From Mustelus asterias (Eukaryota): a DNA stretch of 64,000 bases. Where the stretch lies: NCBI RefSeq assembly GCF_964213995.1, contig NC_135828.1:16244001-16308000 (forward strand), given 5' to 3'. The position numbers and the translations under genes are program-made. Shown piece by piece: positions 1 through 64,000 of this stretch. How positions within the stretch are numbered: the first letter of the stretch is position 1; the number at the start of each line of letters is the position of its first letter. The notes under the pieces were generated by a model that was given only the letters and a program-made list of their open reading frames with translations, ran no database searches and was not told the origin of the DNA.

Positions 1-400
1 ACTTCCCTTCTTGAACAAGGGGACAACATTTGCTATCCTCCAGTCTTCTGGCACTGTTCCTGTAGACAATGACGACTGAAAGATCAAAGCCAAAGGCTCT
101 GCAATCTCCTCCCTAGCCTCCCAGAGAATCCTAGGATAAATCCCATCTGGCCCAGGGGACTTATCTATTTTCACACTTTCCAGAATTGCTAACACCTCCT
201 CCTTATTAACCTCAATCCCGTCTAGTCCAATAACCTGTATCTCAGTATTCTCCTCGACAACATTGTCTTTTTCCTGCGTGAATACTGACGAAAAATATTC
301 ATTTAGCGCCTCTCCTATCTCTTCAGGTTCCACGCACAACTTCCCACTACTGTCCTTGACTGGCCCTAATCTTACCCTAGTCATTCTTTTATTCCTGACA
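1..400 (-). mobile_element. CR1-type LINE ORF2 fragment (region N-terminal to the RT core)
   Basis: Minus-strand translation gives DKSPGPDGIYPRILWEAREEIAEPL...GTVPEDWRIANVVPLFKKGS, typical of CR1 ORF2; truncated by the window edge. Confidence 0.85.
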
Positions 401-1823
401 TTAAGGGTAATTAAATAACTGCCTAAAGTCACTGAGACATGGGAGTAATTTTATTCTCTGACAAGGGAGATAGCTATGAGTGTTTCTATTTGGTTGTATC
501 TGAGGACATTAACTTCTACGTTACTTCTTCATTGATCAGGTGTTGACAGAGATATCAGGACATTCAGGCAGATGTGAATTTGCATTCTAATGTCTTGAGA
601 CAATCCATCAGAGCACTGAATCATGGGCCACTCAGCCTTTACTAACCTGCTTTATTCATTCGCTTTTGTGGGACACACTGGGGACATGTTCTCAGCCACC
701 ATTTTACAACGATGACTGCTTAACTCATTGGCTGCTAAAAAGTTTGAGACAGGGTAACAAAGATCAGCCTGGTCATGGTGAGGAAAATCAACCACATTTA
801 GCTCTCCGGCTGCTGAACGTCATACATTTGTTCCACTAATCGCAACTACCCGCGTCTAAAGTGTAGAATCCTCTCTGTCACCAGACATGTAAGAATTGAG
901 CCGATATAATCTCTATCCCCTATTAAGAGAGAAGTCATTTGTGAACTTACCCTCTTTAGTTCTTTATGTAGGGCTGTGAATGCACTTTTGCAGACTCCTC
1001 TTCCTTACTCCGTTCCCCGGTTAAGAAGCGAGACAGTGTGCATTCCCTCCCCTATCGGTTTACTGGGTGAAACATGTGATACCGTGTCTGTGAGCGATGT
1101 CCTCTTCCAACCTACACAAAGCATCTCAGGTTACTGCCAGATGTCAGCCTGGGTAACTGCCAGGAAGCAAGAGGTGGGATTAAAGGCTGATCAAACCAAG
1201 CCGGCATTCAGCGGGGGAGCCTTTGAAGAGACGCAATGGAAGGAATGGCTAAAGTTCCGCATGGTTTGGAAGATTGGGAGGGGGGAAATGTTTTGGTCAA
1301 ACGTCCTTTTTGAATCAGAGAGCAAAGAGTGATCTCATTATCATCACATTGATGTTACAACCAACCCTTATGGAAGTGATTTATCTTCTTCTCTTACACT
1401 ATGAGCTGCTGACAACATGTTAAAAGTGTAAAAGATTATAAAGGAACTGAATATTCCAAAGGAAATGAGTTGTCAGGGAAAATCCTGGACTAAATGTTAA
1501 CTAAGCAGAAAAATCCATAAATAACCCATAAATATTGGAATGATGATAATCATCCAAACAGAATAATTAGCCTCGACAATATTCCGACATATTCTTTAAT
1601 ATTGTAATGCCATTACACAGTGAATCACTCACAACAAATCGTACTTCAACTTTGATTGTTTCTGAAAGGAAAAATACCCAACTTTTCCTTAATTCCTTCT
1701 CTCAGATGAACGTTCAGTTGAGAACATTTCCCAACAGGAGACAAGCAGACAGGTTGCCCCCAGTGACCGTCCTCAAACATCACCTTGAATTAAATACAAA
1801 TATTGCCCACTTTCACAATCACA

Positions 1824-2104
1824 TGTCACAAGTAGGCTTACATTAACACTGCAGTGAAGTTACTGTGAAAATCCCCTAGTCGCCACACTCCGACTACTGT
1901 TTGGGTAACACTGAGGGAGAATTTAGCATGGCCAATGCATCTAACCAGCACATCTTTTGGACTGTGGGAGGAAACCAGAGCACCTGGAAGAAACCCATGC
2001 AGGCATGGGGAGAATGCGCAGACTGCATAGACAGTCACCTAAGCCGGGAATCGAACCTGGGTCCCTGGTGCTGTGAGGCAGCAGTGCTAACCGCTACACC
2101 ACCT
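1824..2104 (-). mobile_element. HE1-like tRNA SINE, tail type 2
   Basis: tRNA-like head (GGTTAGCACTGCTGCCTCAC...GGTTCGATTCC) plus tail ending CATTGCAGTGTTAATGTAAGCCTACTTGTGAC-like. Confidence 0.85.
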
Positions 2105-2109
2105 TGGGA

Positions 2110-2446
2110 CATAGAATCATCGAATCATAGAATCCCTACAGTACACAATGAGGTCATTTGGCGCATTGAGTCTGTACCGACCACAATCCCACCCAGGCCC
2201 TATTCCCATTACCCCATGTATTTACCCTAGCTAATCGCCCTGACACTACGGGCAATTTAGCATGACCAATCAACCTAACCTGCACATCTTTGGACTGTGG
2301 GAGGAAACCAGAGCACCCGGAGGAAACCCACATAGACACGGGAGAATGTGCAAACTCCACATAGACTGTCACCCGAGGCCGGAATTGAACCCAGATCCCT
2401 GGCGCTGTGAGGCAACAGTGCTAACCACTGTGCCACCGTGCTGCCC
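2110..2446 (-). mobile_element. HE1-like tRNA SINE, tail type 1 (CR1-like tail)
   Basis: Same head; tail ends ...ACTGTAGGGATTCTATGATTC repeats. Confidence 0.85.
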
Positions 2447-2749
2447 ATTGCGAGGAATTCTCCAGGGTTTCCTTGGGGATGGGGACTAGCTGCTGTCATG
2501 GCAGGGAAATGGACAATTACAAACACCAACAAGAGCCAGATAGATAGAAGGGACTGTCTGCTCCTGCGATAGGACAAGTTGGCAGTGCAGAGAGATGTAG
2601 AAAATATTTTTGGACTAAGTAACTGCAAGCTCCCTGAAAGGATTGTGATTTCATTTTAGTAAGTAATGTCATCAAACTGTGCACTCCCGCAGATAGGAAA
2701 TTTTAATGTAAAACCTTAAGCAAAAGACACTGCACCCATCAGTTGTCCC

Positions 2750-2985
2750 TCAGCAATCCGAGGAATAGATTGCACCTTTTGTGGACTGGAGTTTCTTCTC
2801 TTCATTTAACTTTATGTCCAGTTGGCGTAATTGTTGCAGGAACCCCCGGTTGGGTGAAATAGGCCTGTATAAAATGAGTCGGTTCACTGCGTCGAGCAGG
2901 CAGCGATTGTGGTAAATCATAATGTAGGCCAGTACCAGCGAGGCGGATCTGCTCATGCCCAGAATGCAGTGCACCAGTAACCTTG
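2750..2985 (-). CDS. DUSP13-family paralog (gene A), exon 3 with catalytic P-loop and stop
   Basis: Acceptor TTCCTCTTGCAG at 2987-2986; phase-1 join gives ARLLVHCILGMSRSASLVLAYIMIYH...ISPNRGFLQQLRQLD...SSDC*; HCxxGxSR and AYxM motifs. Confidence 0.93.
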
Positions 2986-3069
2986 CTGCAAGAGGAAGAT
3001 AAGAATGGCTGAGAGTTTGGATTCTGCAGCTGCAGGCAATCAGAGTCCAGTCACATAAATATTACATTC

Positions 3070-3470
3070 AAAATGAGAAGAATGAGAGGTGATCTTATTG
3101 TAGAATCCTGAGGGATTAGATAGTTTGGATGCCAGGAAACGTTTCCTCTCGTGAGAGAGGCCAGAGGCAGGGGACACAGTTTAAGAATAAGAGGCCTACC
3201 GTTTAAGATGGAGGTGAGGAGAATATCTTTCTCTCAGAGAGTCACTACTTTGTGGGACTCTCTTCCCCAGAGAGCTGTGAAGCCTGGATCATTGAACTTA
3301 TTCAATGCTCAGTCAGACAAATTTTTAATAGACAATGAGTCAAGACTTACTGGGGATGGACAAGAAAGTGAAGTTGAGACCACAATCGTGTCAGCCATGG
3401 TCTTATTGAATGGCAGAGCAGGCTGGAAGGGCCGAAAGGCCTACTCCTGCGCCTAAATTCTATGTTCCCA
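3070..3470 (+). mobile_element. Degraded CR1 LINE 3' end
   Basis: RGHSLRIRGLPFKMEVRRISFSQRV..LWDSLP, CR1 ORF2 C-terminus, followed by a CR1-type 3' tail. Confidence 0.8.
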
Positions 3471-3732
3471 TGTTGCTAATCTCCAAATCATGGAAAAGAT
3501 CCGTACCAAATTCCCCAGTTGCAATGAGGGTGAGGGCACTGGTAGGAGGGGCACTGAGCTATACCCAATTGGGAAATCCCTGCCCATTAGCTGATTTGGA
3601 GAGGAAGGTTAGATTTACCCACATCACCCCAGGACTGGGGTGGGGGAAGGCCAATGGAGATTCTTGGTCTGTCTAGCCCAAACTGCCAGATTGACATGTG
3701 TTGACAGGATGAGGGTTGGCAGAACCATTCTT

Positions 3733-3886
3733 GATGTGGAGATGCCGGCGTTGGACTGGGGTAAACACAGTAAGAGTTTTAACAACACCAGGTTAAAGTC
3801 CAACAGGTTTATTTGTTATTTATTTGTTTATTTATTAATGGCATTTGCTACCAAATAAACCTGTTGGACTTTAACCTGGCGTTGTT
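3733..3886. mobile_element. Penelope-like terminal-repeat fragment with inverted arm, 12-bp TSD
   Basis: 35-bp inverted arms at 3781-3815 and 3852-3886; direct repeat AGAACCATTCTT at 3721-3732 and 3887-3898; same family at 16525-16652 and 50584-50767. Confidence 0.75.
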
Positions 3887-4152
3887 AGAACCATTCTTCA
3901 CAGTGGATCAAGCTGCTGAACTCTCTCCAGCCTCAGACATAGAGAGTGGCTGAAGGAACAGAGGTCTATTGGCACCTCTGAGTAATGACCCACCCTCTAC
4001 AAATTAAACAGGTGTAAAGAGGTACAAATCACAAACTAAACCCTATCTTATTATTCACTGCTTTCTTTAAAGAGTCCTTGTTTAAACAGATGTCAATGAC
4101 ATCGTTAATACGGTTATCTCCAGGGAATTATTGACCAGATTAATTAAAACTG

Positions 4153-4391
4153 ACCGCACAGGGCCAAGGACCCGGATTCGATTCCTGCCTTGGGTCACTG
4201 TCTGCGGAGTCTGCATGTTCTCCCCATGTCTGCGTGGGTTTCCTTCAGGTGCTCCGGTTTCCTCCCACATTCTGAAAGACCTGCTGGTTAGGTGCATTGA
4301 CCCGAACAGGCCCTGGACTGTGGCGACTAATGGAATTTCGCAGTAAACTTCATTGCAGTGTTAATGTAAGCCTTACTTGTGACTAATAAAT
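4153..4391 (+). mobile_element. HE1-like SINE, tail type 2, 5' degraded
   Basis: SINE body and type-2 tail. Confidence 0.8.
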
Positions 4392-4683
4392 TTTTAAAAA
4401 TCAACATTAACCTGGGCCTTTCAGGATTTGTGCTACTAATCCGATTCTCTCAGCATCATGTTATCTCGAGTGAATTCTGAGGTCAAAAGAAGTCTGAAGG
4501 ATGTTAAAAGTTGTTGTAATTTTCTTGCCACTGATCTTTATAAGGATGGCTGATTGTGAAATGAGAAAGAGCTAATCACGCTGAGAAAACCCCAATGGAG
4601 TGTGGGCCTAGCACAGCTCTCCATTAGTACAAGATGCTGGACAATGTGACCCCTGCAGGCCATTGGTTTGAGTGCGTGGGCCC

Positions 4684-5646
4684 TTTAATTTTTTTAAATA
4701 CTTTTCCAATTCAATCAAATCAAATCCAATTCAGAGTCTCAACAAGTTGAGACATTTCAGATCCAGGCTGGCAAGACAAGGTCTACACTCCTGTCTTGGG
4801 CCTGATCTACATGAGCCAAGCTGATTGGAGTAGGTGCAGACTCACCTCCTCCAAAGCTTGATCTCATTTGCATCTTAGCCAAAAGGCCGAGATGCCGCTT
4901 TTAAAAATTGCTTCAAATGAAGCTAAAATGTAACCTAATGACCTCAACCAAGCGCAGCCTGTCCACACTACACTTTTTTAAATACTTTTCCAATTCAATG
5001 AAATCAAGTCCAATTCAGAGTCTCAACAAGTTGAGACATTTCCGATCCAAGCTGACAAGACAGGGTCTGCAACCCAATACCCTGTCTTGGGCCTGATCTA
5101 CATGAGCCAAGCTGATTGGAGGAGGTGCAGGTCTTCCTCCTCCAAGGCTTGATCTCATTTGCATCTTAGCCAAAAGGCCGAGATGCCGCTCTAAAAAATT
5201 GCTTCATATGAAAATGAAGCTTAAATGCAACCTAATGACCTCAACCAAGTGCAGCATCCGATCCACACTACACTTGTTTTTTAAAATTTTTAAAAATACT
5301 TTTCCAATTCAATCAAATCAAATCCAATTCAGAGTCTCAACAAGTTGAGACATTTCAGATCCAGGCTGACAAGACAGGGCGAGCGACCAAACCACCCTGT
5401 CCTGGGCCCGATCTACATGAGCCAAGTTGATTGGAGAAGGGGGAGGTTCCTCCTCCAAGACTTGAGCTCATTTGCATCTTAGCCAAAAGGCCGAGATGCC
5501 GCTTTTAAAAATTGCTTCATATGAAACATATGAAGCTTCAATGTAACCCAATGACCTCAACCAAGTGCAGCATCCCATCCATACTACACCTGATCTTAGC
5601 CAAAAGGTCGAAGCGATCCACACTACACTTGATCCTAGCCAAAGGC
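4684..5646 (-). mobile_element. Nested tandem array of three U2 snRNA-headed, A-tailed structured retroelements (SINEU-like)
   Basis: Units at 4684-4973, 4974-5276 and 5277-5617, plus a head remnant at 5618-5646. 5581-5617 reads ATCGCTTCGACCTTTTGGCTAAGATCAGGTGTAGTAT on the minus strand, matching U2 snRNA nt 1-39 with 3 changes. Each unit ends in an A-rich tail. CCACACTACACTTG is duplicated at 5263-5276 and 5618-5631. Confidence 0.8.
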
Positions 5647-6065
5647 ATGGCTGTCATGCACAGTAACTTATGTGTAGACAGAGCAACAACCTGCAGAACG
5701 AGCACACACCTTACAGGAACATTGACACTGGGGCAAGTTTGGAATTCTGCGATTATAATATAAAACAATAAAACTCATTCACTTCTCTCTTTTTCCAACA
5801 TTATTACTGGGTATTTAAATGATCAATTTGTGGTTTTAATCTGAGCATTGTTTACACACATATGGGTGAATTTTGTAATGGTTGCTGCTGGAGCCTTGGA
5901 ATTCATTGACCAAATAAGAGATAATTACAGGCTTGAGAATGTTTCTACCAGTTCTGGAGCTGGTTATTGATAGTTGCACAATAATCACTACCCCTCAAGC
6001 CCTGCCTCTCTCCCTAACTCACTGAAAATCTACCTTCCTCTGATACCAAAAGGAGGTTCAGGTTC

Positions 6066-6418
6066 TTTTTTTCATATATTCACTCATGGTACATGGGCGT
6101 TGCTGGCTGGCCAGCATTTATTGTCCATCCCTAGATGCCCTTGGAGGACAATTGAGAGTCAACCACATTGCTGTGGCTCTGGAGCCACATGTAGGCCAGA
6201 CCGGGTAAGGACGACAGATTTCCTTCCCTAAAGGGCATTAGTGAACCAGATGGGTTTTTCCGACAATGGTTTCATGGTCATCAGTAGATTCTTAATTACA
6301 GATTTTTTTATTGAATTCAAATTCCACAATGGCGGGATTGGAACCCGGGTCCCCAGAACATTAGCTGAGTTTCTGGATTAATAGTCTAGCGATAAAACCA
6401 CTAGGCCATCGCCTCCCC
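6066..6418 (-). mobile_element. Second tRNA-derived SINE family
   Basis: Head GGGAGGCGATGGCCTAGTGG...GGGTTCCAATCCC (A/B boxes); tail ...CAATAAATGCTGGCCAGCCAGC; homologous copies at 11367, 33712 and 57615. Confidence 0.75.
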
Positions 6419-6582
6419 ATAAAAGGGAACCAAATTTTGTACCAGAAAGGTCAATGTTCCTATTTCAGAAACCAAGGCTCTTCTTTACTTTTTGGGTATC
6501 TCCAAATAATAAAAAGATTTACCAACAGCAGCAGAGCCTGTTTAGCACATCTAAATGCAACAAATGTCAAAACATGCCTTAC

Positions 6583-6800
6583 CGCCTGGTGTATTCAGTG
6601 TTTGATGTATCTGTTCAGCAGCAGTGTAGAAATATTTACTCAGGTCGAATTCTGGGGAATCGTCAGCCGCGATGCCGTAGTAATTTATTTTTTTGCCATA
6701 GAAGATTTGATCTCCTACGCTGCCCCATTTGGAATGTGCAGCATTTAACACATGAGTGATCCCCATCTTCTTTAATTGTTTCTTGTCATGGGCTATCAGC
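6583..6800 (-). CDS. DUSP13-family paralog (gene A), exon 2
   Basis: Acceptor TTGTTATAG (6802-6801), donor G|GTAAGG (6582); 218 nt; LIAHDKKQLKKMGITHVLNAAHSKWGS...GIAADDSPEFDLSKYF, including the general-acid Asp. Confidence 0.93.
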
Positions 6801-7070
6801 CTATAACAAGAACAGAATGATCATGTGAGACAACACTGTGACGTTGTACAATTTACTGTAAGGATATGGAAAGCCTGTAACACTGTCTCTGGTGTGCACC
6901 AGTCAGCGGTACTTCCGGAGGGTTCGGTACTAGATCCGTTGCTCTTTGTGGAGTAGATATATATCAATGGAGGACTGCAGGGGGTAAGAGGTTTTCAGAC
7001 ACTATGGGTGGAATTTTCCTGTCCTGCCTGCCACGGGAATCATAGTGGACCATGCACGCACGGCGGACCA

Positions 7071-7397
7071 AGGGCGGCACGGTGGCACAGCGGTTAGCAC
7101 TACTGCCTCACAGCGCCAGGGACCCAGGTTCAATTCCAGCCTCAGGTCACTGACTGTGTGGAGATTGCACGTTCTCCCCGTGTCTGCGTGGGTTTCCTCC
7201 GGGTGCTCCGGTTTCCTCCCACAGTCCGACAGATGTGCGGGTTAGGTTGATTGGCCATGCTAAGTTGACCCTAGTGTCAGGGGGATTAACAGGGTCAATG
7301 AGGGTTGCGGGAATAGGGCCCGGGTGGGATTGTGGTCAGTACAGACTTGATGGGCCGAATGGCCTCCTTCGGTACTGCAGGGATTCTATGATTCTAT
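7071..7397 (+). mobile_element. HE1-like SINE, tail type 1, nested in a GGGC-ended MITE-like element (~7006-7467)
   Basis: Full head GGGCGGCACGGTGGCACAG and ATTCTATG tail; the flanks rejoin to a sequence homologous to 14712-14838. Confidence 0.85.
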
Positions 7398-7794
7398 GCA
7401 AAGGTCCATTGATCGCGGGCGAGAATTTCCAGCCGTGGGGGCGAGTGCGGCCAGAAAACCCCGCCCGACAAAAATTGGCAGTCTGAACGATTATAAGGAG
7501 CTGTAGACTGCAGGAAGATATCAATGGATTGTCGGATAGATGGAACAGTGACAAATGGAGTTCAATCTGGGGAACTGCGAGATAATTCATTGCGGGAAAC
7601 CTAACCTGGAGAAGGAATGCACAATAAAAAACAGGATGTCAAGAAGAGAAGAACAGAAAAACCTTGGAGTGCATGCCCACAGATCTCTGAAAGTGGCTGG
7701 GCAGTGTGGACATGAAGACAACACACTGGTCCTTTATTAACTGAGGGATATAAGAGCGGGGCAGGGAGGTTATTCTGGAATAACTGGTTGCTCT

Positions 7795-7970
7795 GGGTGC
7801 TCCGGTTTCCTCCCACGGTCCAGAAGACGTGCTAGTTAGGGTGCATTGGCCATGCTAAATTCTCCCTCAGTGTAAACGAACAGGCACCGGAGTGTGGCGA
7901 CTAGGGGATTTTCACAGCAACTTCATTGCAGTGTTAATGTAAGCCTACTTGTGACACTAATAAATAAACT
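7795..7970 (+). mobile_element. HE1-like SINE, tail type 2, 5'-truncated
   Basis: Body and tail ending CTAATAAATAAAC. Confidence 0.8.
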
Positions 7971-8471
7971 AAACAGAATGTCGCTGGGAGAGCAGTGATG
8001 GTTCTCATTTGGGCCACTAGATGGATTCTTACGAATAAAACATTTATCAGAAACCTTACCCTCCTCACAAGAAAGAGTGCTAGCAATCCCCACCCCGCGT
8101 CCCCAAGCAGTTACCATAAATCACTGGAAACCAAATAATAACATATTTCTCCCCCTGTCATCACCATAGATTACTGACTGACAGGCTAACACATAGCTTC
8201 CAAAATTAATGCAGTCTGCAGTCATCATCTGTGTGAACTGCGGGACATTCAGAAACGCCTCAATTTGTTCTTTAACTTATCCATCATATTATCAGCATGG
8301 AGACACCACCAAGTATTTCCGTCTATAGTAAACAGCCTCAAATAATGCAGTAAGGCTAATTTAATTTGTACCGGTTTTTAGCGCCAGTGCTTAAATGAAT
8401 CTCTGTATTGCGTTGCTTGCCCCAAGTGCTGTTTGTTACAAGTCCTCGGTAGCCTGTGTAAGCATACTTAC

Positions 8472-8641
8472 AAATCCCCAATATATAGGTTAGGCCATAC
8501 TTCATCCACATGGTTTAGCTGGGCTCTGCTGTTCTCCAGCATTCGTTCCAGTTCTGTAACAGAAGGTGTTTTCGAATCACAGATTGTGTTACCAATGGAG
8601 GGATTAAGGGTGTCTCCGGATAGGGATTCTGCTGCAGACAT
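8472..8641 (-). CDS. DUSP13-family paralog (gene A), coding exon 1
   Basis: GCC-ATG start with an in-frame upstream stop; MSAAESLSG...[32 protein letters not shown]; donor GTAAGT at 8471; 170 nt, phase 2. Spliced CDS 170+218+236=624 nt, 207 aa. Confidence 0.92.
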
Positions 8642-10004
8642 GGCCCTCAGTTTCTACAGGAAAATTGCTTTTGAAGACTTGTCGGCAGCTCTTCCCAACG
8701 TTCACCGTTTCAACATTTGTTTACTGTGAAAATGATGCTACTGATCTCCCTTTGACATTTGTAAACAGCTGTCGTGCTCTGCTCTGTTTCATAGCCACAC
8801 GTCTATTGAGGGTGGACTCCATTTTATGCTTTACAACATTTACATTTCTGCTTTTAACACAAAGTGTATCACAGGATTCAATAAATTCTACAACAGTTTA
8901 ATTTAGAATAAATGAGTATCAATGCTTGCTGCACATTGTATGGCTAGTCACATTAAGTGGGACAAGTCAGTCTGTAACCTTCACCTGGTTATTGGTGGCA
9001 GCCAGGTTGGCTTGTAGAATAATGGGTGAAACTATCAACTCTGCAGGATTTATTGGCTCAGCTAGCTGTCCATTATATTCCCATGCTGAATGTCTTCCAC
9101 TGGCTTATGGGCAGTGTGATCTTTGGCCCAGAAGTAGTCTAGTCGGGAAAATTTGCAATTCCTTTAATTAAAATTTTGAATCTTCAAATTCTTCATTTCT
9201 ATCACGAGGGTCCTCAGTCATGCTTCACCTAACAAGGTACAAATAACTAATATTTATGAGTCAAGTAGAATTTATTAAGCAAGTGTTTACATATAATTAA
9301 TACAAAGCAGTGAAGACAAATCCCTCATTCGTCAAACTCCTAGCAGTCCTTAAGCTTTGCCAGCACGTCTTGCTCTGCTCTGTCTTTGAAGTGACATTGA
9401 ACTGTGTCCAGGGAATCATATCACAGAAGCCATAGTAACACTGTGCCAACAGAGACACCAACTTTTAACCCTCAGTCTCATTATTCCTCCCCTCCTATTT
9501 TGAAATAGCCCAAGTTGCCCATTTTCATTGGCTATAGCTGAGTGCTGCCCCACCTTTGAATACTTTGCTTTAAGGTCATAAACTGAGACCCATCTCTATC
9601 TCTTACTTCCACGGGCCCAGTTGCTTCCATTGTGAACAAATGCCACATCCTTTAGATACAGATTCCCAATGTATAAACAGTGTCACATCCTCTTGTCAAC
9701 AGCACATCTGTTGCAAACATTCACACGACCATGCTGTAACCCATTGCTACAAATATTGAAATCATTAAGAACAAATGTTGAAAACCCTTCCCACCATAAT
9801 GTCAGGAAATAAAGATGACCTTCTAGTACAGATCAATTAAAGCAATGCATGGCTTGTTTGCAGATAAAGTGTTATCCTTAGTTCAAACTATTGATTTACC
9901 TATTCCAGCAAAGCAGACTTCTTGAATTCAGACTCAGCGGCACTATCAACATCATAAACTGCATTTAAGTATGGTTCCTGACAAGTAACTGACTTCATCC
10001 ACAT

Positions 10005-10302
10005 GGGGGTGGCACAGTGGTTAGCACTGCTGCCTCACAGCTCCAGCGACCTGGGTTCGATTCCCGGCCTCGGGTCACTGTCTGTGTGGAGTCTGCACCT
10101 TCTCCCCGTGTCTGTGTGGGTTTCCTCTGGGTGCTCCGGTTTCCTCCCACAGCCCAAAGATGTGCAGGTCAGGTGGATTGTCCATGCTAAATTGCCCCAT
10201 AGTGTCAGGGGGATAAATATGTGGGGTTACAGGGATAGGGCCTGGGTGGGATTGTGGTCGGTGCAGATTCGATGGGCCGAATGGCCTCCTTCTACACTGT
10301 AA
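10005..10302 (+). mobile_element. HE1-like SINE, tail type 1
   Basis: Head, body and tail match the other copies. Confidence 0.85.
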
Positions 10303-10777
10303 AGTTTTTATATCCGGGATTGTGAATTGTCTAACAGAAATTCAAACTGAACTATTTAAATAATGGCTAACTAAAAAGCCTCATGACCATTAGTTAATGC
10401 TACATAAAACCGCTAGAAATATAATACTATTACCAATATCTTGCACTCCTTGCCTCTGAAGCCTCCTCCAGCCCTACAATCTCCAAGATCTCCACGCTGC
10501 TCCAATTCTGGCTTTTTCCACAGTCCTGATTTTAGCCATTCCGCCATTGGTAACCGTGTCTTCAGCTTTGCCAACGCCCTAAGCTCTGATTTCCCCCTCC
10601 TTAAATCTTTGTCTTTCAGCCTCTCTTTTCTCCTCTAAGACGTTCCTTAAAATTAACCTCTCTGATCAAACATTTGTCAGCTGAAGCAATATCTCTTCAT
10701 GTATCTTGGTGCTAAATTTAGTTTCTGTCTGCTGAAGCTTGATGGGCCAAATGTCATAATTCTGCTCCTATATCTTA

Positions 10778-10940
10778 ATTTGATTTGATTTATTATTGCC
10801 CCATGTATTAGTATACCGTGAAAAGTATTGTTTCTTGCGCACTATACAGACAAGGCATAGAGAAGGAAAGGAGAGAGTGCAGAATGTAGTGTTACAGTCA
10901 TAGCTAGGGTGTAGAGAAGGATCAAATTATCATATGGTGG
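10778..10940 (-). mobile_element. Rex1/Babar-like LINE 3' end fragment
   Basis: (TTTGA)n-type tail and 3' UTR shared with 55800-56650. Confidence 0.7.
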
Positions 10941-11366
10941 GTCCTCTTATGGTCTTATGGCCTTATAAAGCTCCTGTGAAGCATCTTGCCATGTTCCAGC
11001 CGATATATAAATACAAATTGTTGCTGTTCTTAAATATTAATTGCGCGGTTTTAAAAATGAATTCGATAATGGACTGTTACTTTTGGTGGAGACTGTCCAT
11101 TTTCTGTATTAACTAATCTGTGAGCATGGAGGGGATTTTATAAAATGCAATCCTTTTTGATATGTGTGCTCTCTCCAGCTCTTTGGTCAGAGCTTAGATA
11201 AAATAACTTGCCTATATTTGCGTCATTTTGCTTTCAAGCAAGTTAAAGTTCCGCATCAGATCTTTCCTAAACCTTTCATTCACCAAAGAAAATAAATTGG
11301 ATTCGGGGAGTCTTCATTTCTAGAGTTTCGTGTCATGGATTAATCTCTTCCAACCTCCTTTTATTT

Positions 11367-11754
11367 TTATTCGTTCGTTCGACACACCAGGGCATGGGTG
11401 TCACTGGCTGGGCCAGCATTTATTGCCCATCTCTAATTGCCCTTGAACTGAGTGGCTTGCTGGGCCATTTCAGATGGCAGTTTGAGAGTCAACCACATTG
11501 CTGTGGCTCTGGAGTCACATGTAGGCCAGACCAAGTAAGGACGGCAGATTTCCTTCCCTAAAGGACCTTAGTGAACCAGATGGGTTGTCCCAACAATCGA
11601 CAATGGTCATCAGTAGATTCTTAATTCCAGATATTTTTTATTGAATTCATTCTTCACCGTTGGCCGTGGTGGGATTTGAACCCAGGTCCCTGATTTATTA
11701 GCTGAGTTTCTGGATTCATAGTCTAATGATAATACCATTCGGCCATTACCTCCC
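11367..11754 (-). mobile_element. Second tRNA-derived SINE family
   Basis: Homologous to 6066-6418. Confidence 0.75.
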
Positions 11755-12363
11755 TTCTAAGTACCACCTCTGAAATAGCAATGTCCAATTATAGGTACCT
11801 TTCCCACACTTCACTCACTGTCCTGAATGTGACATTGTTGTGAGGATAATGGGGTTATGGTAATCGATTTCACTGATAAAGTCAATGTTTGTACTCGATG
11901 GATCCTGATTTAGTTTTCTTCTTGGGGTGATGTGGGCAAGTGGGGGGGAATTTTATTGTTCAACACTAGTTGCCCTGGGAAACGGGTGCTGGGTCTGTTG
12001 TTTGAAGCACTCCATTCCATTACGCTGATGGTGACAGGCTGGGAATTCCAGGATCCAGACCCAACAGGAATGAAGAAATGGCAGGGTAGGTCCAAGTCAG
12101 GAGAGTGTGTCACTTGGAGGGGCCAGTGTTCCTGTGGCATTGTAACTATGGTCTCTCCTCATGGTAAGATGACAGTGGAGGGAGATCCTGTTGAAATGTA
12201 TGATTTCAGATTGTATGGTGTTGTGTGATACCTTATCGTAACATATTGCATGTCCATTACATTGTGTTACTTGACACTCTATGGATGTGAATACCAGGTA
12301 ATATATGATTGAAGATTGTGTTTTTTAATTGACAGGGAAAACCTTTAATGTATTAAAGAATTA

Positions 12364-12675
12364 GGGCGGCACGGTGGTTAGCACTGCTGCCTCACAGCGC
12401 CAGGGACCCAGGTTCAAATCCGGCCTTGGGTCACTGTCTGTGTGGAGTTTGCATGTTCTCCCTGTGTCTGCCTGGGTTTCCTCTGGGTGCTCCAGTTTCC
12501 TCCTACGATGTGCAGGTTAGGTGGATTTGTTATGCTAAGTTGTCCCTTAGTGTCAGGGGAATTAGCAGAGTAAATACGTGGGATTACGGGAATAGGGCCT
12601 GGGTGGGATTGTTGTCGCTGCAGACTTGATGGGCTGAATGGCCTCCTTCTGCACTGTAGGGATTCTATGATTCTA
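12364..12675 (+). mobile_element. HE1-like SINE, tail type 1
   Basis: Head, body and tail match. Confidence 0.85.
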
Positions 12676-12789
12676 ATTATTTTTGCATTTTGCTATTTTA
12701 CGGTTTTATGTTAGATTATTAGTTTTGAAGTAATGGCTGGACTTTTAGTAGTTATTTGGAAGTATATAATGTGCTTAATGAGTGTAAAA

Positions 12790-14010
12790 TTGAGAAAGAT
12801 TGCAGAACTCTGCAGTACAGAGGGGTCTGGGTGTCCCAGTCCATGAGTCATAAGAAGTTAGTATGTAGTTACAGCAATTGATTAGGAAGGCAAATGGAAT
12901 ATTGTTGTTTATTGCAGAGGAATGGAATATTAAAGTAGGGAAGTTTTGCTACAGTTGTATAGGGCATTGGTAAGACCACAGCTGGGGCTTTCCAATCTTG
13001 CCCGCGGCTGGGATTCTCCCATCCCACTGGAGTGAATGGACTTTTGGCTGAGTGCCAAATTCTCCGTTCTCACTGGCGGTGGTTGGGGGCAGGGGGTGGG
13101 GGGGGGGGGGGGGGGAGTGGCGTGACGGCAGAGAATTCTGGCCCACATCTGGAGTACTGTTTGCAGTATTGATCTCCTTACCTGAGTAAGGATATAATTG
13201 CATTAGAAGCCATTCAGAGAAGGTCCACTCGACTGATCCCTGGGATGAAGGGATCAACATATGAGGAAAGGAAAGGCAGATTATGTCCGTGTCCATTGGA
13301 GTTTAGAAGAATAAGAAGTGACCTTTATAGAACAATGTAACATCCTGAGGGGAATTGACAAGGTGGATGCTGAGAGGATGTTTCCCCTTGTGTGGGCGGG
13401 AGGTGCGGGGGGGATACCCTTTGAACATAAGGCTCTCCCATTTCAGAGGGAGATTAGGAGAATCTTTTTCTCTCTGAGGGTCCCTGGTCTGTGGAATTCT
13501 CTTCCCCGGGGAACAGTGGAGGCTGGGCCATTGAATATTTTTGAAGACTGAGTTGGATAGACTCTTGGTTGACAAGGGAGTCAAAAGTAAAAGTACTTTA
13601 AAGTTTATTTATTAGTCACAAGAAGGCTTACGTTAACACTGTAATGAAGTTACTGTGAAAATCCCCAAGTCACCACACTCCGGCACCTGTTCGGGCACAC
13701 TGAGGGAGAATTTAGCATGGCCAATGCACCTAACCAGCACGCCTTTCAGACTGTGGGAGGAAACCAGAGCACCCGGAGGAAACCCACGCAGATACTGGGA
13801 GAACGTGCAGACTCCGCACAGACAGTGACCCAAGCCGGGAATCGAACCAGATCCCTGGCACTTTGAGGCAGCAGTGCTAACCACTGTGCCACCGTGGTAA
13901 GCAGGAAAGTGGAGTTGATACCGAGGTGAGATCAGCCATGCTCTTACCAAATGTTGGAGCAGGCTTGAGGGGCTGAATGGCCTATTTCTGCTCCTAATTG
14001 GTTTGTGTGT
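12790..14010 (+). mobile_element. Degraded CR1 LINE 3' part, interrupted by a MITE-like element (~12984-13144) and a SINE
   Basis: ILRGIDKVDAERMFPLV...REIRRIFFSLRVPGLWNSLP and LYRALVRP..LEYC motifs. Confidence 0.75.
13597..13896 (-). mobile_element. HE1-like SINE, tail type 2
   Basis: Head, body and tail match. Confidence 0.85.
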
Positions 14011-14711
14011 ATGAGCAATGCGAGAGACAAAGCCTGGTCTGGGTGAACCTCATTCAGAGGTGTTGTATGCGGATTTAATATAATTCTGGGCTTGAAGTTG
14101 CGGTGTATATTGTTTTAAAAAATATTCCCTGCTTCCTTTGGGTTTGACTAACTGGAAGAAAACACATCTTTGGATTGGGTTGTCATCTGTCTCCCTGCAT
14201 GTGCTTGATAAGGCACAGAAAGCGAAATGTAACCTCAGTGTGACGTCCAGTCCAGATCCTGTGGTTATAAACAGGGTTCACTTCAAGGCTAGGCTGCATG
14301 AGGCTGAATCATGATGGCAGGAGATCTGCTCTGCCCGTCACTGTTTATTAAGCGAAAAAGCAATTTGAGTCCAAATGTTTTCTCCAATTGGGAAGTGCCA
14401 GGTGCCCCAAAGCAGTGACAGCAATTAGATAACTGGGGGGGGTGTTCAGAAGATGTTTTCTTTCATTATTTATTTAATATATAATGTGCATTTTAATGAA
14501 ATCTGATTGGAATGAGATATGGAGATTGCAGACTCCAAACTGAAGATGCAGGTGTATGAATAAATGATCCTGTACCAACACAGAATGAGCTAATGGCTGC
14601 TTTCCTGAGTTATTGTTGAATGAACATTCATGCCTCGCGGATGTGTCACAAAGATCTTGAGTTCAGAGCTGAAGTCCTGGAGGTTGCAACAGTTCTACGG
14701 ATACCTAAATA

Positions 14712-14838
14712 AGGGCAGGATTTTCCCATCCCGCCCGCCATGGGAATCGTAGCGGACGGGACACGGACCATGCAAAGGCCCATTGAGCTCATCCAGGATT
14801 TTTTGGCTTTGGGGCGAATGCGGCTGGAAAATCCCGCC
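14712..14838. mobile_element. MITE-like non-autonomous DNA element inserted in a CR1 fragment
   Basis: Terminal inverted repeats GGGCAGGATTTTCC ... GGAAAATCCCGCCC; related GC-rich elements near 7006, 12984, 19272, 23631, 27075, 29063, 29850, 31432 and 46140. Confidence 0.65.
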
Positions 14839-16524
14839 CAAGAAAAGAGTTAACAAAGTGAATATTGGTCCTATAGAGAGTGGGGAACTAACAATGGAAA
14901 ATAAAGAGATCGTGGATGAAGTGTACAGGTATTTTGTCTTGGTCTTCATTATAGAGGGCACAAATAACATCCCAGAAATAGCTGTAAATCAGGAATTGGA
15001 AGGGAGGAACTCAGGAAAATCACCAGGGAAGTGGTGCTGAGTGAATTGTTGGAGCTTTGGGCTGACAAATCCCTGATAACTTTATCCTAGCATCTTAAAA
15101 GAATTGGCTAGTGAGATAGTTGATGCATTGGTTTTAATTTTCCAAAATTCCCCGGATTAGTTTGGGAAATAGCAAATGTCACTGCTTTATTCAAAAAGGG
15201 AGGGAAGTAGAAAGCAGGAAACTAACAGGCCAGTTAGTTTACTATCTGGCGTAGGGAAAACGTTGGAAGCTATTACTAAAGATGTTAGAGCATGGCACTT
15301 TGAAAAGTTCAAGGCAATCGGGCAGAGTTTTTTTGTCTTTGATTTGGATGATTGTGGGTGCAGCCTTGGCCTCTGAATTACTAGACCAGCGACATTAGTA
15401 CGACACCACCATTACCAACCCCCCCCCCCCCCCACCTCCCCACACATACACACACACACACGCATTTTAGTGAGCTGGCAAAATTCTCCCCTAGTGAGAT
15501 CCCCACTTGGGTTTGAATTCACAATCTTTGGTTTAGGAATCAAACCTTCTGCCTGACTGCTATTAGTAATGGGCACTTTCCCAAAGCATTTCCCTCCTCC
15601 AGTTTCTCATTGCTGGTACTTGGATGCTGGCAACCTTTCTGGTTTCAGTATTCATCCTGTGCGCTTGCCAGTGGATTGAGAAATTGGAGAAGGTTTGGGG
15701 AGGCTGGGGGGAGGGGGGGGGGGGATTATACTTAGAGCTTTGCGTTGGTGCTCATTGACTTTGCAGGATGGGGTTCCAGTTGGATTCCCGACAGCAAGCA
15801 TTAGCTCACTTCTTCCTATAAGGGACATTCTGATGGTGCAGGAGTAGGTTCAACACTTGCAGAGGAAGAACAGTTTTAAATGGACAGAACCACCCCCCCC
15901 CCCCCCCCAAAAAAAAATCAAACAGGAACAATCCTCAGGCATGGCCTATAAAGGTCAGGGTATCCAATTGAATAGGAGAGAAAAGAGCCACTTCATGTTG
16001 TTAGAATGTAACCAGTGACAACTTTGAATTGGATGTAATGTGACCAATGGTAACAAGCTGTAAGGGTCAGCTGACCCAGTAAACCATGGAACCAATTACA
16101 GAATGATGTGATGGTCAGCTGACCAGCTGACTCACTATGAATAAGAACCTGTTGGGAATTGTGGGAGAGCTTGGATTGGCCCAGGTGTGACCCCAAGTTT
16201 GGAGCAATGATGTTTCTTCATTAAACCCTTTCTCTGATTTATAAGTTGGAGTAAGTTTTGCTATATTTTTATTGTCTGCATTTGAAGAGTTCCTTCTGAA
16301 GAAATACATACCCATTCTTTCAAAAGAGGCTTCACTCACAATAGGTTACTTTCAAAGTGGATTGGCGATTGTATGTGGCTGAAGAGGACAATCAGTTTGC
16401 ACACGGCCGGATCCCACATATTGCAATGAGATAAGTGAGTATAAAATCTCTTTCCCTAAGTGATGTAGGTTGAGGGATAAATGTTGGCCATCAGTGGCAC
16501 TTGCTTATTCTTCATTGCCACTCT

Positions 16525-16652
16525 CCACTCACCCGATGAAGAAGCAGCACTCCTAAAGCTTGTGATTCCAAATAAACCTGTTGGACTTTAACCTGGTGGT
16601 GTGAGACTTCTTACTGTGCCCACCCCAGTCCAACGCCGACATCTCCACATCA
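16525..16652 (+). mobile_element. Penelope-like terminal-repeat fragment with a decayed hammerhead motif
   Basis: TCAC-CCGATGA-AGAAGCAGCACTCC-TAAAGCTT-GTGA; same family as 50584-50767. Confidence 0.7.
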
Positions 16653-16837
16653 TCATTGAATAGGGCCATGGGAGGATAAATGGAAACTCAATGTAATGTA
16701 TTGTACAAAAGAAAGTGGCACGTCAAACATTACAGCACTCCATCGGTACCACACTGTAGTGTTAGCCTAGCTATGTGCTCAAGTCTTTAAAATGAGGTAT
16801 GTGTAATGACTTCAATCAGGCCATTGAGGTTGGCCTA

Positions 16838-17212
16838 TTGATTTGATTTGATTTATTATTTGTCACATATATTATCATACAGTGAAAAGTATTGTTTCTT
16901 GCACGCTATACAGAAAAAGCATACCGTTCATAGAGAAGGAAAGGAGAGAGTGCAGAATGTCGTGTCACAGTCATAGCTAGGGTGTAGAGAAAGATCAACT
17001 TAATGCAAGGTAGGTCCATTCAAAAGTCTGACGGCAGCAGGGAAGAAGCTGTTCTATAGTCAGTTGGTATGTGATCTCAGACTTTTGTATCTTTTTCCCG
17101 AAGGAAGAAGGTGGAAGAGAGAATGTCCGGGGTGCGTAGGGTCCTTAATTATGCTGGCTGCTTTGCCGAGGCAGCGGAAAGTGTAGACAGAGTCAATGGA
17201 TGGGAGGCTGGT
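16838..17212 (-). mobile_element. Rex1/Babar-like LINE 3' end
   Basis: RCLGKAASIIKDPTHPGHSLFHLLPSGKRYKSLRS, the ORF C-terminus of Rex1-type LINEs. Confidence 0.75.
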
Positions 17213-17629
17213 TATTGGAGTATGAACTCCTTGATTAAGGATCCAATCGATGGGCCAATCAGGGAGTCTTTGCCTTGTACTTAACCGGGAGTATTCCTCT
17301 GACACTCCCAGAGATAGACTACTAGCACTCTGTGTACAGCTGTTAGAGTTTGTAAAGAAAGGTGAAGGGACTTCTGCCTCCGAAGACTTATTACAGTTTG
17401 AACCCACAGTCTTCCAAATCAAAGACTAAAATGCTGCCTTGAGCCTTAAAAAAACACAGCCTTCATTGAAAGCAATGGTCTTCACTGTTTGAGTCAATAT
17501 GTGATAATAACTATTGTGAATTTGTATCAGTGAGTTAAATACATAAAGCATTCACCAAGTAACTAGCTTCATAATTATGAATGACAATGTCCCAAATGGA
17601 ATGCGATGGCTCGTGTGATGAGCTGAATA

Positions 17630-17635
17630 TTTATT
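17630..17635 (-). promoter_or_regulatory. Candidate poly(A) signal of the DUSP13A-like gene
   Basis: AATAAA on the minus strand ~390 nt past the stop codon. Confidence 0.35.
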
Positions 17636-18020
17636 CACCTTTTTTGAGAGGCTGTACAAAATTACTGATGATATTTAAATAGAATATTAAGCAATCTGAT
17701 CTGGTGACAGAGGGCTTGTGCAATTACTAAGCTGTGGATATGGAAATGTGCTGATAATTGATGTTGATGCGGGTCGTTTTGTATCATGCCGCTAAGATAA
17801 TGGTGAAATAAAAACTGAAAGCATTTACAAATCAAGTAGAAGTTCATTTTGACTGAGATAAGAATTGAAGTGAACTTGTGTCTCCGGGAGTGTGGTGGGA
17901 TTTTAAACAGTTTTAGCTGCTATCACAGTGGGACACAGAACACTAATGGTGAACACTAGCAATGCTGCCCATGGCTACCTTGCCAAAAAGCTACAGTTCA
18001 GACTCAATAGAGGGAGAACA

Positions 18021-18220
18021 TCAAACGATCCGTTCCTGTTGTAATTTTATGTCAAAGTTCCGTAACTGCCTTAAAAATCCCCGATTGGGAAAAATACGTC
18101 GGTGAGAAGTGACTGTCTTCAGTGCATCAAATAGCGAAAGGTGATGGTAAGTCATCAGGTAGGCCAACACTAAGGTGGCTGATCTGCTGTATCCGAAAGC
18201 ACAGTGTACAAAGACCTTCC
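18021..18220 (-). CDS. DUSP13A: DUSP13A (MDSP)-like phosphatase, exon 3
   Basis: Acceptor TCTCCCCTCCCAG (18222-18221); [26 protein letters not shown]...[18 protein letters not shown]...*; 200 nt. Confidence 0.9.
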
Positions 18221-18277
18221 CTGGGAGGGGAGAAAGAACAAAACACCTTAACCATCTGGACAGTTCCATTTGGCACA

Positions 18278-19020
18278 TTGATTTGATTTATTATTGTCAC
18301 ATGTATTGGGATACAGTGAAAAGTATTGTTTCTTGCGTATTATATGGACAAAGCATACCATTCATAGAGTACATGGGGGAAGGAAAGGAGAGGGTGTAGA
18401 AGGTAGTGTTACAGCCATAAAGTTTATTTATTAGTCACAAGTAAGGCTTACGTTAACACTGCAATGAAGTTACTATGAAAATCCCCTAGTCACCACACTC
18501 TGGCGCCTGTTTGGGCCAATGCACCTAACCAGCACGTCTTTAAGACTGTGAAGAAACCGGAACATGCAGAGGAAACATGCTGACATAGGAATAACATGCA
18601 AACTCCACACAGACAGTGACCCAAGCCGGGAATTGAACCCTGGTCCTGGTGCTATGAGGCAGCAGTGCTAACCATTGTGCCACCGTGCCGCTCCTAGGTC
18701 ATAGCTAGGGTGTAAAGAAAGATCAGCTTAATATATGGTAGGTCCAATCAAAAGTCAGATGGCAGCAGGGAAGAAGCTGTTCTTGAGTCGGTTGGTACGT
18801 GATCTCAGACTTTTGTATCTTTTTTCTGATGGAAGAAGGTGGGAGAGAGAATGTCCGGGGTGCGTTGGGGATCCTTGATTATGCTGGCTGCTTTTCCAAG
18901 GCAGCTGGAAGTGTAGATGGGAGACTGGTTTGCATGATGGACTTTGTAGTTTCCTGGTTAGAGCAGGAGCCATACCAAGCTGTGATACATCCGGAAAGGA
19001 TGCTGTCTGTGGTGCATTTG
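18278..19020 (-). mobile_element. Rex1/Babar-like LINE 3' end with a nested HE1-like SINE (18418-18690, tail type 2)
   Basis: HPGHSLSHLLPSEKRYKSLRSRTNRLKNSFFPAAI; the SINE interrupts the 3' UTR. Confidence 0.75.
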
Positions 19021-20955
19021 TACTATCTTTTGTCATTTGTAAGCTTTCTTGCAACACCACAGCACAACCTCCTAGGAATATGACATGGGGATACAAGCCA
19101 GAGGCACTATTGAGCCATGTCAACAAATGAAACATGTCACAAGATTTCACTTTGTTTTACCTCATGAAATAAATACGGAGAATCATGTGGCTGCCTATTA
19201 AACAATTCCCGTGAGATTGAACTTCAAGAATGTTTTCCCCAGTGGAATAGCTTGAGTATCTGACTCTGTGACGGGAATCTTACCACTGTTCATGCCAGCA
19301 GGATTTTCCCATCCCGCCACAGTGAATGGAGATTCGGCTGGGCATCAAATTCTCCGACCTCGCTGCAGTGGGAGTGTGGCGTGAATGGGCGGTAAGATCG
19401 CGCCCTGTACTTCAGGATGGGCCCAGGTTTTATTGCTAATCTGGACTGAGATCGATCAGAGCCAGGCCAGTAGAATGGGGGACTTTAATCAGCGGAAGCA
19501 GGTGTTAATCACTTGATTGTGCTAACTGGGACTTGGGGCAGGGTCAGGCTTAGCCTTGTTGTCCCATCTCCTGTTCAACAGCATGTCCATAAATAAAAGG
19601 GACAACATACCAACTGGTACCTGTGGAACTATCCCAGCCTGAGGTAAAGACCTCCAGGAGATGAGGAATGGAATGAGAGGAAAATAATCAGCATTTAAAC
19701 TCATTGAAATCCTGGGGATGTTGCTCAAATGCTCCCTCTGCTGGTAACTACAAACCGCATTTCAATTACTTCACATCAGCACCTCAAGCAAATCCACACT
19801 TGTTATAAAAACTTTGGTCTTGAAACATCAATGGTACTTTGTGGCCATATCTAGGCCAGGATCCATACACGTCAAATCCTGAACTAATGTTGGATCTTCT
19901 GGATTGCTCTGTGGGATGGGATTCCTTCTGTCAGGAGTGTGGCCTTGGTCCTTGGTCTGGTCAGTGGAGGAACAGTAAAGCTAGGGCAGGGCATTGGGAG
20001 AACTTTCCTCCTCCTCTTCAACAGTCTTATGGGGAAGAGAATCTTTTACATCCATCTGAGCCTCAGTTTAACATCTTCCCTGGAAGAAGATACCTCTGAC
20101 ACTGCCATTTGTACTCTTAGAAACCCTCTTCCTCCCTCCTTTGGTAAGGCTCACTCCACTTTCCTTCTACATTGTCCTCTGCCCTTTGACCCTGCTATGA
20201 CCCACTCCTCCCCCACACCCTCCCCCACATCCCCCTCCCCCACATGCCCCTCCCCCTCCCCCTCTCCCGCTCCCTCCCTCCCTCCCCCTCCCTTTGGCCC
20301 ATTGAGTTTGCACTGACAATAACTACCACTAAAACCGCACTAATCCCATTTACAAGCACTTGTCCCATGTCCTTGAATGTTACGATGCTTCGCGTGCTCA
20401 TCCAAATACATTTATAATTGCTGTATTTTCCTGAAATGCATTCGATTTTGATAGGGTTAAATTTTATGGGCCACTGTTTCCCATCCAATCCCCCCCACAC
20501 CCCCGTTCCCACCACTGTCCCCCCTGTCCCACTGCACCAATTAAGATGTTGGCGGGAGCCCGAACACAAGAAACCCGCTACCCTGCAGCCACTTTACACT
20601 CGGCAGGGCGTTAATCGGCCCAGGGCGAGACTTCTGCCCCCACCTGGGGAGAAAGTCCCCTTTTGAGAGCTGCCTCTGATTGGCCAGTATCTCTGGAGTC
20701 CCAGCAGCGCCAGATGCACGCAGTGGTCAATGCTGGGACTGCAGCCAGCCCCTGAAGAAGAATGGGTCATGGAGATCGGTCTGAAGGTAAGGCTGGGTTA
20801 TCAACAGGGCCTGGCTGCAGCAATGGGAGTGAGGAAACCCTCAGTACCCGTGGAAACCTGTTGGCATGGAGATGGCGGATGGGTTTGAGAAGCCAGTGGG
20901 GAGAGAGTTAAAAAAAGGATTATATCCTTGTGGGTGAGGGTTGACTCCAATGGAC

Positions 20956-22110
20956 ATAGAACATAGAACATAGAACAGTACAGCACAGAACAGGCCCTTC
21001 GGCCCACGATGTTGTGCCGAGCTTTATCTGAAACCAAGATCAAGCTATCCCACTCCCTATCATCCTGGTGTGCTCCATGTGCCTATCCAATAACCGCTTA
21101 AATGTTCCTAAAGTGTCTGACTCCACTATCACTGCAGGCAGTCCATTCCACACCCCAATCACTCTCTGCATAAAGAACCTACCTCTGATACCCTTCCTAT
21201 ATCTCCCACCATGAACCCTATAGTTATGCCCCCTTGTAATAGCTCCATCCACCCGAGGAAATAGTCTTTGAACGTTCACTCTATCTATCCCCTTCATCAT
21301 TTTATAAACCTCTATTAAGTCTCCCCTCAGCCTCCTCCGCTCCAGAGAGAACAGCCCTAGCTCCCTCAACCTTTCCTCATAAGACCTACCCTCCAAACCA
21401 GGCAGCATCCTGGTAAATCTCCTCTGCACTCTTTCCAGCGCTTCCACATCCTTCTTATAGTGAGGTGACCAGAACTGCACGCAATATTCCAAATGCGGTC
21501 TCACCAAGGTCCTGTACAGTTGCAGCATAACCCCACGGCTCTTAAACTCCAAACCCCTGTTCATAAAAGCTAACACACTATAGGCCTTCTTCACAGCTCT
21601 ATCCACTTGAGTGGCAACCTTTAGAGATCTGTGGATATGGACCCCAAGATCTCTCTGTTCCTCCACAGTCTTCAGAACCCTACCTTTGACCCTGTAATCC
21701 ACATTTAAATTAGTCCTACCAAAATGAATCACCTCACATTTATCAGGGTTAAACTCCATTTGCCATTTTTCAGCCCAGCTTTGCATCCTATCTATGTCTC
21801 TTTGCAGCCTACAACAGCCCTCCACCTCATCCACTACTCCACCAATCTTGGTGTCATCAGCAAATTTACTGATCCACCCTTCAGCCCCCTCCTCTAAGTC
21901 ATTAATAAAAATCACAAAGAGCAGAGGACCAAGCACTGATCCCTGTGGCACTCCGCTAGCAACCTGCCTCCAGTCCGAAAATTTTCCATCGACCACCACC
22001 CTCTGTCTTCGATCAGATAGCCAGTTACCTATCCAATCAGCCAACTTTCCCTCTATCCCACACCTCCTTACTTTCATCATAAGCCGACCATGGGGGACCT
22101 TATCAAAGAC
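20956..22110 (-). mobile_element. Young 5'-truncated CR1 LINE with an intact RT C-terminal reading frame
   Basis: Open frame from about FDKVPH (~22110) to the stop at 21040, with SGVPQGSVLGP and KFADDTK motifs; (TTCTATG)n tail at 20956-20977. The first ~58 aa of the listed ORF come from flanking DNA. Confidence 0.92.
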
Positions 22111-22590
22111 CTTATAAAGAGGACCCTCAAAGGAGAAGCTTCCACTCCCCCTTGCCTGACATCGGCCCACCCAGTAACAGTTGCTGGCTTCTTGGCGTGG
22201 GCCTCCCCTTGCCCTAGATAAAATAGCAGTGGGGGCAGGATGAGGCACGTAAGTAGCCATTAAATACCCCCATAAATTGAGAGACAAACTGGGGGTGTGT
22301 GGCCAACTGCATGATGTATTTTACAAAACCACTGGCAGGGGAAGGTAAAAGCCAGCCTTGTTCTTAACCAGGTCCTCAATTCCAGTGGTCAGTTGACTTT
22401 TGGGTTTAACTTGTTCAGTCTGATTGTTGGAATCAAGTTGATGCTGTGGCCTTTTGGTCTGGAGCTTTCTATCCGGAGTGGAAATAATGGAGTGTATTCC
22501 CTTTTTAAACAAAATAAGCCACACAAACATGGAATAGTGTAGTAGTGAGATGGATTCATACTAAAACCTTTGCAAACAGGTTTGCAAAAT

Positions 22591-22890
22591 GGTCAGCATG
22601 GTGGCACAATGGTTAGCACTGCTGCCTCACGGAACCTGGATTTGATTCGCGGTTTAGGTCACTGTCTGTACGGAGTTTGTACGTTCTCCCCGTGTCTGCG
22701 TGGGTTTCCTCCGGGTGCTCCAGTTTCCTCCCACAGTCTGAAAGACGTGCTGGTTAAGTGCATTGGTCCATGCTAAATTCTCCCTCAGTGTGCCCGAACA
22801 GGCGCCGGAGTATGGTGACTGGAGGATTTTCACAGTAACTTCATTGCAGTGTTCATGTCAGCCTACCTATGACACTAATAAATAAACTTT
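22591..22890 (+). mobile_element. HE1-like SINE, tail type 2
   Basis: Head, body and tail match. Confidence 0.85.
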
Positions 22891-23315
22891 ACTTTACAAA
22901 AATACCATAGCTGAACAAAGTGGTATGTTTACATACAAATTTGGAAGAGCCACACCTTCAAATAGAAAAACAAAGTTTATACCATTCTCTAAAATTGACT
23001 ATTGGTTCAAGTTGCACTAACCCTTCGAAGAAATTGCCAGCTTGATTTTTAATCGTGGTCTGTAGAAATGTACACCTTTGATTAATTATTTTGTGTGTGC
23101 GTATCATGTACTTGATCTTTTGTGAGGTCTATGAGTTTCCTTTCTACTGACTGAATCAAAATAGATTATGCTGAGATAACAAAGCTCTTAGTAAGATTAA
23201 AATACGCTTGTTAAGATTAGTTCAAGTAGCATTCCCTGACATAACAACATTTCTAAAACCAATCACAAACACATCAGATAGTTTCCTTGTCCAACACCAA
23301 ATGTGCCTCTTTTTT

Positions 23316-23591
23316 TAAAGTTTATTTATTAGTCACAAGTAGGCTTACATTAACATTGCAATGAAGTTACTGTGAAATTCCCCTCGTCGCCACACACACC
23401 GGCGCCTGTTTGGGTACACTGAGGGAGAATTTAGCACGGCTAATGCACCTAACCAGCACGTCTTTCAACTGTGGGAGGAAACCCACGCAGGCACGGGGAG
23501 AAAGTGCAGACTCCACACAGACAGTGACCCAAGCCGGGAATCGAACCTGGGTCCCTGGCGCTGTGAGGGAGCAGTGCTAACTGCTGTACCA
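23316..23591 (-). mobile_element. HE1-like SINE, tail type 2
   Basis: Head, body and tail match. Confidence 0.85.
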
Positions 23592-24360
23592 CCCACCCCA
23601 CTACAGGGATTTCTATGAACAATATTCATTGGGTGAGATTTTCTTGCCGGTGGGATATTCAGTCCTGTTGAAGGTGAACCCCTGGGGGCGGGTTCCCCTG
23701 TGGGAGGGGGGCAGGTGAACCACGCCAAATGGTGTGGACTTTGGTGGGACTGGAAGATGCCACAGATGGCGAATGGCGAGCGGCTTCTGCCACCAGAAAT
23801 AACTCAAAAATCCCGACTACTGATTTCAAAATGTATCAAACAGGCCTTTATCAATAAGGGACTCAGAGGCTGTCACACCTGCTGAGTTTCTCCAGCATTT
23901 TCCGTTTCAGGTTCCAGCCTCCGCAGTATTTAGCCTTTATCTTCCAGCTCGGTTGATTTGCCTGTGGTTTCATCAAAATATGCCACCCGAAAGTACCCAT
24001 GCTAACCAGTTGGCATGGTGATGCCCAGATCTTTGGTGGGGCAGGAGGGAATGTAGAGATTGCAACTTGAGTTTGGGATCCAAAGAGTCTGACTCAGCTT
24101 ACCTTTGAGAGAAGAAGCATTTTGAACCAAAGGTGGGGGGGGGCGCAATGCCTGGCCGGTGTTAACCCTGTTTTGTGAGAGGCGGAGAAAACCGAGCTGG
24201 GTGTAATACATACTTAGTTCCACCTGACCCAGCTCCGAGGACTAGTGAGCAGGGAGACCAGTGTGTCAAATTGTCTTCAACGTATTCATATCGTCTCCCT
24301 CACGATGCTCATGTGAGTGACATAACTGGATTAGAAGCTTTGCTATTCAAATATCTAAAG

Positions 24361-24661
24361 TAAAGTTTATTGATTAGTCACAAGTAGGCTTACGTTAACA
24401 CTGCAATGAAGTTACTGTGAAAATCCCCTCGTCGCCACACTCTGGCACCTGTACACTCTGTACACCTGTTCAGGTACACTGAGGAAGAATTTAGTATGGT
24501 CAATCCACCTAACCAGCGCGTCTTTCAGACTGTGGGAGGAAACCAGAACACCTGGAGGAAACCCATGCAGACATGGGGAGAACGTGCAGACTCCGCACAG
24601 ATAGGGAATGGAACCCGGGTCCCTGGCGCTGTGAGGCGGCAGTGCTAACCACTGTGCCACC
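24361..24661 (-). mobile_element. HE1-like SINE, tail type 2
   Basis: Head, body and tail match. Confidence 0.85.
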
Positions 24662-26529
24662 TGTCACGAAACTAGAGAAGAATTGAACAACGTTATTCAT
24701 GAGGGAATTCACTAACCAACAATCTGAATAGATCCCTTTCAGCACTGAAGTCAACTTTGCACAGATTTGGGGAGAATTGTCCCATCGTGTTTGTGTTTTT
24801 ACACTTTCACTGCTTGTTTTCAATTAAGTATTGAGTATTGAATGTCCTTGCCTGTTTTTACAGCCTGGACACATTTTGCTTTGCAAATTAATCACAAGCA
24901 CCAAGAGTCACCAACCAAGTTGCAAGTTGTCAATTAATCTTTTCTTTCGCATTAATGAGCATAATTCAGGCACATTTGGGTTTGAGCTTCTCGACAAGAG
25001 AAGCGCTTCATCATAAATCCACCCATATTTTTTCTATTAACATTGAATGTTCCATGATTTAGGAAATGTGAATGGATTGATAATGCCGACAGTATCTGCT
25101 GTTTACACCCTAACTCATCCCATCCACCCATCAACCCGACATGGGCTCCCGGTCCAGCAGCACCGCAGTCCATCCTGCTTTTCAGATCCAGCCTTGGCAT
25201 CTCCCCTTCCCATTTGCCTCCAGTCCGACATGGGATAATTGAATGGCGGAGCAGACTCGATGGGCCAAATGGCCTAATTCTGCTCCTGTATCTTATCTTA
25301 CGGGATAGCCACACTCCTGCAGTTCTGGTGTCTCTGGCATCTCAGGAGCAGGGGATACAAAAACCCCTGCTTTTTGAAGACTATTAAAACAAAGTAGATT
25401 AGTTTAAAATAGGGACCACAGTGTACCTTATAGATATGTATCAAAGATATCTCACTGTGCCTCACTTACAGACAATCGGTTCGTATAGTATATATAGGCA
25501 CATATATAATCTTTTTTGAACCAGTAAATAGATGTATTTCTGTATTTTCTTGTGCGCTTTTGCTAACAAGCAATTTAGCCCGAGGCATAATGGGGAATAA
25601 GTTTAAGTAGACAGACCACATTCTTTTGGAACAATGGAGCATATACCCTATTATCAGGGGCAGGCCAGGAAGCTACAAACTAGCAAGGTTTTTGAACATG
25701 AATAGAAAGATTTAGCTTCTGGCTTCAATGAATATACATATTCTGCCTCCACTGGTAAGGGGACAGAAAACAGGCAAGACAGTTCTCAGGACTGTGGGTA
25801 TTAGGAGCAACCCTTGAACCTACTGGATTTGCGTAGGTAAGTCTACTAGTCAACGGGGGGGGGAAGAACCTCTGGGTTCGGTTGACCAACGAATTCCTAA
25901 TTCTGCAGGAAGGTAGAATGCTATTGGCCCAAGTAAATATGGTGTATTAATGTAATTGGACCGTCCAACTTGGATGGCAGGTTGGGCGGGAAGATCGAAT
26001 CTTCGGAAATGTATATCTGTTGTGCTCATGTGATGTAACATCAGAGAGAAGTTGGAATCCTCTGACTATCTCTCTCCCAATACATGTTGGTCAAATAAAT
26101 GTTTTTAACTGCACACTGTCTTTTGCAAGTCTCTGTGTTAGCTGAGATCGGCTGAAGACAAGACTCCCCAGAGAGACACCCCGAGAAAATCATCTTACAA
26201 TCTACTTCACTCCACCCTTGAGCACAAATCCAGCTGCTCTACCCTCTAAAATTCCCTCCTTAACCTCTCCACCTCCATAACTCTCTCCTAATTTAAGAAG
26301 CTTGTTAAAACTTACCTCTTTGACCAAGTATTTGCTTACCTGCCCTAATAGCTCATAGTGTGACTCAAATTCTGTTTGATGTTGCTCCTGTGAGGGGCCT
26401 TGCAATGTTTTAATTTGTTAAATGTTCTGTAAATATGTAAGTTGTTGTTATTCGACAATTAAAAAAACAAAATATGGGTTTAATCTGTTTTTGCTTTGGC
26501 TCCGATTTAAAATGCATTCTAAGATTAAC

Positions 26530-26960
26530 TTAGGAGAAGGAGTAGGCCATTCAGCCCCTCGAGCTTGCTCTGCCATTCAGTAAGATGGCTGCTCTGATTA
26601 TGGCCTCAACTCCACATTCCCATCTACCCCGCAATAACTTAACTCCTTTGTCAGTCAAGAATCTATCTACCGCTGCTTTAAACATATTCAGTAACCCTGC
26701 CCCCCACAGCTCTCTGGGGAAGTGAGTTCACAGACACATGACCCAATGAGAGAACAAAAATTCTTCTCATTTCCGTCTTCAGTGGGTGACCACCTCGTTT
26801 TTAAACTGTGTCCCCTAGTTCTAGTCTCTCTCATTAGGGGAAACATCATCTCTACATCCACTCCATCGAGTCCCTCAGGATCTCGTACGTTTCAATACTA
26901 TCACCTCTCATCCTTAACTCCAAGGGACACAGGAATCAGTCAAGTGAATCTCCTCTGAAC
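26530..26960 (-). mobile_element. Degraded CR1 LINE 3' end
   Basis: AGGAGTAGGCCATTCAGCCCCTCGAG tail region and remnants of an RGHSLK-type C-terminus. Confidence 0.7.
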
Positions 26961-27934
26961 TGCTAAGTTAAAATACTAAATTTCCTGCAAATTAAAAATG
27001 TTCAAGCTCACCGGTTCTCGTACCGAACACTATGTTGAGAGTTTCACGGGTTAACAACAGCTGAGCGATTTCACAGGGTAGGATTTTCCCCCATGGTTTG
27101 TTCTCTGCCAGTGAAGACGGCACGCCATTGGCTGCTGGTGGGATCTTCCAGTCCTGCCGATGTCCATGACATTTTGCGTAGTTCGCCCATCCCTTCATTG
27201 GAGAACCCTTTGGCAAGACTGGAAGATCCCGCTACTGGGATGGGCTGGAACAATCAGCCCATAGAAGTGCAGACCAGAATGAAGACATTTGGCCCATCAA
27301 GTCTGCACTAGCTCTTTTGAGGAGTAATCCAGTTAGTCCCACTACCCCACTCTTTCCCTCATGTCCCTATAATTATATCTGCTTCAGATATTTACCCAAA
27401 AGGTGAATATTGAATCTGTACTCCCTCAGGCAATGGCCATTCCAAATTCTAACCACACATTGCATAAAAATGATCTCCTCGTATCACCTCAGGTCATGTT
27501 AGAAATTGCCTTAAATTTCTGCAACATTGGAAACAGCTTCTCTTCGAAACTCTTCGTGATTTTAAACATCCGATTTGTCCCGAGTTGTCAGGCAGTTTAA
27601 TTCTTGTGATTGTTTCGAAATGCACCTTTAGATATCTCGAATTACTGCAGTGACAAACTAAACCTTGGTGCGCTGTTGATGGATCTACTCCCCCTGAGTA
27701 TTCTGTGTCTCCTGAGGTTATTGTTCAGACGAAGAAGTTCCACATGAGATATTTGTACACATCAGAGCCCAATCTTCATTACATCGACTTTCAACTAGTT
27801 GAATGACAACTCGCCTTCATTTGAGACGATGAAAGTCCTTTTTTTTTCCAAGCTTGTTCCCCACCCCACATCCACCACCTCCATTTTTTTTGGAAAAAGA
27901 GAGGAAGTAAAACAGACAGGCAGATAAAACAATG

Positions 27935-28246
27935 CGGTGGCACAGTGGTTAGCATTGCTGCCCCACAGCGCCAGGGACCTGGGTTCGATTCTGGCCTTGG
28001 GTGACTGTCTGCGTGGAGTTTACACGTTCTCCCTGTGTCTGCGTGGGTTTCCACCGGGTGCTCCGGTTCCCTTCCATGGTCCAAAGATGTGCAGGTTAGG
28101 CTAATTAGCCATGTTCAATTGCCCCTTGGTGTGAGGGGGATTAGTAGGGTAAATATGTGGGGTTACAGGGATAGGACTTGGGTGGGATTATTGTCAGTGC
28201 AGACTCGATGGGCCAAAGGGCCCCTTTCAACACTGTAGAGATTCTA
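27935..28246 (+). mobile_element. HE1-like SINE, tail type 1
   Basis: Head, body and tail match. Confidence 0.85.
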
Positions 28247-28710
28247 ATGGAGTAAATCTAGAAATAATTGGATTTTAAGCTCTGGAATTCAGGCAGTCTG
28301 TTAATCGGTGGTCTCTTTTTACTTTGAAACCCAGATTCTATGCCTGATTTTTTTTTTTCAGCCAATTATAAGGCCAAAATCTGAAGCTTGACATTGTTGT
28401 GTCACGGACAGGGCCAAGGTCAGTCCCTGTTACATAAATACTGATTAAACCTGAATGGTGCATGAACATGTGGTTCCAAAAGGTATTATTGGATGTCTAT
28501 CAGGAAGTGGAGTCCGGACTGATTTCCCAATCCTAACCAAAGGTGGTCAAATCAAATGGAAAGCCTCTGATGGATGTACAAGATCAGTACTGGCTGATTA
28601 ATATCTGAGCTATATAGATTGAGGATCGAACCCATGACCTCTCCAGTTTGTGTAGTTCTGTTAATAATTACCTTAATCAGCTGAGTTGCTGGGAGAATAT
28701 TATGCATATC

Positions 28711-29046
28711 ATAGAATTATAGAATGATAGAATCCTACAGTGCAGAAGGAGGCCATTCAGCCCATCAAGTCTGCACCGAACACAATCACACCCAGGTCCT
28801 ATCCCCATAACCCCATGCATTTACCCTAGCTAGTCCCCCTGATACTAAGGGGCAAGTTAGCATAGCCAATCCACCTAACCCGCACATCTTTGGACTGTGG
28901 GAGGAAACCGGAGCACCCAGAGGAAACCCACGCAGACACGGGGAGAATGTGCAAACTCCACACAGACAGTGACCCAAACTGGGAGTCAAACACAGATCCC
29001 TGGCGCTGTGAGGCAGCAGTCTAACTATTGTGCCACCGTGCTGCCC
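28711..29046 (-). mobile_element. HE1-like SINE, tail type 1
   Basis: Head, body and tail match. Confidence 0.85.
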
Positions 29047-29221
29047 TTGGGTAAATATTGGGTGGGATTTTATAGCCTCGCTCATCCCAAAACTGTAAAA
29101 TCCCGCTCCAGGTCAACAGACCTTCCTATTATCCATCCCTTTGCCTGCTCCAATTCCCGTGGCGGGCGGGCCAGTAAAATTCCAGCCCTTATCATTCCCT
29201 ATGTAACTCAAGTAAGAATCA

Positions 29222-29426
29222 AGAAACCAAAAGAGAAAACGCTGGAAAATCTCAGCGGGTCTGGCAGCATCTGTAAGGAGAGAAAAGAGCTGACGTTTCG
29301 AGTCCCGACGACCCTTTGTCAAAAGGGTTTTTTCTCTCCTTACAGATGCTGCCAGACCTGCTGCGATTTTCCAGCATTTTCTCTTTTGGTTTCAGATTCC
29401 AGCATCCGCGGGAATTTGCTTTTATT
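29222..29426. mobile_element. Penelope-like terminal repeat (family 2), inverted-arm hairpin
   Basis: Long inverted repeat GAAACCAAAAGAGAAAACGCTGGAAAATC...GATTTTCCAGCATTTTCTCTTTTGGTTTC; homologous to the 3' part of 34450-35140. Confidence 0.75.
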
Positions 29427-29465
29427 AGGAATCAAGACAGCTTATCATACTACATGATTTCTTAC

Positions 29466-29683
29466 CTCCCAATACACCCAGTGCCCGATGTATATATTCA
29501 CTTGCAGAAGAGAAATGGGCAGCGATGTCGAAATTTGGTAAGTCACGACCTTCGATGCCATAATAATCCATACCAGTACCATAGAAATCCTGGCATCCGC
29601 TGGAAGCAATCTGTTTGTGTGCGGCGTTTAACACATGAGTGATACCCAACTTCCACAGGCGGAATCTATCATGGGCTATTGTC
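29466..29683 (-). CDS. DUSP13A: DUSP13A (MDSP)-like phosphatase, exon 2
   Basis: Acceptor CTCCCTAG, donor G|GTAAG; 218 nt; TIAHDRFRLWKLGITHVLNAAHK...DLPNFDIAAHFSSASEYIHRAL closely resembles human DUSP13A as recalled (RFELWKLGITHVLNAAHK...[22 protein letters not shown]). Confidence 0.92.
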
Positions 29684-30173
29684 CTAGGGAGGCAAGATAC
29701 ATCAGAAAATACTTTACTAATGTACAATCATATTAACGATGCGACTTGCGTGTCGTTTCTTGTACTGTTGGTGGAGCATTGTGCTTCTCAAGGTAAGGGA
29801 CACTGGCAATAAAGATGGCTCACTTTTCCAATCTGGACACAACAGCCAGAATTTTACCGCCTCGCCCGCTTCAGAACCGGGGCGGGCGAGGCTCGCAGAA
29901 TGGCATTCTCCGTTGGCCTCGGGCAGGATGTTATGAGCCTCGGGCGGGCGCTGCGGTAAAATTCTGGCAGTTGTGTCAGCGATAAATTCTCTCCCCTCAG
30001 GAACTGCGTGCCCAGAGGCAAATTAATGTTCCCATTCCTCTCTCCAGCCCCCATTGCAGCGGTGAAGATTTCACCGAGGATGGTAGAGGAGATTGGCCAG
30101 AATGGATGCAGGGCCAGGAATTTTAGCGACAAAATTAGATCGCAGAAGGTGGGATTCTTCTCTCAAGGTGAGA

Positions 30174-30354
30174 TCATAGAATCTTAAAATCATAGAATCC
30201 TACAGTGCAGATGGAGGCCATTCAGCCCATCGAGTCTGCACCGACCACAATCCCACCCAGGTCCTATCCCCATAACCCCATACATTTACCCCAGCCAGTC
30301 CCCCTGACACTAAGGGACAATTTAGCATGGCCAATCTACCGCACATCTTTGGAC
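30174..30354 (-). mobile_element. HE1-like SINE, tail type 1, 5'-truncated
   Basis: Tail and partial body. Confidence 0.8.
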
Positions 30355-30414
30355 TTGCAATTGAAGAGTGCTTTGGTAGAGGTATACAAGATAATGACAG
30401 ATTTGGATAAGGCC

Positions 30415-31098
30415 CAGTGGCGGATTAACCATTAGGCTGAGTAGGCTTAAGCCTAGGAGCCCGGAAGGGAGGGGGGGCTCGAGAGCAAAACAAAATTGGT
30501 TTAACCCTTTTAAGGGTGAATAAATTTTCATAACTATACCCTGTGGGTGAATTAATATAACAAATACCTATAAATAGAGGAGCTTCACCCCCCGGACTTG
30601 TACTACATGGATGTATCGAGCTCCGGCAAGAGATCGACTGCACGAGGTGTATCCAAATACATTCATTTGCTTTAGAATTTATCTGTCCTTAATGATCACT
30701 AACTGTTCAGGTGAGCGTTCATTTTCGGCACTGAAGAGGATCAAAATCTATTTGCGCTCAACAATGAGCGATGAGAAACTTAGTCATCTGGCACTCATGC
30801 ACATTGAATCAGACAAGCTTCGATCTGTTGATTTACACGCTGTTATCGACACTTTTGTAAACCAAAAAACACGGAAGCTTTTTAAAGTACAAATGTAAAG
30901 AAAATGAAAAATAAATGAATAAAAGGGCTGTAGTTGATTCATATAACTTTATGATATTATACATGTAGTACATTATACATAGTACAACGATATAAGTTAT
31001 CTAACGTCACTTTATTCTATTCAACGAAGGGTGGGGCAGGGTCAGGGGGCCTTACTAAAGCTCAGCCTAGGGGTCTGGTGGTAGTTAATCCGCCACTG
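30415..31098 (+). mobile_element. Internally deleted hAT DNA transposon (684 bp) inserted in a CR1 fragment
   Basis: Perfect 15-bp TIRs CAGTGGCGGATTAAC / GTTAATCCGCCACTG; 8-bp TSD ATAAGGCC / ATACGGCT (6 of 8 match); ORF 30611-30898 encodes a hAT C-terminal dimerization domain (TNCSGERSFSALKRIK..LRSTM...LSHLALMHIE). Confidence 0.9.
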
Positions 31099-32846
31099 AT
31101 ACGGCTTTCAGGAAATATTGTTCCCATCAGCTAATGATGCATGGCCTAAGGGACAACTGGTTTAAGGTTTAGGCAAGAGTTACAGCCGGGTTGGGGGGGG
31201 GGGGGGTGGAAATGTGAGGAAAGAACATTTTTACTCAGTGAGTAGTAGGCCAGAACTTGCTGCCCGCGAGCAGAGACGATGGGCGGAGCTTTCTGCTTTG
31301 GAAAAGGAATTGGATGGAAGGAGATAAACTTGCAGGACCACAAGGGATAGAGCCCAGGGGGAATGGGACTGGCTGCTTCACACAAGCCCGAATGGCTTCC
31401 TTCCTTGCTGTCAATGAATCTATGGTTCTATGGGTGGGATTTTCTGCACCAGCTCACCACCACTCCCACCGCCCCCCCTCCCCCCCCAAACCCCACCCAC
31501 AATGGTGTGTTTTCCATTGGCTACCGGTGGAATCTTCCGGTCCTGCATTTTGTCTACAGCATTTTGCGTGGTGCACTTGTCCTGCCACGGTTGTGGGGGG
31601 GAGGGGGGGGGGGGCGCCTGAAAGACCCGCCCTATATCACCATGGTTTGCAACCTCTCTGGAAGGAATGTCAATTGGTTTAATACAGTGAGCCCACAGCA
31701 ATAAGGAACTGCGTTCGAGATGTCAAACTGTCACCTCAGCCTCTGGCCTGAATCAAGTCAGGTCTTTAAGCGAGGACAATCGTTTCAGCTTCTTCTGCCA
31801 GCTGACACACAACTCCAAGTGTTTAGTGTAATGTTTCACATCTCTATAACCCATGACACTGCTACTTTGTTGAAACATAAGTTTGCAGGTTGCGGTTCAT
31901 TGGGCAAGCAGCAAGCCAGGCACTTCACATCTGCTGTTTTATTTATTGTTACTTTAGCATACTGGTGTTCCCTTACTCACTTTGACATACATTGATTGCA
32001 AGGGATACACTAGTAATTACCTGAGGGAACCTCAGGGAATGGTTCATCTGCTTATCTCTCAAGCTCCTAGTTATGAATTCCTGAAATGTAACTCCACTGA
32101 GGTGTTTAGTTCAGTGCAACACAGCACGGTGGGTGTACCTACCCCACGTGGACTGCAGCTGTTCAAGAAGGCAGCTCACCATTACCTTTGCATGGGCAGT
32201 TAGGGATTGGCAATAAATGCTGGCCTAGCCAGCGACACCCATGTCCTGTAAATATATATTTTTAAAAAGCCGTCCAGGTAAAAAATTGTTTCTTTTGTCA
32301 GGTCCTTAGTTCATCAGTTTTCTCTCTCCATCCTGCCAGCTTTCGCTGACTATCTCATCTGAAGGTTTAACCCTTCCTGCCCAGTGGGATGAAGCTGGTG
32401 GGTGGAAGAGCTGAAACGGTTTAGCTCCCTGAATCCATCCCTGCCAATCTCTGGTCTTAAAGCTTTGCCAGCAGGTGAGATGTCCAGCAGACCCTGACAA
32501 TCACCTCGTGCATTAATGTCCACCGTGATTCCAAAATGTTGGAAAGGTAATGATTGCGCTGTAACCGGGATCCAAGTGGTAAGACATTGTGGCTACCTCA
32601 CCAAACTGAACCAGGCTGGCATTTTGTGGGAAAAATAAAGGTAAGTGTGTAACTTGGCAATTGGCCGCTAGGCGAGTGAGAGTAGCGGCATTGACTCAAC
32701 TTGCTGACTATCCTGTTTCCTTTGAACAAAATGTCTGGTCCAGTCTCGATTTCTAACAGGACCTCCTGGCTACACCTGGGAACCCACCTCATGAGGAATG
32801 CTGGAGCAGAACGCAAGCTCTAATGAATAAGAGTCATGTTCAACTC

Positions 32847-33144
32847 GGGGTGGCACAGCGGTTTGCACTGCTGCCTCACAGCGCCAGAGACCCAGGTTTG
32901 ATTCCTGGGCTTGGGTCACTGTCTGTGTGGAGTTTGCACATTCTCCTCGTGTCTGCATGGGTTTCCTCTGGGTGCTCCGGTTTCCTCCCAGTCACAAGAT
33001 GTTAGGTGGATTGTCCATGCTAAATTGCCCCTTAGTGTCAGGTAAGGTAAATGCATGTGGTTATGGGGATAGGGCCTGGTTGGGATTGTGGTAGGTGCAG
33101 ATTTGATGGGCCGAATGGCTTCCTTCTGCACTGTAGATTCTATG
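32847..33144 (+). mobile_element. HE1-like SINE, tail type 1
   Basis: Head, body and tail match. Confidence 0.85.
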
Positions 33145-33711
33145 AACTCTGTTTCTTTCTCCACTGCCCAGACCTGCAGAGTATTTCCAGAAATTTGTTT
33201 TTATTTCAGATTTCCGGCAACCACAGTATTTCCTTTTTATATTATCCAATCCTCAATGTGCTGTGTCTTCTGTACAAGGCATTGATCATTATTGCTCTGT
33301 TTCTTCCAGGTTGAAGAGCATTCAAAGTTATTTTCTGTCTCATTGCTGAATTATTTGGGTCACAAAAACCTTCTCCTCATTTTATAAAGCACCAAAGCTT
33401 CCCAACAATGAGTTTCCAGAGACATTCATTGAACGTAAATCCAGGCAATTGTGACAAACACAATTGCTGTCTTTTCCTCTGTCAAAGCTGCTGTTGAATA
33501 GCTGGTTGGCTATCAGTTTGTGGCCATCATTCACATGGATCCCCAGAAATCCCTACCCACAAAGTCAAAGGTAGTGAATTACCCCCCTTCACCAAAACTA
33601 TTGCCCCTGTAACTTTACCTCCAGTTTTGCGAGTTACTTTTCTTCCTCCTCATTAGCAATCCCTTTGCCAGTCACCAGTTCGCTGTTCATTATATGACTG
33701 GCATGGATTCT

Positions 33712-34080
33712 TTATTCATTTGTGGGACATGGGTGTCGCTGGCTGGGCCAGCATTTATTGCCCATCCCTAGTTGCCCTTGAACTGAATGCCTTGCTCTAC
33801 CATTTCAGAGGGCAGTTGAGAGTCAACCACATTGCTGTGGCTCTGGAGTCATATGTAGGCCAGACCGGGTAAGGACAGCAGATTTCCTTCCCTTAAGGAC
33901 ATCAGTGAATCAGATGGGTTTTTCCAACAATGGTCATCAGTAGATTCTTAATTCCAGATATTTTTTATTGAATTCAAATTCCATCACCTGCCGTGATGGG
34001 ATTCGAACCCGGGTCCCCAGAACATTAGCTGAGTTTCTGGATTTAATAGTCTAGCGAAAATACCATGAGGCCATCACCTC
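33712..34080 (-). mobile_element. Second tRNA-derived SINE family
   Basis: Homologous to 6066-6418. Confidence 0.75.
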
Positions 34081-34449
34081 TCGAGAGAGGAGCTCACTGA
34101 TTCTTCTCCCCTCTTGCTTTGACATAAAAGAAAAGTCAGAATCCCCCTGATTTTTGTGAAATAGTCCACAATTGACTCAGAAGCAGGCCTTAAATCCCTT
34201 TGTTGCCCTTCTCCACCCCCACAATACAGACCATAAGACAAAGGACCAGAAGTAGGCCATTTGGCCCATCGAACCTGTTCCAATACAGCTGCTAATCTTT
34301 ATAAAAAGCACACAGCAGGACTGGGCAGTTCACAAAAGGATTAAGCCAGCCTTGTGATGAGAATTTGCAAGGCTTCAGCAGCGCACACCGAACATAATTT
34401 AAAATCTAATGATTGATGAGACACTCTGAGGAGATATTACCTTCTTTCA

Positions 34450-35140
34450 GTCTGTGCGCAATCAGGACCCTGACCTTCCGGTTGCTTGCCATTTTAACAC
34501 ACAATTCTGCTCCTATGCCCCCATGTCTGTCCTTGGCCTGCTGCAATGTTCCAGTGAAGCTCAATCCAAACTCATCTCATCTTCCGGCACTGTACAGCCT
34601 TCCAGTCTCAACATCAAATTCAACAACTTCAGATGATTTGCCCTGCCCCACCTCGGCACCCTTTGTTTTCAATTTTTTTTTTACTGTTCTCTACCTTTTT
34701 ATTTCTTTATGGTCTTTCTTCTTTTTTCTTCTCCAACTCTTTCCTTCTCCCTACTTCATCCCCCTTCCGTTACCTTTTGTCCCCCGCTTCCCCTTTTCTA
34801 CATTCTCCCTCTGTTCCATTCACCCCTTCCCCAACATCTCCATCTGTCACAACTTACAGCTTCTCTGCCGTTTGGCCATTCACACTCTTTATTCTCTGAG
34901 TGGGCAGCTATTAACAGTCTTTTCTCCTGGTTCCTATGGCTATGACTCATCTTTCATTCCCTCCCCCTGTAGTATAAATATCTCCACCTTTCTCTGCCTT
35001 TCAGCTTTGGCAAAGGGTCACCTGGACTCGAAACGTCAGCTTTTTTCTCCCCTCACAGATGCTGCCAGACCTGCTGAGATTTTCCAGCATTTTCTCTTTT
35101 CGTTCCGGATTCCAGCATCCGCAGTAATTTGCTTTTATTA
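34450..35140 (+). mobile_element. Penelope-like element 3' fragment (end of GIY-YIG ORF, pyrimidine-rich UTR, terminal repeat with hammerhead motif)
   Basis: DLPVACHFN...MSVLGLLQCSSEAQ...GTVQPSSLNIKFNNFR* resembles the PLE endonuclease C-terminus; hammerhead-like motif at 35003-35041. Confidence 0.8.
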
Positions 35141-35269
35141 CCTACTTTCGCTTGCCCAACATCTGCCCCTGCCCTCACCCCTACCCCCCCCCCCTCCCCC
35201 GACTCACAGGTTTCACTGAGAAGCACTGATCTTGCCAGCACTATTCCTACTGTTTGGAAATGTACTCAC

Positions 35270-35439
35270 ATGTCTCCGATGTACAGATTAGGCCAGACCT
35301 CATCGATGCGGCTAAGTGGAACTCTGTTGTTGCGTAAGATTTCCTCCAGCTCGATGACTGTGGGAGTGTTGGCCTTTGGGGTAGAGTTCTTGGAAAAAGC
35401 GGGATTGCCACTGGATTGAGTTACTTCATTTGATGCCAT
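35270..35439 (-). CDS. DUSP13A: DUSP13A (MDSP)-like phosphatase, coding exon 1
   Basis: [11 protein letters not shown]...[32 protein letters not shown]; donor GTGAGT at 35269; 170 nt, phase 2. Spliced CDS 170+218+200=588 nt, 195 aa; adjacent and divergent to SAMD8, as DUSP13A is in mammals. Confidence 0.92.
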
Positions 35440-35831
35440 TAGAATCTGTTTTGTTGTTTTTGTGGTTCAGGAGCACTGTGTTCAGTGTTTACTGTGCGGA
35501 GTTCTGCCCTGCCAGCCTTGGGTCAAGGCCAAACTATGTGATGTTTATCAACAGGTGCGAATACAGATTCTGCTGAGCAACACGATACTCTAATTCAGTC
35601 TCTAAATTCAGATCTTACAGGTTCCAGAGTAAAATGCGATTTAGGAAACAATGAAAGGTAAAATAAATGAACAATGTTTTCACAGTAACTTCATTTGACA
35701 AGGCCTCCAATTAGGTCAACTTTGACAGTGATGAAGTGAGCCTGGAGCAGTGGGATTTGCAGTGATTCCCAGACTACGTTCATGAGGTTCCTTGGCAAGG
35801 CACGTTCCAACACTGACTCAAGAACAGCTTC

Positions 35832-36540
35832 TTGCTATTCTCTCTTCCACCTTCTTTCGGGAAGAAGATAGAAAAGTCTGAGTTCACCTACCAACCGACA
35901 CAAGAACAGCTTCTTCCTTGCTGCCGTCAGACCTTTGAATGGACCTACATTTTAGAATCAGAGAATCCTACAGTAGAGGGAGGCCATTTGGCCCATCAAG
36001 TCTGTACCGACTACATATTAAGCTGATCTTGCTATACACCCTAGCTATGACTGTAACACCACATTCTGCAACCTCCCCTTTCCTTCTGCCCTATGTACTC
36101 TATGAACGGTATGTTTTGTCTGTATAGCACGTGAGAAACAATACTTGCCACTGCATCCCAATACAATCCATGGGGCAGCATGGTGGCGTTGTGGTTAGCA
36201 CTGCTGCCTCACAGCACCAGGGACCCGGATTCAATTCCTGCTTCAGGTCACTGTCTGTGTGGAGTTTGCATGTTCTCCCTGTGTCTGCGTGGGTTTCCTC
36301 CGAGTGCTCTGGTTTCCTCCCACAGTCCAAAGATGCACGGGTTAGATTGATTGGCCATGTTAAATTGACCCTTGGTGTCAGGGGGATTAGCAGGGTAAAT
36401 ACGTGGGGTTACGGGAATAGGGTCTGGGTGGGATTGTGGTCAGGTCAGATTTGATGGGCCGAATGTCCTCCGTCTGCACTGTAGGGATTATATGATTCCA
36501 TGTGACAATAAGTCAAATGAACTCAAATCAAATCAAAACA
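35832..36540 (+). mobile_element. Rex1/Babar-like LINE 3' end with a nested HE1-like SINE (36172-36500, tail type 1)
   Basis: Shared 3' UTR and (TCAAA)n tail. Confidence 0.75.
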
Positions 36541-37011
36541 CGTAAACAGGAAGTTGCCACCTGCTCAATACAGCTAGCTGCTCTTCGACCATAACAAACT
36601 TACCATACAGGTTTACAGCAGATACCTAGGAAGTGCCCATAATTCATACACCTTGAATAGATTACAGATCCTGGACATTATTGAGGGACCACACAGACTC
36701 TAGTGTTGGCTCCTCTGTGACCACATGTACCCATAAAGGACAGGGCTGATGGTGCTTGTGTGGTGGGCCCAGAATCCTGCACAGAGAAGGGACAATGATA
36801 CTCATGATACCCGAGTATTGGTGGCACAGACCCAGGGCATCTTAAAGATGTGATTCCCATGCCTGGAAAGGTCTGATGGAGAGTTCCAGTACAGTCTCAC
36901 AGATCATCATTGCCTTGCTGTATGCTGCTGTACAGAGGGAAGGACTTATCAGATTCCCACATGGAGAAGCTGTACATCTCCTCCGATGAGGTGGGTTTCA
37001 AAGTTCTAGTT

Positions 37012-37318
37012 TAAGTTTATTTATTAGTGTCACAAGTAGGCTTACATTAACACTGCAATGAAGTTACTGTGAAAATCCCCTAGTTGCCACACTCCGGCGC
37101 CTGTTCAGGTACACTGAGGGAGAATTTAGCACGGCCAATGCACCTAACCAGCATGTCTTTTGGACTATGGGAGGAAACCGGAGCACCCGGAGGAAAGCTA
37201 CGCAGACACGGGGAGAACATGCAAACTCCACATAGACAGTGACCCAAGCTGGGAATCGAACCCGGGTCCCTGGCGCTGTGAGACAGCAGTGTTAACCACT
37301 GTGCCACCCGTGCTGCCC
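37012..37318 (-). mobile_element. HE1-like SINE, tail type 2
   Basis: Head, body and tail match. Confidence 0.85.
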
Positions 37319-37517
37319 TAATTAAGGGGATGAGGGCATTGAGTTTGAGGAAGCCGAGGTTTCAGGGGAAGGGGCCATTGCTATGGCCAGATAAGGCAGG
37401 CATGTGTGTGAGATTCCAGGAGGGGGTGATGAGATGCAGTGAGTACCCTGTTGGACAAGTGCCCTACACCGTGAACCACCTGCTATTCCTCTCATTTCAC
37501 TCACTCAAATCAATATG

Positions 37518-37687
37518 CAGTGATAGTGGAGTCAAACACTTTAGGAACATTTAAGCGGTTATTGGATAGGCACATGGAGCACACCAGGATGATAGGGAGT
37601 GGGATAGCTTGATCTTGGTTTCAGATAAAGCTCGGCACAACATCGTGGGCCGAAGGGCCTGTTCTGTGCTGTACTGTTCTATGTTCT
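37518..37687 (+). mobile_element. Short young CR1 3' end with a 6-bp TSD
   Basis: Nearly identical to the 3' end of 20956-22110; AATATG at 37512-37517 and 37688-37693. Confidence 0.88.
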
Positions 37688-38699
37688 AATATGAGGGTGA
37701 ATAGTTACACATCAGGCTCGCAATGTCCTGACCCTTTGAAGGGTGATGAAGCCTCCTTGGTCTGTGGAGCAGGAGGGGATGAAGTCACAGGGAGAAGGGG
37801 TTGGGATTGGCTGGACAATCCTGGAGACACCTGAGTGGATGAGGCCGGGGGGTTCACCTGCGGGTCCTCATCCCTATGGGTGCCCGAGGACCCCTAGCTA
37901 ACCCCTTGAGGAGACGGGGTAGCTGGAGTGAGATTGGGGTGCCCCATCCCCCTCTCTTGTGGCCAACGATAGATGCCTTCAATGCCTGCACCAGCGAAGG
38001 ACCATCCTGATTAAGGTCTCCATGGCAATTGTCATCCCGCCAGTGTTGACCTCAGTGTGATCACTTCAGAGTGAACACGGACACACTGCTCCATCCCCGT
38101 CACAATCCGAGGAACTTCAGCTGCATCCCTTCCTGATGTTTCCGTGACTGTCACTGCAGTTCCACCAACTGGCTTAGCACCAAGTCCAAACGCTCGTCAC
38201 CTGACTCAGATCCGCAGAATTCCCAGCCTCCAGCAGTCCTCTGAAGGCCGGTGACCTCGGATGATCCTGCCTCCGGCTGCTGTGGACTAGATTATGTCCT
38301 ATGCTCACCAGATTGTGACCCCGAGCCTGTTCTCGAACCAGGTCCCACTGAGGTGTGTGTGTCTCTGCGCTGGTGGAAGGTGTGGGTGGGGGCTACAATG
38401 GGTCCTCTGCTGTAACGTCCTCCGATTCCTCCTCCAGGGCTTGAGCTAAGGGCCTGGTTGGTTGAAGCTGTCAGACGCTTGGCTGATGTGGATAATTAGT
38501 TCATGGCGGGTGACTGTAAAACAAGACAAAGTACTCACAGGATGGCAGTCTGGGGGATGAGCTGGTGTAAGATCCTCACCTGGGTGTTTGCTCCATCAAC
38601 ACAGGCATGGTCCACACCGTCTCCAGCTAGCTTTATGGCTGGGTTTTCTGACAGAGAGGACCTTGCGTTTTGGCACTCCACCTGCTGTCTGGACCGCTC

Positions 38700-39044
38700 C
38701 CCTATCTACACTTCCCGCTGCCTCGGCAAAACAGCCAGCATAGTCCAGGACCCCACGCACCCCGGACATTCTCTCTCTTCTTCTATCGGGAAAAAGATAC
38801 AAAAGTCTGAGGTCATGTACCAACCGACTCAAGAACAGCTTCTTCCCTGCTGGCGTCAGACTTTTGAATGGGCCTACCTTGCATTAAGTTGATCTTTCTC
38901 TACACCCTAGCTATGACTGTAACACTACATTCTGCACCCTCTCCTTTCCTGTTCTATGAACAGTATGCTTTTTCTGTACAGCGTGCAAGAAACAATACTT
39001 TTCATTGTATAATAATACATGTGACAATAATAAATCAGATCAAA
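38700..39044 (+). mobile_element. Rex1/Babar-like LINE 3' end
   Basis: YTSRCLGKTASIVQDPTHPGHSL and the shared 3' UTR. Confidence 0.75.
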
Positions 39045-39356
39045 ATGTGTGAGCTTGTCCTGCATAAAGACAGGTAGAGAGTGAGCAAAACGGGTGCCAG
39101 GGCAGATGATGAAGATGCCTGGCATGTGTGGGTGGTGAGGGGCACCATAGACAGGATAAGAACATGATCCCCATTCAACCCTGGTCAGCAACCTGCTTTG
39201 CCCAGCCTTCCCAGGGCAGCCACAGGGGGATGTGCCTCTGCAGCCACAGGGGGATGTGCCTCTGCAGCATTGCGTGTGGCCAAGGGAGGTAGGAGTGCTT
39301 CTGCCTGTCCTTCAGAACAAACCGATTCCGGTAAGATTGGAACCCTCCTCCTTAGG

Positions 39357-39687
39357 ATCACAGAAACCCTACAGTACAGAAGGAGGCCATTCGGCCCACC
39401 GAGTCTACACCGACAACAATCCCACCCAGGCCCTGTTCCCGTAACCCTACATATTTACCCCGCTAAACACTCTAACTTACACATCTCAGGACACTAAGGG
39501 ACAATTTAACCTGGCCAATCCACCTAACCCGCACATCTTTGGAGTGTGGGAGGAAACCAGAGCATCCGGAGGAAACCCACGCAGACACGGGGAGAATGTG
39601 CAAACACCACACAGACAGTGACCCAAGCCGGGAATTGAACCCAGGTCCCCTGGCGCTGTGAGGCAGCAGTGCTAACCACTGTGCCAC
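39357..39687 (-). mobile_element. HE1-like SINE, tail type 1
   Basis: Head, body and tail match. Confidence 0.85.
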
Positions 39688-40589
39688 TCAATCTCCCCAC
39701 CATCCAAACATCCCCTCCGCTCCCAGCTCAGAGATTGGACACCCCGCCCCCACCCCCCCTCCACCTCCCGGGACTAGGTCACACCCCTTCCCTAGGATCA
39801 AGAGTGGACAATGTCCCACACTCTCACTGTCAGCTGCAAGCTCTGTGGTGGTGACCTGCTCTGGAAAGCTGTCCATTGGATTGGAGGAGGGGCCAGCCTA
39901 TCAAGCTGACCTTTCGGCAAGGATCCAGTCAGCAAAATAAGTCACGAGTTGTGTAGCCAAAACCACAAGAGATTCGGGAAGTCCACTCCTGTCAACCTCA
40001 GGAGGAGAACATCCTCAGTGACATTTCTTCCTGACAGGGTCACATTCTGTTCACTTTATGTATACCCTGTGTTCGTGATTCAAAGGTCCGACTGATATGG
40101 ATGAAGCTAACTCAACGTTCAATCATCCAGTTATCCATTATCTTAAAGTGAGCAAGTTCCTCTTAGCTTTCCTGTCCCAAGATGTCCACACCCAGACGCC
40201 ATTCCTGAAATGAAGGTTTAACATGGTTTGAACAGGCTGCTCCAGAACCTTCTTCAGGTTCTGAGAATGGTAAGGCTGCCAGATAGAATCTGTCTCTTCT
40301 GATGATAATTCAGCCAGATAACTGAATCATCATCGACGTTTGAGTGTAATTCCTTTATTTAACAAGAGTGGGAATTCTATATTTAAATCCTTTACTCCTC
40401 TGCAATTGAACAGCATTATAATGTAACAATCCAGTCCCAAAGACTCACGGAGACAGATTATTGTCTCGTTAAGACTAGTTATGTATTTGCTAAATGCTCA
40501 TGAATTTGAACTTGGATTATTTATCCTAAGGGCCTGATTTTAACTCAATCAAAACAATTCAATTTGATGGAGTTAAATTTTGGTTTGAG

Positions 40590-40863
40590 ACTTACATTAA
40601 CATTGCAATGAAGTTACTTTGAAAATCCCCTAGTTGCCACACTCTGGCGCCTGTTCAGATACACTGAGGGAGAATTTAGCATGGCCAATGCACCTAACCA
40701 GCATGTTTTTCAGACTGTGGGAGGAAACCGGAGCGCCCGGAGGAAACCCACACAGACACGGGGAGAACGTGCAGACTCCACACAGTCACCCAAGACCGGA
40801 ATCGAACCCGGGCTCCTGGCGCTGTGAGGCAGCAGTGCTAACCACTGTGCCACCATGCCGCCC
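40590..40863 (-). mobile_element. HE1-like SINE, tail type 2
   Basis: Head, body and tail match. Confidence 0.85.
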
Positions 40864-40993
40864 TGCTGTGACTTTGATCAGGGTTGTGTCGGTGCTGTGA
40901 CAAGGCTGAGATCAGAGAGATTCGAACATGTATTTGTGGGAAATGTGCGCACGGATTGGGGAGGCGGATGCTCATGAAATTTTGAGAGACAAA

Positions 40994-41307
40994 ATCATAG
41001 AATTCCTACAGTGCAGAAGGAGACCATTCAGCCCATTGAGTCTGCACCGACCACAATCCCACCCAGGCCCTATTCCAATGGCCCCACACATTTACCCTGC
41101 TAATCCCCCTGACACTAGGGTCAATTTATCATGGCCAATCAACCTAACCCGCACATCTTTGGAGCATGGGAGGAAACTGGAGCACCCGGAGGAAACCCAC
41201 GCAGACATGGGGAGAATGTGCAAACTCCACACAGACAGTGACCCAAGGCCAGAATCGAATCCGTATCCCTGGTGATGTGAGGCAGCAGTACTAACCACTG
41301 TGCCACC
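40994..41307 (-). mobile_element. HE1-like SINE, tail type 1
   Basis: Head, body and tail match. Confidence 0.85.
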
Positions 41308-41309
41308 CT

Positions 41310-41870
41310 TATGACCCTGATGGGTCAGTGGTTGGCAAAAACAGAGAGGGGAAAGGGCGCGTTTCCTGAGGAGTGGGGTAATGATGATGGTTTTGTGAGG
41401 GAAGGGCAGAGTAGCTGAGGCGAGGGAACCATTTACAATCTCGGCTGGTACAGGGGCCAGGAAGGAATGCTGGGTGGCCAGCAGTAGAGTGGAAGAGGAG
41501 TCTGTTGGACAACATGAACTCAAAAAACAGGCAGGAGCAGTGATAGGAGAGAAAGTAGAGAAAGGAACATTGTGGGCAAGGGGATACATTGAGGATCAGT
41601 CTGGCTCGATGGTCAGGTAGATGGAAGGTGTGCAGCAGCTGAGGAGGTGGAATGGATAATCACATTCCTAATGACAAAGAAATCCATGAATGAGCTCCTC
41701 GCACTCATTGGAGACGAGGGTGGAGGAAAGCTGCTGAGATTGGAGAAAGGAAGTGGGGGATCATCTTTGCTCTCCAGGATAATCCTGGAGTACTGAGTGT
41801 TTAGCCAGAGGAGGGTGAGGACGCATGATATGTTTTGATCAGATCTAACAATGGATGGCCAAAGCAGCTA
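41310..41870 (-). mobile_element. Old L2-type LINE ORF2 fragment
   Basis: SCCPTDSSSTLLL..HSFLAPVPAEIVNGSLASATLPFPHKTIIITPLLRK resembles the L2 pre-RT segment (SCxLDPIPT..L...IVN.SL..G.VP..FK.A.ITPLLKK). Confidence 0.65.
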
Positions 41871-41989
41871 GTGCTTCTTGTATTTTAAATAAAACAACAC
41901 AAATATCGCCTTGAAAATCTACCTTAAGCTGCAGTAACGTCTGTGACTAATAACATCCACCAACCATTTTAGATTCAACTCTGTGTGAC

Positions 41990-42300
41990 TAGAATGAGGG
42001 GACACAGTTGTAAAAATAAGAGTCTCCCATTTAAGGTGGAGATGAGAAGAATGGTTTTCTCTGAGGGTTGTGAATCTTTGGAGCTCTCTTCATCAGAGAG
42101 TGGTGGAGGCAGGGTCAATGAATGTTTACAAGGCAGAGGTAGAGAGATTTTTGACTAACGAAAGAGTCAAAGGCTATCGGGGGTCGGTGGAATGTGGACT
42201 TAAGGTCACAATCAGATCAGCCATGTTCTCATTGAAGGGTGGAAAAAATGCGAAGGGCTGAATGGCCTACTTTGACTCCTAATTTGGATGTTTATACATT
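41990..42300 (+). mobile_element. Degraded CR1 LINE 3' end
   Basis: Homologous to 3070-3470. Confidence 0.75.
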
Positions 42301-42600
42301 CTACAATTTTTAACTCCACCTCTTGTGGAAACCAAAGCCAAGTATTTATTTAGTTCAGTCTCTATGACAGGTCTATATATTGCTCCATTCCTATCATGAC
42401 TGTCCTTAACTGCAAACATGCCTTAAAAATCTTTTCTTTGTCCCAATGTTTTTGTTTGTATATTTTCTCGTTAATAATTGTTGAATAAAAATGATTGTTT
42501 TCACATATTATTTGATGTGGAGTCACTCATTCCTGTTACGTCCAGAGTACAGCTCCCAGCCTGAGTGAGACTCTACAGGGGATTAGAGTTACTTTTTAAT

Positions 42601-42901
42601 AATCATAGAATCCCTACGGTGCTGAAGGAGGCCATTCGGCCCAACGAGTCTGCACCGACCACAATCCCACCCAGGCCCTATCCCCGTAACCCCACATATT
42701 TACCCTGCTAATCTCTTGACACTAAGGGGCAATTTAGCATGGTCAATCCACCTAACCCGCACATCTTTGAAGAGTGGGAGGAAACCGGAGGAAACCCATG
42801 CAGACCCAGGGAGAACGTGCAGACTCCACACAGTGACCCAAGCCAGAATTGAACACAGGTCCCTGGCGCTGTGAGGCAGCAGTGCTAACCACTGTGCCGC
42901 C
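42601..42901 (-). mobile_element. HE1-like SINE, tail type 1
   Basis: Head, body and tail match. Confidence 0.85.
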
Positions 42902-43514
42902 CGAACAGAAAATGCAGAAAACCTGGCAACACTGCAGAGCAACTCCAATTTCTGGTGCTGTTTCGAATCACAGAAAGGTCATCATAAATTCCTGGCTCTT
43001 CGAAAGACCTGTGCAGTTAACCCTTTTGCCTTTTCCTTATAGCCCTTTGATCTCCTCCCCCATTCCCACCCACCCCCACTTTTTAAGTAGATATATGTTT
43101 CCTTCTGAAAGTCACTATTGAATTTTCTTCCACCATGCACCCTTGTTTTGGGGGTCTCAAAGTAGGAGGGAGAGAGATCTGGTGTTCATGGACTGCAGGA
43201 CACCTGAACGCACTCCACTAACAGTTAATTTTTTTTCTGGAGTACAGTCGCTTGTTCTATAACCAAATGTAGATAACTAAATTTGTGGATGACACAGAGA
43301 TGGATGGAAAGTATGTTGAGAAGTGGACATAAGGAGATTGTTGATAGATATAGATGGTTTGACAGTGTGCAAATTTCTGGCAGATGGAGTATAATGTGGG
43401 AAAGTGTGAAGTTGTTCACTTTGGCAGAAAGAATAAAAAGCAGAGCACCACACAACTGGAGAACCAGTGCAGAATTCCAAGGTCCGTCTCCATGGTGCAC
43501 TGGAGGGTTGGCTC

Positions 43515-44135
43515 CACCTCCAGGGCTGCGGATGGCGCTGTGTGTGGAGCCCGGGTAATGCCTCCAGTACTGCGGGTGGCGCTGTGTCTGGAGTCCGGGA
43601 TCCGGTTTATGCGGAGCTGCGGGTGGCGCTGTGTCTGGAGTCCGGGCAGTACCTCCTGTACTGCAGGAGGTGCTGTTTCGGGAGTCAAGGCAGTACCTCC
43701 AGTGCTGCGGGTGGCGCTGTGTCGGGAGTCAAGGCAGTATCTCCAGTGCTGCGGGTGGCGCTGTGTCAGGAGTCAAGGCAGTACATCCAGTGCTGCGGGT
43801 GGCGCTGTGTCCGGAGTCCGCACAGTACCTCCAGGGCTGCGGGTGGCGCTGTGTCGGGAGTCAAGGCAGTACCTCCAACGCTGCGGGTGGCGCTGTGTCT
43901 GGAGTCAAGGCAGTACCTCCAGGGCTACGGGTGGCGCTGTGTCTGGAGTCCAGGCAATACCTCCAGTGCTGCGGGTGGCGCTGTGTCGGGAGTCAATACA
44001 GTACCTCCAGTGTTGCGGGTGGCGCTGTGTCTGGAGTCCGAACAGTACCTCCAGTGCTGCGGGTGGCGCTGTGTCTGGAGTCCGGGCAGTGCCTCCCAGT
44101 GCTGCGGGTGGCGCTGTGGGTGGAGTCCGGGCTCC
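43515..44135. repeat. GC-rich 44-bp minisatellite, 14 copies
   Basis: Unit approximately GCGGGTGGCGCTGTGTCTGGAGTC(AA/CG)GGCAGTACCTCCAGTGCT; starts at 43528, 43572, 43619, 43663, then every 44 bp to 44059, and 44104. Confidence 0.95.
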
Positions 44136-44229
44136 GGGTTGTGCGGGGCTGCAGGGGACGCTGTGTTATGTTGATGTGTGTGTGGGGGGAGCTGGCGATG
44201 AAGCTGTGTGGGGATCCGCTGGGCGTCTA

Positions 44230-44303
44230 TCTGACGTAGGGGCCGGACTCCGGCTTTAGGTGAAGAGGCAGAATCGGCTGCTGACACGGAGCGGGTGTAT
44301 GGG
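44230..44303 (+). other. SAMD8: Probable non-coding exon 1 / CpG-rich promoter region of SAMD8
   Basis: CpG-rich non-repeat stretch, CRE-like TGACGTAG at 44232, donor GG|GTGAGT at 44304. The coding exon at 59723 begins with a splice acceptor, so an upstream UTR exon is required. Start coordinate approximate. Confidence 0.5.
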
Positions 44304-44664
44304 GTGAGTAAGAGCCGCCGGGAGAGTTGGAAGTGGGCAGCAGCGGGGCTGCTGTTGAGGCCCAGCTGGAGCGGCTGTGGGGCAGGGTTACAGCCAGAGC
44401 TCCATCGCTGGCTGCTACCTCTGAGTGCCTGAACAATACTGTCTGCTCATTCACAAGCCTTTACCTAACAGGCTCTGTGATGTGGGAAGCAGGTCAGTAA
44501 GAAATCTGTCCAATTTAATTCATTCAGTGTACCTGGTTGAAGGTCAGTGAAACCTAACAGATAAATACTATACTGACTGGCAAATAACTTTTAGGATCTG
44601 CTCCCATTTGATCTGGTTCCAGTGAGTAGATTGTTTACTGGATCTGAATTCTATATCTTTTCTG

Positions 44665-44960
44665 AAAGTTTATTTATTAGTGTCACAAATAGGCTTAACA
44701 CTGCAATGAAGTTACTGTGAAAATCCCCTAGACGCCACACTCCGGTGCCTGTTCGGGTAACACTGAGGGAGAATTTAGTACGGCCAACGCACCCTAACCA
44801 GCACGTCTTTCAGACTGTGGGAGGAAACCGGAGCACCCGGAGGAAACCCACACAGACATGGGGAGAATGTGCAGACACCGCACAGACAGTGACCCAAGCT
44901 GGGAATCAAACCTGGGTCCCTGGCGCTGTGAGACGGCAGTGCTAACCACTGCGTTGCCCC
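44665..44960 (-). mobile_element. HE1-like SINE, tail type 2
   Basis: Head, body and tail match. Confidence 0.85.
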
Positions 44961-44970
44961 GGGATAGATT

Positions 44971-45114
44971 CTATCTGTCTCCCTATCTGTCTCCCTATCT
45001 GTCTCCCTATCTGTCTCCCTATCTGTCTCCCTATCTGTCTCCCTATCTGTCTCCCTATCTGTCTCCCTATCTGTCTCCCTATCTGTCTCCCTATCTGTCT
45101 CCCTATCTGTCTCC
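44971..45114. repeat. Perfect 12-bp tandem repeat (CTATCTGTCTCC)x12
   Basis: Directly visible. Confidence 0.97.
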
Positions 45115-47534
45115 CGTTAGTGTGTGTGGAAATGGCAGCTTTGTTTGTTATTGCTCCAACTGGAAAATAAAATTGATATGGAAATTGTTCATTCAGTAAA
45201 CTTGATCAGAGGTTTATGAATGATGCATGTAAATTAGTGTTTGGGAAGCTTGCTTTCTTTCTATTTGGGTCAGAAGGGCGGTGCCATTCGCAAACGTACT
45301 AAATTACATGATTTCATTTGTGTGTTGCTGTTAATGGGTTTAATTTGGGAAATCCTCAAGAAGATTAAAGATCTGTAACCGATCTGATAAGTAGGCAGAC
45401 CCACTTGCCCGAATAATGAAGTGACCTGAAACCAGAAAGTGAGCTGCAGTCAATCAGTCAGGGGTACATCTGTGGAAGGTGAAGCTACACTGCGCTGAAT
45501 ATTTACTCAATGTGTGGCCACAGTGCCCCATTGGAATGCATCTAAGTGGCCGACAAGGACAAAAAGCCTGAATGCTTTATCGAATGATTAGTTTTATGAA
45601 CATTAGCTGTGGGAAGATTATTTAATTTGGTGCATTCTATATATCTTTGCATTCTGTGGTACCAATCTCTCTCATTGGGGAGGGGGGGGGGGGAAGATTC
45701 AACAGCCCAGGCTTCCCCTGAGACCTGCCAAACTCAGAGAACTGGCTTCATGATTCTTATCCAACTGCAAACTGGCCACGATTCCCAGGCGCTGGAACGG
45801 CGAACAGCCTGATGGACATTTGGCAACAGTGCTTTTCATCAAGTTGCTCAACTGATAATGACCTCATTTTCAGCTTCCTTATTTTGACTCATGGTTTCAA
45901 AGCTTGTGATTTGTAGGTGACCTGCAGACTTTATTCCCTTAATCATCATCCCTCAGTGTGCTATACTGGAATAGTTTTGGCCCGTTGTCACATAAAATGC
46001 AGATCTTTACCCATGCCAACCTGTGGAGAATTTTTACAGCTTTGAAAACTAATATCTAGCACTTCCAGGAGCTGTTCAGCAACCAACCAATCCAACACTG
46101 CTTACAGGAGTCAGTGACCTTAATCACCATCGATAGTTTGGGTAGAATTTTCCAGCCCTGCCCACTGGAATCTTCCAGTCCCGGTGAAGTCAATGGACTC
46201 TTGGCTGGCTTGCCGCAGGATGGAAAATCCTGGCTTTTGCCTTTGGAGGTATGCAGTGAAAGCCCTTTGCCAGCTGGCTAGCTGTAAATCTGAAGTAATA
46301 TAGGCAGCGCCATATTAATAATGAGCCAGTGTGCACGTCTTCAGATATAGCAGATCAGTTAGGAAATTAGTCCACCCCTTCCCCCCCGCCCTCATCACCA
46401 ACCAGAAACTGTCTTCCTGTCTGAGATTGCATCCAGAGATGCGTGTGTAATGTTACATGGATTGCGCAGAAAATAAACGGGGGTTGCACAACACCTACTC
46501 AGTTTAAAGTTTGCAACCCAAAGTAATCAGATGGTGTGAATGAATGAATGTGTGAAGTTTTTCTCACAATTCTAATACTATTACTGGGCATTGCTAAAAG
46601 CAACAGCCATCCTGTCGAATATTCTAGGTTGCTAAAATAGCACCAGTAACTAGAATGGCTATAGTAGCTCCAAATCTTGCTTTATACAACAAATGCATTT
46701 GAACACAAGAAGTCTGTTATGTCACACTTAATTTCTTCCCATTTTCTTATTGTGAAAAATGGGATACGCAGAATATAAATAGGATATTAGATGATTTTTA
46801 CTCAAGTCATAAGGGCTGACGACCAGACTTGGGGGAATTTGCTTGCAGTTATTCGAGTGTAACCTTGAATGGGGACAAAATTATCATTTGCTCCGGAGTG
46901 TTTCTACCCTTGGCTGTGCATGTCCTTGCATCCTATCTCACAGAATTATAGGCCAAGATATGAACATTGAAGTTGTGTGCCATATCATTTCCAAAGATCT
47001 GTCACTGTAACGTGACAGTTCAGCTGATACAGTAGCTACTGGGCAGTAACCTATTAAACCTCCTGACTTAGCACCTGGGAGACATTTTGCGAGAAGTTCA
47101 GATATCCGTCTGTCCTGTGGGTATTTGGGTCGCTTATTGCGAGCAGGAGAGATACGTGTTTGTTTAAGAGGTGAACTGAAAAACAATTAGAGTAAGGTAG
47201 GATCAAGTTTTGCATCAACATTTTAATGCATGTGATGCGATTGATTTTCTATATCCCGAGGCGCAGGAGCTGAATTCCGTGAATCTGATTGTCTTAATCT
47301 GCTGTTTACTTATCTAATTACTATAAATAACAATACGTTACTAAATCTAATTGGTACCTTAGCTGCAATTTAATTGCTGTAAGAATGTGGAGGACTCGAA
47401 GGCAAAGGATTCACATAAATCAAAATTAGTGATTTTTAAAAAAAATTCTCAAATGTGCTCAATGACCCAGATAATGAGCATGTAACGCATACACTGAGAG
47501 TGTGTAGTGAGTGAGGACTCGCATACCGATGTGG

Positions 47535-47828
47535 TCATAGAAGCCATACAGTGCAGAAGGAGGCCATTTGGCCCATCGCGTCTGCACCGACCACAATCCC
47601 ACCCTAACCCCCATGCATTTACCCCAGCTCGTCTCCCTGATACTCAGGGGCAATTTAGCACGGCCAATCCACCTAACCCGCACATCTTCGGAGTGTGGGA
47701 GGAAACCGGAGCACCCGGAGGAAACCCACGCAGACACGGGGAGAAACTCCACACAGACCGTGACCCAAGCCGGGAATCGAACCCAGGTCCCTGGCGCTGT
47801 GAGGCAGCACTGCTAACCACTGTGCCAC
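47535..47828 (-). mobile_element. HE1-like SINE, tail type 1
   Basis: Head, body and tail match. Confidence 0.85.
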
Positions 47829-50089
47829 CAGCACCGTCCCTGCTGCTGGTCATGAGGAAAGCAACTAAGGTAAAAGGCCAATAAAATCTTGTACGAATGA
47901 CTATTTGCAGCTAACTTGGTCCATTGTTTGCATTTTTTTAAACCTGCCCCCCGCCTGCAGCTGAACAAACTTTCTGAGCTGGTCTTCTGTGCTGACCTTA
48001 TCAAAGTCTGATAGATTTCACCAACTCAAATAATTTAATGGGATAAGTGACATCCTAGGATGTTTATTCGGACCAGAAGGCGCTGACCTGTCCCAATTGT
48101 GTGTTCCGTTTTGTGGAATGGAAAGATTGTTATTTCTTGCTGTTGTTTGGTTGAATTTTTGAAGGGAGGAATCGGCTTTCAGGAGAGATTAGGATGTTAC
48201 GTGCTCCAGGGACGTTGGAACAGATTGCTAATTGTTGCTGATACTGTGATTTGTTGGCATACGCTTCAGAAAGATCCTGGGCAATGCTCTGTACTGTACT
48301 CCACTTTCAGCTGGAGTGGAGTGGGATTGCAGCTTTCCGTACAGTGGGAGTGGAATAGGAGTATGTGAGCTGGTGTTAAATTGCTGCTTTATTGCGCTTC
48401 TGTGGAGCACCTTTGGATGTTTGACTATGTCGAAAGAGCTGTATAAATACAGGTTGTTGTTCTGCGGTACCCTTTTAAAATGCTTTTTGAACATCTGAGT
48501 TACACTGTTCCTCTTTATCTACCCTGCTGGTTACCTCAAACAGATTTGTCAAGTATGAATCTCCTTTCATAAATCCATGTTGACTTTGCCCAAATATGAT
48601 TTTGTAAGTGCCCTGTTACCCAAATAATAGATTCTAGCATTTCCCCTATTACTGTCAGAGAAACCGCCTATCGTTACTTCCCTGTTTCTCTTGTCCTACT
48701 TTCCTACGTTTGCTACCTTCCAATCTATTATAAAATCCAGGGAATTCTTGAAGATCAAAATCAGCGTACCCACAATCTCTGGAGCCACTCTTTTAAAACT
48801 CCAGGAATTAGGCTATCGGGTCCGGTGGATTTGGTTTCATTAATTTCTCTAGTCCAACTCTTGTGCCAGCACTAATTTCTTTTAGTTCTCATTCTCACTT
48901 GACCCTTGATTCCCCACTTTTGTCGGACTGTTTAAAGTTGTGTTTAACATCCTTTTGAGGATAAAGGGGGATTAATGGCTGTCCAGTATTTGGATTTTCA
49001 CTGCGAAGGCTGATATAAAGTATTGGTCCGATGTCTTTGCCATTATTCCGATTATAAATTCTTTAGTCTTTCCCCAGAAGGGAGCCGTGTTTACTTTTGA
49101 TCTGTTCATTTTTACGTACCTACAGGAACAATTAAAATTATTACAAGCTATTTTTATCTCTTTTGTTAGTTTACTCTCGTCTATTTCCTTTCTAGCCATC
49201 TAAAGGAATGACCCACAGGTCGGAATTAGTGGCACAGACGGTGTGAGCTCTGCCACAGGGTTGGAGGCAGTTGCAAATATTTTGAAACAAAGATTCAGAA
49301 TCCTCTTCCATGTATTGGGGCTTCTCAAAGCCTGTCTTGAGAAAGGCATGAAACAAGATAACCATTGTACCTTTAAATAGGCATGGACGCTTACTTCTGA
49401 ATACATTGCATGCTTGTGACAAGTCATAGATGAATGATTCTGTTGGAAAAGCCCATGTTGTCTTGAGTGTTGTGTGTATGACCTGAGAGGTGTTGAGCGG
49501 AGCCCAGTTGTTGTCTTTGTCCTGCATTTCTGTACGTTTCATTGTATTTACGGTAAAGTTTTGGTCAAAGTGACCTGAGTTCATTGACCTTAATCAACAT
49601 TCTAGTTGCATTTTATCAGTGTCTTCAACTAAAATCGTTACAATCCAGCTGGGCGACCCAGGCGCTCTCCTGTGAGAACAACAAACCTCGTGTTTTTGAC
49701 CTGGCCTGCACTGACATCCTGAGGTTGAAGTTTTGAGGTCATTGGCCAAATATTACTGCAGATCACTTGAGCGTTCGGCTGTGACGAAATGCTTCAACTT
49801 TTGAGCGTGCGAGAGGGGAGAAAAAGCCTGTCTAATATGTTTTTTTTTGTTTGCTGAACTGCTACTAATTGAGCAGCATGCATCCTGAATTCCATCGGAA
49901 CCTACTGGTGACAGAGTGACAGTGCTGGGGAAAAGGGATTGGAAATAGCAAAACATCAAGGTAACATTTTTAAAAGCATTGGAATCCCATTAGTTATTTT
50001 CCATACGCAGGCGCCCCAGTTTTATTTGGCATATCGATAATGTGCTCGTATTCTCTGTGAATCACAAAAATGATGATGCAGAAACGGCA

Positions 50090-51015
50090 AATAATTGGGA
50101 AGGAAGGAAAATGGAATGTTAGCCTTTACTGCACGAGGGATGGGGTGAGGCCGCAACTAAAGTACTGTTAGGTTTCTTTACTCAAGGAGGGATGTATTTG
50201 CGTAGGAAGCAGTTAATGTTCACTAGGCTGTGGAATGAAGGGGTTGTCTTATGAGGAAATGTTGAGTAGGTTGGAATTTAGCAGAATGAGAGATGATCTT
50301 ATTGAGACGTCTATGATTCTGAGGGGCCTTGACAGTGTAGATGCTGAGAGGATGTTTCTGCTCGTAAGACCATAAGACATAGGAGCAGAATTAGGCCACT
50401 CGGCCCATCGAGTCTGCTCCGCCATTCAATCATGGCTGATATTTTTCTTATCCCCATTCTCCTGCCTTTTCCCCATAACCCCTTGATCCCCTAATTGATC
50501 AAGAACCTATCTATCTCTGTCTTCAAGACATTCAATGACCTGGGGGGACGCAGTTTGAAAATATAGGGTCGTCTGTTTGAGACTGATGTGGAGATGCCGG
50601 CGTTGGACTGGGGTGGACACAGTAAGAAGTCTCACAACACCAGGTTAAAGTCTAAAAGGTTTATTTGGAATAACGAGCTTTCGGAGCGCTGCTCCTTCAT
50701 CAGAACCGAAAGGTCGTGATTTCAAATAAACCTGTTGGACTTTAACCTGGTGTAGTGAGACTTCTTATTTGAGACCGAGATGAGAAAGAATTTTTTCTCA
50801 CAGAGAGCCATTAGTCTTTGGAACTCTCTTCCCCAGAGAGCAGTGGAATCTGGATCATCGAATATGTTAGTTAGGCCGCTATTTCATCCACAAGGGTTAT
50901 GGTTTAGAGACATGAAAGTGGAGTTAGGGCCACGATAAGATCAGTCATGATCTTATTGAATAATGGCACAGGTTCCAAGGGCCAAAGAATTTACTCCTGC
51001 TCCTATTTCTTATGA
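50090..51015 (+). mobile_element. Degraded CR1 3' part with a nested inverted CR1 tail (~50366-50541) and a Penelope-like insert
   Basis: CR1 C-terminal remnants (RMRDDLIE..ILRGLD; FFSQR..SLWNSLP). Confidence 0.7.
50584..50767. mobile_element. Penelope-like terminal repeat (family 1) with inverted arm, 8-bp TSD and hammerhead core
   Basis: TTTGAGAC at 50576-50583 and 50768-50775; minus strand CTGATGA-A-GGAGC-AGC-GCTCC-GAAAGCTC at 50703-50675. Confidence 0.78.
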
Positions 51016-52289
51016 TCTATTAATAATCAGTTGCCTTTAAATATTTGTAAGGGGTTAAAGTTCTTACTGTGCACATACAGTGGAACAAGTTGCAAGACTG
51101 TTGATGTATATAGTTTGGAAAGTTGCGATAACTCTGTAAATAAAAAATAATCGATGATAAATCACCAGTGATATGGCACTAGACTAATTTAACCTGGCTC
51201 TGTATTGTGAAATCCTGAACAATTTGGAGTTAGGCAGACTTTGGCTAGCAGTGTCAACGTGGTACTTGTTGAGCTACAAGTTTGAAAATCCACCAAGAAT
51301 GAAACTAATTCCAAGTGCTTTTATTGTAACTTTTACATTAAAAAATTACAGTTAGTGGCAAGAGCAGCTGCTAATTGATGGTTCCACTTTAAAAAAATGC
51401 TTTATAGTGATAATGTGCTATAAAGATGTGCCAGATTCTTAGCAGTGATAAATAATGGTAAGTGCTTCGACCACATGTATGTCTGTGTTGTACTGGTCCA
51501 ACTGAGTTCTTCCTAATGACTGGGGGAGTTCTGAGGGCTTCCTGTAGTATAAACAGTGCTTGTAGCTCTTGAGTATTGATTCTGGCAGCATCCAGCAGTT
51601 CTAGCTTTGCTGTTCCCTGCCAAATTCATTCACTACTCTAGGATTATCCTGAAGAGTAAGGTTAACCCCTTTTCCCCATACATCTACCAAACATAGACTT
51701 GCCCGACTACCCTCTGCATGCAAAGAGCTTGTGGACTGTTTTTTGGTCACAAAGACTGAGACCATCTGTTCATCGCCGCTGTTGCAACTCTCACCCCTTG
51801 TTCACTGCATCATACCACCTTCAAGGATGATATTCACCTCCTTGCTCACCTTAAGCCTCCCTGTTTCTGTAGTTTCCTGCTTTCCTTTGACCTCTTTCCT
51901 CGTGGGTTACGTAGATTGGAGAAGCTGGAGCTGTTCTCCTGGAGACAAAAAGGTTGTGAGGGGATTTGATTCAAACCATGAAGGATCTGGACAGAGTGGG
52001 TAGAGAGAAATTGTTCTTCTTGGAGGAAGGGTTGAGAACCAGAGGAAGTTGCACAAAGGCGGCGGTGGAAAACTTTAGTCTGGGAATTTGGTAATTGCAG
52101 ACTTTCAAGGGTTGATTTTTTTTCTAAAAGTTAGTCAAAATGCTAGATGCGCGTTTTACATTCAGCAAATTGTAGTTTTCTTCAGTGTTAAAGAACCTCA
52201 CTGCTAGAGATAGCTGTGGTTAGCCAATTAGGTAACTAGTTTGAACTGGTTTCCCAGCCAGCAGCCGCTGACTCAGCTCACGGGGATCT

Positions 52290-53520
52290 GAGCTAATATA
52301 AATACAGGAGACACATGGAGCAGATCCCTTGAAGGTGGCAGTGGAACCCCGAGTGCTTAAACCTGGTAAGCGAGGGAGTTCGGTGCAGAGTGGAAGGTGG
52401 TGCTGATCTGGCATTCACAGAAAAGGAGTGGTCCAAGAGAGGGAGCCAGAGACAGTGAACCCTAGCGATGCAGCCTGGAGGCATTAATTAGGCGTGCAGC
52501 CAAGCGATTGATGAGTTTTTAGTTTTTCCCTCTCTAAAATGGGACAATAGTTTAAACCAGTGCTGGGAGATATTATGTATTATACTAAATTTGTAGCATA
52601 TCTAGTTGAACTCCTTAATATAACTCTGCACAATCATTGGGTAATACTGTAAATTTGAAACCTAATTAATTGAATAGAAGCAAAATAAAGATGGTGAAGT
52701 CGGGGTGGGGGGTGGGGGGGGGGGGGTGATGTGTTACAGTTTTGGCATATGCGTACTGAAGGACAGCCGTATGATCCATGGCAACCACATCTGCAGTAAA
52801 CATCTGCAGTTCGTGGAACTTCAGCTCGGAGTTGGTGAGTTGGAGCCTGAACTTTGGACACTGCAGAGGGGGGCAGTTACCTGGACACTTGTTCCAGGAG
52901 GCAGTCACACCGACTGAGACTAGGTGCTTCAGATTTTGTCTGTGATTAGTGATAGAAGTGTGTGACTAAGAGAGGCGGGTACGGGGATTCAGAAGGTAGC
53001 AATTGTCCCAACAGATTCAATGTTTTTGCAGCTTGTGTGGGCGGGAGCTAAAGGGCGGATGAGCAGACTGACCATAGCACCGGTGCAGGAAACCATTCAA
53101 GTTGTGTAGGGTTGTGGGGTGATGCAAAAAGGAACATACCTGTAGTCAGGGACAAGATCGTTAGACACCTTTTTTTTTACTCCGGCCAAAATTGCGAGTT
53201 TCGAAGGCCGTGTTGTCTGCCCAGTGCCAGGGTTAAGGACGTGTCCTCAGGGCTGGAGAAGAACTTGGAGGAGGAGGGGAAGGATCCAGTTGTCATGGTC
53301 CATGTGGGTTAAATGACAAAGGTTCTGCTGAGGGAGTATGAGCAGTTAGGGACAAAATTAAAAAGCAGAACCACAAAAAGATAATCTCTAGATTACTGCA
53401 TGGTACACAAGCAAATTGGTGAAGGGGAAATAAGATCAAAGAGTTGAATGCATGATTGCGATGGGAGAAATGGATTCCGATTCATGGAGCACCAGGACTG
53501 CAGAAAGTGGGAGCTTTTTA
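52290..53520 (+). mobile_element. CR1 LINE 5' part: degraded ORF1 (Zn-finger/coiled coil and esterase-like domain)
   Basis: HICSKHLQFVELQLGVGELEPELWTL and CCLPSARVKDVSSGLEKNLEEEGKDPVVMVHVG motifs of CR1 ORF1; frameshifted. Confidence 0.75.
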
Positions 53521-55364
53521 CCTGATCTGCGATGGGCCAAGTGTATAAATCACAAATGAACTTCTTTGACCAGATTTGTGTCCCTGCTACAGCACTGAAA
53601 AGTCCTGAATCAAAGCTTTAAATTACATTCTCTGTAGTCTTTGATACAGTTGACTCCATCATCGCTTTCCAATGCCTATCCTGCATTGTACATCCCCTTT
53701 GGATTGACCTTGTTTCATTCCAGTGTTGCCTATTCAATTATTGCCAGAGTGTTTCCAGCAATGAGTTTCTTCCTGACCCTGCACTCTTATCTCTCCAGTC
53801 CCTTCAGGATGTATGGCTGTGGAACACTGAGGAAGGAAATATAGCTGTGGCTTCAGGATCTAAGTTTGAAGCCCTCTTATTCATTGCCTTTACATTGACT
53901 GTCCTAAAAGCCCACCCCTTGATCCAAGCATTTAGTCACCCCTTGTAATATGTCTTCTTTGGCTTGATATCCAGTTTAGTCTGTTAACACTTTATGAAGT
54001 GCTTTGGGCTATATTTCTGCATTAAATTATTTGTATTTAAATAATGCTTTTGGTTTCTCAACATCAATTTAGAAGTGTGTTTTATTTGTATTAGTCAATG
54101 TTTTTGGCTTTACTCACTCCTGTCCTTGCAGCTGTTTGGCATTGGGTATTTTGAATCTTGTATTCCATGCATGTACACAAATCTTTGTTCTATGTGTGAC
54201 ATTTGCTCTGAAGTGATGCAATCTGGAACTCCTGGTGTCTGGCCAGGTCTTATCAGAGCTAATTCTGCTCCCTGTCCTTTGAGAGGTAATGCTGACACGC
54301 TGAAACCACCCATGGCAGTGTCAAGAACAGCAGATGTTCTGGTTTGCTGTTCATTATTTTTCCGACAACAAGTATCACCAAAACCTAACAGACTGACAGG
54401 CCATTCATCTCTATGCCTTTGCTTAATAAGTCACTACATTATAAAAATAAATCACTGCGAGAAGCACTCTGACTAGCAAAGATGCAGTACTCTGCTTTGG
54501 TAAGTATTGTCATCAGCAACAAGTTGGCAGGAACAATTTGGATTGGAGTCCTGAAGTTGCCACTTGTTATACTTAAATTTTTGTAATGGCCTATAATGCC
54601 TTTTTGGCTTGATTCAATTTATTATTGTCACATGTACCGAGATACAGTGAAAAGTATTGTTTTGTCTGCTATCCAAACAAATCATACCATACATAGCTCT
54701 CAAAGAGTCGCCATAGTCTGGCGCCATCTTGGAATATGGATACGGTCAGTCCACAGTGAGAGCAGTCTCACACCCCCATTCTCTCTCCGCTCCCTGTGTT
54801 GTGGGGACTGGCTGCAAATATTTTAGGGCCTTGTGTGGAGGTCATGTTTTATGAATTGAAGGAACACGAGCAACAGGAAAGAAAGAAATAAAGTTTTAAA
54901 ATAAACTAAAAAAAAAATTGAAGACAGCAACTTGCACAATGGGTTACTTATTGATTTTTGTCTTTTTCATCTTTGCCTCCATTGGTAAATGCCCATTTCC
55001 TTTATCCTTGATTACGTTTCACAATTGCAGCATGTATTAACTGAGGAAAGTCAGAGTATTACTGTAGTTATTTAGGGTTATCATAGATTCCAATTTTCGT
55101 CTGACCAATGCAATGTAGAAACCTTGTTCCTTCAAGATTCTTTCAAAAGTGGCAGTTAAACCAATTGTCTTCAAGTTTGTGTTATGATTTAGAGGAAAAC
55201 TGAAAGGAGTAACAGAAGTAAAGAGATTAGAAGAGAAACAAAGCCTGTGGAGGACTAATCGCTGCCACAGTTGATTGAAATATTCAGTGGAGGACAGACT
55301 ATAGAAATAAGTTGGATAACGGAATGAGGCAGAATTGAAGAAGCGGTGGTTGCCACCTGTGGTA

Positions 55365-55620
55365 ATGAAAACAGAAAATGCTGGATAAACTCAGCAGGTC
55401 TGGCAGCATCTGTAGAGAGAGAAATACAGTTAATGTTTCAAGACCATTGACTCTGCTACAGAACTGGAGTTCTGTAAGAGCTCTGTAGCACTCTGCTTCC
55501 ATAGAACGGTCAATGGATTCGAAACATTAACTGTGTTTCTCTCTCCACAGATGCTGCCAGAGCTGCTGAGTTTATCCAGGTATTTATTTCAGATTTCCAG
55601 CATCCGCAGTATTTATTTCC
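55365..55620. mobile_element. Penelope-like terminal repeat (family 2), inverted arms
   Basis: CTGGATAAACTCAGCAGGTCTGGCAGCATCTGTAGAGAGAGAAA ... TTTCTCTCTCCACAGATGCTGCCAGAGCTGCTGAGTTTATCCAG. Confidence 0.7.
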
Positions 55621-55799
55621 GTTACCTGTGGAGTAGATTCTAATGAGGTCAAAACATTCAGGAGGAACTAGGGAAGATTTATTGAACGGTAGACGAATAC
55701 TTTCCAAAACGAAGGTAGCAAATGTTATATAAGCTCACTCAGGACAATTAATACTGAGGACAACTGCATTATCACACATTTTCTTACTATTTTCAATCT

Positions 55800-56650
55800 T
55801 TGATTTTGATTTGATTTATTATTGTCACATGTATTAGTATACAGTGGAAAGTATTGTTCCTTATGCACTGTACAGACCAAGCATACTGTTCATAGAGAAG
55901 GAAAGGAGAGAGTGCAGATTGTAGTGTTACAGTCATAGCTAGGGTGTAGAGAAAGATCAACTTAATATAAGGTAGGTCCATTCAAAAGTCTGATGGCAGC
56001 AGGGAAGAAGCTGTTCTTGAGTCGGTTGGTATGTGACCTCAGACTTTTTCCCGAAGGAAGAAGGTGAAAGACAGTATGTCCGCGGTATGTGGGGTCTTTA
56101 ATTATGCCGGCTGCTTTGCTGAGGCAGAGGGAAGTGTAGACAGAATCAATGGATGGGAGCCTAGTTTGCGTGATCGATTGGGCTTCATTCGTGGACCCTT
56201 TGTAGTTTCTTGCGGTCTTGTGATACAACCAGAAAGGATGCTTTCTATGGTGCATCTGTAAACGTTGGTGAGAGTCGTAGCTGACATGCCAAATTTCCTT
56301 AGTCTTCTGAGAAAGTAGAGGTGTTGGTGGGCTTTCTTAACTATAGTGTCGGCATTGGAGGGGACCAGGACAGGTGGTTGGTGATCTGGACACCTAAAAA
56401 CCTGAAGCTCTCGACCATTTCTGCTTCGTCCACATTGATGTAGTCAGGGGCATGTCCTCCACTACACTTCCTGAAGTCGATGACAATCTCCTTCGTTTTG
56501 TTGACATTGAGGGAGAGATTATTGTCATTGCACCATTTTACCAGATTCTCTATCGCATTTCTGTACTCTGTCTCGTCATTGTTTGAGATTCAACCCATTA
56601 CGGTGGTGTCGTCAGCAAACTAGAAAATCGAGTTGGAGGAGAATTTGGCC
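55800..56650 (-). mobile_element. Rex1/Babar-like LINE, longest 3' fragment in the window
   Basis: Minus strand contains FADDTTV (RT motif), TLTNVYRCTIESILSGCI and RLKNSFFPAAIRLLN. Confidence 0.8.
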
Positions 56651-57057
56651 TCTCCGAATCTGCTTGACTGTTAATGCAGGGTGTTGACGCAAACCAGTTC
56701 TAAAAATAAAAGTATTTTTCTTGCATTGAAAATTCTGTGGAGTACCTTAACATCTTTACAATTTAACCCATGCTTCGCCCTTAGTTATTGAATGCCAGTC
56801 AGCAGTTTTGGGTATTCAAGCCCTGAAGTTAAAGAATTGCCTCACCTGCTACAGGTAATTAGGAGGCCCTTATTAAGTTGTTCAAATATTAAGCTGCTTC
56901 CAAACAGCACTTGTGCTGCAGGCAAATGGTTTGCTTGTCTTGTGCAACCGGCAGGAACCTAAACTGGACAGATATAAAATGGACGGAAAGGCGTTTTAAA
57001 TTTTTAGTCTGAAACTTCCCCATTGCTGCAGCTCTGCCATTCCCCAGCCACTCAACT

Positions 57058-57442
57058 TTTGATTTGATTTATTATTGTCGCATGTATTAGTATAAAGTGA
57101 AAAGTATTGTTTTCTTGCGCGCTATACAGACAAAGCATACCGTTCATAGAGAAGGAAAGGAGAGAGTGCAGATTACAATCATAGCAGTCATAGCTAGGGT
57201 GCAGAGAAAGATCAACTTAATGCAGGGTAGGTCCATTCAAAGTCTGATGGCAGCAGGGAAGAAGCTGTTCTTGAGTCGGTTGGTACGTGACCTCAGACTT
57301 TTGTAACTTTTTCCCAATGGAAGAAGGTGGAAGAGAGAATGTCCGGGGTGCGTGGGATCCTTAATTATCCTGGCTGCTTTGCCGAGGCAGCGGGAAGTGT
57401 AGACAGTGTCAATGGATGGTAGGCTGGTTTGTGTGATGGATT
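57058..57442 (-). mobile_element. Rex1/Babar-like LINE 3' end
   Basis: Homologous to 55800-56180. Confidence 0.75.
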
Positions 57443-57614
57443 AGAACTCCACAACCACCGGGCTCCCTGCACATTGATATCAAGGTGCAGTACCTTGAAA
57501 TCAGCAGCAACAATGCAAGCAGCTGATTTGAAATGATTGTACATTCTGTTTGTGTTGGTTAAGTTAATGGTTACTTTATCCTTACTAACAGCAATAACTT
57601 GTAATTTTTAAAAT

Positions 57615-57840
57615 TAATTCATGGGACATGGGCGTCGCTGGCTGGCCAGCGTTTATTGCCCATCCCTAGTTGCCTGAGGGCAGTTGAGAGTCAACCACAT
57701 TGTTGTGGCTCTGGAGTCACATGTAGGCCAGACCGGGTAAGGACGGCAGATTTCCTTCCCCAGAGAACCAGATGAGTTTTTCTGACAATTGGCAATGGTT
57801 TCATAGTCATCAGTAGATTCTTGATTCCAGATTTGTTTTT
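57615..57840 (-). mobile_element. Second tRNA-derived SINE family, 5'-truncated
   Basis: Homologous to 6066-6310. Confidence 0.7.
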
Positions 57841-57886
57841 TCACAAGTAGTTACAGATATATAGTCCCCATAACATAGAAACATGT

Positions 57887-58188
57887 TTAAAGTTTATTTA
57901 TTAGTGTCACAAGTAGGCTTACATTAACACTGCAATGAAGTTACTGTGAAAATCCCCTAGTCGCCACACTCCGGCGCCCGTTCAGTTACACTGAGGGAGA
58001 ATTTAGCACGGCCAGTGCATCTAACCAGCACATCTTTCGGACTGAGGGGTATCCGGAGCACCCGGAGGAAACCCATGCTGACACAGGGAGAATGTACAGA
58101 CTCCACACAGTGACCCAAGCTGTGAATTGAACCTGGGTCCCTGGTGCTATGAGGCAGCAGTGCTAACCACTGTGCCACCTTGCTGTCC
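57887..58188 (-). mobile_element. HE1-like SINE, tail type 2
   Basis: Head, body and tail match. Confidence 0.85.
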
Positions 58189-59451
58189 CTTTAAGGCACT
58201 TGAGAGGCCTAATGTGAAATAGATGGACATTGGGTTAATGCAGGCCATGACAGATGTTGTTTTAAGAAGTGTTTTGAAGAAGGAGAGTAGCCAGGTCATT
58301 CCAAAGCATGGATCCTAGACGGCTGAAGGCAAAAACTGCAAATGGTGGGGCAGAAGGAGAGGGGGGTACACATTCCGAGGAACATAGAGAGCAGAACAGG
58401 GCTGGAAGTAGTTGGCGATTGAGAGAATCAAGGCAGTGAAAGGATTTGAGCTTGAAGGTCAGAAGTTGTTAATGACATTTCTGATCGCGTTATTTATTTG
58501 GCATTGGTAACGCTCTTTCAAATGCTCGTGTCTGCTCGATTTTATTGTATATTTTGGGGAGCAGCTTGCTTATTGTTCAGGGGTTGGGCTGAAGATATGA
58601 GTCACAAATGGCAGAGAAAGCAATCCAAGATGCTGCCATCGGAGTTTGTTTTTCCTTGTGCAATGTATTAGGGGTGGGGTTTCATCAATTTCCTCTTGAC
58701 ATGACTGCTCACTTGGTCAATTGGGATATTTTTGTGTGAATAAACCACCTTCTGCTCAATTATGTTTATTGAAAAATGATTAAGTTCAAAGGTGAATTCC
58801 CAAAACAGATTTTTCAGTGAAGTGCAGTCACATCCCATGTTAAATCCATCTTTTTTTTATGTGCAGTGGGATAGGTTGCACCAATTCTAATAAAACCATG
58901 GATTTAGATTCAAAACATTTCTGAAAGCATCTATTTAGATATGGATTCGGATTTCCAAGAAATGTCTGCATTAATGGGCTTTGAAGCCTGTGCTAAAAAT
59001 GGTACAAGAGACAGAATCCTTTCGTTCTGAGACTGCAATGCAATTTTTACAAAATACAATTTTTATTAATTGTATTTCACGAACCAGATTGGTAGCTAAG
59101 GTTATTTCTATTTAAAGAGCATTCTTACTTCAAATGATTGATTTGATTTATTATTGTCACATGTATTAATATTCAGTGAGAAGTATTGTTTCTTGCGCGC
59201 TATACAGACAAAACATACCGCTCATAGAGAAGGAAACGAGAGAGTGCAGAATGTAGTGTTAGAGTTTAAAACAGTTAGAATGAAGTTTTAGAAGCAATTT
59301 AGAAGACCAGCTGGGACAGGCAATGTCTTGCGTTGAATTGTCCAAGTAAAATGAAGAATCCTTACTCTTAGAAACATTCTCTAATATGATAGTTAAAAAT
59401 AATTTTTACACTGAACCAGATATTCTGCTAAGTAACCAAATACACACAAAA

Positions 59452-59675
59452 CAAAAACAGAAAAATGCTGGAAAACCTCAGCAGGTCTGACAGTATCTGT
59501 AAAGAGAGAATAGAGCCAACGTTTTGAGTCTAGATGACCCTTCATTTAGCTCTGATGAAGGGCCATCTAGACTTGAAAGGTTGGCTCTATTCTCTCTCCG
59601 CAAACCTGCTGAGATTTTCCAGCATTTTTCTGTTTTTGATTCAGATTCCAACATCTGCAGTATTTTGCGTTTATC
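59452..59675. mobile_element. Penelope-like terminal repeat (family 2), inverted arms, hammerhead-like motif
   Basis: AAAAACAGAAAAATGCTGGAAAA ... TTTTCCAGCATTTTTCTGTTTTT; AGCT-CTGATGA-AGGGCCATCTAGACTT-GAAA at 59548-59578. Confidence 0.72.
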
Positions 59676-59729
59676 TGTACTTCCACCCAGTTGTTTGACC
59701 GTTTGTGTTTTCTATTTTACAGCTAAAAC

Positions 59730-60298
59730 ATGACGGGGAGTCAGTTTACTATCAGACGCTGGACCAGCAAGCATGTGGCCAAGTGGCTCAAGGAGGAAGG
59801 CTTCAGCGAATATGTTGATCTTCTATGTAATAAGCACAGACTGGATGGCGTTGCCTTGTTAACTTTGACCGAAAACGATTTACGCTGCCCGCCTTTGGAA
59901 CTGAAAGTGTTGGGTGATATTAAAAGGCTTATGGTATCTATTCGGAAGCTGCAAAAACAGCATAAGGATATCTTGGCGGAGATGGGATACGCCAGCGAGG
60001 AATGCGTTGTTGCACACCCTGGTAATTCATCGCAAAGCAAAGACTGTCAGTGTAACGGTGTGGATCATTCCAGGAACAGTGGCGGTTCTAGCGGAGACTT
60101 GAGAACTGAACAGTATCAGAATGGTAAATACTACAAATACCAAGCACGAAGACTTGACCCAGAGTTTTGGAAGACAGCTCTGAGTTCTATTTATGTATTT
60201 GTAGTCTTTGGGTTTACATCGATTGTTATGGTAGTAGTTCATGAGCGTGTGCCTGACATGCAAACTTATCCACCCCTACCAGACATATTCCTGGATAG
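59730..60298 (+). CDS. SAMD8: SAMD8 / sphingomyelin synthase-related protein (SMSr), first coding exon (SAM domain and first TM segment); gene continues beyond the window
   Basis: Acceptor TTTTACAG at 59722, ATG at 59730, donor AG|GTAAGT at 60299; [31 protein letters not shown]...KVLGDIKRL and [19 protein letters not shown] match vertebrate SAMD8; synteny with DUSP13. Confidence 0.96.
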
Positions 60299-60417
60299 GT
60301 AAGTATTAAGTTAATGTGACTTTGTTTTATACTTTTAAAATAACTTTTCTACTAATAGAGTAGTTATTTCTCGACGCTCAGATACAGCTACCTTCGCAAA
60401 CATGAGAAGCTATTGTG

Positions 60418-60661
60418 GGTGGCACGGTGATTAGCACTGCTGTCTCACAGCACCAGGGACCTGGGTTCGACTCCCGGCTTGGGTCACTGTCTGTGTGGAG
60501 TTTGCACGTTCTCCCCGTGTCTGCGTGGGTTTCCTCCAGGTGCTCCAGTTTCCTCCCACAGTCTGACCCGAACAGGTGCCGGAGTGTGGGCGACTAGGGG
60601 AATTTCACAGTAACTTCATTGCAGTGTTAATGTAAGCCTTACTTGTGACTAATAAATAAAC
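60418..60661 (+). mobile_element. HE1-like SINE, tail type 2
   Basis: Head, body and tail match. Confidence 0.85.
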
Positions 60662-61798
60662 GTTACTTTATTTCTGTAGCCCAAGCGTGGTCCACTCTCC
60701 TGAAGCATCTGGAACCACTCAGCAGGTCAGGCAGCATCTGTGGAGAGAGAAACATTTAACTTTTCAAGTCTGCCACCTTCCTTCATGTTTCTTTCTCCAC
60801 ACATGCTGCCATTCCTGATGAGTATTTACTGATTTTATTTCAGGTTTCCAGCATCCACAGTGCTTTGTTTTAGTAGAGCAAATTTCTTATTCCCAAAATG
60901 CTTCTAATCTATTTTGTCTTTTCTGCTGTCCTGTCTTCACTTACTATTTACCATTAAAGAGGTATGGAAATCCATGTAATAATCATTCTGCAATTTTACT
61001 CCTTTTTCTAAATTTTATTTGGGCAGAAAGCATGATTCTAATATGCAAGCTTCAATTTCTTTTAATCTTTTGGCTGAAATCGCTCTTATTCCCCTCCAGC
61101 TTTGTTAGAGAAGGATGAGGCAGAACCTGTTTACAGTCATGCTGCTCTGATCAAAGCATTGCCGAGAACCCATGTAACACTCTCCTGATCATTTCTCTCC
61201 ATTTTTACGGTAATCCACTTAGCCTCTGCTTGCTCCCACTCTAATCAAAGCATACTGGAGATTTTCTAGTGCTGTGGAAAGTCAAACCCCTTTCGTCTAC
61301 TTGAAAGTATCTCACTTTTTAAAATGACAACAATGCGCATTTGTGGACACACCCTAAAGGAGGACAGGCAAATTAAACTTTGAATTTAAGATCCCTTTGG
61401 GATTGAGTCCCTGCGCTCTGTACTGCAGGAACTATTTTATACTGATTTCGAAGGCGAACAGACATTGGCCCATAACTTCCGAGCAACAGGGTATTGTACT
61501 GGGGTAGCCACCAAAGATGTGTTGGTGGACCTCATTGGAAGGTCGCAGGTAAGGAATACTTGGCAATTGCCCAGGACTTCTGTTGGGCACTTGCTCTGCA
61601 TTGGGAATCATCTGAAATGCTGATTTGAATTGCAAATACCGGATGGATGCTTCTGACTGTCTTACAGTATTGGTTACCCAGAAAGAATAGGAAGAATTAA
61701 GACTACTTCTAACTCCCAGGTGACTGTAGGACTGACACCCCGTTTGTGTTGCCCCTCTCCATGGAACCCCTGGCTGTTCTGCCATGGGACGAAACCCT

Positions 61799-61848
61799 CC
61801 CCCCCCCCCCCCCCCCCCCCCCCAAACACACACACACACACACACACA
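61799..61848. repeat. Poly-C tract followed by (CA)n microsatellite
   Basis: Directly visible. Confidence 0.9.
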
Positions 61849-63272
61849 TCGGCAACCCTCCCCAACCCCACTGCCGGCTGCCGCCTTTTCTTACTGCTAA
61901 TGCTGTAAATATGAGGACACGGCTTCCTTTTCCTTGCCTGTAACTCAGCTGCCCTTGACAGAAGGCCTCAGGAAGCCACTTGACTGCACCGTTCTCACCC
62001 TGCCCAGATCGGAAGGTCAGGCGAGGAGGTTGTGCCCGCGTTTCAGGGTAAGTAACTAGGAGGAGAGTGGTGATCCCACTGTGATTGGCACTCCATGGAA
62101 GTTATGGCCCGTTCTCTTAAGTCATGTAACTGTTTTGAATCATTGTAAAGCAGGATACAACCGGCAGATAAATTGTGACAGTGCCAACAGACACATTGTG
62201 ATATGGAGACTGCTTCAAATTTTTCTTTCAATAAATAGTTGCTGCATTTCATTGTGCATTTGGGTGTTGAGTTCAATTACAGTCACTGCAATGTGCTCAC
62301 TGTTGGACTATTTCTAAAGGATTAGAGCATTAACCAGAGTCTAGGTGGAAGTGAAAGATCTGATGGTGCTTTTCAAAGAAGATCAGGGGGATTCTTTTTG
62401 TGTCCTGGACAATATTTATCCCTCGGTGAGCATCAGAAAACCGGATTAACTGATCATTTACCTCCGTCTTCTTTGCTGGACATAAATGGGCTGTTGTGTT
62501 TGCAAACATCATGATAGTATATTTTAAAAGGAATGAGTTGGCTGCAAGCCACTTCATTCACACCGAGTATCTGCCCTTTTCTTTACCACTCCTGTCACTT
62601 CTCTCCATCCTCTGCTTCACTGTCTGATAGGAGAGCACTTGTAAGACCATCTGAATTCTTGTGCAGCTTTTAACATGTATGAAAGCAGATCAGTATGTAT
62701 AGAGCTGTATCTCCTTTTCTAAATTAACTTTTAAAGAATTTCTCCTCTGTCACTCGGGACAATCTGCCATTCAGTGGTGTTATAAAGTGCCTTTACAAAG
62801 AAGACTTAAGTAAATTTCACAAACTTAAGCTTTGCACAATCGATTTCAGTGGAGTGCAAACAGACCTCCGCGTGAGCAAGAAATGTTGCAACGTCAGATT
62901 TCCATTGTAGTTGCAGGAAACTATATCTACCGATGTAAGAAGGGGACCTCTGAATGCATTAATCACAAACTAGATGTAAACACCTTCAAGCTAATGCTAT
63001 GATTTCTGATCAGTGGTTTATAGTCCAGTTGATGGCAAAGATACCCTTTCTTTAAATTTCAGTTGACAGTGTGGTTAGAATCAAAAAGTTCAGTCAGTGT
63101 AAAGGCATCAGAAAGACAGCACATCCTTCTGAAACTCATTTCAAATTGTGTCATATACTGTGTAATTTGCTGATCTGGCGCAGACTCCGAGTCTGTGAAA
63201 ACAACCGTATCGGGGTCATAACCAGTTGTTTACTCCAGGTCCAAGTGATGAACTGAAGTAAAATAAGCAATT

Positions 63273-63540
63273 AGAATCATAGAATCCTACAGTGCAGAAG
63301 GAGGCCATTCGGCCCATTGAGTCTGCACCGACCACAAACCCCCCCCCGACACTAAGGGGAAATTTAGCATGGCCAATCCATCTAACCTGCACATCTTTGG
63401 ACTGTGGGGGCAAATGGAGCACCCAGAGGAAACCCACACAGACACGGGGAGAATGTGCAAACTCCACACAGACGGTGACCTAGGCTGGGAATCGAACCTG
63501 CGTCCCTGGAACTGAGAGGCAGCAGTGCTAACCACTGTGC
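63273..63540 (-). mobile_element. HE1-like SINE, tail type 1
   Basis: Head, body and tail match. Confidence 0.85.
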
Positions 63541-64000
63541 AACTGCCATCTTTGCCAGCACTGTTTAGAAAGAAGTATTCCCCAAAGACTCTTGAACAGT
63601 AACTGGCCAGAATGTGGAGGGCCACTGTTGGACTGAGGGGAAATCTTATTCTAATACCCAAACTCTGCTCTGAATTTTGTTTTTATTCATCCTCTCTGTA
63701 ATCACCTCCCATCCCTAAAACAGCATATATAGAAAATCAATGTGTTGGATATGGATAGCACTTTTCTTAGTCATATGCAGTGTGTATATGACGGAGGCAT
63801 TAATCTTTTTATTGTGAACCATTAAAATAGTAAACAAATGTATTTCATGAATGCTAATAAAGCATTAGTACATGAATATTCAAACATTCAAGACCTACGG
63901 GTTTCCTGTTGTTTAGTGATCTCGGGCGTAACTGCCCAGGTTCTGATAAGATATGTTCCCTTTACGGAAGCTACTAAGTGTTGCAATAATTTTGCAATTC

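What the first reader, a model, noticed from the sequence alone, without database searches (positions are those of the whole stretch)
4684..5646. U2 snRNA-headed retroelement that appears to insert into its own U2 head (self-targeting SINEU-like array)
Seen, read on the minus strand: a head remnant GCCTTTGGCTAGGATCAAGTGTAGTGTGG (U2 nt ~12-37), then unit 3 (U2 nt 1-39 head, ~300-nt body, A-rich tail), then CAAGTGTAGTGTGG + body + A tail (unit 2), then GTGTAGTGTGG + body + A tail (unit 1). Unit 3 is flanked by an exact 14-bp direct repeat (5263-5276 = 5618-5631). It extends to 18 bp through ATCG, which is also the U2 5' end. Both internal tail junctions fall at U2 nt ~27-30, just before the branch-point-recognition sequence GUAGUA. 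Established: A tail plus TSD is the signature of target-primed reverse transcription. U1/U2-headed SINEs (SINEU) were described in crocodilians, and Keno (Tx1 clade) and Utopia LINEs target U2 genes. Inference: this is a non-autonomous element mobilised by a U2-sequence-specific LINE. Because it carries the target in its own head, it builds nested arrays away from U2 loci. I do not know of such a family in sharks. As I recall, Keno and Utopia junctions lie near U2 nt 37-38, so the partner LINE may differ.
Basis: partly seen in the sequence, partly recalled or inferred. Interest (0 to 1): 0.9.

Follow-up and report, generated by a model that had tools for sequence, protein, structure and literature searches.

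The report
Shark SINE that hijacks U2 genes
This is a nest of three copies of a small jumping element, with over 4,000 copies in what is probably a shark genome, that begins with the first 38 letters of the U2 splicing RNA, lands unusually often beside or inside its own older copies and inside real U2 genes, and likely borrows those genes' promoter to be copied.

Summary
Observation confirmed. The three units belong to different subfamilies of a dispersed, U2-headed, A-tailed retroelement with at least 4,447 copies. They are nested insertions, not a tandem duplication. About 90% insert at unrelated sites with 6-20 bp target-site duplications (TSDs). Head bias is still real: 392 tails sit just upstream of another U2 head, reusing the older copy's left TSD. 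Six tails sit exactly at U2 nt 39, the Keno/Utopia site. The likely partner is a U2-headed Tx1 LINE that uses the same site and TSD; one U2 gene holds SINE-LINE-SINE in tandem. Seven SINE copies of five head types are fused to U2 upstream DNA. Inference: source copies sit inside U2 genes and use the external U2 promoter, a candidate answer to how SINEU-type elements are transcribed. No expression data were obtained. Nine paper searches found no shark SINEU; Repbase and Dfam could not be searched. The scan earlier noted an analogous spliced-leader-headed system in another genome (not tested here). Verdict: new variant of SINEU.

The parts
5618..5646 (-). 5'-truncated U2 head (nt 12-37) of the founding copy (unit 1), split from its body by two later insertions
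   Evidence: U2 numbering; continuation of unit 1 matches the head type seen in L065
5618..5631 (-). left TSD copy for units 3 and 2 (14 bp; 18 bp with ATCG)
5277..5617 (-). unit 3: full-length copy starting at U2 +1, last to insert
   Evidence: Rfam U2 partial match 5441-5617, 25 bits, below cut-off
5580..5617 (-). U2 snRNA nt 1-38 head of unit 3
5547..5573 (-). segment complementary to the head; predicted to pair with U2 nt ~13-38, including the branch-point-recognition bases
   Evidence: folds of a full-length copy and of the alignment
5476..5496 (-). second, internal U2 nt 7-27 copy, forming a hairpin
5320..5378 (-). 3' block resembling U2 nt 39-~100 (by way of an older whole-U2-like element) and, more weakly, the LINE 3' UTR
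   Evidence: (73% to L011); not detected by Rfam on its own
5277..5300 (-). A-rich tail of unit 3
5263..5276 (-). right TSD copy of unit 3, also left TSD copy of unit 2
4975..5262 (-). unit 2: 5'-truncated copy joined at head homology, second to insert, with a 13-bp TSD
4963..4975 (-). right TSD copy of unit 2 (13 bp)
4684..4962 (-). body and A tail of unit 1, the founding copy; its subfamily features are shared with dispersed copies L181 and L065

Best explanation
The array is three separate insertions of a U2-headed, A-tailed short retroelement (at least 4,447 copies) that is likely mobilised by a U2-headed Tx1 LINE of Keno type, and whose source copies likely sit inside U2 genes and are transcribed from the U2 promoter. 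Steps: (1) SHOWN: the SINE and the LINE both occur at U2 nt 38/39 of real U2 genes with the same TSD, and some SINE copies there are fused seamlessly to U2 nt 1-38 and its upstream DNA. (2) INFERRED: such a gene makes an RNA U2(1-38)-body-A tract-rest of U2, so the 'head' is co-transcribed target and no internal promoter is needed. (3) INFERRED: LINE ORF2 primes on the A tract. (4) SHOWN: about 90% of copies land at unrelated sites, where they have no U2 upstream DNA; INFERRED: these are mostly dead ends. (5) SHOWN: about 9% land just upstream of an existing U2 head, reusing that copy's left TSD, and 0.5% inside the head at nt ~23-31. INFERRED: the endonuclease or RNP is drawn to U2 5' sequence; the in-head class is helped by the tail pairing at AA 29-30 and by homologous 5' joining. 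(6) INFERRED: rare hits at U2 nt 39 renew the source genes. Window order: unit 1, then unit 2 into its head, then unit 3 at the same site.
For: Copy number: 4,447 exact 3' anchors against 18 for the control. TSDs and varied flanks in the 30 best loci. The three units carry different subfamily features, and unit 2 is closer to dispersed copies (up to 96%) than to its neighbours (87-89%). Junction classes of 4,447: 392 before another head (control 0); 27 at head nt 23-31, 23 real, against 4 at a body control site, none followed by element body; 6 at U2 nt 39 (control 0). Parallel nested arrays at L105 and L103. In 5 tandem cases read in full, 4 show the spacer matching the downstream unit's 3' flank between two complete units (L062, L065, L068, L074) and L066 gives only a 4-bp match. 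In L065 the 5' and middle TSD copies agree and the 3' copy differs, so the new copy went in upstream and later. LINE: ZCCHC3-RBD and zf-CCHC in ORF1; APE, RT and zf-RVT in ORF2; own U2 head; 23 of 1,356 3' ends at U2 nt 39. One canonical U2 gene holds SINE-TSD-LINE-TSD-SINE-TSD. SINE fused to U2 upstream DNA: 6 variant-type plus 1 canonical, 5 head types. Two of these carry a 30-35 nt upstream piece inside TSD-bounded inserts. No tRNA, 5S or 7SL match in the element, and it has internal T4-T6 runs.
Against: No expression data. Only 2 of the 7 upstream-fused copies lie in true U2 clusters (C21, C24), and both look damaged (an internal deletion; several substitutions), so no intact master was found. 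The other five could be dispersed U2 retrocopies hit later, or template switches onto read-through U2 RNA. SINE-LINE 3' similarity is patchy (59 identical of 127 columns). 15 of the 23 LINE hits at nt 39 are one amplified 8,035-bp unit. The LINE copies read have frameshifts. The RT was not placed on a tree with named Keno sequences. How the head attracts insertions is not shown.
Confidence: 0.68

Rival explanations
1. Ordinary SINEU: the head was added once by template switching to U2 snRNA, copies are transcribed by read-through from any flanking promoter, and the U2-resident copies are passive by-products of the Tx1 partner's residual preference.
For: Kojima 2015 (PMC4494074, text parts 2-4) proposes template switching and flanking transcription for SINEU. 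An extra U2 5' fragment caps the insert in L181. The two cluster-resident copies look damaged. The element itself is a mosaic of U2 pieces.
Against: Five head types are fused to the same variant-U2 upstream DNA. The head ends exactly at the Keno cut, nt 38/39. The longest dispersed heads read start at U2 +1. Composite retrocopies carry the rest of U2 after the tail.
Confidence: 0.25
2. One reading: a strictly U2-sequence-specific element that mainly inserts into its own head at nt 27-30.
For: 23 real in-head junctions against none confirmed at a body control site; parallel nested arrays.
Against: This class is 0.5% of tails. 61 of 71 sampled 3' ends are followed by no U2 head. The site used in U2 genes is nt 39.
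Confidence: 0.03
3. The arrays arise by local tandem duplication (unequal exchange between TSDs or heads), or by several RNAs copied in one insertion event.
For: L116/L117 repeat the same odd tail, and L101 has the same head type in both units. Reuse of the exact old nick is what re-priming in one event would give.
Against: The window units differ in subfamily markers shared with dispersed copies. Downstream units in L062, L065, L066 and L068 are of a more divergent type, and TSD copies differ in a time-ordered way in L065.
Confidence: 0.04

Closest known systems
SINEU (SINEU-1/-2/-3) of crocodilians with Tx1-Mar LINEs (Kojima 2015, PMC4494074; text parts 1-4 of 5 read, figures and supplements not seen)
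   Same: snRNA-derived head, poly(A) tail, under 500 bp, internal oligo-T, repeated U2 pieces, Tx1 partner that also carries a U2 head, tandem copies sandwiching a TSD.
   Different: The paper reports SINEU only in crocodilians, with a Mariner-N4 target and no shared LINE 3' end. Here the host is likely a chondrichthyan, the preferred sites are U2 nt 39 and the element's own head, and copies are fused to U2 upstream DNA. Sequence homology to SINEU-1 bodies was not tested.
Keno (Tx1 clade, U2-specific LINE; known to me through PMC4494074, PMC4640811 section 6 and PMC6136364 passages; the original 2004 paper was not seen)
   Same: The partner LINE has an APE endonuclease and the same 3' flank starting at U2 nt 39; its TSD in L176 equals the 20-bp target quoted in PMC6136364.
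   Different: Specificity is relaxed (23 of 1,356 3' ends at the site); it has its own U2 head and carries a 4,400-copy SINE.
Utopia (PMC4640811, section 6 and passages)
   Same: Same U2 site; 20-bp TSDs in reptiles; tandem insertions in U2 genes.
   Different: Utopia has a restriction-like endonuclease; the partner here has an APE domain.
R2 elements co-transcribed with 28S rRNA genes (as cited in PMC4494074 discussion)
   Same: Dependence on the target gene's promoter (inferred here).
   Different: Here a non-autonomous element would use a Pol II snRNA promoter while spreading genome-wide.

Membership tests
SINEU | 5' head derived from U1 or U2 snRNA | tested here: met
   U2 nt 1-38 matches this genome's U2 genes
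SINEU | Short (<500 bp), high-copy, shared structure rather than independent chimeras | tested here: met
   about 330-370 nt, 4,447 3' anchors, shared body
SINEU | 3' poly(A) tail and TSDs | tested here: met
SINEU | No Pol III head; internal oligo-T | tested here: met
   no tRNA/5S/7SL Rfam match in 4684-5646; T runs visible
SINEU | Shares target preference with a Tx1 LINE | tested here: met
   same site and TSD in one U2 gene; mobilisation itself not assayed
SINEU-1/-2/-3 (named crocodilian families) | Sequence homology of the body to the crocodilian consensus | not testable with these tools
   no Repbase or Dfam access; paper figures not held
SINEU-1/-2 | U1-derived segment | tested here: inconclusive
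   weak alignment to this genome's U1; the segment is better explained as antisense to the head
Keno (partner LINE) | Tx1-type ORF1/ORF2 with APE endonuclease | tested here: met
Keno (partner LINE) | 3' flank begins at U2 nt 39 | tested here: met
   23 junctions
Keno (partner LINE) | Insertion specific to U2 genes | tested here: not met
   23 of 1,356 exact 3' anchors
Keno (partner LINE) | RT phylogeny within the Keno lineage | not tested
   no named Keno protein among the hits; BAC82621.1 is labelled only 'pol-like protein', 36% identical; no tree was built
Utopia (partner LINE) | Restriction-like endonuclease | tested here: not met
   APE domain at the ORF2 N-terminus

The most novel reading that the evidence does not exclude
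A promoterless SINE that lives as a parasite of U2 genes. Its 'head' is the co-transcribed first 38 nt of the host gene, its masters are U2 genes with an insert at the Keno site, and the partner LINE's leftover U2 preference renews the masters while scattering thousands of dead copies and stacking new ones in front of old heads. This would explain how snRNA-headed SINEs are transcribed and why they recur.
Probability: 0.5. Interest if true: 0.82.

Novelty: new variant of a known kind. Interest (0 to 1): 0.64.

Why it matters
Kojima 2015 names SINEU transcription as an open question and found SINEU only in crocodilians. This family extends snRNA-headed SINEs to a likely chondrichthyan. It supplies concrete loci where the element is fused to U2 upstream DNA, which makes the promoter question directly testable, and it identifies a partner LINE at the same site. 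It also shows a retroelement reusing the exact old nick in front of its own earlier copies in about 9% of insertions, a targeting rule for a semi-specific Tx1 endonuclease. The many subfamilies could serve as insertion markers for shark phylogeny.

Tried and rejected
U1 origin of the middle segment: aligned to this genome's U1, weak; folding shows it is antisense to the head. Rfam does not see U2 in the 3' block alone, so that link rests on the older U2-like element in L011 (49.3 bits). Covariation support for the fold is thin: 2 of 84 pairs have a two-sided change in 17 hand-picked copies, so selection on structure is not shown despite z = -10.75. An intact master in the amplified 8,035-bp U2+LINE unit: none, it holds no SINE. 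No read-laying result was obtained, so insertion polymorphism and orthologous empty sites remain untested. Scripts were unavailable, so later counts come from pattern searches and reading alignments by eye, and no tree was built. Earlier scan notes by sequence and in this genome: none. Literature: 9 searches found no snRNA-headed SINE in sharks; subscription papers, Repbase Reports and Dfam are outside the library, and supplements of the cited papers were not opened.

Full report
OBSERVATION. The minus strand shows a head remnant (5646-5618), then three A-tailed units. The 14-bp repeat is exact at two places and has one mismatch at a third; 0 of 100 shuffles reach three matches. Its GTGTAGTGTGG variant is nearly private to this locus among 186 fetched loci. 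The units differ in indels and loop sequences that each shares with dispersed copies, and unit 2 is 93-96% identical to copies on other contigs but 87-89% to its neighbours. The simplest history is unit 1, then unit 2 into its head with a 13-bp TSD and a homologous 5' join, then unit 3 at the same site with a 14-18 bp TSD that includes unit 2's first bases.

FAMILY. The window lies in a 3.68-Gb genome. A 15-base 3' anchor has 4,447 exact matches against 18 for the reversed control; older subfamilies that lack the anchor are not counted (examples). In the 30 best loci the copies have variably truncated U2 heads, A-rich tails and, in many, TSDs of about 6-19 bp of unrelated sequence (read by eye). 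The host is likely a chondrichthyan: the partner LINE's closest named relatives, at 72%, are a cluster holding a skate protein and a whale shark protein.

ANATOMY. U2 nt 1-38 (against the genome's own U2), a variable loop, a segment complementary to the head, a palindromic hairpin, a second U2 nt 7-27 copy, two similar long hairpins with variable loops, a 3' block, and the tail. One full-length copy folds at z = -10.75, but only 2 of 84 pairs show two-sided change in 17 copies. The 3' block aligns to U2 nt 39-~100 through an older element in L011 that scores 49.3 bits on the U2 model; Rfam does not detect it alone. It also resembles the LINE 3' UTR in patches. There is no tRNA, 5S or 7SL match.

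WHERE IT INSERTS. I aligned 71 3' ends from contig 1 taken in positional order (70 loci; the last 27 of the 100 listed places were not fetched). One is followed by head nt 29-38, nine by a short spacer and another head, and 61 by no U2 head. Genome-wide, of 4,447: 392 precede a U2 head within 8-38 nt (control 0). Even taking the rough 135,653 U2-like candidates as heads, my arithmetic gives about 2.5 expected. 27 match the in-head pattern. I dropped 2 not followed by element body (L104, L125) and 2 that are spacer-plus-truncated-head cases (L112, L115), leaving 23 junctions at 17 loci; at least one pair (L116/L117) looks like a local duplication. A body control gave 4 hits, none followed by element body. 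Six tails run straight into U2 nt 39 (control 0), and two more with mismatches were seen. L105 and L103 repeat the window's three-unit nesting. In tandem pairs the spacer is the downstream copy's TSD starting at the same base (L039/40, L044/45, L048-50; L062, L065, L068, L074, and only 4 bp in L066). The downstream unit is often of a more divergent type, and in L065 the TSD copies show that the newcomer went in upstream, later. In the sample no upstream same-strand neighbour lacking the anchor was found with an internal motif. Kojima 2015 reports TSD-sandwiched tandems for SINEU-3, but there the target is a specific transposon; here the first site is arbitrary.

PARTNER. At the end of a canonical U2 array on C24 one gene reads: U2 upstream DNA, U2 1-38, SINE, TSD, 5'-truncated LINE, TSD, SINE, TSD, rest of U2. 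The LINE has ORF1 with ZCCHC3-type RNA-binding domains and a zinc knuckle, and ORF2 with APE endonuclease, RT and zf-RVT. Full-length copies begin with their own U2 head (nt 5-35 or 1-33) after a TSD of U2 nt 39-58 or 39-52. Of 1,356 exact 3' anchors, 23 abut U2 nt 39, 15 of them in one amplified 8,035-bp unit. PMC4640811 section 6 places the Utopia and Keno 3' flank at nt 39, and a passage in PMC6136364 quotes the same 20-bp target for Keno. So it works like a relaxed Keno; membership by phylogeny is untested. LINE tails also sit directly upstream of SINE heads away from U2 genes (L115, L119).

SOURCE GENES. A second U2 cluster on C21 has a 448-bp unit with an intact variant U2 (175.5 bits), several LINE insertions and one SINE fused seamlessly at nt 38/39. 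Six SINE copies follow the variant upstream sequence and one follows the canonical one, covering five head types. On C14 a 1.65-kb composite of variant-U2 spacer, SINEs and U2 remainder is bounded by an 18-bp TSD. On C7 a SINE with 35 nt of the upstream spacer is bounded by a 13-bp TSD. On C8 and C1 similar pieces occur. The two U2 types share a short upstream motif near -55 to -41; calling it a PSE is recalled knowledge, not tested. These loci fit RNA made from U2 units that carry the SINE. They also fit later hits on U2 retrocopies, or template switching at head homology. The two cluster-resident copies look damaged, and no expression data were obtained.

MECHANISM. See Best explanation. Shown: family size, nesting, junction classes, shared site and TSD with the LINE, and upstream fusions. 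Inferred: promoter use, mobilisation by this LINE, and why heads attract insertions. The head-antisense hairpin would hide the branch-point-recognition bases, which might keep the RNA from disturbing splicing; this is speculation from the fold alone.

COMPARISON AND NOVELTY. It meets the SINEU definition on the features I could test (PMC4494074, text parts 1-4 of 5). That paper found no SINEU outside crocodilians and leaves transcription open. Passages in PMC5381603, PMC5786205 and PMC4758252 add no shark case, and nine searches found none; Repbase and Dfam were not searchable, so a catalogue entry cannot be excluded. An earlier scan note describes an analogous spliced-leader-headed LINE/SINE system in another genome, a lead only. 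Verdict: new variant of a known kind, interest 0.64.

Noticed in passing
L011:629-838 (-): An older A-tailed element resembling a whole, diverged U2 with internal duplications (49.3 bits on RF00004); possibly a second, SINEU-3-like family and donor of the 3' block.
   Followed up: partly
G000:C24:44.82-44.93 Mb (L176): At least 15 tandem 8,035-bp units, each with an intact U2 gene and a Tx1 LINE inserted at U2 nt 39; the unit read has its ORF2 in pieces.
   Followed up: partly
G000:C21:28.05-28.08 Mb (L160, L178): Second U2 cluster with a variant U2 and a 448-bp unit, interrupted by several LINE insertions in both orientations.
   Followed up: partly
L003, L009, L020, L062, L087, L091: Copies in opposite orientation close to or inside another copy's head; in L020 the TSD appears to be head nt ~33-47 on the other strand.
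   Followed up: partly
window 3772-3895: Palindromic AT-rich repeat giving sub-threshold miRNA-family hits; the same repeat occurs in the canonical U2 spacer. Probably a MITE-like element.
   Followed up: no
window 2036-2108 (-): Sub-threshold tRNA-like match (27.5 bits), probably the head of a tRNA-derived SINE.
   Followed up: no
window 59727-60302 (+): Exon-like ORF with a SAM domain; recalled resemblance to SAMD8/SMSr, not tested.
   Followed up: partly
window 21040-22320 (-): Reverse transcriptase fragment (RVT_1) of another LINE.
   Followed up: partly
window 43516-44132: 44-bp minisatellite, about 14 copies.
   Followed up: no
L159:6957-9015 (+): ORFs that look like an LTR retrotransposon gag-protease and RT-RNase H next to the U2 array end.
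   Followed up: no

Follow-up and report, generated by a model that had tools for sequence, protein, structure and literature searches.

The repeated element at 4689–5617 on the minus strand of the analysed window (the whole 64-kb stretch of NC_135828.1) is quite probably a nested array of three separately inserted SINEs derived from U2 snRNA, which share conserved hairpins in the minus-strand RNA and would be transcribed within U2 gene arrays, copied by a Keno-type LINE and equipped with a 5′ helix hiding the branch-point recognition sequence. The family-wide test of this structure, the order of nesting and the U2 ancestry of the hairpins are new here. Read on the minus strand, the full unit consists of U2 snRNA nt 1–38/39, a body of about 280 nt and an A-tail, that is, a noncoding dispersed element of about 310–340 bp. 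Exact matches to an 18-mer from its core number 5,356 in the genome of 3.68 Gb and 0 for the reversed control.

For the analysis of the family we took the 30 loci closest to unit 2, loci spanning 96 of the first 100 listed core matches on chromosome C1 and one copy met by chance; after removal of 4 overlapping loci the sample comprised 117 loci with 149 matches, 130 of them near full length and 115 with recognisable head. In the positional sample from C1 the U2 head is present in 79 of 98 copies and, under an extension rule tolerating single mismatches, it starts at U2 +1 in 18 of these 79 and within +1..+4 in 33, while exact target-site duplications (TSDs) of 8–23 bp were found for 46 of the 98. 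The U2-headed element is a SINE-like retroposon. Flanks of dispersed copies are heterogeneous, and insertion at specific targets was observed for U2 genes and for the head of the element itself. T4–T5 runs are located at nt 15–18, in the AAUUUUU linker (intact in 110 of 114 copies) and in hairpin P2, and such internal oligo-T argues against transcription by Pol III; assignment to Pol III SINEs with tRNA, 7SL or 5S head was rejected on these runs and on the U2 nature of the head. Several features of the family deserve mention on their own. One subfamily has a head ending at U2 nt 35 (GTGTATG...) and a longer loop of the head helix P0 (L003:2939-3262, L056, L106, L127, L129), its nt-35 junction being the one found at the Keno 5′ end. 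Copies in opposite orientation, some of them head to head, occur within a few hundred bases of each other (L003, L009, L017, L105, L117) and could form long double-stranded RNA. In contigs from sequencing runs of other organisms the SINE body is covered piecewise at 80–100% identity in three of four runs and not at all in the fourth; these contigs are relatives in other organisms and not evidence of transcription.

Within the array, unit 1 (4689..4975, minus strand) is the first-inserted copy, made up of body and A-tail (4689–4695), its head having been split by later insertions. Unit 2 (4976..5276, minus) is the second insertion and merges by its 5′ end with the duplicated head motif, while unit 3 (5277..5617, minus), the last insertion, is full length and has its own U2 head. 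This head (5581..5617, minus) corresponds to U2 snRNA nt 1–39 with a 2-nt deletion (blastn to genomic U2, 35/39) and ends at the Keno insertion site; its Rfam match to U2 stays below threshold (E=0.012, 25.2 bits versus gathering score 46), and interpretation of the element as functional U2 snRNA or its variant was rejected on this score and on the absence of 3′ stem-loops in the young family. The remnant of the original head of unit 1 (about nt 12–28, recognised by match to U2) lies at 5631..5646 (minus), upstream of the nested insertions. Each of the three junctions contains a rare head variant, AAGTGTAGTGTGGA (5615–5631, 5260–5276 and 4962–4975), and these copies are nested TSDs, all on the minus strand: copy 1 reads CAAGTGTAGTGTGGATC, copy 2, 17 bp long, belongs to the insertion of unit 3, and copy 3, 14 bp long, to that of unit 2. 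Their positions imply that unit 1 came first, that unit 2 was inserted into the head of unit 1 behind U2 nt 28 and that unit 3 used the same nick. Identities to the best dispersed match, equal to 95.6% for unit 1, 98.0% for unit 2 and 98.5% for unit 3, agree with this order. Identity between units is only 89.8–91.5%, and in the tree of 127 bodies they fall in three clades, each unit standing nearer to a dispersed copy than to its neighbour, in line with the suggestion of the initial annotation that the units are independent insertions and not products of slippage. No outer TSD was found for the three-unit array, the best match being 7 nt long and misplaced.

The same mode of growth is seen elsewhere in the genome. 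The head-internal junction used twice here occurs 26 times, and in 11 of 12 examined cases the neighbours at this junction are less alike than both are in comparison with dispersed copies. Tail-to-head junctions with full head number 383, and in several of them the intervening TSD extends into the downstream head, which means that the new copy arose 5′ of the old one. In 17 of 18 same-locus pairs each member has a dispersed copy closer to it than its partner, and the upstream copy looks younger in only 11 of 17 adjacent pairs. As for annotation of the window by standard tools, the array is absent from the output of Tandem Repeats Finder, Rfam at gathering threshold has no match anywhere in the window, and at E≤10 the region 4500–5900 gives only the sub-threshold U2 and chance miRNA/snoRNA matches. 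Other repeats of the window include abundant tRNA-type SINE families with many copies (e.g., 1824–2455, 13614–13911, 37028–37326), presumably resembling shark HE1-type SINEs, a 44-bp minisatellite with 13.9 copies (43516–44132) and a perfect 12-bp repeat with 12 copies (44971–45115). A 426-aa open frame at 21040–22320 (minus) with an RVT_1 match (E 4.6e-19) is a LINE fragment unrelated to the array, and a 268-aa stop-to-stop frame at 34413–35219 (plus) has no Pfam match.

Five hairpins per unit had been proposed from the letters of the window, and all of them appear at the positions indicated for unit 2 in the minus-strand minimum free energy (MFE) structures of all three units, although the list leaves out a sixth helix, P0, formed by the head and its antisense. 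P1 (5201..5220 in unit 2, 5514–5536 in unit 3, minus) is followed on the RNA by the AAUUUUU linker. P2 (5161..5186 and 5474–5499, minus) is an internal copy of U2 stem-loop I (nt 4–27) brought to 10 pairs by extension, and is overlapped by the ATGCAAAT octamer (5157–5164 in unit 2). P3 (5102..5158 and 5417–5471, minus) and P4 (5044..5098 and 5358–5413, minus) each have a C/UCA bulge. P5 (5020..5037 in unit 2, 5334–5351 in unit 3, 4736–4753 in unit 1, minus) had been described as an invariant GTCTCAAC-AA-GTTGAGAC, and the sequence is indeed the same in the three units, but in such pairing a C-G pair would close a 2-nt loop and the realistic helix has 7 bp with a CUUG loop. P0 of unit 3 spans 5545–5617 (minus). 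Folding of the units is better than that of dinucleotide shuffles (60 each) on both strands, with z of −5.7, −6.5 and −10.1 for minus and −5.9, −4.8 and −5.7 for plus, the minus strand being more stable by 20–44 kcal/mol. Some MFE structures include a seventh helix, in the 3′ tail, which was discarded because a common GAC/GAT variant breaks it.

The strand asymmetry noticed in unit 3, where two quoted substitutions, both read correctly, give G-U pairs on the minus strand and A-C mismatches on the plus strand, turned out to be a property of the whole family. The test was made on 114 copies, one hyper-edited copy being excluded, with polarity taken relative to the majority letter and each variant counted once per column: transitions in Watson-Crick stem pairs observed in at least 3 copies comprise 21 G-U versus 6 A-C on the minus strand, while those observed in 1–2 copies are split 28:30 (Fisher p=0.018), and with a 5-copy cut-off and all 115 copies the values are 12:3 versus 29:28 (p=0.076). 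Thirteen helical segments were mapped on the 115-copy alignment, variants in 1–2 copies serving as a proxy for neutral post-insertion change and those in at least 5 copies as a proxy for change in source lineages. The former are distributed evenly over stems, bulges, loops, linkers and tail (0.64–0.85 per column), whereas the latter amount to 0.15 per column in stems versus 1.08 in apical loops, where counts are inflated by alignment uncertainty, and to 0.10 in the unpaired 3′ tail. This contrast between shared and private variants backs the earlier suggestion that the minus-strand RNA structure was selected in source copies. The accompanying statement that loops differ widely holds for three or four apical loops only: conservation equal to that of stems is shown by the UUUU loop of U2 and the CUUG loop, by the C and UCA bulges (intact in 109/113 and 112/106 of 114 copies), by the AAUUUUU linker and by the 3′ tail. 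Pair counting in 78 copies, chosen from the 115 by leaving out most near-identical top matches and the long-loop subfamily, gave 97.6% of cells paired versus 28–44% in slid controls, a comparison favoured by how the structure was chosen. Covariation across copies, proposed as a check, is weak in its two-sided form, change on both sides being found for 2 of 81 pairs of the young family, a number reached by 497 of 500 shuffles, but one-sided wobble exchange is evident and one P4 pair displays a stepwise G-C/G-U/A-U series (59/38/16 copies). The conservation signal is one-sided wobble exchange together with loop turnover, and not classical covariation.

The sixth helix arises from the fact that the SINE body opens with an imperfect antisense of U2 nt 11–39, located at 5545..5573 (minus) in unit 3, where the helix with the head has 22 pairs, and at 5229..5257 (minus) in unit 2, as judged by sequence and MFE. 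In the upper stem departures from perfect complementarity to the head are G-U wobbles, and variants of the anti-head stay paired. P0 is predicted to replace U2 stem-loop I and to bury the branch-point recognition sequence, nt 25–36 being paired in the modelled SINE fold with the anti-head and not with the partners used in U2 itself. According to PMC13019295, the branch-point stem-loop of U2 includes pairs G25-C45 and C28-G42, and mutations stabilising it lower U2 levels and splicing of a reporter; by analogy a locked head would plausibly be inert. A similar head-folding helix is predicted for the Keno-type LINE.

Origin of the remaining hairpins became traceable owing to an older U2-derived SINE family of about 215 bp, for which 1,757 candidates were obtained, 40 scored and 30 aligned (e.g., L202:1020-1270, minus, and L203–L232). 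Its similarity to U2 1–154 is 61% (E 1.5e-11) and to the 3′ half of the young element 71% (E 5e-13). After the U2 head it has one P4-type hairpin with the same C/UCA bulge replacing the branch-point region, and its downstream parts we take to be the next stem-loop of U2, the Sm-site region and the third stem-loop. The older family is likely the ancestor or a sister of the young 3′ half, and its alignments identify P2 as U2 stem-loop I and derive the P4 3′ strand and P5 from U2 nt 39–84, the former being aligned to nt 39–65 and the latter to nt 68–84, presumably stem-loop IIb. P3 is likely a duplicate of P4 with rewritten inner stem, the direct alignment of the two being not significant (p=0.14). 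Direct comparison of the young 3′ half with U2 is not significant either (p=0.08), so that the assignment of this half as remodelled U2 goes through the older family; on these alignments the module of head, anti-head and P1 appears as an addition in front of the U2-derived 3′ half. The idea of an unrecognised structured RNA, put forward in the initial annotation, is thereby superseded by that of a remodelled U2 snRNA; a scaffold for recognition by reverse transcriptase, the other possibility raised there, is hypothetical. U4 or U1 modules in the consensus were considered too and left unsupported by local alignments (p≥0.14, 500 shuffles).

The candidate partner of the SINE was encountered in the U2 cluster of C24, where an 8,035-bp repeat holds a 5.6-kb LINE with ZCCHC3-type/zf-CCHC ORF1, APE endonuclease and RT domains, the reading frames of this copy being broken and its 3′ junction lying at U2 nt 38. 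Keno is described as an APE-type U2-targeting LINE of the Tx1 clade (PMC4640811, PMC4494074), and by Pfam domains and target site the C24 LINE is assigned to the Keno type. At this locus (L051, C24:44.81-44.94 Mb) at least 16 near-identical 8,035-bp units contain intact U2, U2 fragments and Keno interrupted by a tRNA-type SINE, that is, a Keno insertion amplified along with the U2 array. In nine SINE copies the tail is followed by U2 nt 38, at the nt 37/38 site used by Keno; in three of them the U2 sequence extends for at least 148 nt, and one stands beside Keno in the main array. U2-site copies are few, 9 of more than 5,000, and most SINE insertions are dispersed. Dispersed Keno copies have a U2 1–35 head followed by a segment folding back on it, SINE and Keno are adjacent at several loci and both occur in arrays L151, L170–175 and L183. 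The same SINE-then-Keno junction is found on five small contigs (L170, L171, L173–L175), where it was probably amplified within a larger repeat, and on C1418 U4 snRNA genes (L250/L251) flank a Keno ORF1 match (C1418:82009-82457). No 3′ tail common to SINE and Keno was detected, blastn of the SINE body against the Keno copy gave no match, with only a weak local match to the Keno 5′ UTR (p=0.016), and the SINE anti-head was found as Keno's own 5′ end at 0 of 20 divergent Keno ORF1 loci. The pairing of SINE and Keno consequently rests on target site and head, and common U2 nt 38 target, head and adjacency would fit mobilisation by a Tx1 LINE, the tail not being shared. Derivation of the SINE from Keno by internal deletion was rejected, as it has no ORFs and, beyond the weak 5′ match, its ends are not homologous to Keno UTRs.

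Information on transcription comes from an array of variant U2 genes (L239–L245, C21:28.05-28.08 Mb) with a 448-bp period, 85–90% identity to the main U2 and a different upstream region, which is heavily invaded by Keno and SINE. The junction of the variant-U2 upstream region with +1 has 16 matches: the SINE follows in 9, Keno in 3 and an intact variant U2 in the other 4. At the promoter of the main U2 the corresponding junction has 22 matches, of which 21 belong to intact U2 genes. Four SINE copies retain the upstream spacer over a length of at least 240 nt, and in two insertions variant-U2 upstream DNA (93 nt in L234 and 11 nt in L247/L248, which represent one event) is enclosed within the copy's own TSDs of 16–18 bp, which points to donors in variant-U2 arrays; candidate donor loci are those with variant U2 on C21, C14 and C8, besides the C24 array. 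Such 5′-transduced copies began upstream of +1, implying read-through and not initiation at +1, while the many heads starting at +1 suggest initiation at this point. Transcription of the SINE from donor copies inside U2 gene arrays is, on this evidence, likely. Strong excess of A>G on the sense strand is seen in 3 of 115 copies (27:3, 15:4 and 10:0), and dense changes of this kind mark L132:1329-1645 (minus), L078, L005:1857-2210 (minus) and the 5′ end of the Keno copy L188. Excess of A>G is the expected mark of ADAR editing of an RNA intermediate, and these copies are consistent with hyper-editing fixed by retrotransposition. Their strandedness supports passage through RNA on that strand and at the same time supplies the main rival explanation for the G-U bias.

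That rival assumes a mutational origin of both the bias and the persistence of stems, from ADAR A>G changes written into cDNA and from errors of reverse transcription or repair at hairpin tips. Hyper-edited copies do exist in SINE and Keno, A>G accounts for 11 of the 21 shared G-U variants and apical loops vary by indels, but C>T-type wobble variants, for which editing does not account, are equally enriched (10 versus 3 G>A), private stem variants have no A>G excess (13 versus 9 T>C) and seven shared changes make a G-U into a Watson-Crick pair or keep one. Since, in addition, shared transversions number 11 in 165 stem columns versus 48 in 132 unpaired columns, as opposed to 56 versus 49 for private ones, and the mutational scheme still needs the minus-strand fold to exist, we rate it as rather improbable. 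Less credible yet is the view of the fold as a self-cleaving ribozyme freeing the element from read-through transcripts, as in R2: read-through donors exist and the C/UCA bulges are near invariant, yet the suggested Rfam search matched no ribozyme model at gathering or up to E=10, the helices derive from U2 elements, and the starts of copies do not mark one cleavage position, being located at U2 +1, slightly inside it or upstream of it. Local tandem duplication of one insertion by slippage or unequal crossing-over has the least to commend it; head-to-tail order, the common junction motif and the lack of a detectable outer TSD are what it would produce, but placement of the units in three clades and identities of 95.6–98.5% to dispersed copies versus 90–91.5% between units refute it at this locus.

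Two further alternatives, each unlikely but with more in its favour, concern the head and the promoter. The U2 head could be added anew at every insertion if the anti-head paired in trans with U2 snRNA and reverse transcriptase jumped onto it. Complementarity of the anti-head to U2 nt 11–39 suits this scheme, as do extra U2 pieces (nt 7–58, of varying length) found 5′ of SINE or Keno copies (L114, L182, L234, L246, L247) and recurrent U1/U2 additions described by Kojima 2015 (PMC4494074). Against it, head variants (GTGTGG, GTAGCAT, nt-35 ends) and the head-body junction track subfamilies, as expected for inheritance in cis, and the head is already inside donor-like copies behind U2 upstream DNA. 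The other alternative gives the element its own internal Pol II promoter (the ATGCAAAT octamer, a CCAAT box and the tail), so that dispersed and tandem copies would be sources and conservation would partly operate at DNA level. Of 114 copies, 109 have an intact octamer, shared variants are as scarce in the unpaired tail as in the stems, many subfamilies coexist versus few U2-array donors found, and in the array the octamer stands about 190–205 bp upstream of the next head, which is the spacing of snRNA distal elements. Since the octamer also forms part of the P2 3′ arm and of the start of P3, however, it may be conserved for structural reasons; selection on DNA would not give a strand-specific G-U bias, and 5′-transduced copies trace to variant-U2 arrays.

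Returning to SINE donors residing in U2 arrays, the life cycle may be envisaged as follows. The donors would be transcribed by Pol II from +1 of U2 promoters or by read-through, and the RNA would fold so that its U2 end is masked. Keno ORF1p and ORF2p may then capture it for target-primed reverse transcription at loosely specified nicks, and homology of the cDNA 5′ end to an existing U2 head would favour completion beside or inside heads, giving arrays. Selection would favour the fold as a means of preventing an RNA with U2 head from entering spliceosome assembly and of making it stable or recognisable for Keno proteins; whether masking is the main reason of this selection appears to us an evenly balanced matter, as the model stands. 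A far-reaching version, which we regard as doubtful, supposes that both LINE and SINE evolved a cis-antisense mask locking the U2 5′ end in a hyper-stable helix starting at GAUCA(AG), that the SINE triplicated this helix (P0, P3 and P4, two of them with the fixed C/UCA bulge) as a recognition code for Keno and that its own head serves as landing pad. If true, the SINE would be recognised not by a LINE-derived tail but by RNA structures, 5′ and internal, taken over from the target gene of the host. The predicted head mask, common to SINE and Keno, hints at the way in which a parasite of an essential splicing gene escapes making a dominant-negative U2; the family as such documents, step by step, how an snRNA became a SINE and provides a design of non-autonomous cargo for a site-preferring LINE.

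Among known systems, Keno itself resembles the element in insertion site (3′ flank equal to U2 nt 38 onward), U2 5′ head on dispersed copies and antisense segment after the head, while the SINE lacks ORFs and the Keno 3′ UTR and matches its 5′ UTR only weakly. With U2 snRNA and its retropseudogenes it shares the head (U2 1–38), internal stem-loop I and, via the older family, colinearity of the P4 3′ strand, P5 and tail, but the internal copy has another sequence in place of the branch-point recognition sequence, which in the head is predicted to be buried, and the 3′ stem-loops are lost; unlike retropseudogenes, thousands of copies form subfamilies with shared diagnostic changes. Non-autonomous elements of R2 are known as SIDE. 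R2 and SIDE are also promoter-less, are co-transcribed with the target RNA gene (for R2, as cited in PMC4494074) and have host-gene sequence in the 5′ structure; here, no HDV-like ribozyme is present, the host is a Pol II snRNA gene versus rDNA and copies are mostly dispersed. The literature searched holds no U2-headed SINE of cartilaginous fish, nor do passages of PMC13034634 and PMC5381603; Repbase, Dfam and subscription papers lay outside its scope and may have such an element catalogued. The closest counterparts are SINEU-1, -2 and -3 of crocodilians, snRNA-headed SINEs moved by a Keno-related Tx1 LINE, which the main text of PMC4494074 reports only from crocodilians, leaving their transcription open. 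The structural definition of SINEU applies to our element, which has a head of the kind required, derived from U1 or U2 and here from U2, length below 500 bp, no coding capacity, 3′ poly(A), TSDs and high dispersed copy number. The likeness covers the U2-derived head, poly(A) tail, TSDs, size under 500 bp, oligo-T excluding Pol III, repeated 5′ addition of parts of snRNAs, tandem copies with a TSD between them, probably also mobilisation by a Keno-related Tx1 LINE with common target and snRNA head, and, in SINEU-3, rearranged U2 (PMC4494074). Host and target differ: the SINEU target is Mariner-N4_AMi and here it is U2 genes, in what appears to be a shark, and the same main text describes no antisense head-masking helix or conserved RNA fold (PMC4494074). 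In the present element, moreover, the likely partner is Keno itself at U2 nt 38, the donors are located in U2 arrays and neither U1 nor U4 pieces were detected. It works, in the model favoured here, like crocodilian SINEU and is probably of separate origin. As far as the searched literature goes, snRNA-headed SINEs are hereby extended beyond crocodilians, and donor loci in U2 arrays with their 5′-transduced offspring make the question of their transcription testable.
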